From an uncultured Verrucomicrobiae bacterium (GTDB lineage: Bacteria; Verrucomicrobiota; Verrucomicrobiia; Chthoniobacterales; JAFAMB01), in assembly GCA_963813025.1 (NCBI GenBank), contig CAWEXO010000014.1, forward strand, positions 416,001 to 480,000: DNA of 64,000 nucleotides. The letters are read 5' to 3'. Under the pieces are notes generated by a model, which searched no databases, had not been told where the DNA came from, and was given only the letters and a program-made list of their open reading frames with translations. Shown one piece after another: positions 1 through 64,000 of the stretch. The stretch's first letter is position 1. Each line of letters begins with the position of its first letter. Made by a program: the position numbers and the translations under genes.

Positions 1-107
1 GCTTACCGGGACAGGTCAGAAAAGACTTGATCATGCTTATCAATCGGTGCCGGTGTATTTGCACCACATTCAACGGCAGATAATATTAAGTAGGTTGCCC
101 CGCTCGC

Positions 108-1016
108 ATGAAACTTCGTCACCTGGAATACTTTGTGGCCGCGGCTGAGGATCGGAATTTCACCCACGCAGCCTCCCGGCTGAACGTTTCCCAACCGCCC
201 TTCAGCAAACAGATCCACGACTTGGAAGCCGAACTGGGGATTGAACTCTTTCAGCGTAAACAGAAGGGCGTGGCGCTCACCTTGGCCGGTCAGTCCTTCC
301 TGATCGATGCCAAGGCCATCCTGCAAGATTGCGAGACAGCGGTGCACAAAGCCCAGCGGATCAGCCGGGGTGAAATCGGCGAATTAGCCATCGGTTGCCT
401 GCCGCCCTTAACCCACGGTTTTTTGGGGCGCGCTCTTGAGCTCTGGAGGCGCACGGCCAAGGACATCGCCGTGGACTGCGTTGAGATGGACGGCAAGGCA
501 CAGGAAGTGGCGCTGTTGGAAGGTCGCATCGATCTGGGTTTGCTGATGCGGGGCCACCGGCCCCTGCTGGAGTTGTTACGCGTACAGCACCTGCTGGATT
601 ATCCTGCCATGGTGGCGCTGCCTCGAGGGCACCCTCTGGCTGAGCGTTTGGCAGTTCCTCTGGCTCTGCTGCACTCAGAGCCGCTGATCGGGCTCAACCG
701 GTTGTGCCCGAGTTATAACGAATGGTTGCGAATGGCGTGTCGTCGAGAGGGTTTTGTCCCAAAGCTCGTCAAAGAAGCTCATGCCGCCTCCAGCGCCCTG
801 GCCTTTGTGACTGCGGGCTTTGGATTAGCGGTGGTGAGTAAACCTTTCGAGCGGGAGGGCACCGATGGGGTTGTCTTTCGCGAGTTGAGCGCGAAAAAGC
901 CCCTGCAGATGCCGGTCGGAGCCGTTTGGAAAGCGGACAGCGTGTCGGCTAGCGTCGTAGCGCGCTTTGTTGATACGTTGGTACAGGTTTGCGCGAGCGA
1001 TCAGGCGGCCGCGTAA
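108..1016 (+). CDS. LysR family transcriptional regulator
   Basis: N-terminal LysR HTH (MKLRHLEYFVAAAE..NFTHAASRLNVSQPPFSKQIHDLE), 302 aa with substrate-binding domain. Confidence 0.95.
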   Translation: MKLRHLEYFVAAAEDRNFTHAASRLNVSQPPFSKQIHDLEAELGIELFQRKQKGVALTLAGQSFLIDAKAILQDCETAVHKAQRISRGEIGELAIGCLPPLTHGFLGRALELWRRTAKDIAVDCVEMDGKAQEVALLEGRIDLGLLMRGHRPLLELLRVQHLLDYPAMVALPRGHPLAERLAVPLALLHSEPLIGLNRLCPSYNEWLRMACRREGFVPKLVKEAHAASSALAFVTAGFGLAVVSKPFEREGTDGVVFRELSAKKPLQMPVGAVWKADSVSASVVARFVDTLVQVCASDQAAA

Positions 1017-1301
1017 GCTAGCAACCTTACCTTAGGCCGGCGCGACGGAAAATGGTCGAGCGGGGCGTTCTTGCCCGGCTATAGCTAAAAGATAGGGACA
1101 ACTCATCTAAAGCAGTATGGTGGGTTTTGCTCCTTTGGGTTGACTGTGAGGAATCCGCGAGAAAGCGACATCTTTCCGGCAACGGCTTAGAGCGTCATCC
1201 CGCGCGAGGCGAGCTTTTAAGAGCACGCAGTCTCACCGGTTGACGGCGGCGCCGAGTGAGAACCCTTCAACGATGGACGCCCTGAGACTTTAAGGACTCT
1301 A

Positions 1302-1589
1302 ATGAATACCCCGCGCGTGGAATTGTTGAGACTGGGACTGCGGCTGCGAAATGCGCGAACCGCACTCGGATTCAACCAACGGAGCTTTGCCGCCGTCTGC
1401 GGCCTCCATCACACCTATGTTGGAGGAGTCGAACGCGGCGAACGCAGCGTGACCTTCTCGGGGCTGTGCACCTTGTGCGTCGCCCTTGATTGCGACGTGG
1501 CTGCACTCACCGTGGGCATCCCGGATCTTTCTCCTCCCGCTTCAAACGAACACGGCCATACCGGAAAAGCAATCGTACCTCGACCTTAA
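1302..1589 (+). CDS. XRE family HTH transcriptional regulator
   Basis: LRNARTALGFNQRSFAAVCGLHHTYVGGVERGERSVT matches the HTH_3/XRE pattern. Confidence 0.85.
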   Translation: MNTPRVELLRLGLRLRNARTALGFNQRSFAAVCGLHHTYVGGVERGERSVTFSGLCTLCVALDCDVAALTVGIPDLSPPASNEHGHTGKAIVPRP

Positions 1590-1681
1590 GGATATGAGGG
1601 ACGAAGCCGGACGTCGACGATGCTTTGTCGTGAGATTACTGACAATCCTGTCGCGCTGAGACCCGCCGCTTCGACATCTAA

Positions 1682-1888
1682 TCATTCTATGTTTTCACGC
1701 ATTCCTTTTAAGCGAAGGTGAGTGCCGCGGATCGCGGTCGGTTCGAGGCGATCGAAACTTTCAACGGCCGTTCTTGTTGCCTCGCTCACAAATCTGGTCC
1801 CGTTTACTACATGGGAAACCGTTGAGATTGTAACTTCGGCTCCCCGTGCAACGTCCCCCATCGTAGCTGCGCCCTTCATGACCGCCAA
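1682..1888 (-). pseudogene. LacI family regulator, N-terminal HTH fragment only
   Basis: ATMGDVARGAEVTISTVSHVVNGTRFVSEATRTAV is a LacI HTH; no sugar-binding domain follows. Confidence 0.85.
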
Positions 1889-1972
1889 TTTTCCCTGCTG
1901 AAACGGGAGAAACGGTTAGGCCCACCGCACGAGACGAGGTCCCCGGAAATCAGCAATCGTCGTTATCCGCTA

Positions 1973-2875
1973 TCACTTACTGGCAGCCGCTTCTTTCGCG
2001 CATTGCCAGAACTTTCCCGCAGCCAGACTGAGCCGGCCTTTTGGGGCAGCGATGCCAAAAGGCTACCGGCTTCGGCTCGGGAGTAAGTCGTAAGAGTTTT
2101 AGTCGGCGACCGACTGTATAGCCGAAGAAATCGGAAGCCAAGCCTACTCCGTTCCCGGTGCTTCGATGGCTGAAATTACACCTGAGATGTCATCAAGCTC
2201 TTCCACGATGCGCGGCTTCATCTTAGTTGGCGCAAAAATAGCAGTGAAGTAGTTATAATAGTCGCGAAAAGTCTCTCGGGCTAAGCGAATGAATGGCTCG
2301 CGGGCCGCCTCAGCTAACGAAACGTTTGGCTGGCGAGCCAGCCGATGGGTAGGCGCTACCGCCAGGCGAATTTGTTCCAACCTTAGAGTTTCAAAGCGCA
2401 GTCCGCGTAACTCGCCTGAGTTAGGTGGCCGCATAACAAAAGCTAACTGGAGGCGGCGATCGCGCAGACCGGCGAGGCTTTGTTGGTTAGGCCAGTCGTG
2501 TAACTTAACGTGTACCTTTGGCATCGCCTTCTGATAGGCACGCAAAATCGCCGGCATCATGCGCGCGGTGGCGATCGGCCAGTAGCCAATGTGAAGCTCG
2601 GTATCGCCTTTGTTGGCGATGGCTCGTACTTTGCGCACCGCTTCGTTCGCGTGCTCGAGGACGGCACGTGCTTCAAGGAGAAAGGCACGGCCTGCTTCGG
2701 TCAAGCTAACCGACTTGGCCGTGCGCTCGAGTAACCGCACGCCTAGCTCGTCCTCAAGGTCGCGAATCTGCCGGCTAAGCGAAGGCTGGGAAACGTGCAG
2801 CTTATGCGTAGCGGCACGCGAGATATTCTCCGTCTCGGCCACGGCGAGGAAGTAACGCAAGTGCCGCAGTTCCAT
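1973..2875 (-). pseudogene. LysR family regulator, frameshifted near the C-terminus
   Basis: Starts MELRHLRYFLAVAE at ATG 2875; the frame stops at 2144, but the C-terminus (GVGLASDFFGYT..PEPKP / GIAAPKGRLS..FWQCAKEAAASK*) continues in other frames to 1973. Confidence 0.85.
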
Positions 2876-2886
2876 AGTGAGTAAGT

Positions 2887-2901
2887 ATGCCTGCCGGGCA
2901 T
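2887..2901. promoter_or_regulatory. LysR recognition box (T-N11-A)
   Basis: ATGC-N7-GCAT dyad immediately upstream of the LysR start, in the divergent promoter region. Confidence 0.6.
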
Positions 2902-3135
2902 GCTGAGGCAAGAAACATGGTCTTTTACAAGATCGACATCTCGAACCAATCATTACCGCGTGAATGAACCCATCATGTGGAGCATGGAGGTCCCGAATCA
3001 GCGGGGCCCATGGAATAAACCTGCGGTCGCGCATTGGGACGCGCTCGGAGTTGCCGAGCTCGATTGCGCCTCTGCAGCAAACGTTTCAGTCCGCGAAAAC
3101 CTCGTTCCAAATCATCAAGAGGAGACTAAGTCAAA

Positions 3136-3663
3136 ATGATAACCGAGCATGACTCAGCCGTGACCCGAAAAGAGATTCGTGTCGGAATCATCGGGGCAAA
3201 CGCCAAAGCAAACTGGGCGAAGCTGTCTCACGTTCCGGCAATCAACGGTCTCCCCGGCTTGAAGCTCGCGGCTGTGGCAACGCGCAACGAGGAGAGTGCG
3301 CGGGAAGCGGCTGAAGCCTTCGGTGCCGATCGCTGGTTTTCCGATCCCTTCGCGATGATCCGCGATGACCTGATTGATGTCATAACGATCTCCATCAAGG
3401 TGCCCGCACACCGCGAACTCGTTCTGGCGGCGGTGGATGCTGGCAAAGCGGTCTACTGCGAGGCGCCTCTCGGACGCAGCGTCGCGGAGACTGAAGAGAT
3501 GGCGAGTGCGGTAGGTGCACTTTATACCGCGATCGGATTGCAGGGTCGTTTGAATCCAGCCGTGCGCCGCGCGGCCCAGTTGCTTTCTTCCGGAAAAATT
3601 GGACGACCACTAAACGCGAGAATTGTCAGCACCACCATCGGCTACGGACCGGAATTGCCGAGC
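3136..3663 (+). pseudogene. Gfo/Idh/MocA oxidoreductase, C-terminally truncated
   Basis: IRVGIIGA..HVPAI..GKAVYCEAPLG; similarity is lost after GYGPELPS, where unrelated DNA is fused. Confidence 0.85.
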
Positions 3664-3720
3664 ATCATGAGGCCCAAAATGCTTTTGCCATTGACCTCTG
3701 TGCCGTCAACACCCAGGCTC
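3655..3720 (-). pseudogene. HPr phosphocarrier fragment (Ser46 region)
   Basis: Minus strand reads VDGTEVNGKSILGLMML, the HPr Ser46 signature; the rest of HPr is not seen. Confidence 0.7.
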
Positions 3721-3938
3721 TCATTGTGGCCTTGGGCCGCGAAGCCCTTTCAGAGAACGCCGAGTGGCTCATCACTCACCGCGCGCGGCCACTCGAGCCG
3801 ATCAGAGTTTGAGAAAACAGAGTACCAGAAATTCTTTGCAAAAAAAGCACCAGAATTCTTCGGCTTAGCCGGGGAATTCTGCTGCCATGGCCTGCGTTAA
3901 TAACGAATCGTTGGCGATTTGTGATTAATGCAGGCTGG

Positions 3939-4085
3939 CTAAGGCGAGGCTAAGTGCAGCCAGTTCGTATCTGCCTTTTCAATGTTGCTGTGAATATTGC
4001 TCTTAAACGCTTTCAGCGAACCCTCATTGCCGCAGAGGTAAAGCCTGTCCTTATAGACAGTAAACGCGTCCGGCGCACAGCCGGT
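3939..4085 (-). pseudogene. YHS-domain protein, C-terminal fragment
   Basis: PDAFTVYKDRLYLC..AFKSNIHSNIEKADTNW resembles the C-terminus of YHS-domain (seleno)proteins. Confidence 0.65.
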
Positions 4086-4399
4086 TTCAGCGCTGAGTGT
4101 CTTGGTTCTGTGGTTCGGTGAGAAGCGCCCGGTCAACCGCGGCAAGCGCCAGTCAGAATTCGCACAGTGTTGCGCCTCATGCTTTGCGGGCAAAATGTAA
4201 CGAAGTGAGTTGGGCAGGTCGCGCTCACTTTTATGGTTAGGGCGTAAAATATATGCATCTAGCGGATTACCTAACCGCAGCAGTTCTCCTATAGAGACCA
4301 ACGATTGAGCACGCCTGTTGCGTGCCAGTCATCGTTGTGGACAGCCGCGAGCAGACACGCTTGTGTTTAACCGCTTGCCGGTTCGTTAGTGTTCACCCC

Positions 4400-4615
4400 G
4401 ACTTCACAGCCGGTGCCGCTCAACGACCTTTCGGCCTGGTGGCGTTGGGTTCCTGGCGCCTGCTGGCGTCACCCTGGAAGGCCCCGGTAGCAACACCATC
4501 GATCGGGAGACTCGTCCCGTGGTCAGGTTTCCTGGGATGACGCGGTGGCGTACGCCAAATGGGCTGGGAAACGGCTCCCGACTGAGGCGGAGTGGGAGTG
4601 CGCTGCACGCGGCGG
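4400..4615 (+). pseudogene. Formylglycine-generating enzyme (FGE-sulfatase) family fragment
   Basis: [40 protein letters not shown], read across frameshifts. Confidence 0.85.
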
Positions 4616-5125
4616 CCATAGAAGGTGCCACCCGAACGCCATTCTGCAGGAGTCAAGCCGGCATAGGCAGCCAACTGCCGGGCTGATTGGAATTCTTTCC
4701 CAGCTAACTCGGCCAACAACTTGGCGGCGGTGAGCTCGGCAATGCGGGAATAGAGCAAAGCAGCTTGCTCTGGCGGCTTAAAGACTGATCAGAGTCGATG
4801 AGGCCGAAGATGGCAGTCTCCAATTGGCTGACTTCGCTTTTGAGCTGTGCTAGGCGCCTTTGGCGTTGCTTGGGCGCGTACCTTTCGGACACAGCCTTGT
4901 CAACTCGGGCTCTAGTGTTCCAACCCTGTTTGGAACGGCCTATGATACGGTTCGGTCTCTTGAAAGGTGCGGCACGAGGAAGGGGGGCTAATCTACCGAA
5001 CAGGTTCTACCGACCTTTGGGCGAAGCAGTTTCCCCACCTTCCTCGGCCAAGTTCTTCACCTCTAGGGTTCCGCCCTTTCGGGCGGCTTTAAAAGGATAA
5101 AGTGTTGGTGGAGGCAAGGTACAAG
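4612..5125 (-). mobile_element. IS110 family remnant (IS621-type): left end plus internal transposase fragment
   Basis: 4612-4860 encodes LLCSIP / [30 protein letters not shown] (Transposase_20); the RuvC domain is missing; left junction CTCGCC-CT-TGTAC at 5119-5131. Confidence 0.85.
4878..5090 (-). ncRNA. Predicted bridge RNA of the IS110 remnant
   Basis: 5' hairpin CCGCCC-GAAA-GGGCGG, then two stem-closed internal loops carrying UUCGCCC/UCGGUAG and ACCGUAUC/ACAAG. Confidence 0.7.
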
Positions 5126-5219
5126 GGCGAGCCGCATTTTGACGTCTTTCAGCCACAGCAAGGCGTAATTTAACTGGCTGCAAATTTCTTAACAACCAAG
5201 CTGTTAACCCCAAAGAGTA

Positions 5220-5465
5220 ATGAAAATACGATCAAGGACAATGGAAGTCCTCAAAGCCGTGCGTTGGTGGTGGGCGGCCGCCTTTGCACTAATGCTAGCC
5301 GCCACACCGAATGCCCTCTATTCGCAACAGAAAGCAGAGCAATCGAAGAAACCTAACATCGTCGTCATCTGGGGTGACGACATTGGCTATTGGAACCTCG
5401 GCATCTACACACACGGCATGATGGGGTCGCACACCCAACATAGACAGCATTGGCCGTGAAGGGAT
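5220..5465 (+). pseudogene. Arylsulfatase N-terminal fragment
   Basis: Signal peptide, then [22 protein letters not shown] / [11 protein letters not shown] after a frameshift; ends before the catalytic CxPxR motif. Confidence 0.85.
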
Positions 5466-5675
5466 CCTCCCAAAGGACTAGTGGAGTTATACCAAAGAAA
5501 TATTAAATACTCATTGACTTCCAGTAAGGGATGGGCGTGTAAATGTGTTTGTCGGTTCCAGCGACCTTTGATTAAGGGCGTTGTTCCTTCTGTCCCCAGC
5601 GACACGGATGTTACTGGCGACGTGAGAAATCCCGCAGCAGGTCGTTAGGCGACGAGTCTTAAACCGGAGGAAACA

Positions 5676-6141
5676 ATGAAAGTTCGCTTATTTCTTACCC
5701 TGGCAGGGGTAGCAATCAGCTTTGCTGTGCCTGCCTTAATGGCGCAGGATGCCATGAAAACCGTAATGGCTGGTGAGGTGGTTTGGAAAGATGACTCGCT
5801 GTTCAAGGGGCTGCAAATCGCCAACTTGCTCGGTGATCCAGCGAAAGCCGAGACAGTCGTTATGCGCGTGAAGTTCCCTCCCAATTTTAAAATTCCGCTG
5901 CACACGCATCCTGTCTCGGAAGTCATCACTGTACTTAGCGGGACTTTTTGGGACGCGATGGGTGACGATACGGATAAAAGGTGTGATGCTAAAGCCGGGA
6001 TCACTTTTGGTGCTTCCTCCAAATCACATTCATCGTGTCTGGACAACCGACGAGGAGACGATCATCCAGCTTAGCTTCACTGGGCCGTTTGATATTACCT
6101 TCATTAATCCGGCTGACGATCCGCGAAAGAAAACCGAATAA
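5676..6141 (+). pseudogene. Secreted cupin-domain protein, one frameshift
   Basis: Signal peptide, PLHTHPVSEVITVLSG; continues in another frame as LKPGSLLVLPPNHIHRVWT..GPFDITFINPADDPRKKTE*. Confidence 0.8.
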
Positions 6142-6308
6142 CATCGAGCAAATCGACCAAGGCAGGGCACCCTCTCCTCGCCTGTCCGCCATTCCGCATC
6201 CTGCCATCATACTTAATAGCTGGTGTCCGCGAATCCAAGTCCCCGTTGCCAGAATTGATCCGTGTGGCAATATTTACGAACATTCCCTATACATAGGAGG
6301 TACGCGAG

Positions 6309-6599
6309 GTGGCAATCGTTCGTCATTCATCCTTCTCATGGACTTCGTCTGGTCCCGGACACGAGATGGCACCAGGGGAGATTCATTATTATTCATTTGA
6401 GAACTTGACGGACCAAGAGGCCGTTAGCATCGGTGTACATCCCCAGGTGACGGGATTCCCACGATGCGTTCTTGTTGTGGAAAACGTGCAGGGTGTGACC
6501 GGGTTCGGGGAGTTTAGGAATACCGAATTTCGGGTGAGGAACGCTGGGTATAACTCTGTCTGGAGTTATTCCGTCGGCATTGGCATAATCTCAGCGTAA
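6309..6599 (+). CDS. Hypothetical protein (96 aa)
   Basis: GTG start with AGGAGG 8 nt upstream; tightly linked to the next ORF. Confidence 0.65.
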   Translation: MAIVRHSSFSWTSSGPGHEMAPGEIHYYSFENLTDQEAVSIGVHPQVTGFPRCVLVVENVQGVTGFGEFRNTEFRVRNAGYNSVWSYSVGIGIISA

Positions 6600-6609
6600 A
6601 GGAGCTTTT

Positions 6610-6846
6610 ATGGTTGTCTATGCGCATCACGATTTTCACGGGAATATCCACTCACTCGTGGTCGTGAACGCGCCTGAAGGAGCAGGCGTGAGGCCCGCGC
6701 CACAACCCGGCCAATTCGTGGCGGAGGTGGAGGGTCTCGAACTAACACCCGACAAAGTCAACTTCGACACGTTGCGTGAAATCGCTGCGAGTCACGTGGT
6801 CAAGACGCCGCTCCCGCGCTGCAAGCTGGTTAAGAAGCAACAGTAG
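6610..6846 (+). CDS. Hypothetical protein (78 aa)
   Basis: ATG preceded by AAGGAG, 10 nt after the previous stop. Confidence 0.65.
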   Translation: MVVYAHHDFHGNIHSLVVVNAPEGAGVRPAPQPGQFVAEVEGLELTPDKVNFDTLREIAASHVVKTPLPRCKLVKKQQ

Positions 6847-6902
6847 CGTCGCGCGGGGTCGATTTGCCGCCATCTCCCTGCAGCACCGTTCAGCAGTAAC
6901 CT

Positions 6903-7250
6903 TTAAATCCAGTCCGGGGATTGAAAGCGATAAAGTCTGTCCTTTGCTGGTTCGTGAGAGGACAAGAGACGGACAATCGCCTTCGGTTGGGTGACGCACG
7001 GTTCCTTTCGGAAGCATGAAGACCAAGGCATCAAATGGGAACGGAATCGCTTCGAAGACCATCGGGTAGCTCCGTCCGGAGCGCGGCAGCCAGGAGTTCC
7101 GGGGAAACATAGTAGGTCGGCACGTGGTAGCGCAGGAGCAGCGCCGCTTGGCCATGAACTGCCGCAAGCGCCGGATTCGGCCTGGTCTGGTGTTCGCGAA
7201 TGCTGACGTAGTTCTGCATCGCGGCGTTCACTGACGAGACCGCTAGCACT
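6903..7250 (-). pseudogene. Frameshifted fragment of an unknown protein
   Basis: Protein-like reading PTYYVSPELLAAALRTELPD / AIPFPFDALVFMLPKG across two frames. Confidence 0.35.
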
Positions 7251-7505
7251 TTCTGAGGCCAGTCGTCGGCCGGCGCATTGATGTGCCGCGGTGTTAGCGC
7301 ACGCAGCCATCTGGATGCTCCTTCTCCAGGTAAGCGCGGACCTTGTTATAGTTTTGTAAGCGAGTGCCCACTGCGGTAGTGTATCCCCAAAACGGCTCGC
7401 GAAAACAGCCTCTCGCGAATGGGTTCGACCCCGCCGGTTTAGGTTCGCCTCGTTGTCCGTTGAACGAAAGGCAGGGGCCGTTGCCAGAAGTTCGCTGATA
7501 GAAAT

Positions 7506-7760
7506 ATGGCCTATGAAACCGTTTGTGCCTCCCTTCAGAAAAAGCGTTGTTCGAATGTTCGGCTTTACCCTTTTAGCTTCCCTGCTTACCCTGCCGCTTT
7601 TGGCGCGGGCATCACCGTTCGACTTACCGGCGAACCGGATGGTGAAGGGGCACGTTACCGCAGGGCGCTTGCCGAAGAATGGGCCCAGAAAACCGGAAAC
7701 AAGGTTGAATATTATTCGCGTCCTGGCGACGCGTCCGCGGCGCTGCAGTGGTGGCGGGAA
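7506..7760 (+). pseudogene. Sugar ABC transporter substrate-binding protein, N-terminal fragment
   Basis: ALAEEWAQKTGNKVEYYSRP is typical of the extracellular solute-binding family 1 N-terminus; signal peptide in another frame. Confidence 0.55.
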
Positions 7761-8070
7761 GACAGCCCGGGAACGCGCTCAGTTCGCCAGAAATTCCGAG
7801 TATAGGGTGGATAAGAGTGGGCTTGCCCCGATTTTCGCTGACAGAGTTTTTGGGTGATCCTTGGGTTTAGTTTTTCGCTAGAAGTCAGTTTGGCCATGGG
7901 AAGAGATGAACGCAGCGCTTCGCCCATTCTTCACTGCGCTCGGCCTATGGCACTTATGGTGTAGTCCGCTGAGATTTGATGAGAAATCGAGAGACCTGTT
8001 ATCAGTCTGGTATCATTTTCTCGGTTTTAGCCGACCAAACCACATCTAAATCATTCAAAATCAGCACAAC

Positions 8071-8421
8071 TGGAGGCGAGGGGAGTCGAACCCCTGTCCT
8101 CAAGACCGTCAAACCAAACCTCTACATGCTTAGCTGACCTTTAAAGGAGCGGATCGAATGGGTCAGCGCATCATGACCCGCTCTTGCATCCACGGGATTT
8201 TTCTCGTCCTCCGGCGCGGTTGCCCCGCCTTCAGACCAGCCTGCTGTCGTCGTCTCCGGCTTTAGCAGGCGTCCAGCCGGAAACGTCACGGTTCAATTAA
8301 GCCGCGAGAGCCAATTCTTCGTTGGCGATTATTTTTTTGACTCGGTTTTTAACGAGGCCAACGAGTCATCCTCGACATGCCGTCTGATTATCAAACCTCA
8401 AGTCGAAACCAGTACGCCCCC
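8071..8421 (-). ncRNA. ssrA: tmRNA
   Basis: 5' GGGGGCG pairs with 3' CGCCUCC-A giving G3:U70; T-arm AGGGG-UUCGACU-CCCCU; tag reading frame ANEELALAA* at 8326-8297; CCA not encoded. Confidence 0.97.
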
Positions 8422-8430
8422 TTTTCCGGG

Positions 8431-8459
8431 AAACTAGTGCGGCGCCGCTGAAAAAGCAA
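8431..8459 (-). promoter_or_regulatory. Putative sigma70 promoter of ssrA
   Basis: TTGCTT-17 nt-TAGTTT just upstream of the mature 5' end. Confidence 0.55.
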
Positions 8460-8656
8460 CGAATTGACCGAGCCGCAGGGGTGCCTTTGGGCGGCTGTCC
8501 GCCGGCGCCTTGAGACAGCGCGGAGAACGGCTCGAGCGGTCTTGGGGTAAAGCGCACGGCCTGGTGCGCCTCCGAGAGTACCGACGAGGCCCGGCGCTAC
8601 TGCTCGAGCCGCTCCCCTTGCGTTGTTCTTTGGCGTCATTCGTAGTTAATTGTTCC

Positions 8657-9103
8657 ATGCGGATTTCTCGAAAAGCCGAATATGCCTTGCGCGCACTGCT
8701 GCTTATGGCAAAAGACTCCCCCAGCAAAGTTCACCAGATCCAGGAGGTTTCCGAACGGGGCAATATCCCGGTAAAATTCCTCGAACAGATACTCTTGGTG
8801 TTGCGCAACGACGGACTGCTCAGCAGCAAGCGAGGTGTTGGCGGAGGGTACACCCTCCGAAAAAGCCCCTCAGAGCTGACGGTCTTGCAGATCATTGAGC
8901 TGCTTGACGGGCCGATTGCGCCGTTACCTTGCGCGCAAAGTACGCGAACGGAGGCATGCGGTTGCCCGGACCCGGTATTCTGTCCCCTGCGACCGCTCAT
9001 GCGCTCGGCCAGGGATCAGATCAGAGAGCTCTTCGGCTCAAAGACCATTCAGGATCTCTTGGAAGAAGCCCGGGGACGGCACGTATTGGCCTTTGAAATC
9101 TAG
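8657..9103 (+). CDS. Rrf2 family transcriptional regulator
   Basis: MRISRKAEYALRAL..IPVKFLEQIL..SKRGVGGGYTL; C-terminal Cys cluster. Confidence 0.93.
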   Translation: MRISRKAEYALRALLLMAKDSPSKVHQIQEVSERGNIPVKFLEQILLVLRNDGLLSSKRGVGGGYTLRKSPSELTVLQIIELLDGPIAPLPCAQSTRTEACGCPDPVFCPLRPLMRSARDQIRELFGSKTIQDLLEEARGRHVLAFEI

Positions 9104-9966
9104 GCAGGCTGCATTGCTTCTAGCTGTAAAAAAAGCGCACTGTGATCCAGATCACCCTTTCCCGCGAGCGCCATGTCCGAGTACATCGTCCGCACTTGCT
9201 CCGTTAACGGAAGTCGCAGGTTCAATCTGCGGGCGACGTCAATCACTGCCTCAAGATCTTTCAGCTGGTTTTTGACCGCGCCACCGGGAACGAAATCACG
9301 GTCGATCATCCGCCGGCCGTGCTCCTGCAAGATCCGGCTTTCACAGAAGCCCGTAGCGATGGCTTCGCGTACTTTTGCCGGATCAGCGCCTCCCCGTTCC
9401 GCCAGGACCAAACCCTCGGCTACCGCGCCGATAGTGACCGCCACGATCGCCTGGTTCACGAGCTTGCAGAGCTGTCCGCTGCCCGGCGGCCCGACGTGCG
9501 TCAAGGTGCCAAGCGGTGCGAGCACTGGTGCGGCCCGAGCGATATCTTCCGCGTCCCCGCCGGCCATGATGGCCAGTTTCCCTTCTGTCGCACCGCGTGT
9601 GCCGCCGGAAACGGGAGCGTCGATCGGGCTGAGCCCACGGGAGCGCAGCAATCGCGCATGATCCACGGCGATCGCCGGATGAATCGAACTCATATCGATC
9701 ACCAGGGTGCCTGACGAACAAGCATCCGCGACCCCGCGCACAAATAAAATTTCGGAGACAGCCGCACCGTTCTCGACCATCAAGATAACCGCTTCCTTCC
9801 CGGAGACAGCTTCAGCCACATCGGGGGCGAGGCGAGCGCCCGCTTCACTCAGGCTGTTCGTCTTGATGACTGTTCGGTTCCAAACCGTCAGCTCAAATCC
9901 AGCCCGAAGGAGGTTGGCTGCCATCGGATTGCCCATGAGTCCGGTACCGAGGAATGCGACTCTCAT
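9100..9966 (-). CDS. NAD(P)-dependent beta-hydroxyacid dehydrogenase (2-hydroxy-3-oxopropionate reductase-like)
   Basis: FLGTGLMGNPMA, DAPVSGG, GSGQLCKLVNQ, KDL motifs. Confidence 0.93.
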   Translation of the reverse strand: MRVAFLGTGLMGNPMAANLLRAGFELTVWNRTVIKTNSLSEAGARLAPDVAEAVSGKEAVILMVENGAAVSEILFVRGVADACSSGTLVIDMSSIHPAIAVDHARLLRSRGLSPIDAPVSGGTRGATEGKLAIMAGGDAEDIARAAPVLAPLGTLTHVGPPGSGQLCKLVNQAIVAVTIGAVAEGLVLAERGGADPAKVREAIATGFCESRILQEHGRRMIDRDFVPGGAVKNQLKDLEAVIDVARRLNLRLPLTEQVRTMYSDMALAGKGDLDHSALFLQLEAMQPA

Positions 9967-10034
9967 TGCAGCAGCTAATCTCACAGCCGTTGCGGATCGG
10001 GTGCAACTGGGGAAATAAGTCGCACCGGGTCCTT

Positions 10035-11204
10035 ATGAGTTTGCGCATTTTAACTCTTTGTTACGAATGGCCGCCGGTGGGCGGCGGAGGTGGTCAAGCC
10101 GCCAAAGACGTCGCCGAGGTTCTGGTTAAACGGGGTTACCGCGTCCGCGTACAAACGATTCGGCTGGGAGCTATGCCCCGGCGCCAGTTGGAAAACAGTG
10201 TCGAAGTTTTTCGCACCTGGGGTTTCCGGCGTCGCGCGGACCGTTGCACGCCCTGGGAAATGGCCGGGTACATCGTCACGAGCGTTGGACCGACGTTAGG
10301 GCATTTACGGGAATTCAGGCCAGATCTCGTTCACGCCCATTTTGCCGTACCTTCCGGGGCGCTGGCCTTTGCCGTCGCTCGTCTGTTCCATGTGCCCTAT
10401 GTGATCACTGCGCACCTCGGCGATGTGCCCGGGGGTGTCCCCGAGCAAACGGCCGGTTTGTTCACGGTGCTCAACCCTTTGATCCGACCCATTTGGCGAC
10501 GGGCAGCCGAAATCACCGCGGTTAGCGCGCACGTGGCGCAAATGGCCGAAGCGGCTTATGGCCGGAGACCCATCGTCATTCCGAACGGCATCAGCTTACG
10601 AGATCGTCCACCGATACCCGAAAAGCTGAATGAGCCTCCGAAACTGATTTTTGTTGGTCGATTCAATCCGCAAAAAAATCTACCCTTCCTGATCCGGGTA
10701 TTGCGAGATCTGGCGGAGCTGCCGTGGACTCTGGAACTGATCGGTGATGGCGCGGAACGGGTCGCCGTGCAGACAATGGTGCGTGCGGCTGATCTCGCGG
10801 GTCGCGTGCAATTTTCCGGGTGGCTCCCCCGTGAACAAGTAGAGAACCGGCTGGCCCAAGCAGATATCTTTGTGCTGCCCTCTACCGTGGAAGGGCAATC
10901 GGTGGCGGCGTTGGAGGCTGCCCGTGCCGGGCTCGCCCTTGTCGGATCCGACATTGCCGCCTTGCGCACGACGGTTGCATCCGGCCGCAACGGGCTGCTG
11001 ATCAAAACAAATGATCCGGATGCTTGGACCGGCAGCCTGCGCGGGCTGCTGAACGATGGACAGACATTGTTGCAGCTGCGGCGGGCCAACTGGCAACGCG
11101 CCGCTGAATTCGATCTGGAGAAAGCGACCGATCAATATGAGGCGGTGTTCGCCCGAGCCTGCCTCGCTCAAAGGCCAGGTCTGTCGGACTTTGGAAATCT
11201 GTAG
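10035..11204 (+). CDS. GT4 glycosyltransferase
   Basis: YEWPPVGGGGG, FVGRF..QKN, EGQSVAALEA. Confidence 0.93.
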   Translation: MSLRILTLCYEWPPVGGGGGQAAKDVAEVLVKRGYRVRVQTIRLGAMPRRQLENSVEVFRTWGFRRRADRCTPWEMAGYIVTSVGPTLGHLREFRPDLVHAHFAVPSGALAFAVARLFHVPYVITAHLGDVPGGVPEQTAGLFTVLNPLIRPIWRRAAEITAVSAHVAQMAEAAYGRRPIVIPNGISLRDRPPIPEKLNEPPKLIFVGRFNPQKNLPFLIRVLRDLAELPWTLELIGDGAERVAVQTMVRAADLAGRVQFSGWLPREQVENRLAQADIFVLPSTVEGQSVAALEAARAGLALVGSDIAALRTTVASGRNGLLIKTNDPDAWTGSLRGLLNDGQTLLQLRRANWQRAAEFDLEKATDQYEAVFARACLAQRPGLSDFGNL

Positions 11205-11320
11205 CCCGCCATCAAGCGATTGGTCGCGCGAGCGCTAGAGATCGTCTCAGAAGGCCGCACTGCCCTGTGGCGGTAGTGCGAAAATTATTCGAGCCTCAGC
11301 GAGAACTTGTTTGAGCCGGA
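11178..11320. repeat. Composite repeat ending in an uninterrupted GTAG REP (empty-site counterpart of the IS110 insertion)
   Basis: Closely matches 18581-18653 joined directly to 20339-20378. Confidence 0.85.
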
Positions 11321-11399
11321 CACTTGGGTGAGCCACCCGCTCCAGATGGCTCCGCCTTCGCCTATTCTCTTTCTGCTCCACTGGAGCGATCCACGATCC

Positions 11400-13244
11400 T
11401 TACCGCGCCAACCATTGATCCAGCAGCCAGGCGTTCCAGAGGTAAAGGCGATGATTTGATTTTCGCGCTTGATGCTCTGCGAGCCGCTGCCGGAAATACT
11501 TGGTGCGATAACGCGCATAGATGTGCCGATGTTCGCTCAGCTGCAGCATCGAGTCGTTGAGAAACCATTTCCCAATTGGGATGCCAAAACCTTTCTTTGG
11601 TCGGGTCAGGACTGCGCGCGGCAGAATCGGTTCAAGCGCCTTTCGCAGGATCCATTTGGTCTGGCCCCAGTGAAATTTCAGCCGGGACGGGATCCGACGG
11701 GCGAGTTCGACTACCTCGTAGTCGAGAAAAGGGCAGCGTGCTTCCAAGCCATTCATCATGCTCGCCCGATCGACCTTGGTCAGTATATCGTTCTGCAAAT
11801 ACAGCTTAATAAAAAATTGTTGGGTGCGGCTGAGGAGATCGAGCTGATTGGAATTGTCCCATGCGTCGATGGCCTCGGAATAGATCTCTTCAGGGTCGAG
11901 TTTCTGGTGGAAAAGGTCGGCCAACTCCTTCGGCCCGAGCGGCCCCATCCAGATCGGAAGCCAGTAGCGGCTCGGGAAGGAGAGCCCTTTCAAAGTCTGC
12001 TTGAGCTTGAAATCAAAGCTCAGGTTGCGGTGACCGATGGGCAATCGTGCGGCGAGCAGCCGAACACAAAAATGGACCGGTTTGGGTACCAGTTTCGCGT
12101 AGATCTGGGCGCGGTGCAGGGCCTTGAATGGATCGTATCCGCAAAAGAGTTCGTCTCCGCCATCGCCGGCCAGAGCGACAGTCACGTGCTCTCGGGCGAA
12201 TTTGCAGAGAAGATAAGTGGGGAGCAGTGACGGATCGCCGAGAGGTTCATCCAGGCGGTCGATGATCCCGGGCAAAAGTTCCTTCGATTTTTCCAGGGAC
12301 AGCGTTTGGCTGAAATGCGCGGTGCGCAAGCGTTTCGCAACTTTGCGGGCTTGCCGGCTCTCGTCGTAAGAGGGTTCTTCAAAACCCACAGTAAAGGTCT
12401 TCAGGTCCGGCACCGCCTGTTTGGCGAGCGCCGCCACGGCGGACGAATCGATCCCGCCACTGAGAAACACCCCCAACGGGACATCCGAGAGGAGCCGCCG
12501 GTGAACGGACCTTCGCAATGCTTCGGAAAGCGCTTCGGCCGCGATCTCCGGTCGACGCAAGCGCGTGTCGGGTTCCGATCGATAGTCCCAAAACTGTTTG
12601 ATCTCGAGCTCTCCAGAATCGACCTGAAAGGACATCCAGAAGCCCGCCGGCAGTTTCCAGATGCCTTCAATTGCCGTTCGCGGCGCCGGGATATAGCCGT
12701 ACGCGAAATATTTCTGGAGCGACAATTCCGAGAGCGATTTCGGGCCTTCGGGGTGAAACATCAATGCGGAAAGCTCCGACGCGAACGCCAGCTGGGTGCC
12801 CCGGTGCCAGAAGTAAAAAGGCTTTTTGCCGAAACGGTCGCGAGCGGCAAAAAGGTTCTTTTTCTGGCGATCATAGATCGCGAACGCCCACATGCCACTG
12901 AGTTTATCGAGCACTGCCGGTCCGTGCTCGACGAACCCGAGGAGCAAGGTTTCGGTGTCCGAATGATCCGTCGAGAAACGCCGACCCTTAGTCTCCAGTT
13001 CCGTCCGCAGATCCGCATGATTGTAGATCTCGCCGTTGTAAACAATGGCGTAACGCCCATCGGGAGTGGTCATCGGCTGATGGCCGCCTTTCAGGTCAAG
13101 GATCGCGAGTCGGCGATGACCGAGGAAAACCGGTGGATCAAGCCGATAGTCTTCGCCATCCGGACCGCGATGAGCCAGCGCGCGAGTCATCCGCTGCAAG
13201 ACTTCAAGATTCCCCGACCCACAAAAACCCGCGATACCGCACAT
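11400..13244 (-). CDS. asnB: Asparagine synthase (glutamine-hydrolysing) family amidotransferase
   Basis: MCGIAG N-terminal nucleophile, HRGPD, YNGEIYN, LSGGIDS, GDGGDELF. Confidence 0.95.
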   Translation of the reverse strand: MCGIAGFCGSGNLEVLQRMTRALAHRGPDGEDYRLDPPVFLGHRRLAILDLKGGHQPMTTPDGRYAIVYNGEIYNHADLRTELETKGRRFSTDHSDTETLLLGFVEHGPAVLDKLSGMWAFAIYDRQKKNLFAARDRFGKKPFYFWHRGTQLAFASELSALMFHPEGPKSLSELSLQKYFAYGYIPAPRTAIEGIWKLPAGFWMSFQVDSGELEIKQFWDYRSEPDTRLRRPEIAAEALSEALRRSVHRRLLSDVPLGVFLSGGIDSSAVAALAKQAVPDLKTFTVGFEEPSYDESRQARKVAKRLRTAHFSQTLSLEKSKELLPGIIDRLDEPLGDPSLLPTYLLCKFAREHVTVALAGDGGDELFCGYDPFKALHRAQIYAKLVPKPVHFCVRLLAARLPIGHRNLSFDFKLKQTLKGLSFPSRYWLPIWMGPLGPKELADLFHQKLDPEEIYSEAIDAWDNSNQLDLLSRTQQFFIKLYLQNDILTKVDRASMMNGLEARCPFLDYEVVELARRIPSRLKFHWGQTKWILRKALEPILPRAVLTRPKKGFGIPIGKWFLNDSMLQLSEHRHIYARYRTKYFRQRLAEHQARKSNHRLYLWNAWLLDQWLAR

Positions 13245-13394
13245 TCCTGTGCAGCTAATCAGGTGGACAGCTCGCAGTCAATCGAGCGGAAGGACGCGAG
13301 TGGAAGCGGAGGAAGCGGAGGGAGCGGCTTCAGCGGAGGAAGCTAGCGTGAAGGCTGGGCCAGATTAGCAGTAGGCAAACTTTGTGCGAATCAC

Positions 13395-13556
13395 CTTGGA
13401 GTGCGCGCGACTTGTCGCCGCTTTAGGATTCGCGCGGAGCGCGGCGCGATCAAGGACCCGAACCACCAAGTGCGGGAAGTTCCCTGGCGAAACCGCCTCG
13501 TCGGCAGCCGCGCTCCGCGCAGTCTCAAAGCGGCGACAAGTCGCGCGCACTCCAAG
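13395..13556. repeat. TTGGAGTGCG-type palindromic element with perfect 30-bp inverted arms
   Basis: CTTGGAGTGCGCGCGACTTGTCGCCGCTTT at 13395-13424 and its exact reverse complement at 13527-13556; relatives at ~25843-25995 and ~28694-28741. Confidence 0.9.
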
Positions 13557-13676
13557 ACCGCCGGCCGTCCTTGCCGCATGCTCTTCATTTTTGGCATTCT
13601 TCGGTTTGTGGCATTTGTGGCATTTTCCCTCGCCGCGCTCTTTCATTCGCTCATCCCTCGAAGCTCTGTCCCCGGG

Positions 13677-15485
13677 ATGCTGTTGCTTTTCGGCGGATGG
13701 GTGTTTTTCGGCGGCGCCATCACTGGGCTAGGCGCCGGTCTCACGCGATTGTATCACGTCGCTGACTGTGAGTCGCAAAGCCTCACCAGCTGCTTTTGGT
13801 CGGGTCTTGCCGCGCTCGTCGCATTGCTGCAGATCATCAACCTCTTCGCTGCGATCGACTGGAAAATTGTGGTGCTCATCGTCGCGATCGGTTGGGCTTT
13901 CTTATTCCTTTCGGCTTCGCGCGTGGAGCTCCCCTGGGTAAGTCGACCCTCGGCACTTGGGACGCGGGACTCGGGACGCGCGACTCGGGACTCGGGACTC
14001 GGCACTCGGGAAGGGGGACTCGGCACTCGGGACGGAGGACTCCGTACCCGGGACTCGGGACTCGGTACCCGGGACTCGGTACCCGGGACTCGGGACTCGG
14101 GACTGGGGACAATTCACTGGATCGTTCTGGTCCTGCTTGGCCTTTGGATTTCAAACCACGCACTGGCTGCTCCCTCGGGCGATGACGGACTTTACCATCT
14201 GGCTAGCGTTCGCTGGGCTAACGAATATCGGCTGCCTCCGGGCATTGGGAACCTCCATGAGCGACTCGCCTTCAATCAGTCTTTTTTTCTGCTGGTCGCT
14301 TTCTTGAACAGTCTGCCGGTCCCGGGCTTCGGACATTCGTTGGCGAACAGTCTCCTGATCATGGCGCTGCTTTGGACGATCACTGAACGTCAAATTCGCG
14401 AACCGAGAATCGAGCTGAGCCTCCTGATCCCGGTCACCTTGTACTACCTGCTGAGTGCCCTGGGTGACTCCACTTTTTTTGCAAATGCCACGCCCGACGT
14501 TGCCGTGTTTGCACTCGAAACCGTTCTTTTTATCTACGCACTTGAGCTTTCCGATGGTCCACCGCAAAACGTCAACCTTCTGCTGGCCATGGCCGCACTG
14601 GCTGTTACCTTTAAGCTCTACACTCTCGCTTTTTCTGTTGGAACGCTCCTCCTGACCGGCTGGTGGATATGCCGCAAGAACATCGTTGCGCGGCATCGAC
14701 TTCGAATTGGCAGTGCCCTGTGCGCAATCCTGCTGATCGGCTGGATTATCCGAAGCGTCGTAGCCAGCGGCTGCCTGGTTTTTCCGGTGGCCGCCACTAC
14801 GCTGCCCGTGCCGTGGCGGGTGCCAGTCCATCTCACCGTGAACTCGGCCAACTGGATTCGGAGCTGGGCGCGCGAACCGTTTATGCACTGGTCGATTGTT
14901 CTCGGATCAAATGATTGGATTCAAACCTGGATCCCGAGAACGATAAGACACCCGGCCGTACAGGCGCCGCTGTTTCTGGCGGTGCTCGCCTTGGTCGCGC
15001 GAATGATTGTTCGTCCAACACAGGAACCCGGCAGAGCCTTTCTCCTTCGCGGGTTTGTCCTTGTCGCGATCGGCTCACTCGGTTTCTGGTTTTTCACCGC
15101 ACCGGATCCGAGATTTCTTGGCGCAATCATCTGGATCCTGGCCATCTCGCTGACAGCTCTAGCATTCCCTCCGCGAGCGGCGCGTGCGCGGATCGGAGTG
15201 CTGATCCTTTTCTGGTTGATGCCGATTTATGGCTTAATTCTGGTCGGTTACGATATGGTTCGGGTCCCGCCCGGACATCTTATGCAGCCCGTGCCAAACG
15301 TCCCGATGCGGACCAGGCAGACAACGAGCGGATTGATCGTTCTCGTGCCTGTGACAGGCAATCAATGTTGGGATGCGCCTTTGCCTTGCACCCCATATTT
15401 TCGGCCGCAGCTTCGCCTGCTGGGGCCCGGTCAGGGCGACGGGTTCTGGCTGGACGAATCAGCCGGCCGAGAATCGGACTTTTAG
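13677..15485 (+). CDS. Polytopic membrane protein (LIC_10190-like, possible GT-C fold)
   Basis: Many TM segments, DDGLYHL..W..EY..PGIGNLHERLAFN, CWDAPLPCTP; start could be 13578. Confidence 0.7.
   Translation: MLLLFGGWVFFGGAITGLGAGLTRLYHVADCESQSLTSCFWSGLAALVALLQIINLFAAIDWKIVVLIVAIGWAFLFLSASRVELPWVSRPSALGTRDSGRATRDSGLGTREGGLGTRDGGLRTRDSGLGTRDSVPGTRDSGLGTIHWIVLVLLGLWISNHALAAPSGDDGLYHLASVRWANEYRLPPGIGNLHERLAFNQSFFLLVAFLNSLPVPGFGHSLANSLLIMALLWTITERQIREPRIELSLLIPVTLYYLLSALGDSTFFANATPDVAVFALETVLFIYALELSDGPPQNVNLLLAMAALAVTFKLYTLAFSVGTLLLTGWWICRKNIVARHRLRIGSALCAILLIGWIIRSVVASGCLVFPVAATTLPVPWRVPVHLTVNSANWIRSWAREPFMHWSIVLGSNDWIQTWIPRTIRHPAVQAPLFLAVLALVARMIVRPTQEPGRAFLLRGFVLVAIGSLGFWFFTAPDPRFLGAIIWILAISLTALAFPPRAARARIGVLILFWLMPIYGLILVGYDMVRVPPGHLMQPVPNVPMRTRQTTSGLIVLVPVTGNQCWDAPLPCTPYFRPQLRLLGPGQGDGFWLDESAGRESDF
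13951..14110 (+). repeat. Degenerate heptamer tandem repeat (GGGACTC)n inside a CDS
   Basis: About 22 imperfect copies, translated as LGTRDSG repeats. Confidence 0.95.
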
Positions 15486-15562
15486 CAGATCGCCGAGTCC
15501 GCAGAGTCTGGCTCACGGCTAATACACCGAGTAGAGCGAATACGGACCAGCAGCAATTGCTG

Positions 15563-17227
15563 CTAATCGGGTGTCTGGGCGGGCTTTGCTTCTGCGAACT
15601 GATGCTCTCCAATCTGCTTGCGGCGATAGGACCCTTCCGAGACTGGTATCAGCAGGTAACTGATTATCATCGCCAGCCCGAGCAGAAAACCAGGAGCATA
15701 ACCGATTCGGTATCGGACGACGTCTAGCGAAATTACGATAGCAATGGTGAGTGCACTTCCATAAGCCGCAGCAACAACCGATAAGATTGCCAATCCGGCG
15801 AGACGGAACGGTCGGCCTTCTGGCCGTAACCAGACAATAGTAATGGCTGCAAAAAACGCCAATTGCAGCCAAAGGGTGCCAAGAGCAAGCAAGTGTGCCA
15901 ACCTAGCTAAAACCGGAAACCCGGGCGGATGAGGCCGATCTCCTTCAACCCTCTCCAAACTCTCTTTGTACGATTGGTAGATCTTCTGCACCTCTAGTGA
16001 AAACGGACTACTGGGCAAGCACGAACGTGAAGTAGCGAATTTGTCCAACTCAATCGACCTCGCGGTCGAGTAAAAATCCCCGCCTCGTGGAAATAGAAAC
16101 AATGTTATCTGCTTTGCTATCTTCTGGAGCATTTTGAAGGGAACCTGGAACCATGCTCGAAAATAGGCAGAGTAGCAGGCAGCCGCCAGTTCACGATCGT
16201 TCCATCCTTCTTTCTGTTGGATGTTAGGAAAAAAACCAGAGAGATATAGGATGTAGTCGGGTTGGAAGCCGAGAGTAGGATAGCCGCTCGGCTGCTTCCG
16301 GGCGGTCCGATAAGCCTTCTTTAATTCTTCGTGAAATATCTCGTCCGGCACGCCAGGGTTATGCACACCGGGTGAGACTGTCTCAGGAGTCGTTTCCAAT
16401 ATTTGCTTGGAGTGAATACAAACGAGCAAAGAAGGGAGAAAGAGCTGCGTGTCCTTTTGGAAACCCAATATTTTCGGAAGAAAGAATAGGAACGCGAACG
16501 CGACAGCGCCAGCCAGCAATGGTCCGAAACGCATGATGCGTGTCGCTTTGCCAAACGCGCCGGCAACGAGAGGCAGCAAAGTAAAGCCGAGCGAAAAACC
16601 CCAGCTCGGTTTCAATAGCAGAACGGCATACGACAACCCGAGCGTTGCAGCCCCAAAAGCGATGGTCGACCCTGTCCGCCGCGCTTTCCAGCGCGCAAGA
16701 AAAAAAGAGATGAGGCAATAAAGATAAAGCAACTCGAAGAACGCCAACATGCCCTCCGGCCTAATCGAGTTCTCCAGCAGCGCTTGGTCTGAGTTCAGCG
16801 CGTAGAGCGCAAGCAGTAGTAGCGTCACAACGAGGCACGCCCAACGCCAAGCTGGCTTTTGCAGCGGTAGCAACCGTAACCACGAACGCCAAGCCAACCA
16901 AAAAAACAGGATACTAGCGAGCCCAAGAACTCGCTGTACGTATGTGATCGCAGAGAAAGCGCCACTGACCTTGAGGATTCCAGCGAGCAGCGCCGGATAC
17001 AGCCAATCTCTTCCGTTGGTTTGTTCAAAGCCGATGCCGCTTAGCCAGTGAAGCGCGGGGCGTAAATATCCCCAAGTATCCCCATCGGCAACCGGAACGA
17101 CTGGCAATCGGGCCCGGACAAGAAGACCCCCTATTGCGATGCCGATGACAACACAGACCGCGAGAAGGTCGAACAGAAAGCCAAACTGGCTGAAGCGTGC
17201 GACGCGCTGCATGGAAGCAAGCAACAT
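15563..17227 (-). CDS. Polytopic membrane protein (possible GT-C fold)
   Basis: Multiple TM helices, early DGDTWGY acidic loop; follows the GT2 gene directly. Confidence 0.7.
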   Translation of the reverse strand: MLLASMQRVARFSQFGFLFDLLAVCVVIGIAIGGLLVRARLPVVPVADGDTWGYLRPALHWLSGIGFEQTNGRDWLYPALLAGILKVSGAFSAITYVQRVLGLASILFFWLAWRSWLRLLPLQKPAWRWACLVVTLLLLALYALNSDQALLENSIRPEGMLAFFELLYLYCLISFFLARWKARRTGSTIAFGAATLGLSYAVLLLKPSWGFSLGFTLLPLVAGAFGKATRIMRFGPLLAGAVAFAFLFFLPKILGFQKDTQLFLPSLLVCIHSKQILETTPETVSPGVHNPGVPDEIFHEELKKAYRTARKQPSGYPTLGFQPDYILYLSGFFPNIQQKEGWNDRELAAACYSAYFRAWFQVPFKMLQKIAKQITLFLFPRGGDFYSTARSIELDKFATSRSCLPSSPFSLEVQKIYQSYKESLERVEGDRPHPPGFPVLARLAHLLALGTLWLQLAFFAAITIVWLRPEGRPFRLAGLAILSVVAAAYGSALTIAIVISLDVVRYRIGYAPGFLLGLAMIISYLLIPVSEGSYRRKQIGEHQFAEAKPAQTPD

Positions 17228-17231
17228 CCAG

Positions 17232-18275
17232 CTAACGGCCGCTAATGGCTCGAGTGTTTTCGGCAGCAATGGAAGCCCGTCCCTGGTTCGGAAAATTTCG
17301 TGTTTCGCGAATGTTATAGATTGTCTTGCCTTGTGACTCGAAGAAGGTCCGCGTTATCATCTCCGCCAAAAGTCCCAGCAGGAGACACATCATTCCAATC
17401 ATCAGTGTCATCACCGCGATCAAGGGCAAAGGAGTCATGATAAACGAGACATTCTCGCGAAACTTGAGCTCGATCATCCAGAGAAACGTGATCAGGCCGA
17501 CGACAAAGCTGAAGAAAGCGCACCCGCCGAAAAGGTACATCGGTTTGTGAGCCGCTTTATCGAGGAACTTCACTACCAGGAGATCGAGGAGAACCTTGGC
17601 GACCCGCTCGAGACCGTATTTGGATCGACCAGCTCGCCGCGGGTGATGGTTGACGACAACCTCCGTGATTTTCGCGCCGTGCCAGGACGCGTAAATGGGC
17701 AAAAATCGGTGCATCTCGCCGTAAAGCCGGATACCGTCCACCACATGCCGTTTGTAGGCCTTCAACGAGCATCCAAAATCATGCAGCTGCACTCCCGACA
17801 CTGCTGAGATGAGCTTGTTCGCCAGGATACTCGGCACATTCCGCCGCAAATAATTATCTTGCCGATCCTTGCGCCAGCCGGACACCACATCATAACCATC
17901 GTCCAGGCGCTCCAGCATTTTGGAAATGTCGGCTGGATCATTCTGCCCATCGCCGTCGACTGGAATAATGACGTCACCCCGTGCGTGATCGAACCCCGCC
18001 ATCATAGCGGCAGTCTGTCCGCTATTTCGTTGGAAGTGAATGACGCGAACGCGTCGATCTTCGATCGCTAACCCGTCAAGGATTTCCTCTGAGCTATCTG
18101 CGCTGCCATCATTGATGAAGATAATCTCCCAATCCCGACCAAGGGCGGTCAACTCGCGGCGCAACCCTTGAAAGAGATCGATCAAGGTGTCCTGCTCGTT
18201 CAATACAGGTACGATTACGGAAATCGCTCCTGACGGACGGTGCTTCTCAGTTGGTTCGCCGAAAAATTTCTCCAT
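17232..18275 (-). CDS. GT2 polyprenol-phosphate glycosyltransferase (ArnC/GtrB-like)
   Basis: ISVIVPVLNE, INDGS, DGDGQNDP, YGEMHRFLP, two C-terminal TM helices. Confidence 0.93.
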   Translation of the reverse strand: MEKFFGEPTEKHRPSGAISVIVPVLNEQDTLIDLFQGLRRELTALGRDWEIIFINDGSADSSEEILDGLAIEDRRVRVIHFQRNSGQTAAMMAGFDHARGDVIIPVDGDGQNDPADISKMLERLDDGYDVVSGWRKDRQDNYLRRNVPSILANKLISAVSGVQLHDFGCSLKAYKRHVVDGIRLYGEMHRFLPIYASWHGAKITEVVVNHHPRRAGRSKYGLERVAKVLLDLLVVKFLDKAAHKPMYLFGGCAFFSFVVGLITFLWMIELKFRENVSFIMTPLPLIAVMTLMIGMMCLLLGLLAEMITRTFFESQGKTIYNIRETRNFPNQGRASIAAENTRAISGR

Positions 18276-18406
18276 ACATCCGGTTACGGATCGACCGGGC
18301 TGCTTGTGAGCGGTCCGAGATCCTTGAGCCAGTCACCTGGACAAACGCTCGGATTATCAGGTTTGCTCTCGCAAAATGCAAACGGTCGTTTTTGCTCAGC
18401 GGCAGT

Positions 18407-18554
18407 GCAGCTGATCAGCTGGGCAACAGATCAGTCAACTGGGCGGAGGGGGCGGCGGGAGCGACTTCAGCGGAGGGATGTAGCGCGAGAGCGCGCCGAA
18501 GCTTACAATTGTCTCATCCACGATCATTCGTTGACCCCGATGAGTCCGGGCCTC
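18407..18554. repeat. ~150-bp dispersed repeat, copy 1
   Basis: GCAGCTGATCAGC..CTTCAGCGGAGGGATGTAGCGCGAGAGCG..; copies at 27387-27549 (inverted) and 30255-30417. Confidence 0.9.
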
Positions 18555-18684
18555 TTCCGACTTTGGGTAATTTGTAAGTACGCCATCAAGCGATTGGTCG
18601 CGCGAGGGCTAGAGATCGTCTCAGAATGCCCCACTGTCCTGCGCCGGTAGGGCAGTATCTGAGCAGGTCTGGCAAGGGAAAAAG

Positions 18685-19959
18685 TTAAAGTTTTTCACCG
18701 ATTGGTGAGTGGCGTTTTTTGAGGACTTGGAGGTAGCGCTCTTCGTCATAAGGGGTGCGGTCCTGCCAGAGCCGGAAGATGACGCGGATCCATTTAAAGG
18801 CCAAGGCGCGCACGGCAGTGTGGTGGGACTTACCGCGGGCCATTTGCTCTTGATAATAGAGCTTGGCCCATTGGGAATAAGGAATGGAATGAGCCGCGAA
18901 TTCGTGGAAGCTCTGGCACAGGAATTTGGAGCGAAAGCGCCGCCGCTGGACGCTTTTGGTTTGGCCGCTGCGCACTTGGACCGGAGCGATTCCGCTTTTT
19001 TTCTGTACCTCCAGGGCTTGGGCAAAAGCCTGCCGATTGGAGCCAAAAGCCACCAACAAGCGCGGGGCTAATTGCGGGCCGGCTCCGGGCAGACTTTCAA
19101 AAATGTGCCGATCGGGATGTTTGGCAAACAGAGTGTGGATGGCTTTGTCAAAAGCCTTGATGGAATCTCGCAGCGGCAACAATTGACTGACCAAACACTT
19201 GCAACTCAGCACGGAGGGCTCCAGCAGAGAACGATCCTCGGTGACGGTTTGGGCCCGAGCAATCTTTTCCAAGCGCTCCTCGATCAAGCTCTGGCTGCGG
19301 CTGTGGTGCTGATAAAAAAAAGAGCGCAGGGTCTGGGGCTTGGCTTTTTTTAAACTCTGCAGGGTCGGCCAGCGTTTCAAAAAATGCAGCGCCAGAGTGG
19401 TGCCCAAATCATCGAGGAGCTCGAGGGCCAGCGGATAGTAGACTTTGAGTAAGCTGGTGAGTTGGTTTTCGCACACCACGGAGGCCTCGACGGCTTTGCG
19501 TCGGTGCTGACCGAGCAAATCCAGTTCCCGCACTACCGGCTCCGGGGGTTGATAAAGCCGGAGCCGATCCCGATGGTGATCAACGAGCTCTTCGATCAAT
19601 TGGCTGTCGCGAGGGTCATCCTTGGCGCCACTAGTAAAGAAGACCTTGCGGTATTCGCTTAAACTCAAAGGATTGAGCGGATAGAGGTCGATCCAGTCTC
19701 CCTGGGTGCGGAGCATTTCAAAGAGTGCTCCCCGATTTTGTTCAAAACCAATGGCCACCCGCCCCTGCGGACCAGCCAAGCTTTTGAGCTCTTCGAGCCA
19801 GGTCCGAACCGAAACGGGATCGGCGCCCAGCTGGAATGTCCGGCATCCTCCCTCCGGACCAGAGCGTTGACAGACAGCGTGTTCTTTATCAGCCCAATCG
19901 ATTCCCACGCTGACCATATAATGGGGATCTGGGACCGGAAACGGATTTGATCGGTTCAT
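18685..19959 (-). CDS. IS110 family recombinase/transposase
   Basis: DEDD residues (GIDWA, GFEQ, KDDPRD) and Tnp-domain GIAPVQVRSG; 424 aa uninterrupted. Confidence 0.96.
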   Translation of the reverse strand: MNRSNPFPVPDPHYMVSVGIDWADKEHAVCQRSGPEGGCRTFQLGADPVSVRTWLEELKSLAGPQGRVAIGFEQNRGALFEMLRTQGDWIDLYPLNPLSLSEYRKVFFTSGAKDDPRDSQLIEELVDHHRDRLRLYQPPEPVVRELDLLGQHRRKAVEASVVCENQLTSLLKVYYPLALELLDDLGTTLALHFLKRWPTLQSLKKAKPQTLRSFFYQHHSRSQSLIEERLEKIARAQTVTEDRSLLEPSVLSCKCLVSQLLPLRDSIKAFDKAIHTLFAKHPDRHIFESLPGAGPQLAPRLLVAFGSNRQAFAQALEVQKKSGIAPVQVRSGQTKSVQRRRFRSKFLCQSFHEFAAHSIPYSQWAKLYYQEQMARGKSHHTAVRALAFKWIRVIFRLWQDRTPYDEERYLQVLKKRHSPIGEKL

Positions 19960-20004
19960 GCTTGCTCCTTTTTTCTGGTTTTACCCAGCGCGAAAAAAGC
20001 CGCT

Positions 20005-20325
20005 TGGCTTTGGCCGTCCGAAATCCGTATAGTTAAGTCGTCGAAGTGTGAAGTGCTCGACCTCAACTAGAGTATTCGTTGTGACGAATCAAAGCGCGAC
20101 CGGCTGGCTCGAAACTCTGCCCTAAAGATCTCGCGGACCCGAAAATCCTATTCGTAGCCAGCCGGCGCGTCCTTCTTCGCGTGGGCAGCGCGGGATTTTG
20201 CCCGACTGCCCTTGGCAAAGAAAACCCTTTCTTTTTTCCAAAGCTTTCTTTTCTCCGGGCGGAGTTATTCACAAGCTGGAGCTCCGACCGGTAGGGCCTC
20301 CGACCACAGCTTGCTGAATAACTCC
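20005..20325 (-). ncRNA. Predicted bridge RNA of the intact IS110
   Basis: Two stem-closed internal loops with segments matching the target (AUUUUCG, UAGGGC) and the circle junction (AUACU, CUAUAC); ends approximate. Confidence 0.8.
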
Positions 20326-20338
20326 GGACTTGCTATAC

Positions 20339-20455
20339 GAAAATTTATTCGAGCCCCAGGCGAGAACTTGTTTGAGCCATCTGGAGCGGGTGGCTCACCC
20401 AAGCGCCTGGCTCAAACAAGTTCTCGCTAAGGCTCGAATAAATTTTCGCCCTACC
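20339..20455. repeat. Remainder of the double-armed REP doublet interrupted by the IS110
   Basis: GAAAATTTATTCGAGCC..GCGAGAACTTGTTTGAGCC..GGCTCAAACAAGTTCTCGC..GGCTCGAATAAATTTTCGCCCTACC. Confidence 0.9.
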
Positions 20456-20706
20456 CGGCGCAGGACCAAAGACGCCTTGGGACATCCCTCGAACCTCTCT
20501 TCCGAACCATACCTCGATTGCGCGCGCTACAGATTACCCAAAGTCCGACACGCCCGCCCCGCCAAAGAATTCGAGTTGGGACGTCGTCATTTGTGGCATT
20601 TTTCGGTTTGTGGCATTTCTGCCTCGGCGCTCCTTGCGCTGGGGCGGAAATCTGTTTCGTTGCAAGCTGTTTCATGAACGAGACAGGATAGTTCGAAGGG
20701 GCACAG

Positions 20707-21156
20707 ATGAGCTTCGATGTCCCCATTTTGTTCCTGATGTTTAATCGTCCGAGCTTTTTCTCGTTTTGCGCTGAGATGTTGCAGCGATTTCGCGACGACG
20801 AAAGCATGGGATCGATCTCCGGCAACAACTTTTTGCCGGCCGCGTTGGGTGCCCCGGCTCCCTACCTGTTCTCCAAGTATGTGCAGATCTGGGGCTGGGC
20901 TACCTGGCGCCGCTTCTGGGCGAATTACAGCTTCGAGCTCACAGGAGATGAGGCGGTTTGGCAGAAAATTATTGAGCAGAAGAATCCTCAGCCGAATCAG
21001 GCGCGCTACTGGATGGAAATTTTCGGGGCGATGCGTTCCACGAGAAATCGGCCAGGTGCTCTTCTCGATCCAGCAAAAGCAGAAACGAATGCCCTTGAAT
21101 CGCCGGCATCGCGTTGCAACCCATCAAGATGCGTGACCAGGCCGCCATCCGTTTAA
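20707..21156 (+). pseudogene. GT-A fold glycosyltransferase with internal deletion and truncation
   Basis: VPILFLMFNRP joined directly to SFFSFC..ISGNNF..WGWATWRR; the intervening EDD-containing segment expected in this family is absent. Confidence 0.75.
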
Positions 21157-22103
21157 TTACGATTGTCATACCTTTATACAACGAGGAGGAAAGCTTTCCT
21201 CAATTGCAACTGCGTCTGGACAACCTTCTTACCAAGCTCGAGATGCGATATCGGGTGGAGATCCTCCTGATCGATGATGGGAGCAAAGATAAGACATGGT
21301 CCCTCATCGAACGCTATGCATCTCAGAATCCGCGGATCCGTGGTATTTCGCTGTCCAGAAATTTCGGTCACCAGAGCGCCTTATTTTGCGGTTACGAATT
21401 GGCTGCGGGTGACGCGATCATCTCGATGGATGGGGACCTGCAGGACCCGCCTGAACTGGTTTCGCAGCTGTTGGAGAAATGGGAGCAGGGGTTCGAAATA
21501 GTGTTCGCGGTTCGACGATCCCGGCATGGCGAAACACCCATGAAACGCTGGACGGCACATTGGTACTACCGGCTGCTCAATCGCTTGGCGGAGGTCGATA
21601 CGCCGCTCGACTGCGGTGATTTTCGCCTGGTCGGGCGAGAGGCGCTCAAATCTCTCCTGCGAATGGGCGATAAACAGAAATATCTCCGAGGCATGGTTGG
21701 TTGGATCGGCTTTTCTTCGACCCAGGTTGAGTACGATCGACCCGGCCGCACGGCCGGACGCACGAAATTCAACCTGGCGAGAATGCTGCAGTTCGCTTTC
21801 GAAGGAATCACCTCTTTCAGCAACCTGCCGCTGCGAGTCGCGTTTCTTCTCAGCATCCTGGCTCCGTTGCCGTTCCTCTTTTACCTCGCGTACAGCCTGT
21901 TTTTGCATCTGTTCACTCATGCACCGCTGGTGCCAGGATGGACGAGCCTCTTGCTCTGCATCGTTTTGTTTGGTTCTCTCAATCTTGTTGCAATTGGCAT
22001 TGTCGGGGAGTACCTAGCAAAAATTTTTGAGACGATCAAACAACGGCCTGATTACATTATCGCCAAGCAAACGGACCCTTCTTCCGATGTCCGAGTTCGA
22101 TAG
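21129..22103 (+). CDS. GT2 polyprenol-phosphate glycosyltransferase (GtrB-like)
   Basis: IDDGS, SRNFGHQ, MDGDLQDPP, GDFRL, two C-terminal TM helices. Confidence 0.93.
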   Translation: MRDQAAIRLITIVIPLYNEEESFPQLQLRLDNLLTKLEMRYRVEILLIDDGSKDKTWSLIERYASQNPRIRGISLSRNFGHQSALFCGYELAAGDAIISMDGDLQDPPELVSQLLEKWEQGFEIVFAVRRSRHGETPMKRWTAHWYYRLLNRLAEVDTPLDCGDFRLVGREALKSLLRMGDKQKYLRGMVGWIGFSSTQVEYDRPGRTAGRTKFNLARMLQFAFEGITSFSNLPLRVAFLLSILAPLPFLFYLAYSLFLHLFTHAPLVPGWTSLLLCIVLFGSLNLVAIGIVGEYLAKIFETIKQRPDYIIAKQTDPSSDVRVR

Positions 22104-22776
22104 CCTTGCGGAAAATTATCGGGCAGGCTTCGACGACCCGGTGAAAGGCTGGCTGGGCCGGAATCCGCAGGAATTCTTGCGGCCGAAAATTGAACGTTTG
22201 TTGAAGCTTGGGGATGCGGGCTCCGGGCGCGCCGTCCGATTGCTGGATTTCGGTTGCGGGGCCGGTGACTTCCTTGCCGCGTTGAGCCCGGAAGCACCGG
22301 ATTGGCAGTTGGAAGGCTGCGATATCTCAGACGGAATGCTGACGGAAGCCAATCGCCGCCACCCGGCTCCGACCTTCAAGCTTTGGAATTCTGCAGCGGT
22401 GTCCTGGCCGGCCGCGCAATACGATATCCTCACAGCTGTTTGCGTGCTTCACCATGTCCCTCCAAGCGAGTGGGGACCGACGCTGCGCAAACTCTTTGCG
22501 GCCCTTCGTCCCGGCGGTTTACTCCTGGTTTTCGAACACAACCCTTGGAACCCAATCACCAGCTGGATGATTCGCCGGACCGAGGTTGATCGTTACGCAG
22601 TGCTCCTCTCACCGGCCACCATGGAGCATTTGGTGATCGAAGCTGGATCGCAGGTGGTTGCCAAGGAATTCTTCCTCTTTTTCCCACCGCGATTTCGCTG
22701 GCTTTCCGCTGCGGAGACTTGCCTTCGAATTATCCCGTTGGGCGGACAGTACCTTGTAGCCGCGAGAAAACCGTAG
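22087..22776 (+). CDS. Class I SAM-dependent methyltransferase
   Basis: LLDFGCGAG, VLHHV, LRPGG, FEHNPWNP. Confidence 0.9.
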   Translation: MSEFDSLAENYRAGFDDPVKGWLGRNPQEFLRPKIERLLKLGDAGSGRAVRLLDFGCGAGDFLAALSPEAPDWQLEGCDISDGMLTEANRRHPAPTFKLWNSAAVSWPAAQYDILTAVCVLHHVPPSEWGPTLRKLFAALRPGGLLLVFEHNPWNPITSWMIRRTEVDRYAVLLSPATMEHLVIEAGSQVVAKEFFLFFPPRFRWLSAAETCLRIIPLGGQYLVAARKP

Positions 22777-22915
22777 AAGTTTTGGGAGTGCGCGCGAACA
22801 AGTGGTACAGGCTTCCAGGGCGTGTCGGACTTTGGGTGATCTGTGGCGCGCGCAATCGAGCTATGGTTCGAAGCGAGGTTAGAGACATGTCTCAACCCGT
22901 TTTTGTTCCTGCGCC

Positions 22916-23107
22916 GGTAGGGCGAAAATTTATTCGAGCGTTAGCGAGAACTTGTTTGAGCCTTCTGGAGCGGGTGGCTCACCCAAGCGTCCGGCTCGAA
23001 TAAAGAGATCGTCTCGCAGCACCCAAGGTCGGTAGGGTCAAGCTCCCGCTTGACCTCCTTGGTGTTGGATCAATCTGGATCCGGACGAGCTGGAGCTCAT
23101 CCCTACC
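22916..23107. repeat. REP cluster (main family plus GGTAGGGTCAAGCTC-type doublet)
   Basis: GGTAGGGCGAAAATTTATTCGAG at 22917; second-family doublet 23031-23107 related to 28948-29090. Confidence 0.85.
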
Positions 23108-23509
23108 GCCAATCGACTTGATGGAGCGCTACAGATCCCAAAATCCGACACGCCCTTCCAGCCTGTCCGATTTTAGGACCGGCAGGATGCCGGTATCACT
23201 TTCACGCGCTTGAGAAAGGCTCTAGCCGTCCAGGTAGTACGCCGATGTAGCGCGGACGGCCTCGTCCGTATTCCTGAGGGTGCACCGGTGCACCGCGGGT
23301 CTCGACGCCGTCATACTCAGAGCGGCCCTCCCTCCCTCGCTAGAGCTATGGCGGACACAGCCAGGACGCGAGCCGCGGGGTGACAGGATTACCGGCGCTA
23401 AAGCAGCAGCCTATGCTCTTTCTGCTCCTCCGGAGCGAAGTGGGCAACGCACTGGCGGAGCCAACAGGTTACGTCCCAGGCCGTCTGCGCTACTTCGTTG
23501 CTCAGCTAT

Positions 23510-25075
23510 CTAATTGCCGGGATCAGGCTGCGGACCCCAATCGGGTCCCGGATTGAGCGCAATACCCTGCGGGTTGACGTTTGTTCCGTTCAGGAACCAG
23601 GCGCCCACCGAATAATTCTGTGTGTTAACCCAAAAAATATCAGAAACGGAGCTGCCATCCAGGTTTAAGCCCCCAAAGGCCTGCCAGCCTGGCGGCGCGG
23701 CCATGTTGAGCATCGGCGTAGAGAAGCTCAAGCCGCCGGTAAATGTCCAGAGGCCGACTTGACCGGTCTCCGTGTTTTCCCAAAGCAAATCGTCACTCGC
23801 CTTTCCACTGAAATGCCCGATTCCGCGCAGTCGCCAGTTTAAGGGGGGCGAAGCAAGCGAAACCTCGTTGACGACCTGAAAGTTGGAAACAAACCATGCA
23901 CCCACCAAGCCGCTGGTCCTGTTTCTCCAGATAATTTCCGGTATTCCGTCCCCGTTAATGTCCGCCACTCCGACCAAAACCCAATCTGTTGGAATTGTGA
24001 CAGCTGACTTCTCAACGAAAGTTAAGTTGCCGAGGTTTTGGGAGATTACGGCTGTGCCGGAGCTCGGGTCGTATTGCACCACGTCCGGATTTCCGTCTCG
24101 ATCGAAATCCGCAAAAGCTAAAACAGGATAATTGACCGGAAGATTAAAATTTTGGATCGAAGTGACGGTCGGTCCGTTCATAAACCAAACTCCGAAACTG
24201 CCGCCGGAGCCCGTGTCATGAAACACAATATCCGTCTTACCGTCGTGATTTAGGTCCGCTAACCCCACGATCTGCCAATTGCTCGACGTTGACCCAATGA
24301 CCGCGATCTGGTTCACGGTGGTCCCGTTCATCAACCAAACCCCGATTTGGTTGGTCTGATAATTGCGCCACAACAGATCGCTTTTCCCGTCGCCATTAAA
24401 ATCCGCTGCCGGAAAGACTTGGCTGACGGCTGCAACTCGCGGTCCATAGAGATATTGTCCTCCGGCAATGTCGTCGGCTGTAAGATCGTCCGTGTTGCTG
24501 ATACGCGAGTTCATGATGGCGTTCACCGTCTGGCCTGCTTGGTCGGGATGATCGAGACCAATGAAGTGGCCGAGTTCATGGAGTGCCACCCGACGGATGT
24601 CGATCGGCGATTGCACCAAATCGCCCCGGTACGAATTCCAGGCATCGCTGCTACTAAAAATGATGTCGGCTTCGGCGAACGTTTGGGGATTGCCCGTATA
24701 ATAGTAAATTTCGGTAATCGCCAGCGTTTCGCCTCCCAGGCTATCTCCTCCGGCCGAGGAGCCAAAACCGATCTCATTGACACCATCGTTCAATTCGAAG
24801 CCATTCGGGTTGGAACCCTCAATCGTCCCGATCTGGAGTCGCTCCAGGTATTGATTCCAGTCGGCGACGGCCGCATCGAAAACCTGGTCAAAGCTGTTCG
24901 AACGGTCGTAGAGCGGGAATGCGGGCAATAGTCCCCCGAGCTTGGACTGCGAAGCGTTCAGGTTAGTATAAATCGTGGGGTTGGGAATTCCCCAAACGAT
25001 TCCCTCTAACACGTAGGCCGATGCCTGGGAACAGAGCGCGACCAGCGCGAGAAAGGCTGAATGATAAACTTTCAT
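23510..25075 (-). CDS. Secreted matrixin-like (M10) metallopeptidase with FG-GAP/VCBS repeats
   Basis: Signal peptide, HELGHFIGLDH plus Met-turn (AIMN), repeats such as DFNGDGKSDLLWRN. Confidence 0.92.
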   Translation of the reverse strand: MKVYHSAFLALVALCSQASAYVLEGIVWGIPNPTIYTNLNASQSKLGGLLPAFPLYDRSNSFDQVFDAAVADWNQYLERLQIGTIEGSNPNGFELNDGVNEIGFGSSAGGDSLGGETLAITEIYYYTGNPQTFAEADIIFSSSDAWNSYRGDLVQSPIDIRRVALHELGHFIGLDHPDQAGQTVNAIMNSRISNTDDLTADDIAGGQYLYGPRVAAVSQVFPAADFNGDGKSDLLWRNYQTNQIGVWLMNGTTVNQIAVIGSTSSNWQIVGLADLNHDGKTDIVFHDTGSGGSFGVWFMNGPTVTSIQNFNLPVNYPVLAFADFDRDGNPDVVQYDPSSGTAVISQNLGNLTFVEKSAVTIPTDWVLVGVADINGDGIPEIIWRNRTSGLVGAWFVSNFQVVNEVSLASPPLNWRLRGIGHFSGKASDDLLWENTETGQVGLWTFTGGLSFSTPMLNMAAPPGWQAFGGLNLDGSSVSDIFWVNTQNYSVGAWFLNGTNVNPQGIALNPGPDWGPQPDPGN

Positions 25076-25096
25076 GAGTTCCGATTCTTGGGGACC

Positions 25097-25705
25097 CTAT
25101 TGGTTCAGCGCTTGGCGAAGTCGACCGGCAAATTGATCCACTGTATCGGCTGACCGCAGATAGCTTCGCGTCGTTGTGTCCGCCGTTGCCGGGAGATGAG
25201 ACTTGAAATCCACCTGGGCGGAGACTGGTTGCCCCCAGTACCGATAAACCCGGTCAACCTGGCTTTCATTGTCGTGAATGACACGCAATGCGCCCTGTTG
25301 CATTCCTAAAACTGGGCTGACCATCGATTTTTCCGGTGAATAAGAGAAGAGAATGTAGCGCTCCCCTACCGCGAACTGGGGAACCCCGGGAACTTTCAAG
25401 CCCCGATCGCCGACTTCGCCGCCGAGGAATTCCAGGGATAAGGTCTGCGCCGCTGGACCTTTGATCGTCGCATTCACTGTGAAATTCACCCTGGTACGAA
25501 TCGATTTTACTCCGACCGGCGCGACCCAGTAGGAGTTCACACTCTGGACCGTAGCGTCGACAATCACATCGGCTTGCTGGGCAATTTGCGGTAGATCCAG
25601 GGTTCTGACCGTCGCGCCGTGCACGGACCAGCAGGTGGCCGTCCAGAGGGTTGTGCAGATGAGCAATGACCGTAGATCGAAGTAACACCGTTTGTTCTGG
25701 CTCAT
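25097..25705 (-). CDS. Secreted hypothetical protein upstream of the peptidase
   Basis: Signal peptide, LGGEVG..VPGVPQF..GERYILF; 21 nt before the peptidase start. Confidence 0.8.
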   Translation of the reverse strand: MSQNKRCYFDLRSLLICTTLWTATCWSVHGATVRTLDLPQIAQQADVIVDATVQSVNSYWVAPVGVKSIRTRVNFTVNATIKGPAAQTLSLEFLGGEVGDRGLKVPGVPQFAVGERYILFSYSPEKSMVSPVLGMQQGALRVIHDNESQVDRVYRYWGQPVSAQVDFKSHLPATADTTTRSYLRSADTVDQFAGRLRQALNQ

Positions 25706-26044
25706 AACGAAAAGCTTAGACGCCGGTTTTGGAAAAAAGTGACGATATTATTGAAAAGAATCCGAGAGCAAGCCTGCATCGTTCGCAAATTCCTCGTGAT
25801 TTGCCGGGCGATGCAGGCTTGCCGCTTTTTTTGTGAAGAATTTTGGAGTGCGGGCGACTTGTCGCCGCTTTAGGATCCGCGCGGAGCGCGGATGACAGAA
25901 GGACGGAACACGAAGCCGGAGTTCCGTGAAGAAGAAACCTGCCGGGTAGCCGCGCTCCGCGCCGGTCTAAAGGCGGCGAGCATCCACTCGCCAACAATTA
26001 CGGACGGGGCCGTCCGCGCTACGGCTCCAGCCGCTCAGATCCCC

Positions 26045-26122
26045 GGTAGGGCGAGAATTTATTCGAGCCGTCTTGGGATGTGGCAACCTCTCCGTGCGGC
26101 TCGAATAAATTCTCGCCCTACC
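26045..26122. repeat. 78-bp REP doublet (REPIN)
   Basis: GGTAGGGCGAGAATTTATTCGAGCC + 28 nt + exact reverse complement. Confidence 0.95.
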
Positions 26123-27176
26123 GGCGCTGCGCCCTCTGAACCCAGGACTCGTGGATTTCTTCAAAGGTCTTTCGAAGGCCCTTCGTGATCGTCCAGCCGG
26201 GGTAATGCGCTTTCATTTTGCGCAAATCAGAAATGTAGCAGATATGGTCGCCGATCCGGTTTTGCTCGACGTATTCGTAGCGCATCGGCAGACCGGAAAT
26301 TTCCTCGATCAGTCGGAAGGCTTCCAGGATTGAAATCGAATTTTCGCGGCCGCCTCCAAGGTTGTACACCTCGCCGACTTTCGGATTCATAAGAAACTGA
26401 TCGATAAAGCTGGCGACATCGGCCGAGTGAATGTTATCGCGGACCTGTTTCCCTTTGTAACCGAAGACTTTGTACACTGTGCCCTCGAGATTGCACTTGA
26501 CTAAGTAGCTCAAAAAACCGTGGAGCTGGACACCGGAATGGCTCGGTCCGGTCAGACAGCCTCCCCTTAAACAGCAACTCGGCAGGCCGAAATAGCGGCC
26601 ATACTCCTGAACCATCACGTCGGCAGCCAGTTTTGACGCCCCGAAAACAGAATGGAGCGTCTGGTCGACCGGGAATTTTTCGGAGATTCCAAAAAAATCC
26701 TCGGCATCGGCATAGTCCCAGCGAGTCTCGCGCTCAATCAATGGCAACTGATTCGGGCCATCGCCGTAGACCTTATTGGTTGATAGATGCACGAATGGCG
26801 CTTCGGGAGCGTGACGTCGCACCGCTTCCAAAAGGTTCAACGTGCCTCCGGCATTCACATCGAAATCGTCGAAAGGCCGGGTGGCAGCTAGATCGTGGCT
26901 TGGTTGAGCGGCTGTGTGCACGATTGCCTCGGGCCGTATTTCTGCCACCAACTCGCTCACACCTGACCGATCCCTGATATCCAGCGAAAAATGGCGAAAC
27001 GTCTTGAACTTCTTTTTCAGGTGTTCGGTATTCCAGGACGTATCACCGGCTGGTCCGAAGAAGTCCGCCCGCATGTTGTTATCAATGCCATGAACCTCCC
27101 AGCCTTCTTCGGCAAAGTAGGTTGCGACCGTGCCGCCGATCAAGCCGCCTGAACCGGTCACCAGAACCTTTCGCAT
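26118..27176 (-). CDS. NAD-dependent epimerase (CDP-paratose 2-epimerase-like)
   Basis: [34 protein letters not shown]. Confidence 0.9.
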
Positions 27177-27209
27177 TGGACCTGATACAGGCAGATGCGG
27201 CTGGAAGTC

Positions 27210-27285
27210 AAGGAGTTGCACTAGTTGCAGGAGTCAGGAGTCGAGAGTCAGGAGTTCAAGGAGTTCAAGGAGTTCAAGGAGTTCA
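27210..27285 (+). repeat. Short tandem repeats (AGGAGTTCA / GGAGTCA)
   Basis: Several consecutive copies; inverted equivalent at ~30434-30488. Confidence 0.8.
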
Positions 27286-27386
27286 CCCGCTCAACCGCTG
27301 GCCATGGCACCGGCATCCTGCCGGTCCTGAAAACCTGACAAGCTGGAAGCTCATCCACCGGCATTTGCGATTTGTGATATGCGATC

Positions 27387-27549
27387 TGCGCGAAGCGCGA
27401 CAGGAGGTCCGGACTCACCGGGATCACCGAATGATCATGGACGAGTCAATTGTAAGCTTCGGCGCTCTCGCGCTACATCCCTCCGCTGAAGCCGCTCCCG
27501 CCGCTCCCTCCGCTCAGTTGACTGATCCGTTCCCTGGCTGATCAGCTGC
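27387..27549. repeat. ~150-bp dispersed repeat, copy 2 (inverted)
   Basis: Reverse complement of 30255-30417. Confidence 0.9.
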
Positions 27550-27595
27550 TAACTTTCCCCTTGTGCCTGGCCCACACTTCCACCACCAATCTAGC

Positions 27596-28666
27596 ATGCG
27601 AGTTCTGGTAACCGGCGCCTGCGGGTTTGTCGGATCGAACCTGGTTTCTGCGATTCGGGAACATTCTGCGAGTAACCAGGTAATCGGGATCGACAATTTT
27701 ATTCGCCTCGGCACTCACCTCAATCGGAAACGCCTGGAGGCGCTTGGGTGCCGGATTCTATACGGCGATATCCGCTGCCGGAGTGATCTGGAAAACGTCC
27801 CAGCGGTCGACTGGGTGATTGACGCAGCGGCCAATCCCAGCGTGTTGGCCGGGGTCGACGGCCGCTCGACGTCGCGTCAGGTAATTGAGCACAATCTTTC
27901 TGGTACAACCAACATTCTAGAATACTGCCGCGAACATCGAGCTGGACTAATTTTGTTGAGCACGAGCCGAGTTTACTCCGTGCCGGCATTGGCGGGATTG
28001 TCTCTTCTAGAAAAGGAATTTCGCTTCGAGCTGGACTCTGACTTGGCCCAGCCTGTCGGGACGAGCACAGCGGGTCTGAGTGAGGAATTCAGTACCACAG
28101 CCCCAATCTCGCTGTATGGCGCAACGAAGCTGGCCTCGGAAACATTGGCACTCGAATTCGGCCATGCGTTCCAGTTCCCGGTTTGGATCGATCGCTGCGG
28201 AGTGCTCGCTGGGGCCGGACAATTCGGAACGGCCGAGCAAGGCATCTTTGCTTATTGGCTGCACGCCTGGAAAGCGAATCGCGCGCTCCGCTTTATCGGG
28301 TTTGGCGGATCCGGGAAACAGGTCCGAGACGCCTTTCATCCGACCGATCTTGCCCGCTTGGTTCTCTCTCAGCTGCAGGATACCGACTACTCCGCGGCCG
28401 AACGGATTTGGAACGTCGGAGGCGGTGCGGCGAACTCGATGTCGCTTGCCGAACTCTCTCAATGGGCTTCTCAACGGTTTGGATCGCGCGAAGTCGCTCG
28501 CGATTCGCGGATGAGGCCCTTCGATATCCCCTGGGTGGTGATGGATTTCGCGCGAGCGGCTCACCGGTGGAAATGGGAACCCGCGATTGTGCTTCCTGCC
28601 TTGCTCGAAGAAATTGCTGAGCACGCGGAACGGTTCCCTGACTGGCTGCAAGTCTGCGCAGCCTGA
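27596..28666 (+). CDS. NAD-dependent epimerase/dehydratase (CDP-paratose 2-epimerase-like)
   Basis: VTGACGFVG, STSRVY, YGATK, GKQVRD. Confidence 0.9.
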   Translation: MRVLVTGACGFVGSNLVSAIREHSASNQVIGIDNFIRLGTHLNRKRLEALGCRILYGDIRCRSDLENVPAVDWVIDAAANPSVLAGVDGRSTSRQVIEHNLSGTTNILEYCREHRAGLILLSTSRVYSVPALAGLSLLEKEFRFELDSDLAQPVGTSTAGLSEEFSTTAPISLYGATKLASETLALEFGHAFQFPVWIDRCGVLAGAGQFGTAEQGIFAYWLHAWKANRALRFIGFGGSGKQVRDAFHPTDLARLVLSQLQDTDYSAAERIWNVGGGAANSMSLAELSQWASQRFGSREVARDSRMRPFDIPWVVMDFARAAHRWKWEPAIVLPALLEEIAEHAERFPDWLQVCAA

Positions 28667-28947
28667 CGATCGGAACATGATAGCCAGCGGCTTTTGGAGT
28701 ACGCGCGACTTGTCGCCGCTTTCGGACCGCGCGGAGCGCGGACAGGCAAAACGGAGTGGCAGGGAGAACAGTCAAAGTCAGATCAACCGATTTTCACAGA
28801 AGAACACGGCGCGGCGTAGCCGACAACCAAAGCGGCTGTGCCGAGTCCAGTGACAGGCTGGAAGCCTGTGCCACTTTCCACCGTGACACCGGCATCTTTG
28901 GGCGTGTCGAACTTTGGAAATCTGTGGTACGCCACGACGTGATCGGC

Positions 28948-29090
28948 GGTAGGGATGAGCTCCTGCTCGTCCCGATTTAGACCTGATCAGCATTAAGGAG
29001 GTCAAGCAGGAGCTTGACCTGAGCTTGACCTGAGCTTGACCTGAGCTTGACCTGAGCTTGACCTGAGCTTGACCTGAGCTTGACCCTACC
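28948..29090. repeat. Second-family REP doublet with a 7x 11-mer expansion
   Basis: (GAGCTTGACCT)x7 at 29010-29086 in the right arm. Confidence 0.9.
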
Positions 29091-29432
29091 GACCTTGGGT
29101 GTCGTGAGACAGCCTCTTTAATTCGCGCCCTACCGGCGCCGGACCAAAGACCCATTGGGACAAGTCTCTAAGCTCCCTTTTGAACCATAGCTCGGCTGCG
29201 CGCGCCAGAGATTTCCAAAGTCCGACAGACCCATCTTGCCGGTGAACCTGCAAATTGTCCGGCTTCTCTGAAATCTTCGCAAAAAAACAACATTTTCACG
29301 GACAGTAGTACGAATATCGCTAAGAAGAGAAATCAACTTTGTGCAAGCGAAGCGAAACTTTGTGACCTGTGCGGCCTTCTGTGGTAAGTCCGACAGACCG
29401 GCAGGATGCCGGTGTCACTTGACTTTTGAAAA

Positions 29433-30290
29433 ATGAACAGTTCACCAACGGCTCTGACCCCGGTTGCGGCATCCGATAATGCTCCTCTGAAGCTGCTTTC
29501 AGTCATCATCCCCGCTCTGGATGAAGAAGGCTGCATCGCCTCGACCGTGGAGCATCTTGACGTCGCGCTGCGGCTTCACGGGATTCCGCACGAAATTGTT
29601 GTTGTGGACGATGGGAGTACGGATAGGACCTGGGCCATCCTCGGTGAGCTGCAGGATCGATTGCCGTCGCTAAAACCGGTTCGGAACAACGGTGAACACG
29701 GCTTTGGACGAGCGGTCCTCTGCGGGTTCCAGCAGATGGCCGGCGACGCTGCCGTGATTATGATGGCCGACGAATCCGACGATTGTCGTGATGTGGTTCG
29801 TTACTGGCAAAAACTGAATGCGGGTTTCGATTGCGTATTCGGCAGCCGCTTTATCAAAGGTGGCGGGGTTATCGATTATCCCTGGTTAAAGTTGCAGGTA
29901 AACCGCCTGGCGAATTTGTTCTTGCGGCTGCTCTTTGGTATCTCGCTCAACGATACGACCAACGCTTTCAAAGCTTACCGGCGGACCGTGATCGAGGGCT
30001 GCCAGCCTCTCATCGCGCCGCACTTCAATCTTACGGTCGAAATTCCTTTGAAAGCGATTGTTCGAGGATATAGCTGGACCGTCATCCCGATCACCTGGCG
30101 CAATCGCCGGAGCGGCGAAGCCAAGCTGAAAATCAAAGAAATGGGCAGCCGCTATCTCTTTATCTGTTTGTATGTCTGGTTGGAAAAGTATTTCAGCCGC
30201 GGTGACTATCGGAAACGCGCCACTCTTGCCGACACAAACAACGCGGGCCGGGAGGCAGCTGATCAGCTGGGCAACAGATCAGTCAATTGA
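29433..30290 (+). CDS. GT2 glycosyltransferase (DPM1-like)
   Basis: LSVIIPALDE, VDDGSTD, MMADESD, FGSRF. Confidence 0.92.
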   Translation: MNSSPTALTPVAASDNAPLKLLSVIIPALDEEGCIASTVEHLDVALRLHGIPHEIVVVDDGSTDRTWAILGELQDRLPSLKPVRNNGEHGFGRAVLCGFQQMAGDAAVIMMADESDDCRDVVRYWQKLNAGFDCVFGSRFIKGGGVIDYPWLKLQVNRLANLFLRLLFGISLNDTTNAFKAYRRTVIEGCQPLIAPHFNLTVEIPLKAIVRGYSWTVIPITWRNRRSGEAKLKIKEMGSRYLFICLYVWLEKYFSRGDYRKRATLADTNNAGREAADQLGNRSVN

Positions 30291-30417
30291 GCGGAGGGAG
30301 CGGCGGGAGCGGCTTCAGCGGAGGGATGTAGCGCGAGAGCGCCGAAGCTTACAATTGACTCGTCCATGATCAGTCGGTGATCTCGGTGAGTCCGGGCCTC
30401 CTGTCGCGCTTCGCGCA
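30255..30417. repeat. ~150-bp dispersed repeat, copy 3
   Basis: Matches 18407-18554; overlaps the GT2 3' end. Confidence 0.9.
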
Positions 30418-30528
30418 AAGCGCGGATGCCGGAGGAACTCCTTGAACTTCCTTGAACTCCATGAACTCCTTGAACTCCTTGACTCCTGATTGCATACCGC
30501 AAATCGCCATGCAATATCCGCCTTAGGA

Positions 30529-31194
30529 ATGAACCAAGAGACAGGCAGCGAACTGGCAGTTGAGTACCGGCTCAGGTTTGCTCAACACGCGGATTATCGG
30601 CGCAAAGTTTGGCAGGAGCTATATCGCGTTTACTTTCACCAATTCATCCGAAAGGAAGACACTGTTCTGGACCTTGGATGTGGGTGGGGAGAATTTATTA
30701 ACGTTGCTCAGGCCAACAAAAAATACGGGATGGACTTGAACCCGGAATCGGCCAAAATCCTCAATCCTGACATCACTTTCCTTCATCAGGACTGCTCGAC
30801 ACCTTGGCCAATACCGGCGAATTCACTCGACGTGGTGTTCACGAGCAATTTCTTCGAGCACCTGCCTTCGAAACAACATCTCAACGCCACAGTGAAGGAA
30901 GCTTGGCGAAGTCTGAAGCCGGGCGGCGTATTGATCTGTATCGGCCCAAATATCCGTTACCTTTACAATGACTACTGGGACTTTTTTGATCATTATCTGC
31001 CTCTCTCGGACCGGGCGATGCAAGAGCTTATGCGGATGACGGGCTTTTCCCGAGTAAAGGTCATTCGAAAATTCCTGCCGTATACGATGAGTCGGGGCTG
31101 GCAACCGCCCTTATTCGTTGTCCGTGCGTACGCCAGTTTGCCTTGGCTATGGCCGATTTTCGGCAAGCAGTTTTTGGTCGTAGCTACCAAATAG
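30529..31194 (+). CDS. Class I SAM-dependent methyltransferase
   Basis: VLDLGCGWG, SNFFEHL, LKPGG. Confidence 0.9.
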   Translation: MNQETGSELAVEYRLRFAQHADYRRKVWQELYRVYFHQFIRKEDTVLDLGCGWGEFINVAQANKKYGMDLNPESAKILNPDITFLHQDCSTPWPIPANSLDVVFTSNFFEHLPSKQHLNATVKEAWRSLKPGGVLICIGPNIRYLYNDYWDFFDHYLPLSDRAMQELMRMTGFSRVKVIRKFLPYTMSRGWQPPLFVVRAYASLPWLWPIFGKQFLVVATK

Positions 31195-31237
31195 AGACTA
31201 ACAAAGGCTTTCCGGGTCCGTTACACTTGCCGCTGTT

Positions 31238-31415
31238 GGTAGGGCGAGAATTTAGAGGCTGTCTCACAACGTGGCCTCGGCCCTGCTCCGGTAGGGGCGA
31301 AAAGTTATCCGAGCTTTAGCGAGGACTCGTTTGAGCCGGTCACAGGGGGTGTGCCAAATCTCCAAGACGGCTCAAACAAGTTCTCGCTGACGCTCGAATG
31401 AATTTTCGCCCTACC
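31238..31415. repeat. Double-armed REP doublet plus partial REP
   Basis: GGTAGGGGCGAAAAGTTATCCGAG..GAATTTTCGCCCTACC. Confidence 0.85.
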
Positions 31416-31563
31416 GATCTTGTCCGACTCGCAAACAAATATCAAATCGCACCGGCGTGCTCCAAAGTCCGATACGCCCTTTTCGCCTGTGACAAGCGGA
31501 CCCGACAAGGCAGGGCTGCGCATCTCAGTGGACCGCGCCTCCTCTTCTCAAAAGAACGACAAA

Positions 31564-32811
31564 TCATGCCGCACCGAGATTCGCGATACGGCAAATGACA
31601 GACTCGCATTCTAAAACCATGATTTTGGAGCGTTCTCTGAACTCCTGCATGGCCGTTGGCGTCGAGCGCTCACTTGCGGCTGATTCGAGGATATCGGCAA
31701 GTTTTCTTACCTCGTCTTTCCAGCTGAATCTCTTCAACTCCTTGTCTCCTTTTTCCACTAGTTCCTCTCGAAGCCCGGCGTCGACGGTCAGGCGCTCCAT
31801 CGCATGAGCTAACTCGCCGGGGTCTTCTACATTGACATAGAAGGCGGCGCTCCCGGCTATCTCGGTCTGACTGCCGCCTCGTCCGCAGATGACGGGCAGG
31901 CGGAAGTACATCGCTTCAAGCAGCGGGATGCCGAACCCCTCGTACCGGGATGGGAAAACCAGAGCGGAGGCGTCGCTGTAGGTTTGCGCGAGCTCCTGGT
32001 CGCTGATCTCCCCAAGAAACTTTACGTAGTTATCGACGCCAGTTTCGGCAGCGAACGCCTGGAGTTTCTGAATCCTGTCGCCGCGTCCAGCGGTCAACGC
32101 CAGGTTCCAGGCGTTCTGGCCGAGCCGTTCCCTATAGAGCCGGTAGGCGCGAAAAAGATTTTTGTGATTCTTGTGCGGCCAGGGTCGGGCGGGATATAGA
32201 AAATAGTGTTCGCCATTGCGCGGCGTGCAGCGAGCCAAGCGGCCGTGGATCGTCTGATAGGTCCGGTAGATTCGCTGCAGCGGAACCGCGTACGAAGTAT
32301 GGAGCCGTTGGCGAGTAAAGTCTGAGGGTACTTGAAAAATAGCTCCGCAGACGCTGAGCTTTTTGAGATTAAAATGCCGCCAAATGCGGTCCGATTTGCT
32401 GAGCGTACCGGGATAATCCAGTTGAATCAAATCCGGTACTTGAACGACCAGCGGCACGCGGAGCGGGAGAGTTAGAAATCGTCCGAGCGGCGAGTACATG
32501 ACGTCGATCTGATGCCTTCGGCAAAACGTCGCGATCCGCTGCCGGCTTCGAAGCTCCTCGATGGCATCGCCCATCGCATGAGTACGGTCGCGCCCGAACT
32601 TTGTACATATGACCTCCGCCCGGCCGGCGAAACGACCCTCGATTTCGTCGAGAGCGATCTCCGAACAAAATAACGTTACCGTAAACTTGCTCGAAAAATA
32701 ACTGAGGAGTCCGTCGATAAACTCGAACGTGGCGAACTTGATTCCGCCATTCTCCGCGTCCGGCAGGGTCGGCGTGAGATCGACGCCGACTCGAATAACA
32801 GCCTCTTGCAT
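31564..32811 (-). CDS. GT4 glycosyltransferase (MtfB/WbdB-like)
   Basis: YPARPWPHKNH, FPSRYEGFGIPLLEAM; start could be 32856. Confidence 0.92.
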   Translation of the reverse strand: MQEAVIRVGVDLTPTLPDAENGGIKFATFEFIDGLLSYFSSKFTVTLFCSEIALDEIEGRFAGRAEVICTKFGRDRTHAMGDAIEELRSRQRIATFCRRHQIDVMYSPLGRFLTLPLRVPLVVQVPDLIQLDYPGTLSKSDRIWRHFNLKKLSVCGAIFQVPSDFTRQRLHTSYAVPLQRIYRTYQTIHGRLARCTPRNGEHYFLYPARPWPHKNHKNLFRAYRLYRERLGQNAWNLALTAGRGDRIQKLQAFAAETGVDNYVKFLGEISDQELAQTYSDASALVFPSRYEGFGIPLLEAMYFRLPVICGRGGSQTEIAGSAAFYVNVEDPGELAHAMERLTVDAGLREELVEKGDKELKRFSWKDEVRKLADILESAASERSTPTAMQEFRERSKIMVLECESVICRIANLGAA

Positions 32812-32833
32812 AACCCTCCTGTCCGGTTCCGAT

Positions 32834-33823
32834 TCAGTTCGCGCGAACGCGATCATCTGTCCTGCTTTGCTCCTTAAGAATCGCTTCAATCATCAGTTTA
32901 ACCACGTCTTCCATGTGATGTTTAGGCGTCCACCCCAACTCACGAGCGGCTTTGGTCGGGTCGCCCTTACCTATCATGATTTCTGTAGGCCGAAAGAGCG
33001 CCTTGTCGATGACGGTATACTCTTGCCAGTCCAGGCCAAGCTGACCGAATGCCGTCGCCACAAACTCCTCCAGCTTTCTGCTTTTGCCGGTGGCGATGAC
33101 ATAATCTTCCGGTTTCTCCCGCTGCAGCATGAGATACATCGCCTCCACGTAGTCCGGCGCCCAGCCCCAATCTCGCTGGATTTCGATGTTTCCCAGCTGC
33201 AGCCTTTCCTTTTCACCCCGGGCAATCCGGCAGGCTGCCGCTATGATCTTTTTTGTAACGAACCGTTCCGGCCGAAGCGGCGACTCATGGTTAAAAAGGA
33301 TACCGGAACAGGCAAACAGCTTGTATGCCTCCCGATAGTTGGCAACCTGCCAGAAAGCAGCGGATTTTGCGACCGCATAAGGACTTCGCGGACGAAATGG
33401 TGTTTCCTCGTTAGCGGCGGCTCCACCGAGATCCCCGAAGCATTCGCTCGAGCCCGCATTATAGAGCTTGGTACCCGATCCGGTAAAACGGATAGCTTCC
33501 AAGAGGTTCAAAGTTCCGAGATAGATGCTATCCTGAGTTTCCACGGGTTGCTCGAAAGAGAGCGAGACTGAGGATTGACCGGCCAAGTTGTAGATTTCGT
33601 CTGGTTTAACCTTAAACAAAACTTGGATCACGCTTCGGAAATCGTTCAACGCGACGGACTCAAGTCGAACGTCTTTGCGGATCGCGAGCCTTTCCAGGTT
33701 CTTGAACGAAGAAACCTGGGCATCGCGGGATGTGCCGCAAACAGTGTACCCCTTACCGAGGAGAAACTTCGCCAGATACGCCCCATCCTGTCCTGACACC
33801 CCGGTGATCAACGCGATCTTCAT
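32834..33823 (-). CDS. gmd: GDP-mannose 4,6-dehydratase
   Basis: ITGVSGQDGAYL, YNLAGQSSV, SPYAVAK, GILFNHESP, RDWGWA. Confidence 0.95.
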   Translation of the reverse strand: MKIALITGVSGQDGAYLAKFLLGKGYTVCGTSRDAQVSSFKNLERLAIRKDVRLESVALNDFRSVIQVLFKVKPDEIYNLAGQSSVSLSFEQPVETQDSIYLGTLNLLEAIRFTGSGTKLYNAGSSECFGDLGGAAANEETPFRPRSPYAVAKSAAFWQVANYREAYKLFACSGILFNHESPLRPERFVTKKIIAAACRIARGEKERLQLGNIEIQRDWGWAPDYVEAMYLMLQREKPEDYVIATGKSRKLEEFVATAFGQLGLDWQEYTVIDKALFRPTEIMIGKGDPTKAARELGWTPKHHMEDVVKLMIEAILKEQSRTDDRVRAN

Positions 33824-33911
33824 GAAAGCCTCAATCTGTAGGTTTACGTCCAGACTTGAGCAAGCGATTGTTTGGCGCCGGTTTGCACTTGGCTTGCCAT
33901 GATTTTCTACT

Positions 33912-34120
33912 GCTGTTTGCAATTCTGTGCAAAACCGATCGCGTCCTGTAGCGCCGACGGCCGCGTCGGTATCTGGGACGCTGACGCACGAGGCCATACG
34001 TCTCATTCACTAGTGCTAGCTGTTTGCAATTCTGTGCAAAACCGATCGCGTCCTGTAGCGCCGACGGCCTCGTCGGTATCTGGGAGGCTCACGCACGAGG
34101 CCGTACGTCTCATTTCACTA
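33912..34120 (+). repeat. 107-bp tandem duplication containing a GTAG hairpin
   Basis: Two near-identical units starting at 33912 and 34019. Confidence 0.92.
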
Positions 34121-34125
34121 ACGCT

Positions 34126-35247
34126 ATGAAGATCGGGTTTGATGTCGCTCAAACCTGTTCCCCAAGAGCCGGGTGCGGTTGGATGGCTGATCTTTTGGCG
34201 CGAGCATTGGTTGAGGCTGCGCCAAGGCACAGTTTTTTTCTTTACCATCAGTTCGGCCGTTGGCTGAGCTGGAATACCGTTTGGGGAACGCACATCACAG
34301 CGAAAAATGTGCGTGAACCGTTCCGCTGGACAGTCCCGCCGGTTGCCAGACGGATTTGGGATCGGGTTGCCGAAGGAAACGGCGGGTTGCCCGGTAATCC
34401 GGATATCGTTCATTCCAATTCGTTTCAAGCGCCGGACGCAGGTCGGGCACGGCTGGTCTACACTGTCTATGACGTCAGCTTCTGGGTGCACCCTGAATTC
34501 AGCACTGAGGAAAACTGCATCCGGTGCGAGCGGGGCACCCGGCAAGCATTTGAAAACGCAGCCGGCCTGCTCTTTATCTCCAGGAGCACATTGGCGGAGG
34601 CAGTTCGCTTATTTCCCGATTTGTTGAAGCGGAAAGGCCTATCGTCGGTTGTGGCGCCGCTCGCCTCGAGGTTTACTCGGGCCATCGCTCCGCGTCTCGG
34701 TGCCCCAAGAGGAGATTGGCTGGCGGTCGGCTCGCTCGAACCAAGAAAGAATTACGAATGCCTGCTCTCCGCTCTGGAGCTTTACTGGAGTGCCTCCAAG
34801 CATCCCCGAAAACTGCTTATTGCCGGAGGGAAAGGATGGAAATCGGAACAGCTGCACGAACGAATTGCTCGTCTCCAGAGGAAGGGAATGGTTCGCTATC
34901 TCGGTTACGTTTCGGACCAAACTTTATTGGAGCTTTACCGAAGCTCCTTCGCTTTGGTGTTCCCCAGCCACTACGAAGGCTTTGGTCTGCCGGTAGTGGA
35001 GGCGTTCAGCCAGGCATGTCCCGTTATCACGCGACCGGAAAGCAGTTTGGGTGAGATCGGAGGATCGGCTGCCGTCTACACCGGGAATGACCCTGAGCAA
35101 ATCACCCAAGCGATGTTGCGGCTGGAGCAGGATCCGGAGCATTACCGCGAAGTCTCGCGAGCCTCATTAGCGCAGGCCGGCAATTTCAGTTGGGAAAAAA
35201 CCGCGCAAACGGTCCTGGAGCTTTATGAACAGATCGTTGACAGCTGA
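34126..35247 (+). CDS. GT4 glycosyltransferase
   Basis: VGSLEPRKN, FPSHYEGFGLPVVEA. Confidence 0.93.
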   Translation: MKIGFDVAQTCSPRAGCGWMADLLARALVEAAPRHSFFLYHQFGRWLSWNTVWGTHITAKNVREPFRWTVPPVARRIWDRVAEGNGGLPGNPDIVHSNSFQAPDAGRARLVYTVYDVSFWVHPEFSTEENCIRCERGTRQAFENAAGLLFISRSTLAEAVRLFPDLLKRKGLSSVVAPLASRFTRAIAPRLGAPRGDWLAVGSLEPRKNYECLLSALELYWSASKHPRKLLIAGGKGWKSEQLHERIARLQRKGMVRYLGYVSDQTLLELYRSSFALVFPSHYEGFGLPVVEAFSQACPVITRPESSLGEIGGSAAVYTGNDPEQITQAMLRLEQDPEHYREVSRASLAQAGNFSWEKTAQTVLELYEQIVDS

Positions 35248-35537
35248 ACAATTGGCAGATGTCAGTCAGTCGAGCGGTGGGAGCGGCGGGAGCGGGTTCA
35301 GCGGGGGGAGCGTGGACAGTAACTGTCCGTGAAAATTCGTGCAGTTCGCGAGTAATTAATGCTGGGAGCCGGAATTTAAGTTCATCGGCATGATGGGCCT
35401 TTCGGATTTCGAACATAACTCCGCACCTAGCGCAGCGATGCTATTGTAGCAAATCGGGAATTCGCCGGGCTCAACATGATAGCATTAGAGTCGCGCACGG
35501 AGGTCGCGCAGCCACAGAGGATCTCTGATCCCGCGCC

Positions 35538-35640
35538 GGCAGGGCAAAAATTAATCCGAGCCGCAGGCGAGGACTCGTTTGAGCTGGGCGCCGGAGTTGC
35601 CACCGCCCAAGGCGGCTAAACAGGTTCTCGCCTGGCGCTC
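35538..35640. repeat. Degenerate double-armed REP doublet
   Basis: GGCAGGGCAAAAATTAATCCGAGCC..GCGAGGACTCGTTTGAGC. Confidence 0.7.
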
Positions 35641-35942
35641 GTCCGCCAAGGCTGGATCGGTCTACCAGTAGTGGGCCGGCGGGATGTTCAAGAGCAGTAC
35701 TCGATCAACGAAACAAATTGTAATATAAGTCAATCACTCCGTACTACGGTCCGTGAAAATGCTGTTTTCCTGCGAGGATTTACGAGGAGCCGAAACAGTT
35801 TGAAGATTGACCGGCAAGATGCCGGTGTCACGGTGGAAAAGTGGCACAGGCTTCCAGCCTGTCAGTGGACTGCGCGGCCGCTTTGGTTGCGGCTCCGCCG
35901 CGCCGTGCACTCCGTGGCCTTCGTGCGAGGTCCTCTCTCACT

Positions 35943-37235
35943 TCACACTCCGGGAACCCGGGCTACTAAATCGATCTCCGTCGGCTCCGGCGCAAGATTC
36001 TGCTCGATCGAGATGTGCGCCGGCAGATTGAGGAGCCCTGAATAGGACTCATTGAGCTCGGAGTGAATGGTCAGCTCCGGGGTTGCGCGGAGAAATGCAA
36101 CTGGATGTCCACTGCGGAAAATCGTGCAGCTCAGGATGTACTCACCGGGTTTCAACGGGAGACTAGGCAGATGCAGGGTAAGCGCGATCTTCCCGACGGC
36201 TGCAGTCAACAGCTGTTCCTGGTGGGTCAACAGCACCAGGCCTTGAATATCGGAGATCGAAATGGCGACTTGGCCATCCATGATGGTTTCCAGCAGCTCA
36301 ATCTCAAATCGAAAGCTGAACGGGTGCTGGCTCGGAGCGATCAAGTGCTTATCCGGCCCGTTTTGGGGCTCGATTGTCCAACCGACGAGGCGAGCCGGCG
36401 GTTCCGGTTGTGCCGGATCAGCGTTCTCCGGCTTATGCTCGTACAGTGACATCACTTCCTGGGTGGTTTGCTTTTCGTAAGCGGAGACCACTTCGTGCGT
36501 AGGTCCGAACATCTCGATCCGGCCGTGCCGGAGCCAGAGACAGACCTGACTCATCTTCCGCACAGCACCCATGCCATGACTGACCAGGATGGCTGCGTGG
36601 CCTTCGTCGATGATCTCCTCCATTCGATCAAAACACTTCTTCTGGAAAACGGCGTCGCCAACCGCTAACACCTCGTCCAGAATGACAATCTCCGGGTTGA
36701 GATGCGCTGCCACGGAGAAGGCCAATCGAACGTACATGCCGCTCGAGTAATTCTTGACCGGCACGTCAAGAAACCGTTCCAGGCCGGAAAACTCAACGAT
36801 GCGGTCGAAGCGGTCTTCGACCTCTTTTCGAGAGAGACCGAGCATCGCCCCGTTCAAATAGATATTGTCACGGCCGGAGAACTCCGGATGAAACCCGGTA
36901 CCGACCTCCAGCAAGCTGGCTAGCCTACCATAAACTTTCACCCGGCCCGTCGTTGGCTGCGTGATCCGGGATAAGACCTTCAGGAGCGTCGATTTTCCGG
37001 CGCCGTTCTCACCGATGATCGACAAAGTCTGTCCCTGCGAAATTTGGAACGAGACATCGCGCAACGCCCACAGCTCGCGCCGCGAGGCGCCCTGATCTTC
37101 GTTCGCCTCCGGCTGCAGAAGCTGTCGGATCGCTCTCTTGCTCCGGTAAGCAACATCTTCGAAAAAAGTGCGTCGGTTGCGTTCCCCCAGGAAGAAACGT
37201 TTCGACAAGTTCTGCGCTTGAATGACGACGGACAT
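35943..37235 (-). CDS. wzt: Polysaccharide ABC transporter ATP-binding protein with C-terminal extension
   Basis: GENGAGKST, YSSGMYVRLAF, LDEVLAVGD; extra C-terminal domain resembling Wzt_C. Confidence 0.93.
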   Translation of the reverse strand: MSVVIQAQNLSKRFFLGERNRRTFFEDVAYRSKRAIRQLLQPEANEDQGASRRELWALRDVSFQISQGQTLSIIGENGAGKSTLLKVLSRITQPTTGRVKVYGRLASLLEVGTGFHPEFSGRDNIYLNGAMLGLSRKEVEDRFDRIVEFSGLERFLDVPVKNYSSGMYVRLAFSVAAHLNPEIVILDEVLAVGDAVFQKKCFDRMEEIIDEGHAAILVSHGMGAVRKMSQVCLWLRHGRIEMFGPTHEVVSAYEKQTTQEVMSLYEHKPENADPAQPEPPARLVGWTIEPQNGPDKHLIAPSQHPFSFRFEIELLETIMDGQVAISISDIQGLVLLTHQEQLLTAAVGKIALTLHLPSLPLKPGEYILSCTIFRSGHPVAFLRATPELTIHSELNESYSGLLNLPAHISIEQNLAPEPTEIDLVARVPGV

Positions 37236-38077
37236 CAGATCGAATCGGTGAACGTGCCTTCGGCTTGAACGAAAGAAAAAACTCCGATCACCAGGAAAAA
37301 GATGGTCATCAACGTTGCGATCAAGGCTGGTTGGATGGGAACAACTTCGGCGCCGAAAAGGCTCGCTCGATACCACTCCACCATGCTGGCCATCGGGTTA
37401 AGGTTCAAGAGCCATTGCAGATGCGCCGGCACCGTTGACCGAGGGTAAATAACACAGCTGCCGTACATCAGCAGATTCAAGCTGTAACCCACGACCATGT
37501 GCAGGTCGCGGTATCGGACCGTGGCTGCAGCAATCAGGCATCCGAGGCCGAGTCCCAAGAGAGAAATCTCCAGAAGAATGATCGGCAAGAGAACGATGTG
37601 CGGGCTGAGATCAACTCTCCTGCCGATTAGATTGTACACCGCAACAACGACCAGGAGAACCAGAAATTGCGCCGCGAAGTTCAAAAGATTCATGCTGACC
37701 TGGCTCAGCGGAACGATCAGCCGCGGAAAATAGATCTTCCGAAAAATGCCGCTGCTTCCGAGGAAAGTGTAAGACACCTGGGTGACACAATTTGAAAAAA
37801 AGAACCAGAGAATGATCCCCGATAGATAGAAGACGAGCGGCGGAAGGTCCGTGGTGGGAAGCCGGGCGATTTGACTGAAAATCACGACGAAGACGAGCGC
37901 AGAAAGGAAAGGCTGGAGGAAAAACCAAAGCGGACCAAGCACGGTCTGCTTGTAAGCAGCTACAAAATCGCGTTTAACCAGCAGCAGATAAAGCTCGCGA
38001 AAGGCCCAGAGTTCCTTTGGGTCGCTACTCAGCAACTTCTCTGCATCGACAACATAGGTTGGGCTTGGGTTACTCAT
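37235..38077 (-). CDS. wzm: Polysaccharide ABC transporter permease
   Basis: YKQTVLGPLW, YFPRL, YRD, LNPM; TGATG coupling to wzt. Confidence 0.93.
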   Translation of the reverse strand: MSNPSPTYVVDAEKLLSSDPKELWAFRELYLLLVKRDFVAAYKQTVLGPLWFFLQPFLSALVFVVIFSQIARLPTTDLPPLVFYLSGIILWFFFSNCVTQVSYTFLGSSGIFRKIYFPRLIVPLSQVSMNLLNFAAQFLVLLVVVAVYNLIGRRVDLSPHIVLLPIILLEISLLGLGLGCLIAAATVRYRDLHMVVGYSLNLLMYGSCVIYPRSTVPAHLQWLLNLNPMASMVEWYRASLFGAEVVPIQPALIATLMTIFFLVIGVFSFVQAEGTFTDSI

Positions 38078-38199
38078 GCGCAGGCCGAGACTCGGCCTTG
38101 CCCCACCAATGCACGCAGGTGCACTCTTTGCAATTTCTTGCAAGGACCGTTCGGAATCCTCTTATAAGCCGAATGGCGTATCTCGCAACATTGCCCCGG

Positions 38200-38580
38200 C
38201 CTGTGCCGGTAGGGCGAAAACTTGTTTGAGCCGTCTTCGCCATAGCTTTAGCGACGGAGGAGCCGTCTTGAACGCGCCTACCCGGATAAAAAAAAGCGCC
38301 TCCCAACATTGGCCCTTGCCGGCAGGGCGAAAATTTAGAGGCTGCCTTGCAACATGGCCTCGCCCCTGCGCCGGTAGGGTAAGCCCCTGGCGGTAAGGCG
38401 AGAATTTATTCGAGCCGGACGAGAGGTTGCCACATCCCAAGGCTGCCTCGCAACGTGGCCTTGGCCCTGCTCTGGTAGGGCGAGAATTTATTCGAGCCGT
38501 CTTTGGATGTGGCAACCTCTCCGGACGGCTCGAATAAATTCTCGCCCTACCGCCACAGGGCCCGCCCTACCGCCACAGGG
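38200..38580. repeat. REP cluster downstream of the RAYT
   Basis: Multiple GGTAGGGCG.. copies including a 78-bp doublet at 38474-38551. Confidence 0.92.
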
Positions 38581-38608
38581 CCGATAATGTTGCGAGTGCT
38601 TAGAGCCG

Positions 38609-39073
38609 TCACCACCAATCAGCAAATCGGGTCATCTCACCTTGGAATCGCCAACGTGCTGGCTCGTCCGTCAAGCCCGCCCTAATCGGATTCATGAGTA
38701 TATACCGGTACCTTGCTTCAGCGCTGTCGTGGGCGCGAATCCGATGATGGAATGCCCCGGACTGCCATCTGCACCCTGGCTGATCGAATCGTAGTGAGAC
38801 CCGCGATTTCCAAATCTTGATCCAAAGATCCAGTCCGGCTTGGCCTGAGCCCGGCCAAGCAAAGAAATGCAGGTGATCAGGCATAATCATGTAGCGCCCG
38901 ACGTGCCAGTCCGTTGCTTCTCCCCACGCTGCAACGAGCAATGTGTGTACCGTATCGTTAGCCAGCCATCTGACTCGCTTTCGGGTGCACACGGTGACAA
39001 GCACCAAAGTGGGCTGTTCGTGGACAAAAAGAACACCTTTTGCCGGGTGCTTCCGCTGCGGTCGGTAATACAT
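38609..39073 (-). CDS. REP-associated tyrosine transposase (RAYT/TnpA-REP, HUH Y1)
   Basis: VTVCT, MPDHLH (HUH), WQSGAFHHRIR, YILMNP; REPs on both sides. Confidence 0.92.
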   Translation of the reverse strand: MYYRPQRKHPAKGVLFVHEQPTLVLVTVCTRKRVRWLANDTVHTLLVAAWGEATDWHVGRYMIMPDHLHFFAWPGSGQAGLDLWIKIWKSRVSLRFDQPGCRWQSGAFHHRIRAHDSAEARYRYILMNPIRAGLTDEPARWRFQGEMTRFADWW

Positions 39074-39134
39074 AAAACAGAATTACTAGTTGTGTTTTAA
39101 ATCGACAATTTAAAAATACTCTTAATGTTGAGCT

Positions 39135-39275
39135 CTGGCCCTGCGCCGGTAGGCCTCGGCCCTGCGCTGGTAGGGCGAGAATTTATTCGAGCCGTCCGGG
39201 GAGATTGCCACATCCCAAGACGGCTCGAATAAATTCTCGCCCTACCAGCGCAGGGCCGAGGCCTACCAGGACAGG
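39135..39275. repeat. REP cluster upstream of the RAYT
   Basis: 78-bp doublet at 39169-39246 inside longer inverted flanks. Confidence 0.92.
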
Positions 39276-39455
39276 GCCCAAGAGGGGGAAGGAGGGTCGC
39301 GCGCACTACTAGACACGCTCCCACCGCTTGACAGCGGTCCTCCGACAGGCAAACTCTTGGCCACACTGGACCAGCACAAGGAGCAAGATGTTGGGAAACA
39401 TTCCGCTGTGGAGGAATTGCCAGAGATTAAGAGGATGCCCGGCTCTCCTTCTATA

Positions 39456-40613
39456 ATGCCATTCATATCCAATAGTGGGAATTTCGAGGATGTCCTTCTT
39501 TGGCGGGCATTCCGGAAAACTGAGGCCGGCTTCTACATCGATGCAGGAGCTTTTGAAGCTTCCGGCCCGGAGCTCAATTCGGTGACCCGGGCCTTCTACG
39601 AGGCGGGCTGGACCGGCATCAACATCGTTTCCGACCCGCGGTGCTTCGAACAGGTCAGGCAACTTCGCCCCCGCGACTTGAACATGCTCGGTAAACTCGG
39701 ACGGACGCCGGGATATACCGGCTCACCGACAGTTCCGCTCTTATCGTTGAAAGAATTGCTCGAGGACCATTCACCGGAGGATGTTCAATTTCTGCGGATC
39801 ACCGCAGATTCTGCCTCGGCCGACACGTTCGCTGAGCCGCTCCCAAAAGCACCTGCCGTTATTCTTTTCTGTGGAAGATTTGCCGAAAGTTTCGATCGCT
39901 CGCTCAACGATCGAAGTTACGATTTAGTCTACACGGATGGCCTGAACCGGTTTTATCTGAAACGAGACAAGCTCTCGCTTCGTACCCATTTCGTTCTGCC
40001 GCCGAATGCCGAAGATAATTTTGTCTCGCGCGCGCAATGGGATGCAGAGCAGCGTTGTATGGCTCTCGCGGCGAAGATCAAACACCTGGAAAAGCAGACG
40101 GCCGATCTGCGGACTGCCTTCCAAGATGCTTCTTCGCATGCGGAAAGCCTGGCAAACGCGTTTGCCGACGCCCGGGACAATCGTGCTCGGCTTCGTCAGC
40201 GGCTGACGGAAGAGGATGTCTTTAAGAACTACCTGCTCGAGCGTGTCCGCCAGCTCGAGATCGATCTACGCCTTAAACGGAGTCGTACGGTCCAGGCACG
40301 GCTGCAGGCCGCGGGTCAGTGGACAACGAGCGGCGGCCCGCGTCGTCTTTTCAATCAAACCGTCTTGGCCGGAATGCGGCGAGCAGCCCGCCAGCCGATC
40401 CTGCTGAATTGGGGACGCCGCCTGCTGCAGCCGTTTCCCAGGCTCACCGCCCGAGTTTCGCAGGCGGTGGCGCCAGCGCTGCCTCTCGCGAAGGCGTCTG
40501 CCGTCGGAGAGTTGAGTTCTGAGGACCCGTATGAGGCCGGTCTGCCCGCACCTGCCCGATCGATCTATCGCAAGCTGCAAGCGGCACTCTCTCCCGAACT
40601 TCGTTCCCGATGA
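39456..40613 (+). CDS. FkbM-like methyltransferase domain plus coiled coil (degenerate)
   Basis: NFEDVLLWRA..GFYIDAGA..SVTRAFY..GWTGINI, DGLNRFY, then a heptad-rich segment. Confidence 0.8.
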   Translation: MPFISNSGNFEDVLLWRAFRKTEAGFYIDAGAFEASGPELNSVTRAFYEAGWTGINIVSDPRCFEQVRQLRPRDLNMLGKLGRTPGYTGSPTVPLLSLKELLEDHSPEDVQFLRITADSASADTFAEPLPKAPAVILFCGRFAESFDRSLNDRSYDLVYTDGLNRFYLKRDKLSLRTHFVLPPNAEDNFVSRAQWDAEQRCMALAAKIKHLEKQTADLRTAFQDASSHAESLANAFADARDNRARLRQRLTEEDVFKNYLLERVRQLEIDLRLKRSRTVQARLQAAGQWTTSGGPRRLFNQTVLAGMRRAARQPILLNWGRRLLQPFPRLTARVSQAVAPALPLAKASAVGELSSEDPYEAGLPAPARSIYRKLQAALSPELRSR

Positions 40614-43600
40614 GAATTTTACTGGATGTTCAGTCGGCGCAGGTCGGTCGCGATCCGGAAAAGACTTTGGCTTTTGCTCGGGCCCTGATCAAAGAGGGTG
40701 CCGTCCACGAATTCTGGATCGTCCTGAATGGGCGTATTCCTGATTCCGTGGAGCCTTTGCGGGAGTCCTTTGCTGAACTGGTCCCGTCGGAACGCTGCCG
40801 AGTCTTTGATCTCCCCGGGCCGCTCGCGGAGCAGTTACCGGCAAACTTTTCCCGAAGACAGGTAGCGGAACTCGTGAGGGAGGATTTCCTCGCGAGTTTG
40901 CGACCGGACATCGTTTTTGTGTCCACTCTCTTTGAGGGGATCCAGAACGAAGCGGTCGCTTCGATCGGCCGGCTCAACACTATCCCGACAATAGTGAGTA
41001 TTCCGGCCGGCCTGGGGACGATCGATCTGGAATCCGCGAATCCTGTGATTGCTCGCGCTTATATCCGAAGGCTCGAATCGCTCCGCCGAGCCGATCTTCT
41101 AGTGGCGGAAAGCCAGGACACAGCCCGACAGATTGCACAAAGATTCGAGATCCCGATTTCACGGTTTATTATTGGCGAACCATCGCGTAGCGCCGAACTT
41201 GTCGCGCCGAAGTCCCGCGAACCCGCGCGTAGCGCCGACGGCCTCGTCGGTATCCCTGCCGTGCAGGATCACGAACTGCGGTCCGAAATGAAGCAGGCGG
41301 CTCAGGAGACGCTGCAAGCAATGGAAGCCTTGCTTCCGCCGCCGGTTAAAACAAATGTGTCGGCGGGCCGGCGACCGCTGCTGGCCTTCGTCGGCCCGCT
41401 GCCGCCCGAGCGCTCCGGGATTGCCAATTACTCGGCGAAATTGCTGCCGCACCTGGGGCGCCACTACGATATCATCTGCGTTGCTGATCAAGGGCCCGTC
41501 GCCGATTCTTCGATCAAGGCGAGCTTCGCCATTCGCGATCTTGCCTGGTTCGAGGAGCACGTCTCGAGCTTCGATCGGATTGTTTACCAGTTTGGGAATT
41601 CACCCGCGCACAAACACTTATTTGAACTGGCGCGCCGTCACCCGGGGATTGCTGTCCTTCATGATTTCTTTCTCAGTGATGCGTTGGCCTGGATGACCGA
41701 TTACCAATACGCTTCGAACGCTTTTCTGGCCGAACTCTATGAGTCCCATGGCTTTTCGGCGGTTCAGTACGAGCGACAGAACGGCCGGGACGCTGCCCGA
41801 TCGCGTTATCCGTGCAACGGTACCGTGCTCTGCGAGAGTCTCGCCGCCATTGTGCACTCCAGGTACTCTCGTGAGCTGGCTCGGGAATGGTATGGCGACG
41901 GAGTTGCCGACAAGATCCGGGAAGTACCTTTCATTCCTTACGGCCCAACCGCAACGGACCGGGTCTCCGCTCGTCGACGTCTCGGCCTCTCCGAGGATCT
42001 TTTTGTGGTTTGTAGTTTTGGCTGGATCACCCGCCCAAAACTCAGCGACCGTCTATTATCTTCCTGGTTGGAAAGTGCGTTGGCGAAGGACCGGAAAAAT
42101 GTGCTCGTCTTCGTCGGCGAGACCCCGGATTCGGAATACACCACGCAATTGTTCAAAAAAATCCGGACCGCCAAGGCGGTTTCCCCGATTCAGATCACCG
42201 GATTTGCCGACGACGCGACCTATCGCGATTATCTCTCCTCTGCTGACGTGGCTGTGCAGCTTCGGGCGAGCAGCCGGGGTGAAACTTCGGGAACGATTTT
42301 CGATTGTTTGCGGTGTGAACTACCCGTGATCGCCAATACTCACGGTTCGTCGGCTGAGTTTCCTGACGGCGTTATTTGCAAGATCAGCGAAGAGTTCAGC
42401 CTTGAGGAACTGGCGGACGCTTTGACGCATTTCCGGACTGATCACGACCAGCGAAGCCGCCTCTCTCTTGCCGGTCAGGCTTATCTAGAGAAGGCGCATC
42501 ACCCGGCCATGGTAGCTGCCAGGTATCACCAGATCATTGAGGAAAACTACGCAGAAAGTCCGATCGCGTCTGAGAATCGACTCGTAGCCGCAATTTCTCA
42601 CAGCCCGGGGCAAATCGAACTCTCCGATCGGGATATCGCCGCGACCGCAGTCGCTATTTCCGCTAATCGGCAGCGGCTTGGTCCGAAGCGACTTTTCATC
42701 GATGTCACCAATGTAGCGGGAAACGATCTGCGGACCGGTATCGAACGAGTCACCAGGGCGATGATGATGGCTCTTATTATAGATCCTCCGGCCAATTATC
42801 GGGTTGAACCGGTTCGGGCTGGTGAGTACGGCTATAGTTATGCGAGGGAGTTTGCCTTCGGTGCCCTCGGAATTGCGCCGCCTCCGTTACCTGATGATTT
42901 GATCGAGACTTTTCCGGGGGATCTTTTTTTGGGACTGGATTGGTCGGTTGGGTGGGTGCCGACTCTTGCGCCTTGGTTCAAGCGGCAAAGAGAACGAGGT
43001 ACCCGGCTGTTCTTCGTGGTTTACGATTGTCTGCCATTGCTCAGACCTGAATTGTTTTTACTTGAAATAGAACCCCTCATGCGCCGCTGGCTGCAAACTT
43101 TGGCTAGCCTGGCTGATGGGATTGCCTGTATTTCGCGAAGCGTTGCCGCCGACCTTTATAACTGGCTGAATGAGGCGCAACCGTCTCGGCTGAGACCGTT
43201 GCCAATCAGCTATTTTCATTTGGGTGCAGATCTCAAAGCGACTGTGCCCACCGAGGGCTTGTTGCCCGGCAGCACCGAATTGCTCGACCGGATCAAGGCG
43301 GCTCCAAGTTTTTTGATGGTCGGAACATTAGAGGCTCGCAAGGGGTATCGCCAGGCTCTGGCCGCATTTGATTTGCTCTGGGGTGAGGGTGTTGAGGTAA
43401 ACCTGGTGATTGTTGGTAAGCAAGGATGGAAGATGAATGACATTGCCGACCGGCTCCGAACTCATCCCGAAAAGAACCGCCGGCTGTTCTGGCTTCAGGG
43501 TGTCAGCGACGAGATGCTGGAAGAAATTTATTGCGGTGTTCGGGCACTGCTGGCGCCGTCTGAAGGAGAGGGCTTTGGGCTGCCGCTGATCGAAGCTGCT

Positions 43601-43924
43601 CAGCACGGCCTGCCGATCATCGCCCGAGATCTCCCGGTTTTCCGAGAGGTCGTGGGTGAACATGCTTACTACTTTGAAGGAAATGAACCGGGTGTTCTGG
43701 CCGGCGCTCTTAAAAATTGGCTGGCCTCGTTTCCGGCTGTGCCCTCTTCGACCGGGGTAAGCTGGTTGTCCTGGGCAGAGAGCAGCCGTCAACTCATTCA
43801 GTTCCTGCTGGAGAGCCAACGTATTTACCGATTGTGGCCGAAGGAATCCACGTCTGTCGACAAGATTGGCCGGCCTGAGAAAGCCGGCTTTTCGGCGCAC
43901 GAGTTAGTCGCCGGCAGCAGGTGA
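40610..43924 (+). CDS. Multidomain GT4 glycosyltransferase (WbdA/MtfA-like)
   Basis: PLPPERSGIANYS, TGIERV, VGTLEARKG, EGEGFGLPLIEAA; ATGA coupling. Confidence 0.9.
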   Translation: MRILLDVQSAQVGRDPEKTLAFARALIKEGAVHEFWIVLNGRIPDSVEPLRESFAELVPSERCRVFDLPGPLAEQLPANFSRRQVAELVREDFLASLRPDIVFVSTLFEGIQNEAVASIGRLNTIPTIVSIPAGLGTIDLESANPVIARAYIRRLESLRRADLLVAESQDTARQIAQRFEIPISRFIIGEPSRSAELVAPKSREPARSADGLVGIPAVQDHELRSEMKQAAQETLQAMEALLPPPVKTNVSAGRRPLLAFVGPLPPERSGIANYSAKLLPHLGRHYDIICVADQGPVADSSIKASFAIRDLAWFEEHVSSFDRIVYQFGNSPAHKHLFELARRHPGIAVLHDFFLSDALAWMTDYQYASNAFLAELYESHGFSAVQYERQNGRDAARSRYPCNGTVLCESLAAIVHSRYSRELAREWYGDGVADKIREVPFIPYGPTATDRVSARRRLGLSEDLFVVCSFGWITRPKLSDRLLSSWLESALAKDRKNVLVFVGETPDSEYTTQLFKKIRTAKAVSPIQITGFADDATYRDYLSSADVAVQLRASSRGETSGTIFDCLRCELPVIANTHGSSAEFPDGVICKISEEFSLEELADALTHFRTDHDQRSRLSLAGQAYLEKAHHPAMVAARYHQIIEENYAESPIASENRLVAAISHSPGQIELSDRDIAATAVAISANRQRLGPKRLFIDVTNVAGNDLRTGIERVTRAMMMALIIDPPANYRVEPVRAGEYGYSYAREFAFGALGIAPPPLPDDLIETFPGDLFLGLDWSVGWVPTLAPWFKRQRERGTRLFFVVYDCLPLLRPELFLLEIEPLMRRWLQTLASLADGIACISRSVAADLYNWLNEAQPSRLRPLPISYFHLGADLKATVPTEGLLPGSTELLDRIKAAPSFLMVGTLEARKGYRQALAAFDLLWGEGVEVNLVIVGKQGWKMNDIADRLRTHPEKNRRLFWLQGVSDEMLEEIYCGVRALLAPSEGEGFGLPLIEAAQHGLPIIARDLPVFREVVGEHAYYFEGNEPGVLAGALKNWLASFPAVPSSTGVSWLSWAESSRQLIQFLLESQRIYRLWPKESTSVDKIGRPEKAGFSAHELVAGSR

Positions 43925-43957
43925 GAGTATCGGCACTCTGTCCTCCAATGCGATCAC

Positions 43958-46258
43958 GTGAGTACTCGTAATATTTCAGGAATAGAAGCGCCGCTGGCGT
44001 CCGGGAACCGGGACACTGGACGCTCAAACCGTTTCCGCCTTCCCGCTTTTATCCTTCCCGTTTTGCTCGGAGCACTCGCTTTCTTCTTCGTTACAGGCGG
44101 AGGGATTCTCCGTCCGACGAATCTCGGCTGGCTGATGGGCGGAGACCCGGGAATGGATCTGCTCGGATGGATGTTCTTTCGGGATACTCCATTTTGGCAG
44201 CAGCCAATCGGGGCAAACTGGCCCTTTGGCATGGAGCTGGGCAGCGCACTTATCTACACCGATTCTCTCTTGCTTTTGGCCTTCCCGTTCAAGCTTTTCA
44301 GCGGCCTCCTTCCTCCAAACTTTCAATATTTCGGATTCTGGATTCTCATCTGCTTCATCCTTCAAGCGATTTTTGCCTGGAAACTCCTGGGAAAGCCTTC
44401 AAGTGGCACCGGCATCCTGCCGGTTCTTCAAACTGACGAGCCGGAAGCTTTTCGTCCGACCGAACTCGGAGTAAAGGCCCTGGCGACTTTGTTCTTCCTG
44501 CTGGCTCCGTCGTTCCTGTGGCGAATGCAATGGCACATGATGCTGGCGGCCCATTGGCTGATCCTGGCTGCTTTATGCCTCTATTTCTCTGATCGCTTTC
44601 GGTACTTTCCCTGGCTTGTTCTTTTGGCGGTAGCAAGTCTGGTTACGCCTATTATCTTTACGATGGTCTTGCTGATTTTCGGAGCAGGCCTTTTGAAAGC
44701 CTGGCTCCGGAAAGAGCAGCCTCTCCCCTGGCTCATCGGGTCGAGCCTGGCCACTGGCCTCATTCTGGCGATAGTCATGTGGGAGGGAGGATACTTTACA
44801 GTCTCCGATGTGGGAGCCGGCGGTTTTGGAGATTACCGGATGAGTTTGGCCGGTTTTATCGACCCTTTGCCCGGAGTACCCGGAGAGAAAGCGGCCTGGT
44901 CTACGCTTCTGCCCAGCTTACCCAAAGACAGTGGAAATTACGAAGGTTTCTGTTTTTTGGGTACCGGAGTTCTCGTGCTGGTTGGCACCGCTATTTTCGC
45001 CCTGGTGAAAAATTGCCGTTCCTGGATTCCCCAGCTTTCCTGGCGTAACCGGAAACTCTGGTTCACGGCTATACCGATCGGCGCAGTCTTCATTTTCTCG
45101 ATCCTGTTTGCGCTTTCGAATAACATTGGAATCGGGACTCACATTTTCGTCCATTACGACATTCCCGGCATCATCGCCCGTGAGATCGCCCCGTTCCGCG
45201 CCTCTGCCCGCTTTATCTGGCCCGCTTATTATCTGATCATCGCCGGTCTTCTGGCCGTGACCATGCGCGGGTTTAGGCCAAAGACGTCTTCGGCCATTCT
45301 TGCGGGCTGCCTTGTCTTGCAAGTTGCCGACTCTTGGCACGCGTTACGAGCTGTTCGGCATCGCTATCAGACTGATCTCTTCCATACCTCTCTTTCTTCT
45401 CCCTTCTGGCAACAGGCCGCCGATCGGTATCGCAAGGTCCTCTACGTCTTTCCGAGTGATGCGCCGCCCCCATATTTCGCTCTCTGCTATCTCGCGGCTT
45501 CTCATCATCGACCCATCAACATTGGGTCCTGGGCGCGCTTTGACGAACGGAAGCTTGACGCGGCTCGCGACAAGCTGGTGCAAGTTGTGAGAAGCGGTGC
45601 TTGGGATCCGAACGCGCTTTACGTCTTCGAAACGACTGGGATATGGAGCTCGGCGGTTTTGCGTATGAAACCCAACGATTGGGTCGGGGTCGTCGATGGT
45701 TTGCCCGTCCTGGCTCCCGGCTGGTTGCAAGGCCGGCGGCAAGATCCAGTCCAGATTTCGCATCAAAGCTTGCCCATTTACGTTCTTGGCCGGACGTTAT
45801 CATTTGCCGCAGCGAGTCCGGGACTGCAGTTCCTAGGGTACGGATGGGACGATCAGGACAATCAGGGACAGCTCCGCTCCTGGTCCGTCGGCAACTTTGT
45901 GTCTTTTAATTTTCAGTTGAGCAGCACTCCCACGACCGATCTGTTGCTCAGCTTAGATGCATTGGCAGTGGTAAACAAAAGGCATCCGGAGCAGAAGGTG
46001 GAAGTAACCGTTAACTCGCAGCCAGTCGGCTCGTTTTCGTATACGCAACAAGATCCGCAGGGCCGACGTACCATCAGGATCCCCCGGGAGTTGGTGGTGA
46101 ATAGAAATAACATCGTGGAGATCGAGCTTAATTTACCGGACGCGGTTTCGAGCGCGATGATCGGATGGTCTCAGCGCTGGGATCTGCGCAAGCTCGCGCT
46201 TCAGGTGAACGCCCTTGAATTGAGCCCTGCCCCAAACCAGTTGACTGGAACACTGTGA
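43958..46258 (+). CDS. DUF6311-like polytopic membrane protein with periplasmic C-terminal domain
   Basis: GD..GWMFFR..W, YTDS, FQYFG.W, NYEGF..LG, RASARF.W. Confidence 0.75.
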   Translation: MSTRNISGIEAPLASGNRDTGRSNRFRLPAFILPVLLGALAFFFVTGGGILRPTNLGWLMGGDPGMDLLGWMFFRDTPFWQQPIGANWPFGMELGSALIYTDSLLLLAFPFKLFSGLLPPNFQYFGFWILICFILQAIFAWKLLGKPSSGTGILPVLQTDEPEAFRPTELGVKALATLFFLLAPSFLWRMQWHMMLAAHWLILAALCLYFSDRFRYFPWLVLLAVASLVTPIIFTMVLLIFGAGLLKAWLRKEQPLPWLIGSSLATGLILAIVMWEGGYFTVSDVGAGGFGDYRMSLAGFIDPLPGVPGEKAAWSTLLPSLPKDSGNYEGFCFLGTGVLVLVGTAIFALVKNCRSWIPQLSWRNRKLWFTAIPIGAVFIFSILFALSNNIGIGTHIFVHYDIPGIIAREIAPFRASARFIWPAYYLIIAGLLAVTMRGFRPKTSSAILAGCLVLQVADSWHALRAVRHRYQTDLFHTSLSSPFWQQAADRYRKVLYVFPSDAPPPYFALCYLAASHHRPINIGSWARFDERKLDAARDKLVQVVRSGAWDPNALYVFETTGIWSSAVLRMKPNDWVGVVDGLPVLAPGWLQGRRQDPVQISHQSLPIYVLGRTLSFAAASPGLQFLGYGWDDQDNQGQLRSWSVGNFVSFNFQLSSTPTTDLLLSLDALAVVNKRHPEQKVEVTVNSQPVGSFSYTQQDPQGRRTIRIPRELVVNRNNIVEIELNLPDAVSSAMIGWSQRWDLRKLALQVNALELSPAPNQLTGTL

Positions 46259-48483
46259 CAATGCGTGAAGATCCCGTGAGAACGGCTGAGCCGCCGATTC
46301 CGACGCAATCAAGGCCCTCCAGCAAAGTCGAAGTGGTGCTCGGAAGGGTAGGCCGATCGGTGTTGCCGTTTTGTTTGGGAGCAGTCGTGTTCTTCCTCGT
46401 CAGCGGGGGATCGATTTTGCGGCCGACCAATGATCAATGGATGATGAAGGGCGATCCAATCGCCAGTCTGCTCGGCTGGATGTTTTATCGGAACGCGCCG
46501 CTGTTGCAGCAGCCGTTCGGGGCGACTCCGGATTACGGTTTGCAGATCAGCAACTCGACCGTCTACTCCGATTCGGTGTCGGTCTTGGCTTTTCTTTTCA
46601 AACCGTTCGCCCATTTTCTCCCGGAACACTTTCAATATTTCGGCCTTTGGCTGTTGATCTGTTTCATGCTCCAGGCATTTTTCGCCTGGAAGTTGATGGG
46701 CGTTTTCGCTCCAACGCTTTGGCATCGCGCTGTGGCGACCGCGTTTTTTCTGATCGCACCCCCTTTCTTGTGGCGGACCCAATGGCACATGGGATTAGCT
46801 GCGCATTGGGTGGTCCTCGCCTCGATTTATCTATACACTCGACCATCTTTCAAAATCCTGCTTTGGCTAATCCTCCTGATCGTGGCGTGTCTGGCCACAC
46901 CGATCCTGCTGGCGATGGGCATGCTCATGCTCGGGGCGACCCTGGTGAAAGCCTATTTCCGGGACGAAGTGTCGCTTACGCGCGGTGTGCTCACCGTGGT
47001 GGTTACCGCAATCTGTCTGAGCTTTGTCATGTGGCAGGCCGGCTATTTCCTCATATCAACGGTCGGTGAAGGCGGATTTGGCTTTTATCGGGCGAGTCTT
47101 TACGGACTGATCGATCCGGGTGTAGGTGCCCCGGGTGATCCGTCGGTCTGGTCAAGCGTGCTGCCGGATCTGCCAAAAGCACCGGGCAATTACGAAGGAT
47201 TCGGTTTCCTCGGCGCCGGCATGCTCATCCTGGTGTTGACGGCCGGATTGCTGGGTTTGCATCAAGCGTCTGGCTGGCTTGGCTGGTTACGCTGGCGCGA
47301 TTGGCGGAGGCGCTGGGCTCTGGTGATGCCGCTGTTGGTTGTTTTCGTTTTTTCCTTCGTTTTTGCCCTTTCCAACAATATCGGGTACGGCAACCACATC
47401 AGCATTCACTATGACTTGCCGGGATTTCTAGACCGGTTGACATCACCGTTGCGCGCTTCCGGGCGATTTATCTGGCTCGCTTATTACATGATCATGGCGG
47501 CTGCGCTGATAATCGTTTTTACTCATCTGGGGCGCCGCATTTCGCTCTTCCTTCTCTCTTGGTGCCTGCTTTTTCAGGTGGTTGACTCATGGGGCGCGCT
47601 AACCGCCGTGCAGGCAAGATTCGCCGCCAATTTTCCGCGTCCGACGCTTTGGTCTCCTTTCTGGCAACAAGCGGCGGCTCGGTACCGCAAGATTCTTTAT
47701 GTGCTGCCAGATAATAGTCCGCCGTCCTTCTTCCCACTTTGTTACTTTGCGGCTGAGCATCATCTGGGGATCAACATCGGCAGCTGGGCGCGCGTTGATA
47801 AAACCAGATTGGCGTCGAGTCGGAGAGATCTCATCGACGTGCTCAAAACCGGGCAATGGGATCCGAACGCGCTGTACGTGTTTGGGAGTGATCAGCTCCG
47901 GAACGTTGGTCTGCTGCGGATGCAAAAAGGCGATTGGATCGGGGTGGAGGATAAAATGAACGTGCTGGCTCCAGGGTGGGGTGAGGCGCCGCTCCAGGAC
48001 CCTGAAGTTTTGCGTAGTCAGCTCATTCCCTCCTACAGTCTCGGTACTCGGCTGGCATTTGGTCCGGATGATCAAGGCAGCCGTTACTTGGGGTACGGAT
48101 GGTCTAACCAGGAAGCATGGGGGCACTGGTCGGATGGTTATCGTGCTTCACTCATTTTCTCGCTGAGACCGGCAGCACGTTCTGATTTGGTGCTGGAAAT
48201 CGATGGAATCGGTTTCGTCGGTCGGAGAAATCCTGAACAGAAGATTGAGGTTTACGCCAATGACCGCAGGGTGGGTGCGATCGCCTTTTCGGCCTCCGAT
48301 CCGAAAGGTCTGCGACAGGTGAGAATACCTCAAGAGATATTGGCAAATCGTGATTTCCTCGAGATCGAATTCAGATTCAAAAATGACATTTCACCCTCCG
48401 AGACCGGTCAGTTCTGGAAGCCTGACTCGAGGAAGCTGGCTCTCGGACTAAGAACATTGATCCTGCAACCAGCGAGCGGCTAA
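46255..48483 (+). CDS. DUF6311-like membrane protein, tandem paralogue
   Basis: Colinear with the preceding protein over its whole length. Confidence 0.75.
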   Translation: MTMREDPVRTAEPPIPTQSRPSSKVEVVLGRVGRSVLPFCLGAVVFFLVSGGSILRPTNDQWMMKGDPIASLLGWMFYRNAPLLQQPFGATPDYGLQISNSTVYSDSVSVLAFLFKPFAHFLPEHFQYFGLWLLICFMLQAFFAWKLMGVFAPTLWHRAVATAFFLIAPPFLWRTQWHMGLAAHWVVLASIYLYTRPSFKILLWLILLIVACLATPILLAMGMLMLGATLVKAYFRDEVSLTRGVLTVVVTAICLSFVMWQAGYFLISTVGEGGFGFYRASLYGLIDPGVGAPGDPSVWSSVLPDLPKAPGNYEGFGFLGAGMLILVLTAGLLGLHQASGWLGWLRWRDWRRRWALVMPLLVVFVFSFVFALSNNIGYGNHISIHYDLPGFLDRLTSPLRASGRFIWLAYYMIMAAALIIVFTHLGRRISLFLLSWCLLFQVVDSWGALTAVQARFAANFPRPTLWSPFWQQAAARYRKILYVLPDNSPPSFFPLCYFAAEHHLGINIGSWARVDKTRLASSRRDLIDVLKTGQWDPNALYVFGSDQLRNVGLLRMQKGDWIGVEDKMNVLAPGWGEAPLQDPEVLRSQLIPSYSLGTRLAFGPDDQGSRYLGYGWSNQEAWGHWSDGYRASLIFSLRPAARSDLVLEIDGIGFVGRRNPEQKIEVYANDRRVGAIAFSASDPKGLRQVRIPQEILANRDFLEIEFRFKNDISPSETGQFWKPDSRKLALGLRTLILQPASG

Positions 48484-48542
48484 AATCCAATCGCCAGCCT
48501 CGCCCCTGGGCGGGATGGAGTATGCTGCTGGCGTCCTGCGCC

Positions 48543-48665
48543 GGTAGGGCAAAAATTTATTCGAGCCTTAGCGAGAACTTGTTTGAGCCGTCTTCAGTGT
48601 GACCTGCCGCAGCACCCGGCTCGAACGAGTCTTCGCCGAAGGCTCAGATGAATTCTCGCCCTACC
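48543..48665. repeat. Double-armed REP doublet
   Basis: GGTAGGGCAAAAATTTATTCGAGCC..GAATTCTCGCCCTACC. Confidence 0.9.
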
Positions 48666-48806
48666 GATTTTGGGATGTTGCGATTTCGCGGTTTTGACTT
48701 GGACGGAGTTTCTGGCCAAGGTGCTGCTCGCATTCGAAAATGCCGGCGGAGGGCACTTCGTTTTTGCATTTTTGCGAAACCCTCTTTTCTTTCTCGCCAT
48801 TGAGCA

Positions 48807-50180
48807 ATGATAGACCAGCAGACAGAGACGCAAATTCCAAAACGGGTGTTGCCAAAGCGGCGGTCAGAACGATTTGCCGGCTATGTCATCCTGCTAGGCG
48901 CAGGGGTTCTTGCCACGCTGGTGTCGGTATTTTCTCCCGTATCGTATGCTTACAAAGGCTTGGATCCAAGTGCGACTACGCTGACAGCTCAAGCAATCAT
49001 TCAAAGACGCAGCCTGCGTCTGGACGGCTACACGCTTCCCTCGGCTGAATGGGTCGTGACCAGGCAAAACGGCCACACTTACAATAAATATCCGATCGGA
49101 CCGCCCCTGTTTGCGATTCCTTTTGTGGCAATCGCTCTCCTTCAAGGCAAAGATATGCAAGCGCCGGCCGAAGATTATGCTGTTCAAGGGACGATCGCGG
49201 TTTTCACGGTACTCGTCTCGACGCTGCTAATTTACGCGCTCTTTCGTTCTTTCACCGATCCAATCATCAGCGGTCTGCTGACCTTTGCCTGGACCCTCGG
49301 GACCGGTATCATCAGTACGATGGGAGCGGCATTCTGGAGCATAAACTTCACGGTCGTCTGGGAGCTTGTCGTTTTGCTGGTTCTCGCACGATATTACACG
49401 AGCAATTCGACCAATCTCCGGCCAATTCTCCTGGGATTTGCGCTTTTCGCAGGGTATCTGTGTCGACCGACCGCGGCGCTATTGGCGATTCCTGCGACCA
49501 TCATCGTCTGGCGCAAATCGCGTGGTGCTGCCGTCACAATCGTCGTCACCTTCGGTCTGCTGATGTTAGCTTTAATGGCATTTTCGTTTTCCCAATTCGG
49601 CTCCGTTCTGCCCAAGTACTACAACCAACCCGAATTCCTGAAGTTCTCTCATTTAAGCTGGCGCCTGTTTCGAACAGCGACTTACGGGCTGACCTTTAGT
49701 CCGGGGCGAGGTCTGTTTGTCTACCAGCCCTTCCTTATCATGATTGTGGGAGGACTCGTTCTCCGTTTCCGAAACCTTCGAAACAACACGCTTTTTTGGT
49801 TGGCCACAAGCTGGCTTGTGCTGAATTTTGCGGTCGTAGCGCGCTGGCCTATGTGGTGGGGTGGGGGCAGTTTCGGCAGCCGATTGCTGGTAGAATCGTT
49901 TCCCGGCTGGATTTTGTTGACCGCCTTGTTGGCAAGAGAGCTCGGTAGACTGCCTGCACAACGCGCAGCTGCCGGTGGAATTGTCTTTGGGATGTTAACA
50001 GGAATCGGTCTTTTCTTACACTGCTATGAAGGTCTTTACAACCGGTCGACTGCGGACTTTAACGCTACGCCGGGCAGCTACGGTGAAAACTCCGCTAATA
50101 TGTTGGACTGGAGACACCCCCAGTTCTTGGCTACGCCTTACATGATCACTCAATTAAAAGGCTACAACGGCCGGCACTAA
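48807..50180 (+). CDS. Polytopic membrane protein (GT-C-like)
   Basis: KYPIG, CRPT, SPGRGLFVYQP, WWGGGSFGSRLL. Confidence 0.75.
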   Translation: MIDQQTETQIPKRVLPKRRSERFAGYVILLGAGVLATLVSVFSPVSYAYKGLDPSATTLTAQAIIQRRSLRLDGYTLPSAEWVVTRQNGHTYNKYPIGPPLFAIPFVAIALLQGKDMQAPAEDYAVQGTIAVFTVLVSTLLIYALFRSFTDPIISGLLTFAWTLGTGIISTMGAAFWSINFTVVWELVVLLVLARYYTSNSTNLRPILLGFALFAGYLCRPTAALLAIPATIIVWRKSRGAAVTIVVTFGLLMLALMAFSFSQFGSVLPKYYNQPEFLKFSHLSWRLFRTATYGLTFSPGRGLFVYQPFLIMIVGGLVLRFRNLRNNTLFWLATSWLVLNFAVVARWPMWWGGGSFGSRLLVESFPGWILLTALLARELGRLPAQRAAAGGIVFGMLTGIGLFLHCYEGLYNRSTADFNATPGSYGENSANMLDWRHPQFLATPYMITQLKGYNGRH

Positions 50181-50255
50181 ATAGCATTCGGCATATGAAA
50201 GTTGTTGCTGAAGACAGACCGCATCGAAGGATCGGCCCGCTTCCGCAGGCGAAAA

Positions 50256-53200
50256 ATGGCAAAACAGGATTCCGTCGTCAAAGCATCAAGGATTAGCCTC
50301 AGAGTTCAGCGGATCCTGCGAAGGCTCGCCGAAAAACTGGATCGTTTTCTGCCGGTCTTGCGGCGGTTCACGCCGGACAGAAGTCATTGCGCGGAGGTGA
50401 TCCACTGCCTTTACCAGACTGCTTTGGGCCGGTTGGCAGATGATCGCGCGCTTGCCCACGACACAGCCCGGCTCCGAGCAGGTGACTCTATGACCGCCTT
50501 GGCCGCCGGCCTGGTTCGATCCGAGGAATTTCGTAAGCGGCACGGTGAGACTACTCAGGTTACCAAGGAACTTGTTCACCGGTTGTATCGGGATGCGCTC
50601 GGGCGTTCGCCGGATCCGGACGGCCTTCAGCATTGGCTCGACGCTCCTGCAAGAGGCGTAAATTTGAGTGCTCTAGTGGCTGACCTGGCGACTTCTGAGG
50701 AGTGTGTCGCGCGACACAGGCGGCAGGTAATAGAATCCCTCTATCGAACCGCGCTGGGTCGTTTCGTCGACCAGCCTGCCTTGATGCAAGCGGTGGCGAG
50801 TTTGCAAAACGGTACTTCGCTCGATCAGTTGGCGACTGGTATCGCCCGTTCAACAGAATTTGAGGCTTTCCACGGTAAAGGCGCCAGGATCTCCGATGCT
50901 TATCTCGTGTCGTTGTATCGGAACGGTCTCGGGCGCACGCCGAATGCTGAAGAGCTTCGAACCTGGAATAAGCCGGTAACCAGGCTCGATCGACGCAGCG
51001 CACTTCTTGCAATGGCGACTTCGCACGAGGCGCTCAGTATCGCGAGGCAACAGCAAGGCTATTTTGTTCACGCCATATTGAAGGCTGCTTTCGGTCAGGT
51101 TCTCCACAGCCGTTTGCTGCCTGAGTATATGCGTCGGCTTGAATCCGGAGCCAGTGCGGATTCTCTGGTGAAGCAGCTCTGTCGTTCAGCGGAGTTCAAA
51201 ACGCGGCATCCTGGTCCGGAAGCGGTCGACTTCCGGTTCTTGAGTCAAGTGTATTGGGACAGCTTTGAGCGGCTTCCCAATTCCATGGAGCTCGCGCACT
51301 GGTTGTCCGATCCAGGTCACCGGGCAACGCAGGGGCAGGTAATCACCGCGTTTGCGCAATCGGAGGAGATGAAACGCCAGTTTACTGCCCAAGCACGGAT
51401 TAAAGAAGTACCGTTCGCAGAATGGATTGCCAGATACGATGACCTGTCGGATCTCGATCATTCCGCGATCCGTTTGCACATTCGGAATCTCCCGAAATGT
51501 CCGTTGATTTCACTCATTATGTCCACAGTTGGTGAGAGCGAGCAGGCTCTCCGGGTCTCCTTCGACTCCATTTTGCAACAACTTTATCCTTACTGGGAGT
51601 TAATTCTTGTGGTTGAGGAGAAGGATGATCTTCTGGTCGCCTCGATCATCGAATCCGCGGGTTGTCGCGACCCAAGAGTTAAGATTGCGCGTCCCGGGTC
51701 AGTTCGAGGCTTTGGATTAGATCTCAACCAAGCTTTTGCGATTTCTACCGGCGAGTTCATCGGCTACCTATTGGCCGGGGACAGCCTTTCGGAGCGGGCG
51801 CTTTACGAGTTTGCGGTCAAGGCTGGTCAACATGAACCGGCCGATCTGATCTACGCAGACGTGGATGAAATCAATCCAGAAGGGAATCGGGATAATCCCT
51901 GGTTTAAACCGGGCTGGGACCCGGAACTGCTCCTGGGATTGGACTACGTTAGCAATTGCGCAATTTTTCGCCGAGAGCTAGTTGAAGATTTGGGTGGACT
52001 TAGCAGTAGCTTTCCGGGCGCGGAGCTTTACGATCTTGCGCTGCGGGTCAGCCGCGCAACCACCCCGGACCGCGTCCGACATGTTTCGGCTATTCTGTGC
52101 CACAAAGCTTCAGGCAGAACCGACCAGAAACAGAGGAATCCGTTATCTAATTTGCAGACCGCCGACTCCTCGCGTCGTGCCGTGGCCGACTTCCTGAACA
52201 CCGACGGGACGACAGGCGCGTTAGTGCATCCCACGCCATTTGATTTCACCACAAACCGGGTGGTTTGGCCGATTCCGGTTTCCGAACCACTGGTTTCGGT
52301 CGTCATTCCGACTCGAGATCGAGCCGATCTGCTTGCGCAATGCGTGAACGGAGTTCTGAACCAGACTAACTATCAGAACATCGAACTCGTGATTGTCGAT
52401 AACGAGAGTGTCGAACTGGCAACGCTGGAGCTTTTCGCTCAGCTAAGGAAAGAGGATGCTCGAGTCCGGGTAATTTCGTATTCGGGAGCTTTCAACTTTT
52501 CCGCATTGAATAACTCGGCTGCTCGGGAAGCAAACGGGGAGGTGCTACTGTTGCTCAATAACGATATCAGTGTGCTCGAGCCAAACTGGCTGAGGGAACT
52601 AGTTTCGCACGCTTTGCGTCCGGATGTCGGAGCCGTCGGCGCAAAGCTGGTCTATCCGGATGGTCGGGTACAGCATGCGGGCATCGTTCTGGGGCCGGAT
52701 GGAGAGGCCAGGCATGTGCAGCGGCTTTCTCCCAGATACGATCCCGGGTATTTTCGTCAGCTCGCCTTGGTCCGGACCCTTACGGCGGTAACGGGCGCAT
52801 GTCTTTGCCTCCGAAAATCCGTCTTCTTCGAGGCAGGCAGGCTTGATGAAGTAAATCTTCCGATTAGCTATAACGACGTCGATCTCTGTCTTCGGATCGG
52901 TGACCTTGGCTACAGGGTCGTGTGGACTCCATTTGCCGAACTCTTCCATTTGGAATCTGCGTCGCGAGGCCTTGATGACGCCGATCCGATGAAACGCGAA
53001 CGTTGCAGCCGGGAGTGGTCCTATGTGCGCAAACGTTGGGCCTCCTTTCTTGGAAACGGAGACCCCTTTTACAACCCCAACGTGCTGCAAACCTGGGAAC
53101 GATTTAGCGTTCCCGTCCCTCCGAGAGCCGCCCGCACCTGGCATCCTGGGCTCGCGCAAGCTTTTGACTTGGACGGAGTTTCTTACCAAGGTGCTGCTCC

Positions 53201-53285
53201 GAAATGTGCACGACAACTGACGACACAAAATCACAGGAATCAGGAGTTGAAGTTGGCTGCCTGTAGCCACAGTCGGCCTCTCTGA
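50256..53285 (+). CDS. DUF4214-repeat / tandem GT2 glycosyltransferase
   Basis: Repeated LY..ALGR.PD..G...W modules, then FKPGWDP, VSVVIPTRD, LLNND, YNDVDLCLR. Confidence 0.9.
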   Translation: MAKQDSVVKASRISLRVQRILRRLAEKLDRFLPVLRRFTPDRSHCAEVIHCLYQTALGRLADDRALAHDTARLRAGDSMTALAAGLVRSEEFRKRHGETTQVTKELVHRLYRDALGRSPDPDGLQHWLDAPARGVNLSALVADLATSEECVARHRRQVIESLYRTALGRFVDQPALMQAVASLQNGTSLDQLATGIARSTEFEAFHGKGARISDAYLVSLYRNGLGRTPNAEELRTWNKPVTRLDRRSALLAMATSHEALSIARQQQGYFVHAILKAAFGQVLHSRLLPEYMRRLESGASADSLVKQLCRSAEFKTRHPGPEAVDFRFLSQVYWDSFERLPNSMELAHWLSDPGHRATQGQVITAFAQSEEMKRQFTAQARIKEVPFAEWIARYDDLSDLDHSAIRLHIRNLPKCPLISLIMSTVGESEQALRVSFDSILQQLYPYWELILVVEEKDDLLVASIIESAGCRDPRVKIARPGSVRGFGLDLNQAFAISTGEFIGYLLAGDSLSERALYEFAVKAGQHEPADLIYADVDEINPEGNRDNPWFKPGWDPELLLGLDYVSNCAIFRRELVEDLGGLSSSFPGAELYDLALRVSRATTPDRVRHVSAILCHKASGRTDQKQRNPLSNLQTADSSRRAVADFLNTDGTTGALVHPTPFDFTTNRVVWPIPVSEPLVSVVIPTRDRADLLAQCVNGVLNQTNYQNIELVIVDNESVELATLELFAQLRKEDARVRVISYSGAFNFSALNNSAAREANGEVLLLLNNDISVLEPNWLRELVSHALRPDVGAVGAKLVYPDGRVQHAGIVLGPDGEARHVQRLSPRYDPGYFRQLALVRTLTAVTGACLCLRKSVFFEAGRLDEVNLPISYNDVDLCLRIGDLGYRVVWTPFAELFHLESASRGLDDADPMKRERCSREWSYVRKRWASFLGNGDPFYNPNVLQTWERFSVPVPPRAARTWHPGLAQAFDLDGVSYQGAAPKCARQLTTQNHRNQELKLAACSHSRPL

Positions 53286-53302
53286 GAAATGGACCTGTCA
53301 AA

Positions 53303-56300
53303 ATGCGTGGTACTGGAACTCTGACCAAGGCTCTGCGAACGGCTCTAAGATCTGCTCGCCGAAAAAGGCGGTGGCCGAAATTCGATGGGGCACCGAGGTT
53401 CGACTTGCTTTACAGGGCAGCTTTCGCCCGATTTACCGACGACAGGGCTTTTAGCATTAGCCTCAGCGCTCAAACCATCCTGCGAAGGCTCGCCGAAAAA
53501 CTGGATCGTTTTCTGCCGGCCTTGGGGCGGTTCAGGTCCCACCGCAGTCGTGGCGCGGAGATGGTCCACTGCCTTTACCAGACCGCTTTGGGCCGTTTGG
53601 CAGATGACCACGCGCTTGCCCACGGCACAGCCCGGCTCCGAGCAGGCGGCTCTATAACGCTCTTGGCTGCCGACCTGGTTCGATCCGAAGAATTTCGTAA
53701 GCGGCACGGTGAGACTGCACAGGTTACGAAGGAACTTGTTTACCGGATGTATCGGGATGCGCTCGGGCGTTCGCCGGATCCGGAAGGCCTTCAGCATTGG
53801 CTGGACGCTCCCGCGAGAGGCGTGGATCTGAGTGCGCTGGTGGCCGGCCTGGCGACTTCTCAGGAGTGTGTCGCGCGACACAGGCGGCGATTAATTCAAT
53901 CCCTTTATCAGACAGCCTTCGGACGCTTCCCCGATGAGAACCGCCTGGCAAACGCTCTGCAAGGAGGTGAGCCGCTCGAGAAACTGGCAACCATTATCGT
54001 GAGTTCTCCGGAGTTCGAAAGTCTGCGTGGCTTAAATGGTGAATTAACTCCGGAGTATGTTAAAAGCCTGTATCATAATGGACTTTGCCGCGAACCAGGC
54101 GAGTCTGAGATGCAAACCTGGTTTGCTGGAAATGGTGCCTCCCTCGATCGAGGGCGTGCTCTTGTTGCAGTGGCAACTTCTTCAGAAGCCCTCGCTCGGA
54201 TTGAGAAGCTGGGGCAGCGCGAAGAAAATGCGCTTCCGTTGCCTTTGCAGGACGTTCCGATGCTCGTGAATTCGTTCTACAAAACCGCCTTCGGTAGACT
54301 AGCGGATCCGCCCGCACTGGCGCAAGGAGTACAGCAAATCGAAGCAGGAATCACTCTGGAACGGTTTGCTGATGTATTGGTACATTCGGCCGAGTTCGTA
54401 AGATTTCATGGCCCTCATTGGCACATCGATACCCAACGGATTTTGGCAATATATGCGAATGCGTTGGACCGACTTCCTGAAGCGACGAGCCTCTGTTTTT
54501 GGTTGTCTGAAGCCAAGCGCGGTGTTTCGATAACAAAGCTGATAACCTCAGTTGCTTCATCAGCTGAGGCGTTGTCGAGAATCTACCATGCTCGCGATTT
54601 AGATCCGGTTACTCGTTACCAACGCTGGATCGCGGTTAATGATACCATTCGGGATGACGAGAGGTCAATTATTCGACGGCATTTGGCTGGTTTAGCCTAC
54701 CGTCCTTTGATCTCTGTTATTCTGCTGACCGGCGGGTCTCCGAAAGACATCTCGAAATCCATTCGATCAGTCACGGACCAGCTGTATCCGTATTGGGAGC
54801 TCTGGATTACTGCTTCCGGGAAAGGCAAAGGATCGACCGTCCCAGGCTTCTCTGCCGATTTCGATGATATTCGTATCAGGTCACGTGTTCCGGAAGATGA
54901 TGATGAAAGCTCGACCGCGGCAACGAACCGTTGTCTCGATCTTGCAACTGGTGAGTTCGTTTGCTTCTTGGCACCTGGCGATCTACTCGCAGAAAACGCG
55001 TTCTATGAGGCCGTCTACTCAATCGGAAAGCAGCAATCGACAGATTTCATTTACTCAGATTGCGACGAGATCACCGAGCAGGGCGTACGCGCCAATCCTT
55101 GGTTCAAACCGGGCTGGGACCCGGATCTTCTTTTAGCTCAGGACTATATTAACGGGCTCGCTGTTTTTCGTCGGTCACTTGTGCAGGCGCTTGGCGGATT
55201 CCGGGGGGAGTTCGAAGGAGCAGAGCTTTATGATCTTGCCTTGAGAGTTGCAGCAGCTACGAAGGCTGATCAGATACTGCACCTTCCCGCTATACTTTAT
55301 CACCGCGGGCAACCGCACGCTGGTTCCGATTCACGTAACGGATTGGAGCAATTAAAAACGTCTGATGCCCGCCGTAGGGCCGTCCGTCACCATTTAGATT
55401 CACGTGGTTACGCGGATGCCGCCATCCAGTCCGCGCCAAATGCGTCCGGTGGCCACCGGATAGTCTGGCCGATCTCGGAAGTGTTGCCCCTTGTCTCAAT
55501 TATTGTTCCCACTCGTGATCGAGTCGATCTGCTAGAGCTTTGTTTAGACGGCGTCCTGAACCGTACTGACTATCGACAGTTGGAAGTATTGATCATGGAC
55601 AACGAAAGCAGGGAAGCTGGTTCCGCCGCATTTTTCGAAAGAATGCGCGCCCGAGATAGTCGCGTAAATATCATAGAGTGCCCGGGTCCGTTTAATTACT
55701 CGGCTCTGAATAACTTAGGGGCGCGTCGATCGTCTGGGGAGGTTTTACTTCTGCTAAATAATGACGTAGTCGCGATTGAATCCACCTGGCTGACTGAAGT
55801 GGTCAGCCAGGTAATGCGACCCGATGTCGGGATTGTCGGAGTCAAGCTGATTTACCCGAATGAACGTATTCAACATGCCGGGGTCTCCCTGGGGCCTGAA
55901 AATCAGATGATTCACCACTACCTTTTCGCATCCAGATTGGATCCTGGGTATTTTGGTCAACTGACGCTGGCCCGGACTCTTTCGGCAGTTACCGGGGCAT
56001 GTTTAGCAATTCGCAAGGACGTGTTCTTTGAGGTTGGCGGTCTCGATGAAAACAATCTACGGATTGCGTTTAACGACATTGATTTATGTCTCCGGACAGG
56101 AGACTATGGATATCGAATCGTTTGGACGCCTTTCGCGGAACTATTCCACTTAGAATCGGCCTCGCGTGGCCTCGATGATAGGGATGCTGAAAAAAGGGCG
56201 CGTTTTCACAAAGAGTGGCGATTTATGCGCGAGACTTGGGGCATGATGCTTGAGTGTCATGATCCGTTTCACAATCCGAACGTTCGATTTGCTGGACCGC

Positions 56301-56380
56301 TGACTGAAATTCCCTCTCTACCGAGACGGCGTAGACCCTGGTACGAGGAAGTTGAGGCATCTGCGCCTGAACAGAGATGA
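53303..56380 (+). CDS. DUF4214-repeat / tandem GT2 glycosyltransferase, paralogue
   Basis: Same architecture as the previous gene; start codon uncertain. Confidence 0.9.
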   Translation: MRGTGTLTKALRTALRSARRKRRWPKFDGAPRFDLLYRAAFARFTDDRAFSISLSAQTILRRLAEKLDRFLPALGRFRSHRSRGAEMVHCLYQTALGRLADDHALAHGTARLRAGGSITLLAADLVRSEEFRKRHGETAQVTKELVYRMYRDALGRSPDPEGLQHWLDAPARGVDLSALVAGLATSQECVARHRRRLIQSLYQTAFGRFPDENRLANALQGGEPLEKLATIIVSSPEFESLRGLNGELTPEYVKSLYHNGLCREPGESEMQTWFAGNGASLDRGRALVAVATSSEALARIEKLGQREENALPLPLQDVPMLVNSFYKTAFGRLADPPALAQGVQQIEAGITLERFADVLVHSAEFVRFHGPHWHIDTQRILAIYANALDRLPEATSLCFWLSEAKRGVSITKLITSVASSAEALSRIYHARDLDPVTRYQRWIAVNDTIRDDERSIIRRHLAGLAYRPLISVILLTGGSPKDISKSIRSVTDQLYPYWELWITASGKGKGSTVPGFSADFDDIRIRSRVPEDDDESSTAATNRCLDLATGEFVCFLAPGDLLAENAFYEAVYSIGKQQSTDFIYSDCDEITEQGVRANPWFKPGWDPDLLLAQDYINGLAVFRRSLVQALGGFRGEFEGAELYDLALRVAAATKADQILHLPAILYHRGQPHAGSDSRNGLEQLKTSDARRRAVRHHLDSRGYADAAIQSAPNASGGHRIVWPISEVLPLVSIIVPTRDRVDLLELCLDGVLNRTDYRQLEVLIMDNESREAGSAAFFERMRARDSRVNIIECPGPFNYSALNNLGARRSSGEVLLLLNNDVVAIESTWLTEVVSQVMRPDVGIVGVKLIYPNERIQHAGVSLGPENQMIHHYLFASRLDPGYFGQLTLARTLSAVTGACLAIRKDVFFEVGGLDENNLRIAFNDIDLCLRTGDYGYRIVWTPFAELFHLESASRGLDDRDAEKRARFHKEWRFMRETWGMMLECHDPFHNPNVRFAGPLTEIPSLPRRRRPWYEEVEASAPEQR

Positions 56381-56402
56381 AAATACTTTCTTGGAATTTA
56401 CT

Positions 56403-59351
56403 ATGAAAACTCAGTTGGTAGAAACGTGTCTTGAAAAGCTGGAAATCATTTGTGCCCGACCCTTAGATCCGCTTTTCTGGGCTTCGTCTCGAACTGGAGT
56501 GACCAGCAGTTGGTATGGCCATGTCCCTTTCGCGCACTGGTTAATCAGTGAGGTAAAGCCTGCGACCCTGGTAGAGTTGGGTACTCATAACGGAGTATCC
56601 TATTCTGCCTTTTGTGAAGCGGTGCGTCTGGGTCGACTCAGAACTCGCTGCTGGGCAATCGACACTTGGCGCGGTGACGAACAATCCGGTTCTTACGGAG
56701 AAGACGTTTATTGCGACTTTCGCCGCTTTCATGATGAGCGCTTTGGCGCATTTTCAGAGCTCTTGCGCTGCACTTTCGACGAGGGTTTGGCATTTTTCGC
56801 GGACGGCTCCGTCGACTTGCTGCACATCGATGGGCTGCATACGTATTCTGCAGTCAAACATGATTACCAGGCATGGTTGCCGAAGCTCTCGGACTCTGCC
56901 GTGATTCTCTTCCATGATACAAACGTGAGGGCCAACGGGTTTGGAGTTTGGCAGCTCTGGGAAGAACTCGCCATTCAATTCCCATCTTTTGAATTTCTTC
57001 ATGGGCATGGCTTAGGCGTGCTCGCTGTCGGTCGTACCGCTCCCCCTTCTGTGGCGGCTCTATGCGCGATCGAAGATGAGGGAATTATCCAGACTCTTCG
57101 GCAGCGATTCGCAATTTTGGGCGAGCGTTGGATCGCTTTGGACGAACGAATCAAGCTTGAACAACTCCAGCATGGCAGTATCGACATGCGTGATGCGCAG
57201 ATAGAATCTTTGCGTTCTCGGCTGGAAGCTTCCGAAGCTGAGCTTAGAAAGCAGGCAGCAAAGTTAGCGGTCGAACAGCAACTCCGAGCGCGGGCGGCAC
57301 AGCGCTCAGCTCAGGCGCGCGCTGACGCCGTCAATGCGACTTTTCGAGCCGTGAACGCAGAATCGCAGGTGGTACGAAAACGGGCTCAACTGCCGAATAG
57401 CGGGTCTCGCGTCGTTTACATCTCGGGTGAGCCGAAAGCCGCTGGACATTTTTATCGCGTTCTCCGCTATGTGGAAACGATGAGGGCCTTAGGCTTCGCC
57501 GGATCATGGCTGCCGCAGGAAGAGATCTGTCAACGCTTGGAAGAGATCGGAAATGCTGATCTGGTGGTTTTCTGGCGGGTTCCCTGGAACGACGATGTAA
57601 AGACCGCGATCGAGCTTAACCGCAAAGCTGGCGGAAGACTCGCGTTTGATATCGACGATTTTTTAATCGATCCTGCCTTTGCTCGCGTTGAGATAATCGA
57701 TGCGATTCGGACAAGCAGTTTATCTGAAGAAGACTGGAAGACGCAGGTTGGACGCTGGCAAACCACCATGTCGAATGTGGATGTTTGCATCGTCCCAACT
57801 GAAGAGCTTGCCGCAGAGGTGCGGCGTTTTCGGCTTCCTGCGTTAGTGCTGCCAAACGGCTTTGATTGCCGAACATACGAGCTTTCTCGCTTAGCGGTGG
57901 GGCATCGGAAACAAAGAAAGGACGATGAGCTGATTCGCATCGGGTACGCCAGCGGTACGAAAACGCACCAGCGCGACTTCGCGGTTGCTGCCGATGCAAT
58001 CTCGCAAGTATTGCGAGAGCGCAGTCAATGCAGACTAGTTTTGTTCCGGGACTCTGAGCTGAACAGTCCAACGCTGGAATTAACCGAGTATGAAGGCTTT
58101 GAAGATCTTCAGTGCCAGATTGAGTGGAGAGAATGTGTTCCGATGACATCGTTGCCCGAAGAACTGGCCCGGTTCGATATCAGCATTGCTCCATTAGAGA
58201 TCGCTAACCCTTTTTGTGAATGCAAAAGCGAGCTGAAATTTTTTGATTCCGCGCTGGTCGACGTGCCCACCATTGCTTCTCCCACTGGCCCTTTTCGGCG
58301 AGCCATTCAGAATGGGAGCACAGGGTTTCTCGCTGAGAACCGGGAAGATTGGTATCGCATGTTGTTGCAGTTGGTGGACGACCACGAGCTTCGGCGACAG
58401 ATCGCTCGAGAGGCACACAACGAGTGCTTAGCCAGATTCGGGGAGTTGCGACGCATTAATGACACTTTGTCAGTGTTACCAAAATTATTGGGCAACGAAC
58501 GGTTTGCCAGCCACATGTTTTGTCCGCGCCGACGAGAAGCATCTCTCGCAACACCGGCTGTGTCTCGAGTAACCCCGAAAATAATTTTCGAGTCCGATCA
58601 GCTGAAGTCCTCGGATTTGTCGGCGATTTTGGTCTGGACCGCCGCGTCGGCAAATCTCGAGGAGGCGATCGGTAATTGTCGGATGCAATCGTCCGAACTG
58701 CTGGATTTGATTGTCGTTTCTGTCGGCTTAGCGCCGAGCGTTCTTGAGAGCGCTCTTTCTCAGCTGAAAATGAATCAGACTCACTTTAACAGAATAAAGA
58801 TGCTGGTGGTTGGTGGCGGAGAGGATCCAAGAAATGTGGGAATTGATTCGGCAGAAACGCCTTTCGTACTTGTGTTCGGCGACAGGGCTCCGCTGCCCGG
58901 TTGCGCACAACAATGCATTTCAGCCCTGAAAGACACCGGAGCGGCCGCTGCTTATCCTCGCTTGAGAAAGGCTAACAACGAAGCTGGCAGTGAGCCTAAC
59001 TGCGCGCTCGATCAGGCCATGCTGATCAATCCGGCAGCCGTTTCCAGTGTCAGAGTGCTGAGGAAAGAAGCTTGGGCTGCCGTCGGGACCTATCGAATTC
59101 TCCCGGCTCCTTTTCAAGATATAGATTTTTGGTGCCGTCTGGTTGAACTCGGCATGTGGTGCACCGCCGTTGGAGACACGGCCTTGGAACAGGCCCAATC
59201 CTCTCAGGAAAAACAGACCGCGAACCCAGACAGCATCGATCAAGCATCTCGAGAGGTGCGTTCTTCCTTTCCCTGGTTAAAAATCGTTTCACCAAACCGT
59301 GAGAGTTTCTCTATCCAGCGTTCGGAACCTCGGACCGAAGTCTTATCATGA
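56403..59351 (+). CDS. Methyltransferase (Methyltransf_24-like) - coiled coil - glycosyltransferase fusion
   Basis: LVELGTHNG, IDTW.GD, LLHIDGLHTY, FHD; coiled coil; GYASGT..H..DF, KSELKFFD; degenerate GT2-like tail. Confidence 0.88.
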   Translation: MKTQLVETCLEKLEIICARPLDPLFWASSRTGVTSSWYGHVPFAHWLISEVKPATLVELGTHNGVSYSAFCEAVRLGRLRTRCWAIDTWRGDEQSGSYGEDVYCDFRRFHDERFGAFSELLRCTFDEGLAFFADGSVDLLHIDGLHTYSAVKHDYQAWLPKLSDSAVILFHDTNVRANGFGVWQLWEELAIQFPSFEFLHGHGLGVLAVGRTAPPSVAALCAIEDEGIIQTLRQRFAILGERWIALDERIKLEQLQHGSIDMRDAQIESLRSRLEASEAELRKQAAKLAVEQQLRARAAQRSAQARADAVNATFRAVNAESQVVRKRAQLPNSGSRVVYISGEPKAAGHFYRVLRYVETMRALGFAGSWLPQEEICQRLEEIGNADLVVFWRVPWNDDVKTAIELNRKAGGRLAFDIDDFLIDPAFARVEIIDAIRTSSLSEEDWKTQVGRWQTTMSNVDVCIVPTEELAAEVRRFRLPALVLPNGFDCRTYELSRLAVGHRKQRKDDELIRIGYASGTKTHQRDFAVAADAISQVLRERSQCRLVLFRDSELNSPTLELTEYEGFEDLQCQIEWRECVPMTSLPEELARFDISIAPLEIANPFCECKSELKFFDSALVDVPTIASPTGPFRRAIQNGSTGFLAENREDWYRMLLQLVDDHELRRQIAREAHNECLARFGELRRINDTLSVLPKLLGNERFASHMFCPRRREASLATPAVSRVTPKIIFESDQLKSSDLSAILVWTAASANLEEAIGNCRMQSSELLDLIVVSVGLAPSVLESALSQLKMNQTHFNRIKMLVVGGGEDPRNVGIDSAETPFVLVFGDRAPLPGCAQQCISALKDTGAAAAYPRLRKANNEAGSEPNCALDQAMLINPAAVSSVRVLRKEAWAAVGTYRILPAPFQDIDFWCRLVELGMWCTAVGDTALEQAQSSQEKQTANPDSIDQASREVRSSFPWLKIVSPNRESFSIQRSEPRTEVLS

Positions 59352-59911
59352 CGGTGACTGAATGCGATATTCCGGCGGTCAGGCACATCGAAGTACGCCG
59401 GTTCGAGGATGCGCGAGGCTCATTTGCCGAAACCTGGAGTGACCGGGCGTTTCGTAAATACGTGGATAACAGCACCTTCGTTCAAGACAACCATTCCATT
59501 TCAGAGCACCGAGGGACAATTCGCGGATTGCACTTCCAGAAACCTCCTTTTGCTCAAGGCAAGCTGATCTGGGTCGTACGCGGTGCCATCCTGGACCTTG
59601 CGGTGGATATTCGGAAAGGCTCGCCAACCTTCGGCCGTTACGTGGCGAAAACTTTAAGCGCATGCGATGGAAGACAACTCTGGATCCCCGCGGGTTTTCT
59701 TCATGGATTCTGTACGTTGGAAGATAAAACGGAAGTGTTCTATAAGGTCACTGACTTCTATAGTGCGGAGCACGATGCAGGGGTTCTCTGGAACGATCCG
59801 GATTTGGCAATTCCATGGCCGGTTGAGCTATCGTCCGCTGTGCTCTCCGAAAAAGACAAACGGCTACCTCGACTTCGAGACTTGCCTGCCTTTTTCCGCT
59901 ATGACGGATAA
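59348..59911 (+). CDS. rfbC: dTDP-4-dehydrorhamnose 3,5-epimerase
   Basis: D.RG.F.E, FVQDNHS, RGLHFQ, QGKL, HGF. Confidence 0.96.
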
Positions 59912-61001
59912 CCATTTTTCCTTTCGGCGAGTTGTTGTCACGGGAGGCGCCGGCTTTATTGGATCTTCCGTGTGTCGTCACTTGGTTCGCCATAGCTCAG
60001 CCGAAATCTTCAACTTCGATAAGCTGACTTACGCTGGTAATCTGGAGTCGCTGCGTGAGGTCTCCGGCGACGGGCGCTACCATTTCCAAAGGGGCGATAT
60101 CACCGATAAATCCGCAGTAGAGAAGCTTTTTGCGGAAGTCGCTCCGGACGCATTGATCCATCTGGCTGCCGAAAGTCATGTGGACCCGTCAATCACCGGA
60201 TCGCGCAACTTCATCGAGACTAACATCTTGGGTACCTACACGCTTCTAGAGTGTGCGCGGCATTACTGGAGCGGCTTGAACGCGGAAAGGCAAAATGTGT
60301 TCCGCTTGCTCCATGTTTCCACCGACGAAGTCTATGGTTCGCTCGGGTTTGACGGTTTTTTTACGGAAAACACCGCCTATGATCCCTCGTCACCGTACGC
60401 GGCCTCGAAGGCCGCGGCCGACCATTTGGCGGTTGCCTGGCATCGCACCTACGGTCTGCCGGTCATTGTTTCCAATTGTTCAAATAATTACGGACCGTTT
60501 CATTTCCCGGAAAAATTGATCCCCCTCACAATTTTGAATGCGCTCGAGGGAAAACCTCTGCCATTGTATGGTGACGGTTCAAATGTGCGAGACTGGCTTT
60601 ACGTCGAGGATCACGCCAGGGCGCTGTCGCTCATTGCGGCAAACGGCCGGCCGGGTCAGACATACAATGTCGGCGGCCGAAACGAGAGAACTAATCTGCA
60701 GGTTGTGGAGACAATCTGCTCGATTCTCGATCAATTGCGTCCGGAGGGTTCTCCTCACCGGCGCTTGATCACGTTTGTTACCGATCGTCCTGGGCACGAT
60801 CGACGCTATGCGATCGATGCGACCAAGCTCACGAGCGAGCTTGGATGGCAGGCCCGAGAGAACTTTGAATCGGGTGTTGCGAAAACGGTTCGTTGGTTCC
60901 TGAACAATGAATGGTGGTGGCGACCCTTGCGAAAGAACGTCTACGCCGGCCAACGTATTGGTTTGTTGAGCGAGGAGAGCTGCGGATGCGGATTGTTGTG
61001 A
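59901..61001 (+). CDS. rfbB: dTDP-glucose 4,6-dehydratase
   Basis: [40 protein letters not shown]. Confidence 0.96.
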
Positions 61002-61871
61002 CCGGCACCAAAGGGCAAGTAGCCCAGGCATTAGTCAGCGCGGGCGGAGAATCGGAGGTAATCGCGGTGGGTAGGCCAAGCCTTGATCTCACTGATCCGG
61101 AGAGCGTTCGAAGTGCGTTGATGAGTGCCGAGCCAGATGTGTTGGTAAACGCTGCCGCCTATACAGCAGTTGACCGAGCCGAAGGCGAGTCGGAGCAGGC
61201 GTTCGCCATCAACGCGCGAGGAGCGGGCGCAGTAGCGGAAGCAGCCCGCGAGTTGCAGGTGCCCGTCATTCAACTTTCCACCGATTACGTTTATGACGGA
61301 ACAAAGACAGAACCTTACGTGGAAGCCGACCGGGTCGCGCCCTGTAACGTGTATGGAGCGTCCAAGTTGGCGGGGGAAGATGCTGTCCGGGCGGCCACGC
61401 CGAACCATGTGATTCTGCGGACCGCCTGGGTATACTCCCCGTTTGGTAAGAATTTTGTCCGTACGATGCTACAGTTGGCTCAAACGAAAGAGGAGGTACG
61501 CGTCATTGCAGATCAACGGGGCTGTCCGACTTCAGCTCGGGAGATTGCGCGAGCGATAGTTTCCGTTGCTCAGCGGTTAGGTCACGACTCGAATCCGTCG
61601 CTCCGCGGGATCTACCACTTGGCAGGGAGTGGCGAGACCACCTGGGCCGACCTCGCAGACACGATTTTTTCTCAAATCGAACGAAAGTGGAAACGGCGGC
61701 CGGCGGTGCGACGAATTAGCACGGAGGAGTTTCCCACTCCCGCCCGACGACCGCAAAACTCTCCGTCTGAACTGCGACAAGCTGAAAAGGGATTACGGTA
61801 TCAATATACCTGACTGGCAGGAATCTTTGCGCGTCTGTTTGGAAGAGATTGATGGCGCGACAAAGCCTTGA
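60986..61871 (+). pseudogene. rfbD: dTDP-4-dehydrorhamnose reductase with a +1 frameshift near 61760 (possibly a sequencing error)
   Basis: GQV, AAYTAVD, STDYVYDG, YGASK; tail RLNCDKL..W..SL lies in another frame. Confidence 0.85.
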
Positions 61872-61947
61872 AAGCCTTCCTATTTCCAAAGGGATGGAAG
61901 TTGTTGAACCTGATTATCGCACTCTGGCTGCCGCTTCCTGATTAGCA

Positions 61948-62821
61948 ATGCGAGGTATTATTTTAGCCGGTGGCACCGGCACTCGGCTTTATCCGGTGAC
62001 TCTTGCTGCCTCAAAGCAGCTTTTGCCGGTTTATGACAAACCGATGATTTATTACCCCCTCAGCGTTTTGATGCTCGCCGGAATCAGAGAAATACTCGTT
62101 ATCTCGACTCCGACCGACCTGCCGCAGTTTCGGCGTTTGCTCGGCGATGGCGCGCGATTGGGAATAAGCTTCTCCTATGCAGAACAACCGCAACCGGGCG
62201 GCTTGGCCCAGGCGTTTATCATTGGCAGAGATTTTGTTCAGGGAAAATGCTCTGCTCTGATCCTTGGTGATAATATTTTCTACGGTCATGGATTGCCTGA
62301 GCTGCTGGGCCCCGGTAAAATCAACCCAACGGGTGCCACCGTTTTTGCCTACCACGTCAATGATCCGGAGCGTTACGGTATTGTCGAATTTAATGCGGCC
62401 GGCCGCGCTGTCGCTATCGAGGAAAAGCCGATCGTGCCCCAGTCAAATTGGGCAGTCACCGGGTTATATTTCTATGACGAGCAGGTCGTAGAAATTGCCG
62501 GGCCAGTTAAAACCTTCAGGCCGGGGTGAATTGGAAATAACCGATGTCAATCGTGCATATCTTGAGCGGGGTCAGCTCAGCGTGAAGCGGATGGGTCGGG
62601 GTTTTGCCTGGTTTGACACCGGTACCTACGACAGCTTACTGGAGGCCTCAAGCTTCGTGCAGACACTGGAAAAACGTCAGGGGCTTCGCATTGCTTGCCC
62701 TGAAGAAATAGCCCATCAGCAGGGCTTCATCACTCGTGACCAGCTAATAAAGCTCGGAGAACAATTCGCGAAAAGCGGTTACGGGAAATACCTGCTCAGC
62801 GTTGCCCAGGAGGACCACTGA
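61948..62821 (+). pseudogene. rfbA: Glucose-1-phosphate thymidylyltransferase with a +1 frameshift near 62500 (possibly a sequencing error)
   Basis: [36 protein letters not shown] continues in another frame after an extra G. Confidence 0.9.
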
Positions 62822-63832
62822 CTTTGCCAATTGACGAACGTCTCAGCGGGCCGGATTGAGTGCCGTCGCCTTGCCGGTCCGTTCAGTTTCGCAACGTCTT
62901 CTCTTAAATCAACTGCAATTGGAGTTAATTGGTCGGATCGATGATCGGACGGGACGGCGTCTGCGGCGCTCAAGATCCAGTCAGTTTGAGTGCGTATCTC
63001 GAGGAGCGAGCGTTTCAAGAGATCCATACGTCGAGCGGCTAAATCCTGATCTGTCATATTCGCTGCGACGTTCATCCCGCCGCGCTTGAGCCAGGCGTAA
63101 ATTCGCAACCGCTCGCATCAGTAATGCGATCCACCAGCCAATCTGTCTGTTTTAATCTTGCTAGTTCTAGCATTATCAATTCGAAGCGTGCCGGTACAAA
63201 TCGCCAAGCGTGGAGATCAACATAGTCTTCTCCAATTCGATCGAGTTGAACAACGCAGTAGCTTGATCGAGCGTATGAAAGAAGGTGAGTTCTTTGATTG
63301 GGTGTTGCCCCCAAGCTCCGACGCCGTCATTCGCCACTACATACGCCATATGCTCGAATGCCGTTTGACATCTGTGCCGAGATCTTAGCTCTCTATGAGC
63401 CGCCAGCGCCTGGCCAGTCGTGCTCAATGCCTGAAAGTAGTCAAAGCAGTAACGCTTGTCCGGAATGGCAAGCACAACAGTGCCTTGTGGTTGCAACAAG
63501 GTTTCCGCGGCATTAAAAAAGGCCAGCAGATCTGGGGTGTGCTCAATGACGTGACTCGCGATGAGCGCGTCAAAGGTTCCGTGGAGGTGAGGCGGTACGG
63601 CATCGATCAGGGCGCCGCCCGACCAGACAAAGTCGACTTCCTCGATCCGATCCACCTCGACACCCCGATGACCGCGATACTTTGTGACCAGTCCTTCGCG
63701 CGTTAGGTGATCAAGCACCTGAGCATTCCAACCATCGGCTTTCGGAGCAACTGGGTTAAAGCTCGGTCCAATTTCAATAATGCGGGCTTGGCGCGGAATT
63801 CTCGAAAGAAGTATTTCATTTCGGCTGGACAT
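62779..63832 (-). pseudogene. Methyltransferase-domain protein with two frameshifts (~63240, ~63100)
   Basis: IEIGPS, ASHVIEH.PD, IPDKRYCFD, then YVDLHAWRF and YAWLKRG in successive frames. Confidence 0.8.
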
Positions 63833-64000
63833 AGGACGGGACGTTCGTTTGCGTGGTACGCTATTTTCGCGCGATTGGGAAAGCAAATGAAACGTCAGAT
63901 GGGTTTGAGGGACTCGGCTGGGTGGAACAGTTGGGCCTCGACGATTTCAGGTTATCGGTGGGCTGGTTACCGGGACAAAACATGCCTGCGCAGTGCTTTT

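What the first reader, a model, noticed from the sequence alone, without database searches (positions are those of the whole stretch)
4878..5131. Orphan IS621-type bridge RNA aimed at the same REP with a different crossover
Seen on the minus strand: a GAAA-capped hairpin (5086-5071), then a loop closed by CGAGGAAGG/CCUUCCUCG containing UUCGCCC (5025-5019) and UCGGUAG-AU (4999-4991). A second loop carries ACCGUAUC (4951-4944) and ACAAG (4900-4896). The guides spell target TTCGCC-CT-ACCGA, which occurs in the REP arm ending ~31417, and donor ACCGTAT-CT-TGT, close to the IS621 donor ACAGTAT-CT-TGTAT. The actual left junction CTCGCC-CT-TGTAC at 5131-5119 agrees, apart from mismatches at the distal end of the left guide. 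The recombinase has lost its RuvC domain while the RNA looks intact. Inference: two IS110 lineages converged on one REP with crossovers 3 nt apart, and this RNA might act in trans with an intact copy elsewhere.
Basis: partly seen in the sequence, partly recalled or inferred. Interest (0 to 1): 0.85.

Follow-up and report, generated by a model that had tools for sequence, protein, structure and literature searches.

The report
Leftover guide RNA of broken transposon
This is the intact guide-RNA stretch of a broken jumping gene whose complete relatives in the same genome do insert where the guide predicts, a known kind of RNA-guided element; nothing suggests that the leftover RNA still does a job.

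Summary
Window 5123-4881 (minus) is the left end and bridge RNA of an IS621-type IS110 element. The guide reading is right: this genome holds 13 relatives (7 full-length), and their junctions give target YTCGCC-CT-ACCGG and donor ACCGTAT-CT-TGTAC. Guides change together with flanks across related elements. A second IS110 family (about 23% identical protein, one copy at window 20337-18654) splits the same GTAG-type REP arm 3-4 bases away, so the convergence is real; two IS110s sharing one REP is already described in Pseudomonas putida. Corrections: the relic lost not only RuvC but also its start, C-terminus and right end (hence the junction promoter). It falls outside the resident clade, and its own flank looks like a different REP family, common in other genera of the family and not found in this genome, so it probably arrived from another host. 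Action in trans is unsupported: no promoter-like site, no RNA contig identical to it, and 0 of 12 resident insertions sit at ACCGA, which its guide would favour. The scan has noted REP-targeting IS110s before, in this genome and others. Verdict: new member of a known kind.

The parts
5126..5149 (-). Left flank: remnant of a GTAG-type REP of a family not found in this genome; its last 7 bases (5132-5126) are the left half of the target
   Evidence: Single copy in G000 and absent from 42 other genomes of the family at 1 mismatch; about 95% identical left ends in runs X6 and X18 have the same flank with 12 more bases; that longer form is a repeat with 70, 23 and 20 matches in G010, G005, G013 and 0 in G000
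5124..5125 (-). CT core
   Evidence: Shared by both junctions of resident copies
5116..5123 (-). Start of the left end (right half of the donor, TGTAC) with the -10-like hexamer TACCTT; its -35 partner lies in the right end, which is lost
   Evidence: Joining the ends of an intact copy gives TTGACA-17-TACCTT; the relic's flank gives no such -35; no promoter-like site in 4400-5800. Promoter function inferred from IS621 (PMC11208158, passages)
5071..5086 (-). 5' stem-loop of the bridge RNA (GAAA loop; GCAA in resident copies)
4970..5050 (-). Target-binding loop: left guide CTTCGCC+C (5026-5019; the next base is A, not the T of the core), inner hairpin 5016-5002, right guide TCGGT+AG (4999-4993), handshake AT (4992-4991)
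   Evidence: Register from the IS621 template; guide-flank covariation; stems; coordinates
4881..4967 (-). Donor-binding loop: left guide ACCGTAT+C (4951-4944), inner hairpin 4936-4917, right guide GT..ACA+AG (4904-4896), handshake GC (4895-4894)
   Evidence: Matches the donor read from resident junctions; IS621 template; stems
4615..4868 (-). Recombinase remnant, codons ~169-255, with a 1-base loss near 4746; joined to the RNA by a ~545-base deletion at a short GCCAA/CCCAA microhomology that removed ribosome site, start and RuvC domain
   Evidence: tblastn, alignment, Pfam PF02371 E 1.9e-9
4378..4615 (+). Fragment of an FGE-sulfatase-domain gene fused to the remnant where the element's C-terminus and right end were deleted
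   Evidence: PF03781 E 1.5e-11; 74% paralogue on C13; relatives match this stretch
18654..20337 (-). Copy of the second IS110 family (family B; 424-aa ORF 19959-18685) inserted at the G of the same host REP arm, with candidate guides at 20148-20117 (target) and 20078-20025 (donor)
   Evidence: PF01548/PF02371; junctions ATTTTC-G|TATAG at 11 of 11 left ends, GATACT|GCCCTACC at 9 of 10 right ends, ACCCTACC at 1; guides read by eye only
31405..31417 (+). Free host REP arm carrying the exact 13-mer spelled by the relic's guides
8068..8421 (-). tmRNA gene; the relic lies 2.9 kb beyond its 3' end among gene fragments (context, not part of the element)
   Evidence: Rfam RF00023, 162 bits; ORFs

Best explanation
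A dead copy of an IS621-type IS110 element. When active it worked as a bridge recombinase (mechanism taken from IS621): the excised circle joins right and left ends into a sigma-70 promoter, the RNA's two loops pair with the donor ACCGTAT-CT-TGTAC and the target (Y/G)CTCGCC-CT-ACCGA, and a RuvC-DEDD/serine tetramer swaps strands at CT. The target is the GTAG foot shared by several REP families of this bacterial family. This copy inserted into a REP type foreign to the present genome, probably came in on a stretch of foreign DNA next to tmRNA, and then lost most of its gene and its right end by two deletions that happened to miss the 240-base RNA region. It can no longer excise or rebuild its promoter and is probably silent. 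Shown: anatomy, guide-target match, copy census, separate sublineage, foreign-type flank. Inferred: horizontal arrival, silence, order of events.
For: Copy census and junctions. Guide-flank covariation: left guide mean 4.2 of 7 matches against 3.1 shuffled over 17 guide types, right guide 4.4 of 5 against 2.6 over 13 types, 0 of 10,000 permutations each (related sequences, two guides set in register by hand). Structure: 96.6% of 1342 cells paired, 8 of 48 pairs with two-sided change, 0 of 500 shuffles; relic keeps 48 of 48 pairs. Protein relative hits IS621 transposase 8wt6 at E 1e-46. The 11 resident RNA rows form a clade (96/98) without the relic; relic RNA is 93% like metagenome copies against 85-89% like residents, remnant 85% against 79%. 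Flank of foreign REP type. Short end branch (0.013) and synonymous excess in the remnant (24 syn: 13 nonsyn against L080, like 38:18 between intact relatives) point to recent breakage. Other relics lost part of the RNA instead (G000 C4:5896, L004, L009).
Against: No empty site or intact version of this locus was found, so the right half of its own target is unseen. No att duplication on C14 and no integrase seen among long ORFs near tmRNA, so the island is only inferred. The assembly is 80% complete by markers, so an intact copy of the relic's own sublineage could be missing. Read-through transcripts suffice for IS621 excision and trans action between copies was not excluded (PMC13626964, passages). 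The RNA bears no private base among 49 rows compared, which selection would also produce.
Confidence: 0.88

Rival explanations
1. The relic RNA is made by read-through and loads onto the resident recombinase in trans, shifting some insertions to CT-ACCGA arms or helping excision.
For: RNA intact, 48 of 48 pairs; same donor guides as residents and 7 full-length recombinase genes present; 52 YTCGCCCTACCGA sites in the genome; IS621 RNA works in trans from a plasmid promoter (PMC11208160, passages); extended read-through RNAs work in vitro (PMC13626964, passages).
Against: 12 of 12 resident right junctions are ACCGG although free arms are 95 GG to 56 GA (Fisher p 0.009; upper 95% bound 22% of insertions); no promoter-like site; the neighbouring genes upstream on that strand point away; RNA contigs in 3 runs differ from it by 7-12 letters and continue into intact elements.
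Confidence: 0.07
2. The relic is an old resident copy that inserted off-target at a non-REP look-alike site in this genome and then diverged.
For: Its flank shares CTCGCC-CT with the host REP arm; off-target insertions occur with IS621 (PMC11208160, passages).
Against: Outside the resident clade with a short branch; its differences from residents are shared with outside elements; the flank resembles that of near-identical elements in runs X6 and X18 over about 24 bases.
Confidence: 0.05

Closest known systems
IS621 of Escherichia coli and its bridge RNA (IS110 group; PMC11208160, PMC11208158)
   Same: RNA in the left end; 5' hairpin plus two guide loops in the same register; CT core; donor one base off on each side (ACCGTAT-CT-TGTAC against ACAGTAT-CT-TGTAT) with the right donor guide changed to match; junction promoter; target ends in CT-AC, the reverse of the GTAG foot of a REP
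   Different: Recombinase of this lineage is under 40% identical to enterobacterial IS110 proteins; the left target guide has T opposite the second core base in only 3 of 17 guide types, where IS621 pairs both core bases; the right guide matches 5 target bases naturally; this copy is broken
ISPpu9 and ISPpu10 of Pseudomonas putida KT2440 (PMC1525189, PMC12288879)
   Same: Two IS110 elements inserted in the same REP family of one genome, all copies at a fixed position
   Different: Those insert at the same point and share 57.8% similarity; here the proteins align at 22-24% identity and the crossovers are staggered, with CT against a single shared G
ssr9 / MITEPpu9, transposase-less satellite of ISPpu9 (PMC12288879)
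   Same: An RNA-coding piece without its own working recombinase beside an active IS110 family
   Different: ssr9 has both ends, forms circles, is abundant and multi-copy; the relic has one end and one copy. The closer parallel here is the deleted pair C15:124.6k / C9:218.2k
GTAG-family REPs (PMC3733652)
   Same: Host repeat arm starts GGTAGGGCGA; arms pair into ~120-base inverted units (45 of 77 pairs); GTAG repeats are reported in Verrucomicrobia
   Different: No REP-flanked RAYT gene was seen at the 3 PF01797 matches; this repeat family was not looked up by name

Membership tests
IS110 family, IS621-type | DEDD RuvC domain plus Tnp domain with catalytic serine | tested here: met
   Met for intact relatives: PF01548 and PF02371, D10/E62/D104/D107/S248 motifs located, IS621 hit
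IS110 family, IS621-type | Working recombinase gene in this copy | tested here: not met
   Only codons ~169-255 remain, frameshifted, no start
IS110 family, IS621-type | Short core repeated at both ends, no target duplication beyond it | tested here: met
   CT at 12 left and 12 right resident junctions; the relic has only its left junction
IS110 family, IS621-type | Both ends present, so that a circle and junction promoter can form | tested here: not met
   Right end absent in the relic; TTGACA-17-TACCTT forms in intact copies
Bridge RNA | 5' hairpin and two internal loops with conserved stems | tested here: met
   register agrees with the IS621 template
Bridge RNA | Target guides covary with insertion sites | tested here: met
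   0 of 10,000 permutations for each guide (related sequences)
Bridge RNA | Donor guides match the end junction | tested here: met
   the donor hardly varies in this set, so covariation was seen only against IS621
Bridge RNA | Left target guide pairs both core bases | tested here: not met
   Ninth base is A in the relic and T in 3 of 17 guide types; a lineage-wide departure that includes recently spread copies
Bridge RNA | Is transcribed from this locus | tested here: inconclusive
   3 RNA runs, contigs only, none identical to the relic
Bridge RNA | Binds recombinase and directs recombination | not testable with these tools
   needs an assay
Non-autonomous IS110 satellite (MITEPpu9-like) | Both ends kept and several copies | tested here: not met
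   One copy, one end
GTAG REP / REPIN (host target) | Abundant GTAG-footed palindromic repeat | tested here: met
   TCGCCCTACCG 180 times against 3.6 expected
GTAG REP / REPIN (host target) | Associated RAYT gene flanked by the repeat | tested here: inconclusive
   3 PF01797 matches, no host arm within 1.5 kb of them; assembly 80% complete

The most novel reading that the evidence does not exclude
The GTAG foot TCGCCCTACC, shared by different REP families of this bacterial family, is a cross-genus landing pad contested by several IS110 lineages, and a bridge RNA imported with a dead element is read through and used by the resident recombinase, giving it a second guide that opens the 52 CT-ACCGA arms its own guide skips: natural guide transfer between hosts.
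Probability: 0.06. Interest if true: 0.62.

Novelty: new member of a known kind. Interest (0 to 1): 0.3.

Why it matters
As it stands: a clean natural confirmation that the IS621 guide code can be read from raw sequence in a distant phylum, plus a small panel of naturally reprogrammed bridge RNAs (17 left-guide and 13 right-guide types) with a 5-base right guide and an unpaired second core position, useful to people who engineer bridge recombinases. It also gives a case of two very distant IS110 recombinases using one REP foot with different cores. If the relic RNA did act in trans, guides could spread without their enzymes, which my two literature searches on orphan or non-autonomous bridge RNAs did not show for a bridge RNA.

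Tried and rejected
Rfam at gathering score: only tmRNA in the window. blastn of the left end against E. coli genomes: no match; the E. coli plasmid IS110 fetched for comparison (L099) did not have an IS621-like left end by eye, so the IS621 template came from the paper's supplement. First hand-written structure was out of register in three helices (70.7% paired) and was redone. Minimum-energy folds pair the guides internally and do not by themselves give the bridge form. Search for a further, more distant stand-alone copy of the RNA in the genome: none. Search for an empty site: no listed match spans the locus in 42 family genomes, but only 6 candidates a genome were scored and 47 matches were not listed. 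att duplication of the tmRNA end on C14: none; G+C and host-REP density do not mark the region off. The relic's extended flank was found in 1 of 99 loci (its own) and 0 of 42 other genomes. Literature searches: (IS110 + bridge RNA + Verrucomicrobia: 0 papers).

Full report
Observation. The strand folds better than shuffles (z -2.93, 1 of 200 as good). Rfam lists only tmRNA (8068-8421) in the window. The window is G000:C14:416001-480000 of a 4.42-Mb, 16-contig assembly, 80% complete by markers. Named records holding close relatives of the element are Verrucomicrobiota, some labelled Chthoniobacterales; I infer a host of that group.

The family in this genome. The 266-base left end hits 13 other places at 87-89%; a profile search finds the same 14 places and nothing else under E 0.3. 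The 13 are: 7 full-length copies of 1322-1323 bases with a 336-aa reading frame, 1 with an in-frame deletion of 27 codons, 1 split by another element (IS3-like by recall, not tested), 3 with internal deletions but both ends, and 1 that lost the 5' half of the RNA. A relative's protein carries PF01548 and PF02371 and hits IS621 transposase (8wt6, E 1e-46). Of 15 matches to the left-end motif, 2 are unrelated chance hits and 1 is the relic; the 12 resident left junctions lie in the host repeat arm, 11 reading YTCGCC-CT|TGTAC and 1 TTCGCT-CT. All 12 right ends read ACCGTAT-CT|ACCGG. Joining the ends of an intact copy gives TTGACA-17-TACCTT, the junction promoter described for IS621 (PMC11208158, passages).

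The RNA. Against the IS621 template in the supplement of PMC11208160 (one scanned PDF of that supplement could not be searched and two files are cut) the relic reads in the same register: left target guide CTTCGCC+C, AACCTGT, right guide TCGGT+AG, handshake AT; left donor guide ACCGTAT+C, right donor guide GT..ACA+AG, handshake GC. The GT answers the AC of TGTAC where IS621 has AT for TGTAT. On 28 sequences picked from 50 distinct RNA regions (near-duplicates, partial and distant rows left out) a bridge-type structure of 48 pairs holds in 96.6% of 1342 cells, with two-sided changes at 8 pairs (0 of 500 shuffles; slid controls 36-54%). The structure was drawn from this alignment and the relic, so these controls lean in its favour. 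The relic keeps 48 of 48 pairs. Across relatives the guides track the flanks: left guide 4.2 of 7 against 3.1 shuffled (17 guide types), right guide 4.4 of 5 against 2.6 (13 types), 0 of 10,000 permutations each (one broken RNA dropped, two guides re-registered by hand, several one-base register shifts left as misses, sequences related). Examples: guide CACAAAG with flank CT-TTGTG, CTTGTAG with CT-ACAAG, CCCGAAG with CT-TCGGG. Misfits exist: TAGCTAG copies sit at CT-ACCT and one CCCGGAG copy at CT-ACCGC. One departure from IS621: the ninth left-guide base is T in only 3 of 17 types.

What is broken. A deletion of about 545 bases joins the end of the RNA to codon 169 at a short microhomology, removing ribosome site, start and RuvC; one base is missing near 4746; after codon 255 the sequence runs into a fragment of an FGE-sulfatase gene, so the C-terminus and right end are gone. 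The copy cannot form a circle or its promoter. No sigma-70-like site was found in 4400-5800 (0.8 expected), and the nearest upstream genes lie on the other strand.

Where it came from. The 11 distinct resident RNA rows form a clade (96/98) that excludes the relic, whose end branch is 0.013 (47 rows, 3 partial rows left out, bootstrap not fully settled). Its RNA is 93% like several metagenome copies and 85-89% like residents; its gene remnant is 85% like L080 and 79% like residents, with a synonymous excess similar to that between intact relatives, which fits recent breakage. Its left flank occurs once in the genome. Contigs of two RNA runs (X6, X18) hold left ends about 95% identical, with no difference listed in the target guides, whose flank is the relic's plus 12 bases. 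That longer form is a different GTAG repeat: 70, 23 and 20 matches in G010, G005 and G013, single matches in 2 more, none in G000 or the other 295 of 301 genomes. Both repeat families end in TCGCCCTACC, so one guide fits both. The relic lies 2.9 kb from the 3' end of tmRNA among gene fragments; no att duplication on the contig or integrase was seen and no empty site was found. Horizontal arrival is therefore inferred, not shown.

Convergence. A second IS110 family (424 aa, 22-24% identity in two local alignments) has 10 full copies, one at window 20337-18654. Its 11 left ends follow ATTTTC-G, and its right ends read GATACT|GCCCTACC in 9 of 10. In the arm ATTTTCGCCCTACCGG family B shares the G and family A the CT: 3 bases apart by first shared base, 4 by last. 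The arm core TCGCCCTACCG occurs 180 times against 3.6 expected, often as ~120-base inverted pairs. Precedent: ISPpu9 and ISPpu10 insert at the same point of the P. putida REP (PMC1525189, passages; PMC12288879, passages and first part of the Discussion); IS621 itself targets REPs (PMC11208160, passages); GTAG repeats are reported in Verrucomicrobia (PMC3733652, passages).

Action in trans. It is chemically plausible: IS621 RNA works in trans, read-through transcripts support excision and trans action among copies was not excluded (PMC13626964, passages). But the one distinguishing prediction fails: the relic's right guide spells ACCGA, residents' ACCGG; free arms are 95 GG to 56 GA of 229, yet 12 of 12 insertions are GG (Fisher p 0.009; at most about 22% relic-guided at 95%). 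No RNA contig in 3 runs is identical to the relic (contigs only, so no proof of silence). Other relics lost RNA rather than gene, so survival of the RNA needs no selection. The better sign of trans action in this genome concerns the protein: C15:124.6k and C9:218.2k share the same RuvC-breaking deletion, are 99.5% alike and sit in different flanks.

Verdict. A real IS621-type bridge RNA on a dead, probably imported element; the guide reading and the two-family convergence are right and have precedent; function of the leftover RNA is unsupported. Searches for a description of this lineage or of orphan bridge RNAs returned 0, 1 and 2 papers (ISPpu9 paper; one review seen only as a listing); subscription papers and bioRxiv supplements were not covered. 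Other papers were seen as listings only. New member of a known kind, interest 0.3.

Noticed in passing
G000:C15:123.6-124.6k and C9:218.2-219.2k; also C12:154.6-155.2k: Two copies of a second resident sublineage share the same deletion of codons 83-181, are 99.5% alike, keep both ends and the RNA, and sit in different REP flanks; a third has a larger deletion. No intact copy of this sublineage is in the assembly. Suggests movement with a recombinase supplied in trans.
   Followed up: partly
G000:C4:5746-5896: A relic in which a repeat-internal TCTTCGCC is fused directly to the left target guide, removing the 5' half of the RNA; L004 shows a similar fusion of a REP arm to the RNA.
   Followed up: partly
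window 20337-20280 (family B left end): The family B left end contains GGCCCTACCGG, a partial copy of the family A target, about 40 bases in; three B left ends carry a 13-base tandem duplication of the end.
   Followed up: no
window 20338 / 18653: Family B shares only one base (G) between target and donor; already noted by an earlier finding on this genome.
   Followed up: partly
G000, about 12 places (e.g. C2:77098, C11:436681): A third IS110-like family (436+ aa) ending GTTTCTTAGGAG with varied right flanks, two of them in the host repeat at other positions; further scattered IS110 genes on C13 and C3.
   Followed up: no
L045, L054, L057, L058, L059, L061, L062, L073, L086: A sublineage whose left guide sits one base out of register with the relic's and whose target is GTCGCCG-CT-ACCG, always after GGACA.
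   Followed up: no
L022-L026: Five recent copies whose right guide TAGCTAG mismatches their own right flank CT-ACCT at one inner position.
   Followed up: no
window 1-8068: Run of LysR regulators and gene fragments (oxidoreductase, FGE-sulfatase, a 79-aa piece that looks like an arylsulfatase start by recall, no Pfam hit) beyond the tmRNA 3' end; possibly a decayed island.
   Followed up: partly
window 29006-29084: Tandem array of a 10-base unit (GAGCTTGACCT-like, about 8 copies) ending in CCCTACCGA next to a REP arm.
   Followed up: no
run X6, laid on window 4868-5133: A 298-base RNA-library contig of a 95% relative covers just the left end at depth 86, a weak hint that this RNA is expressed in soil; it includes 15 bases of host flank.
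   Followed up: no
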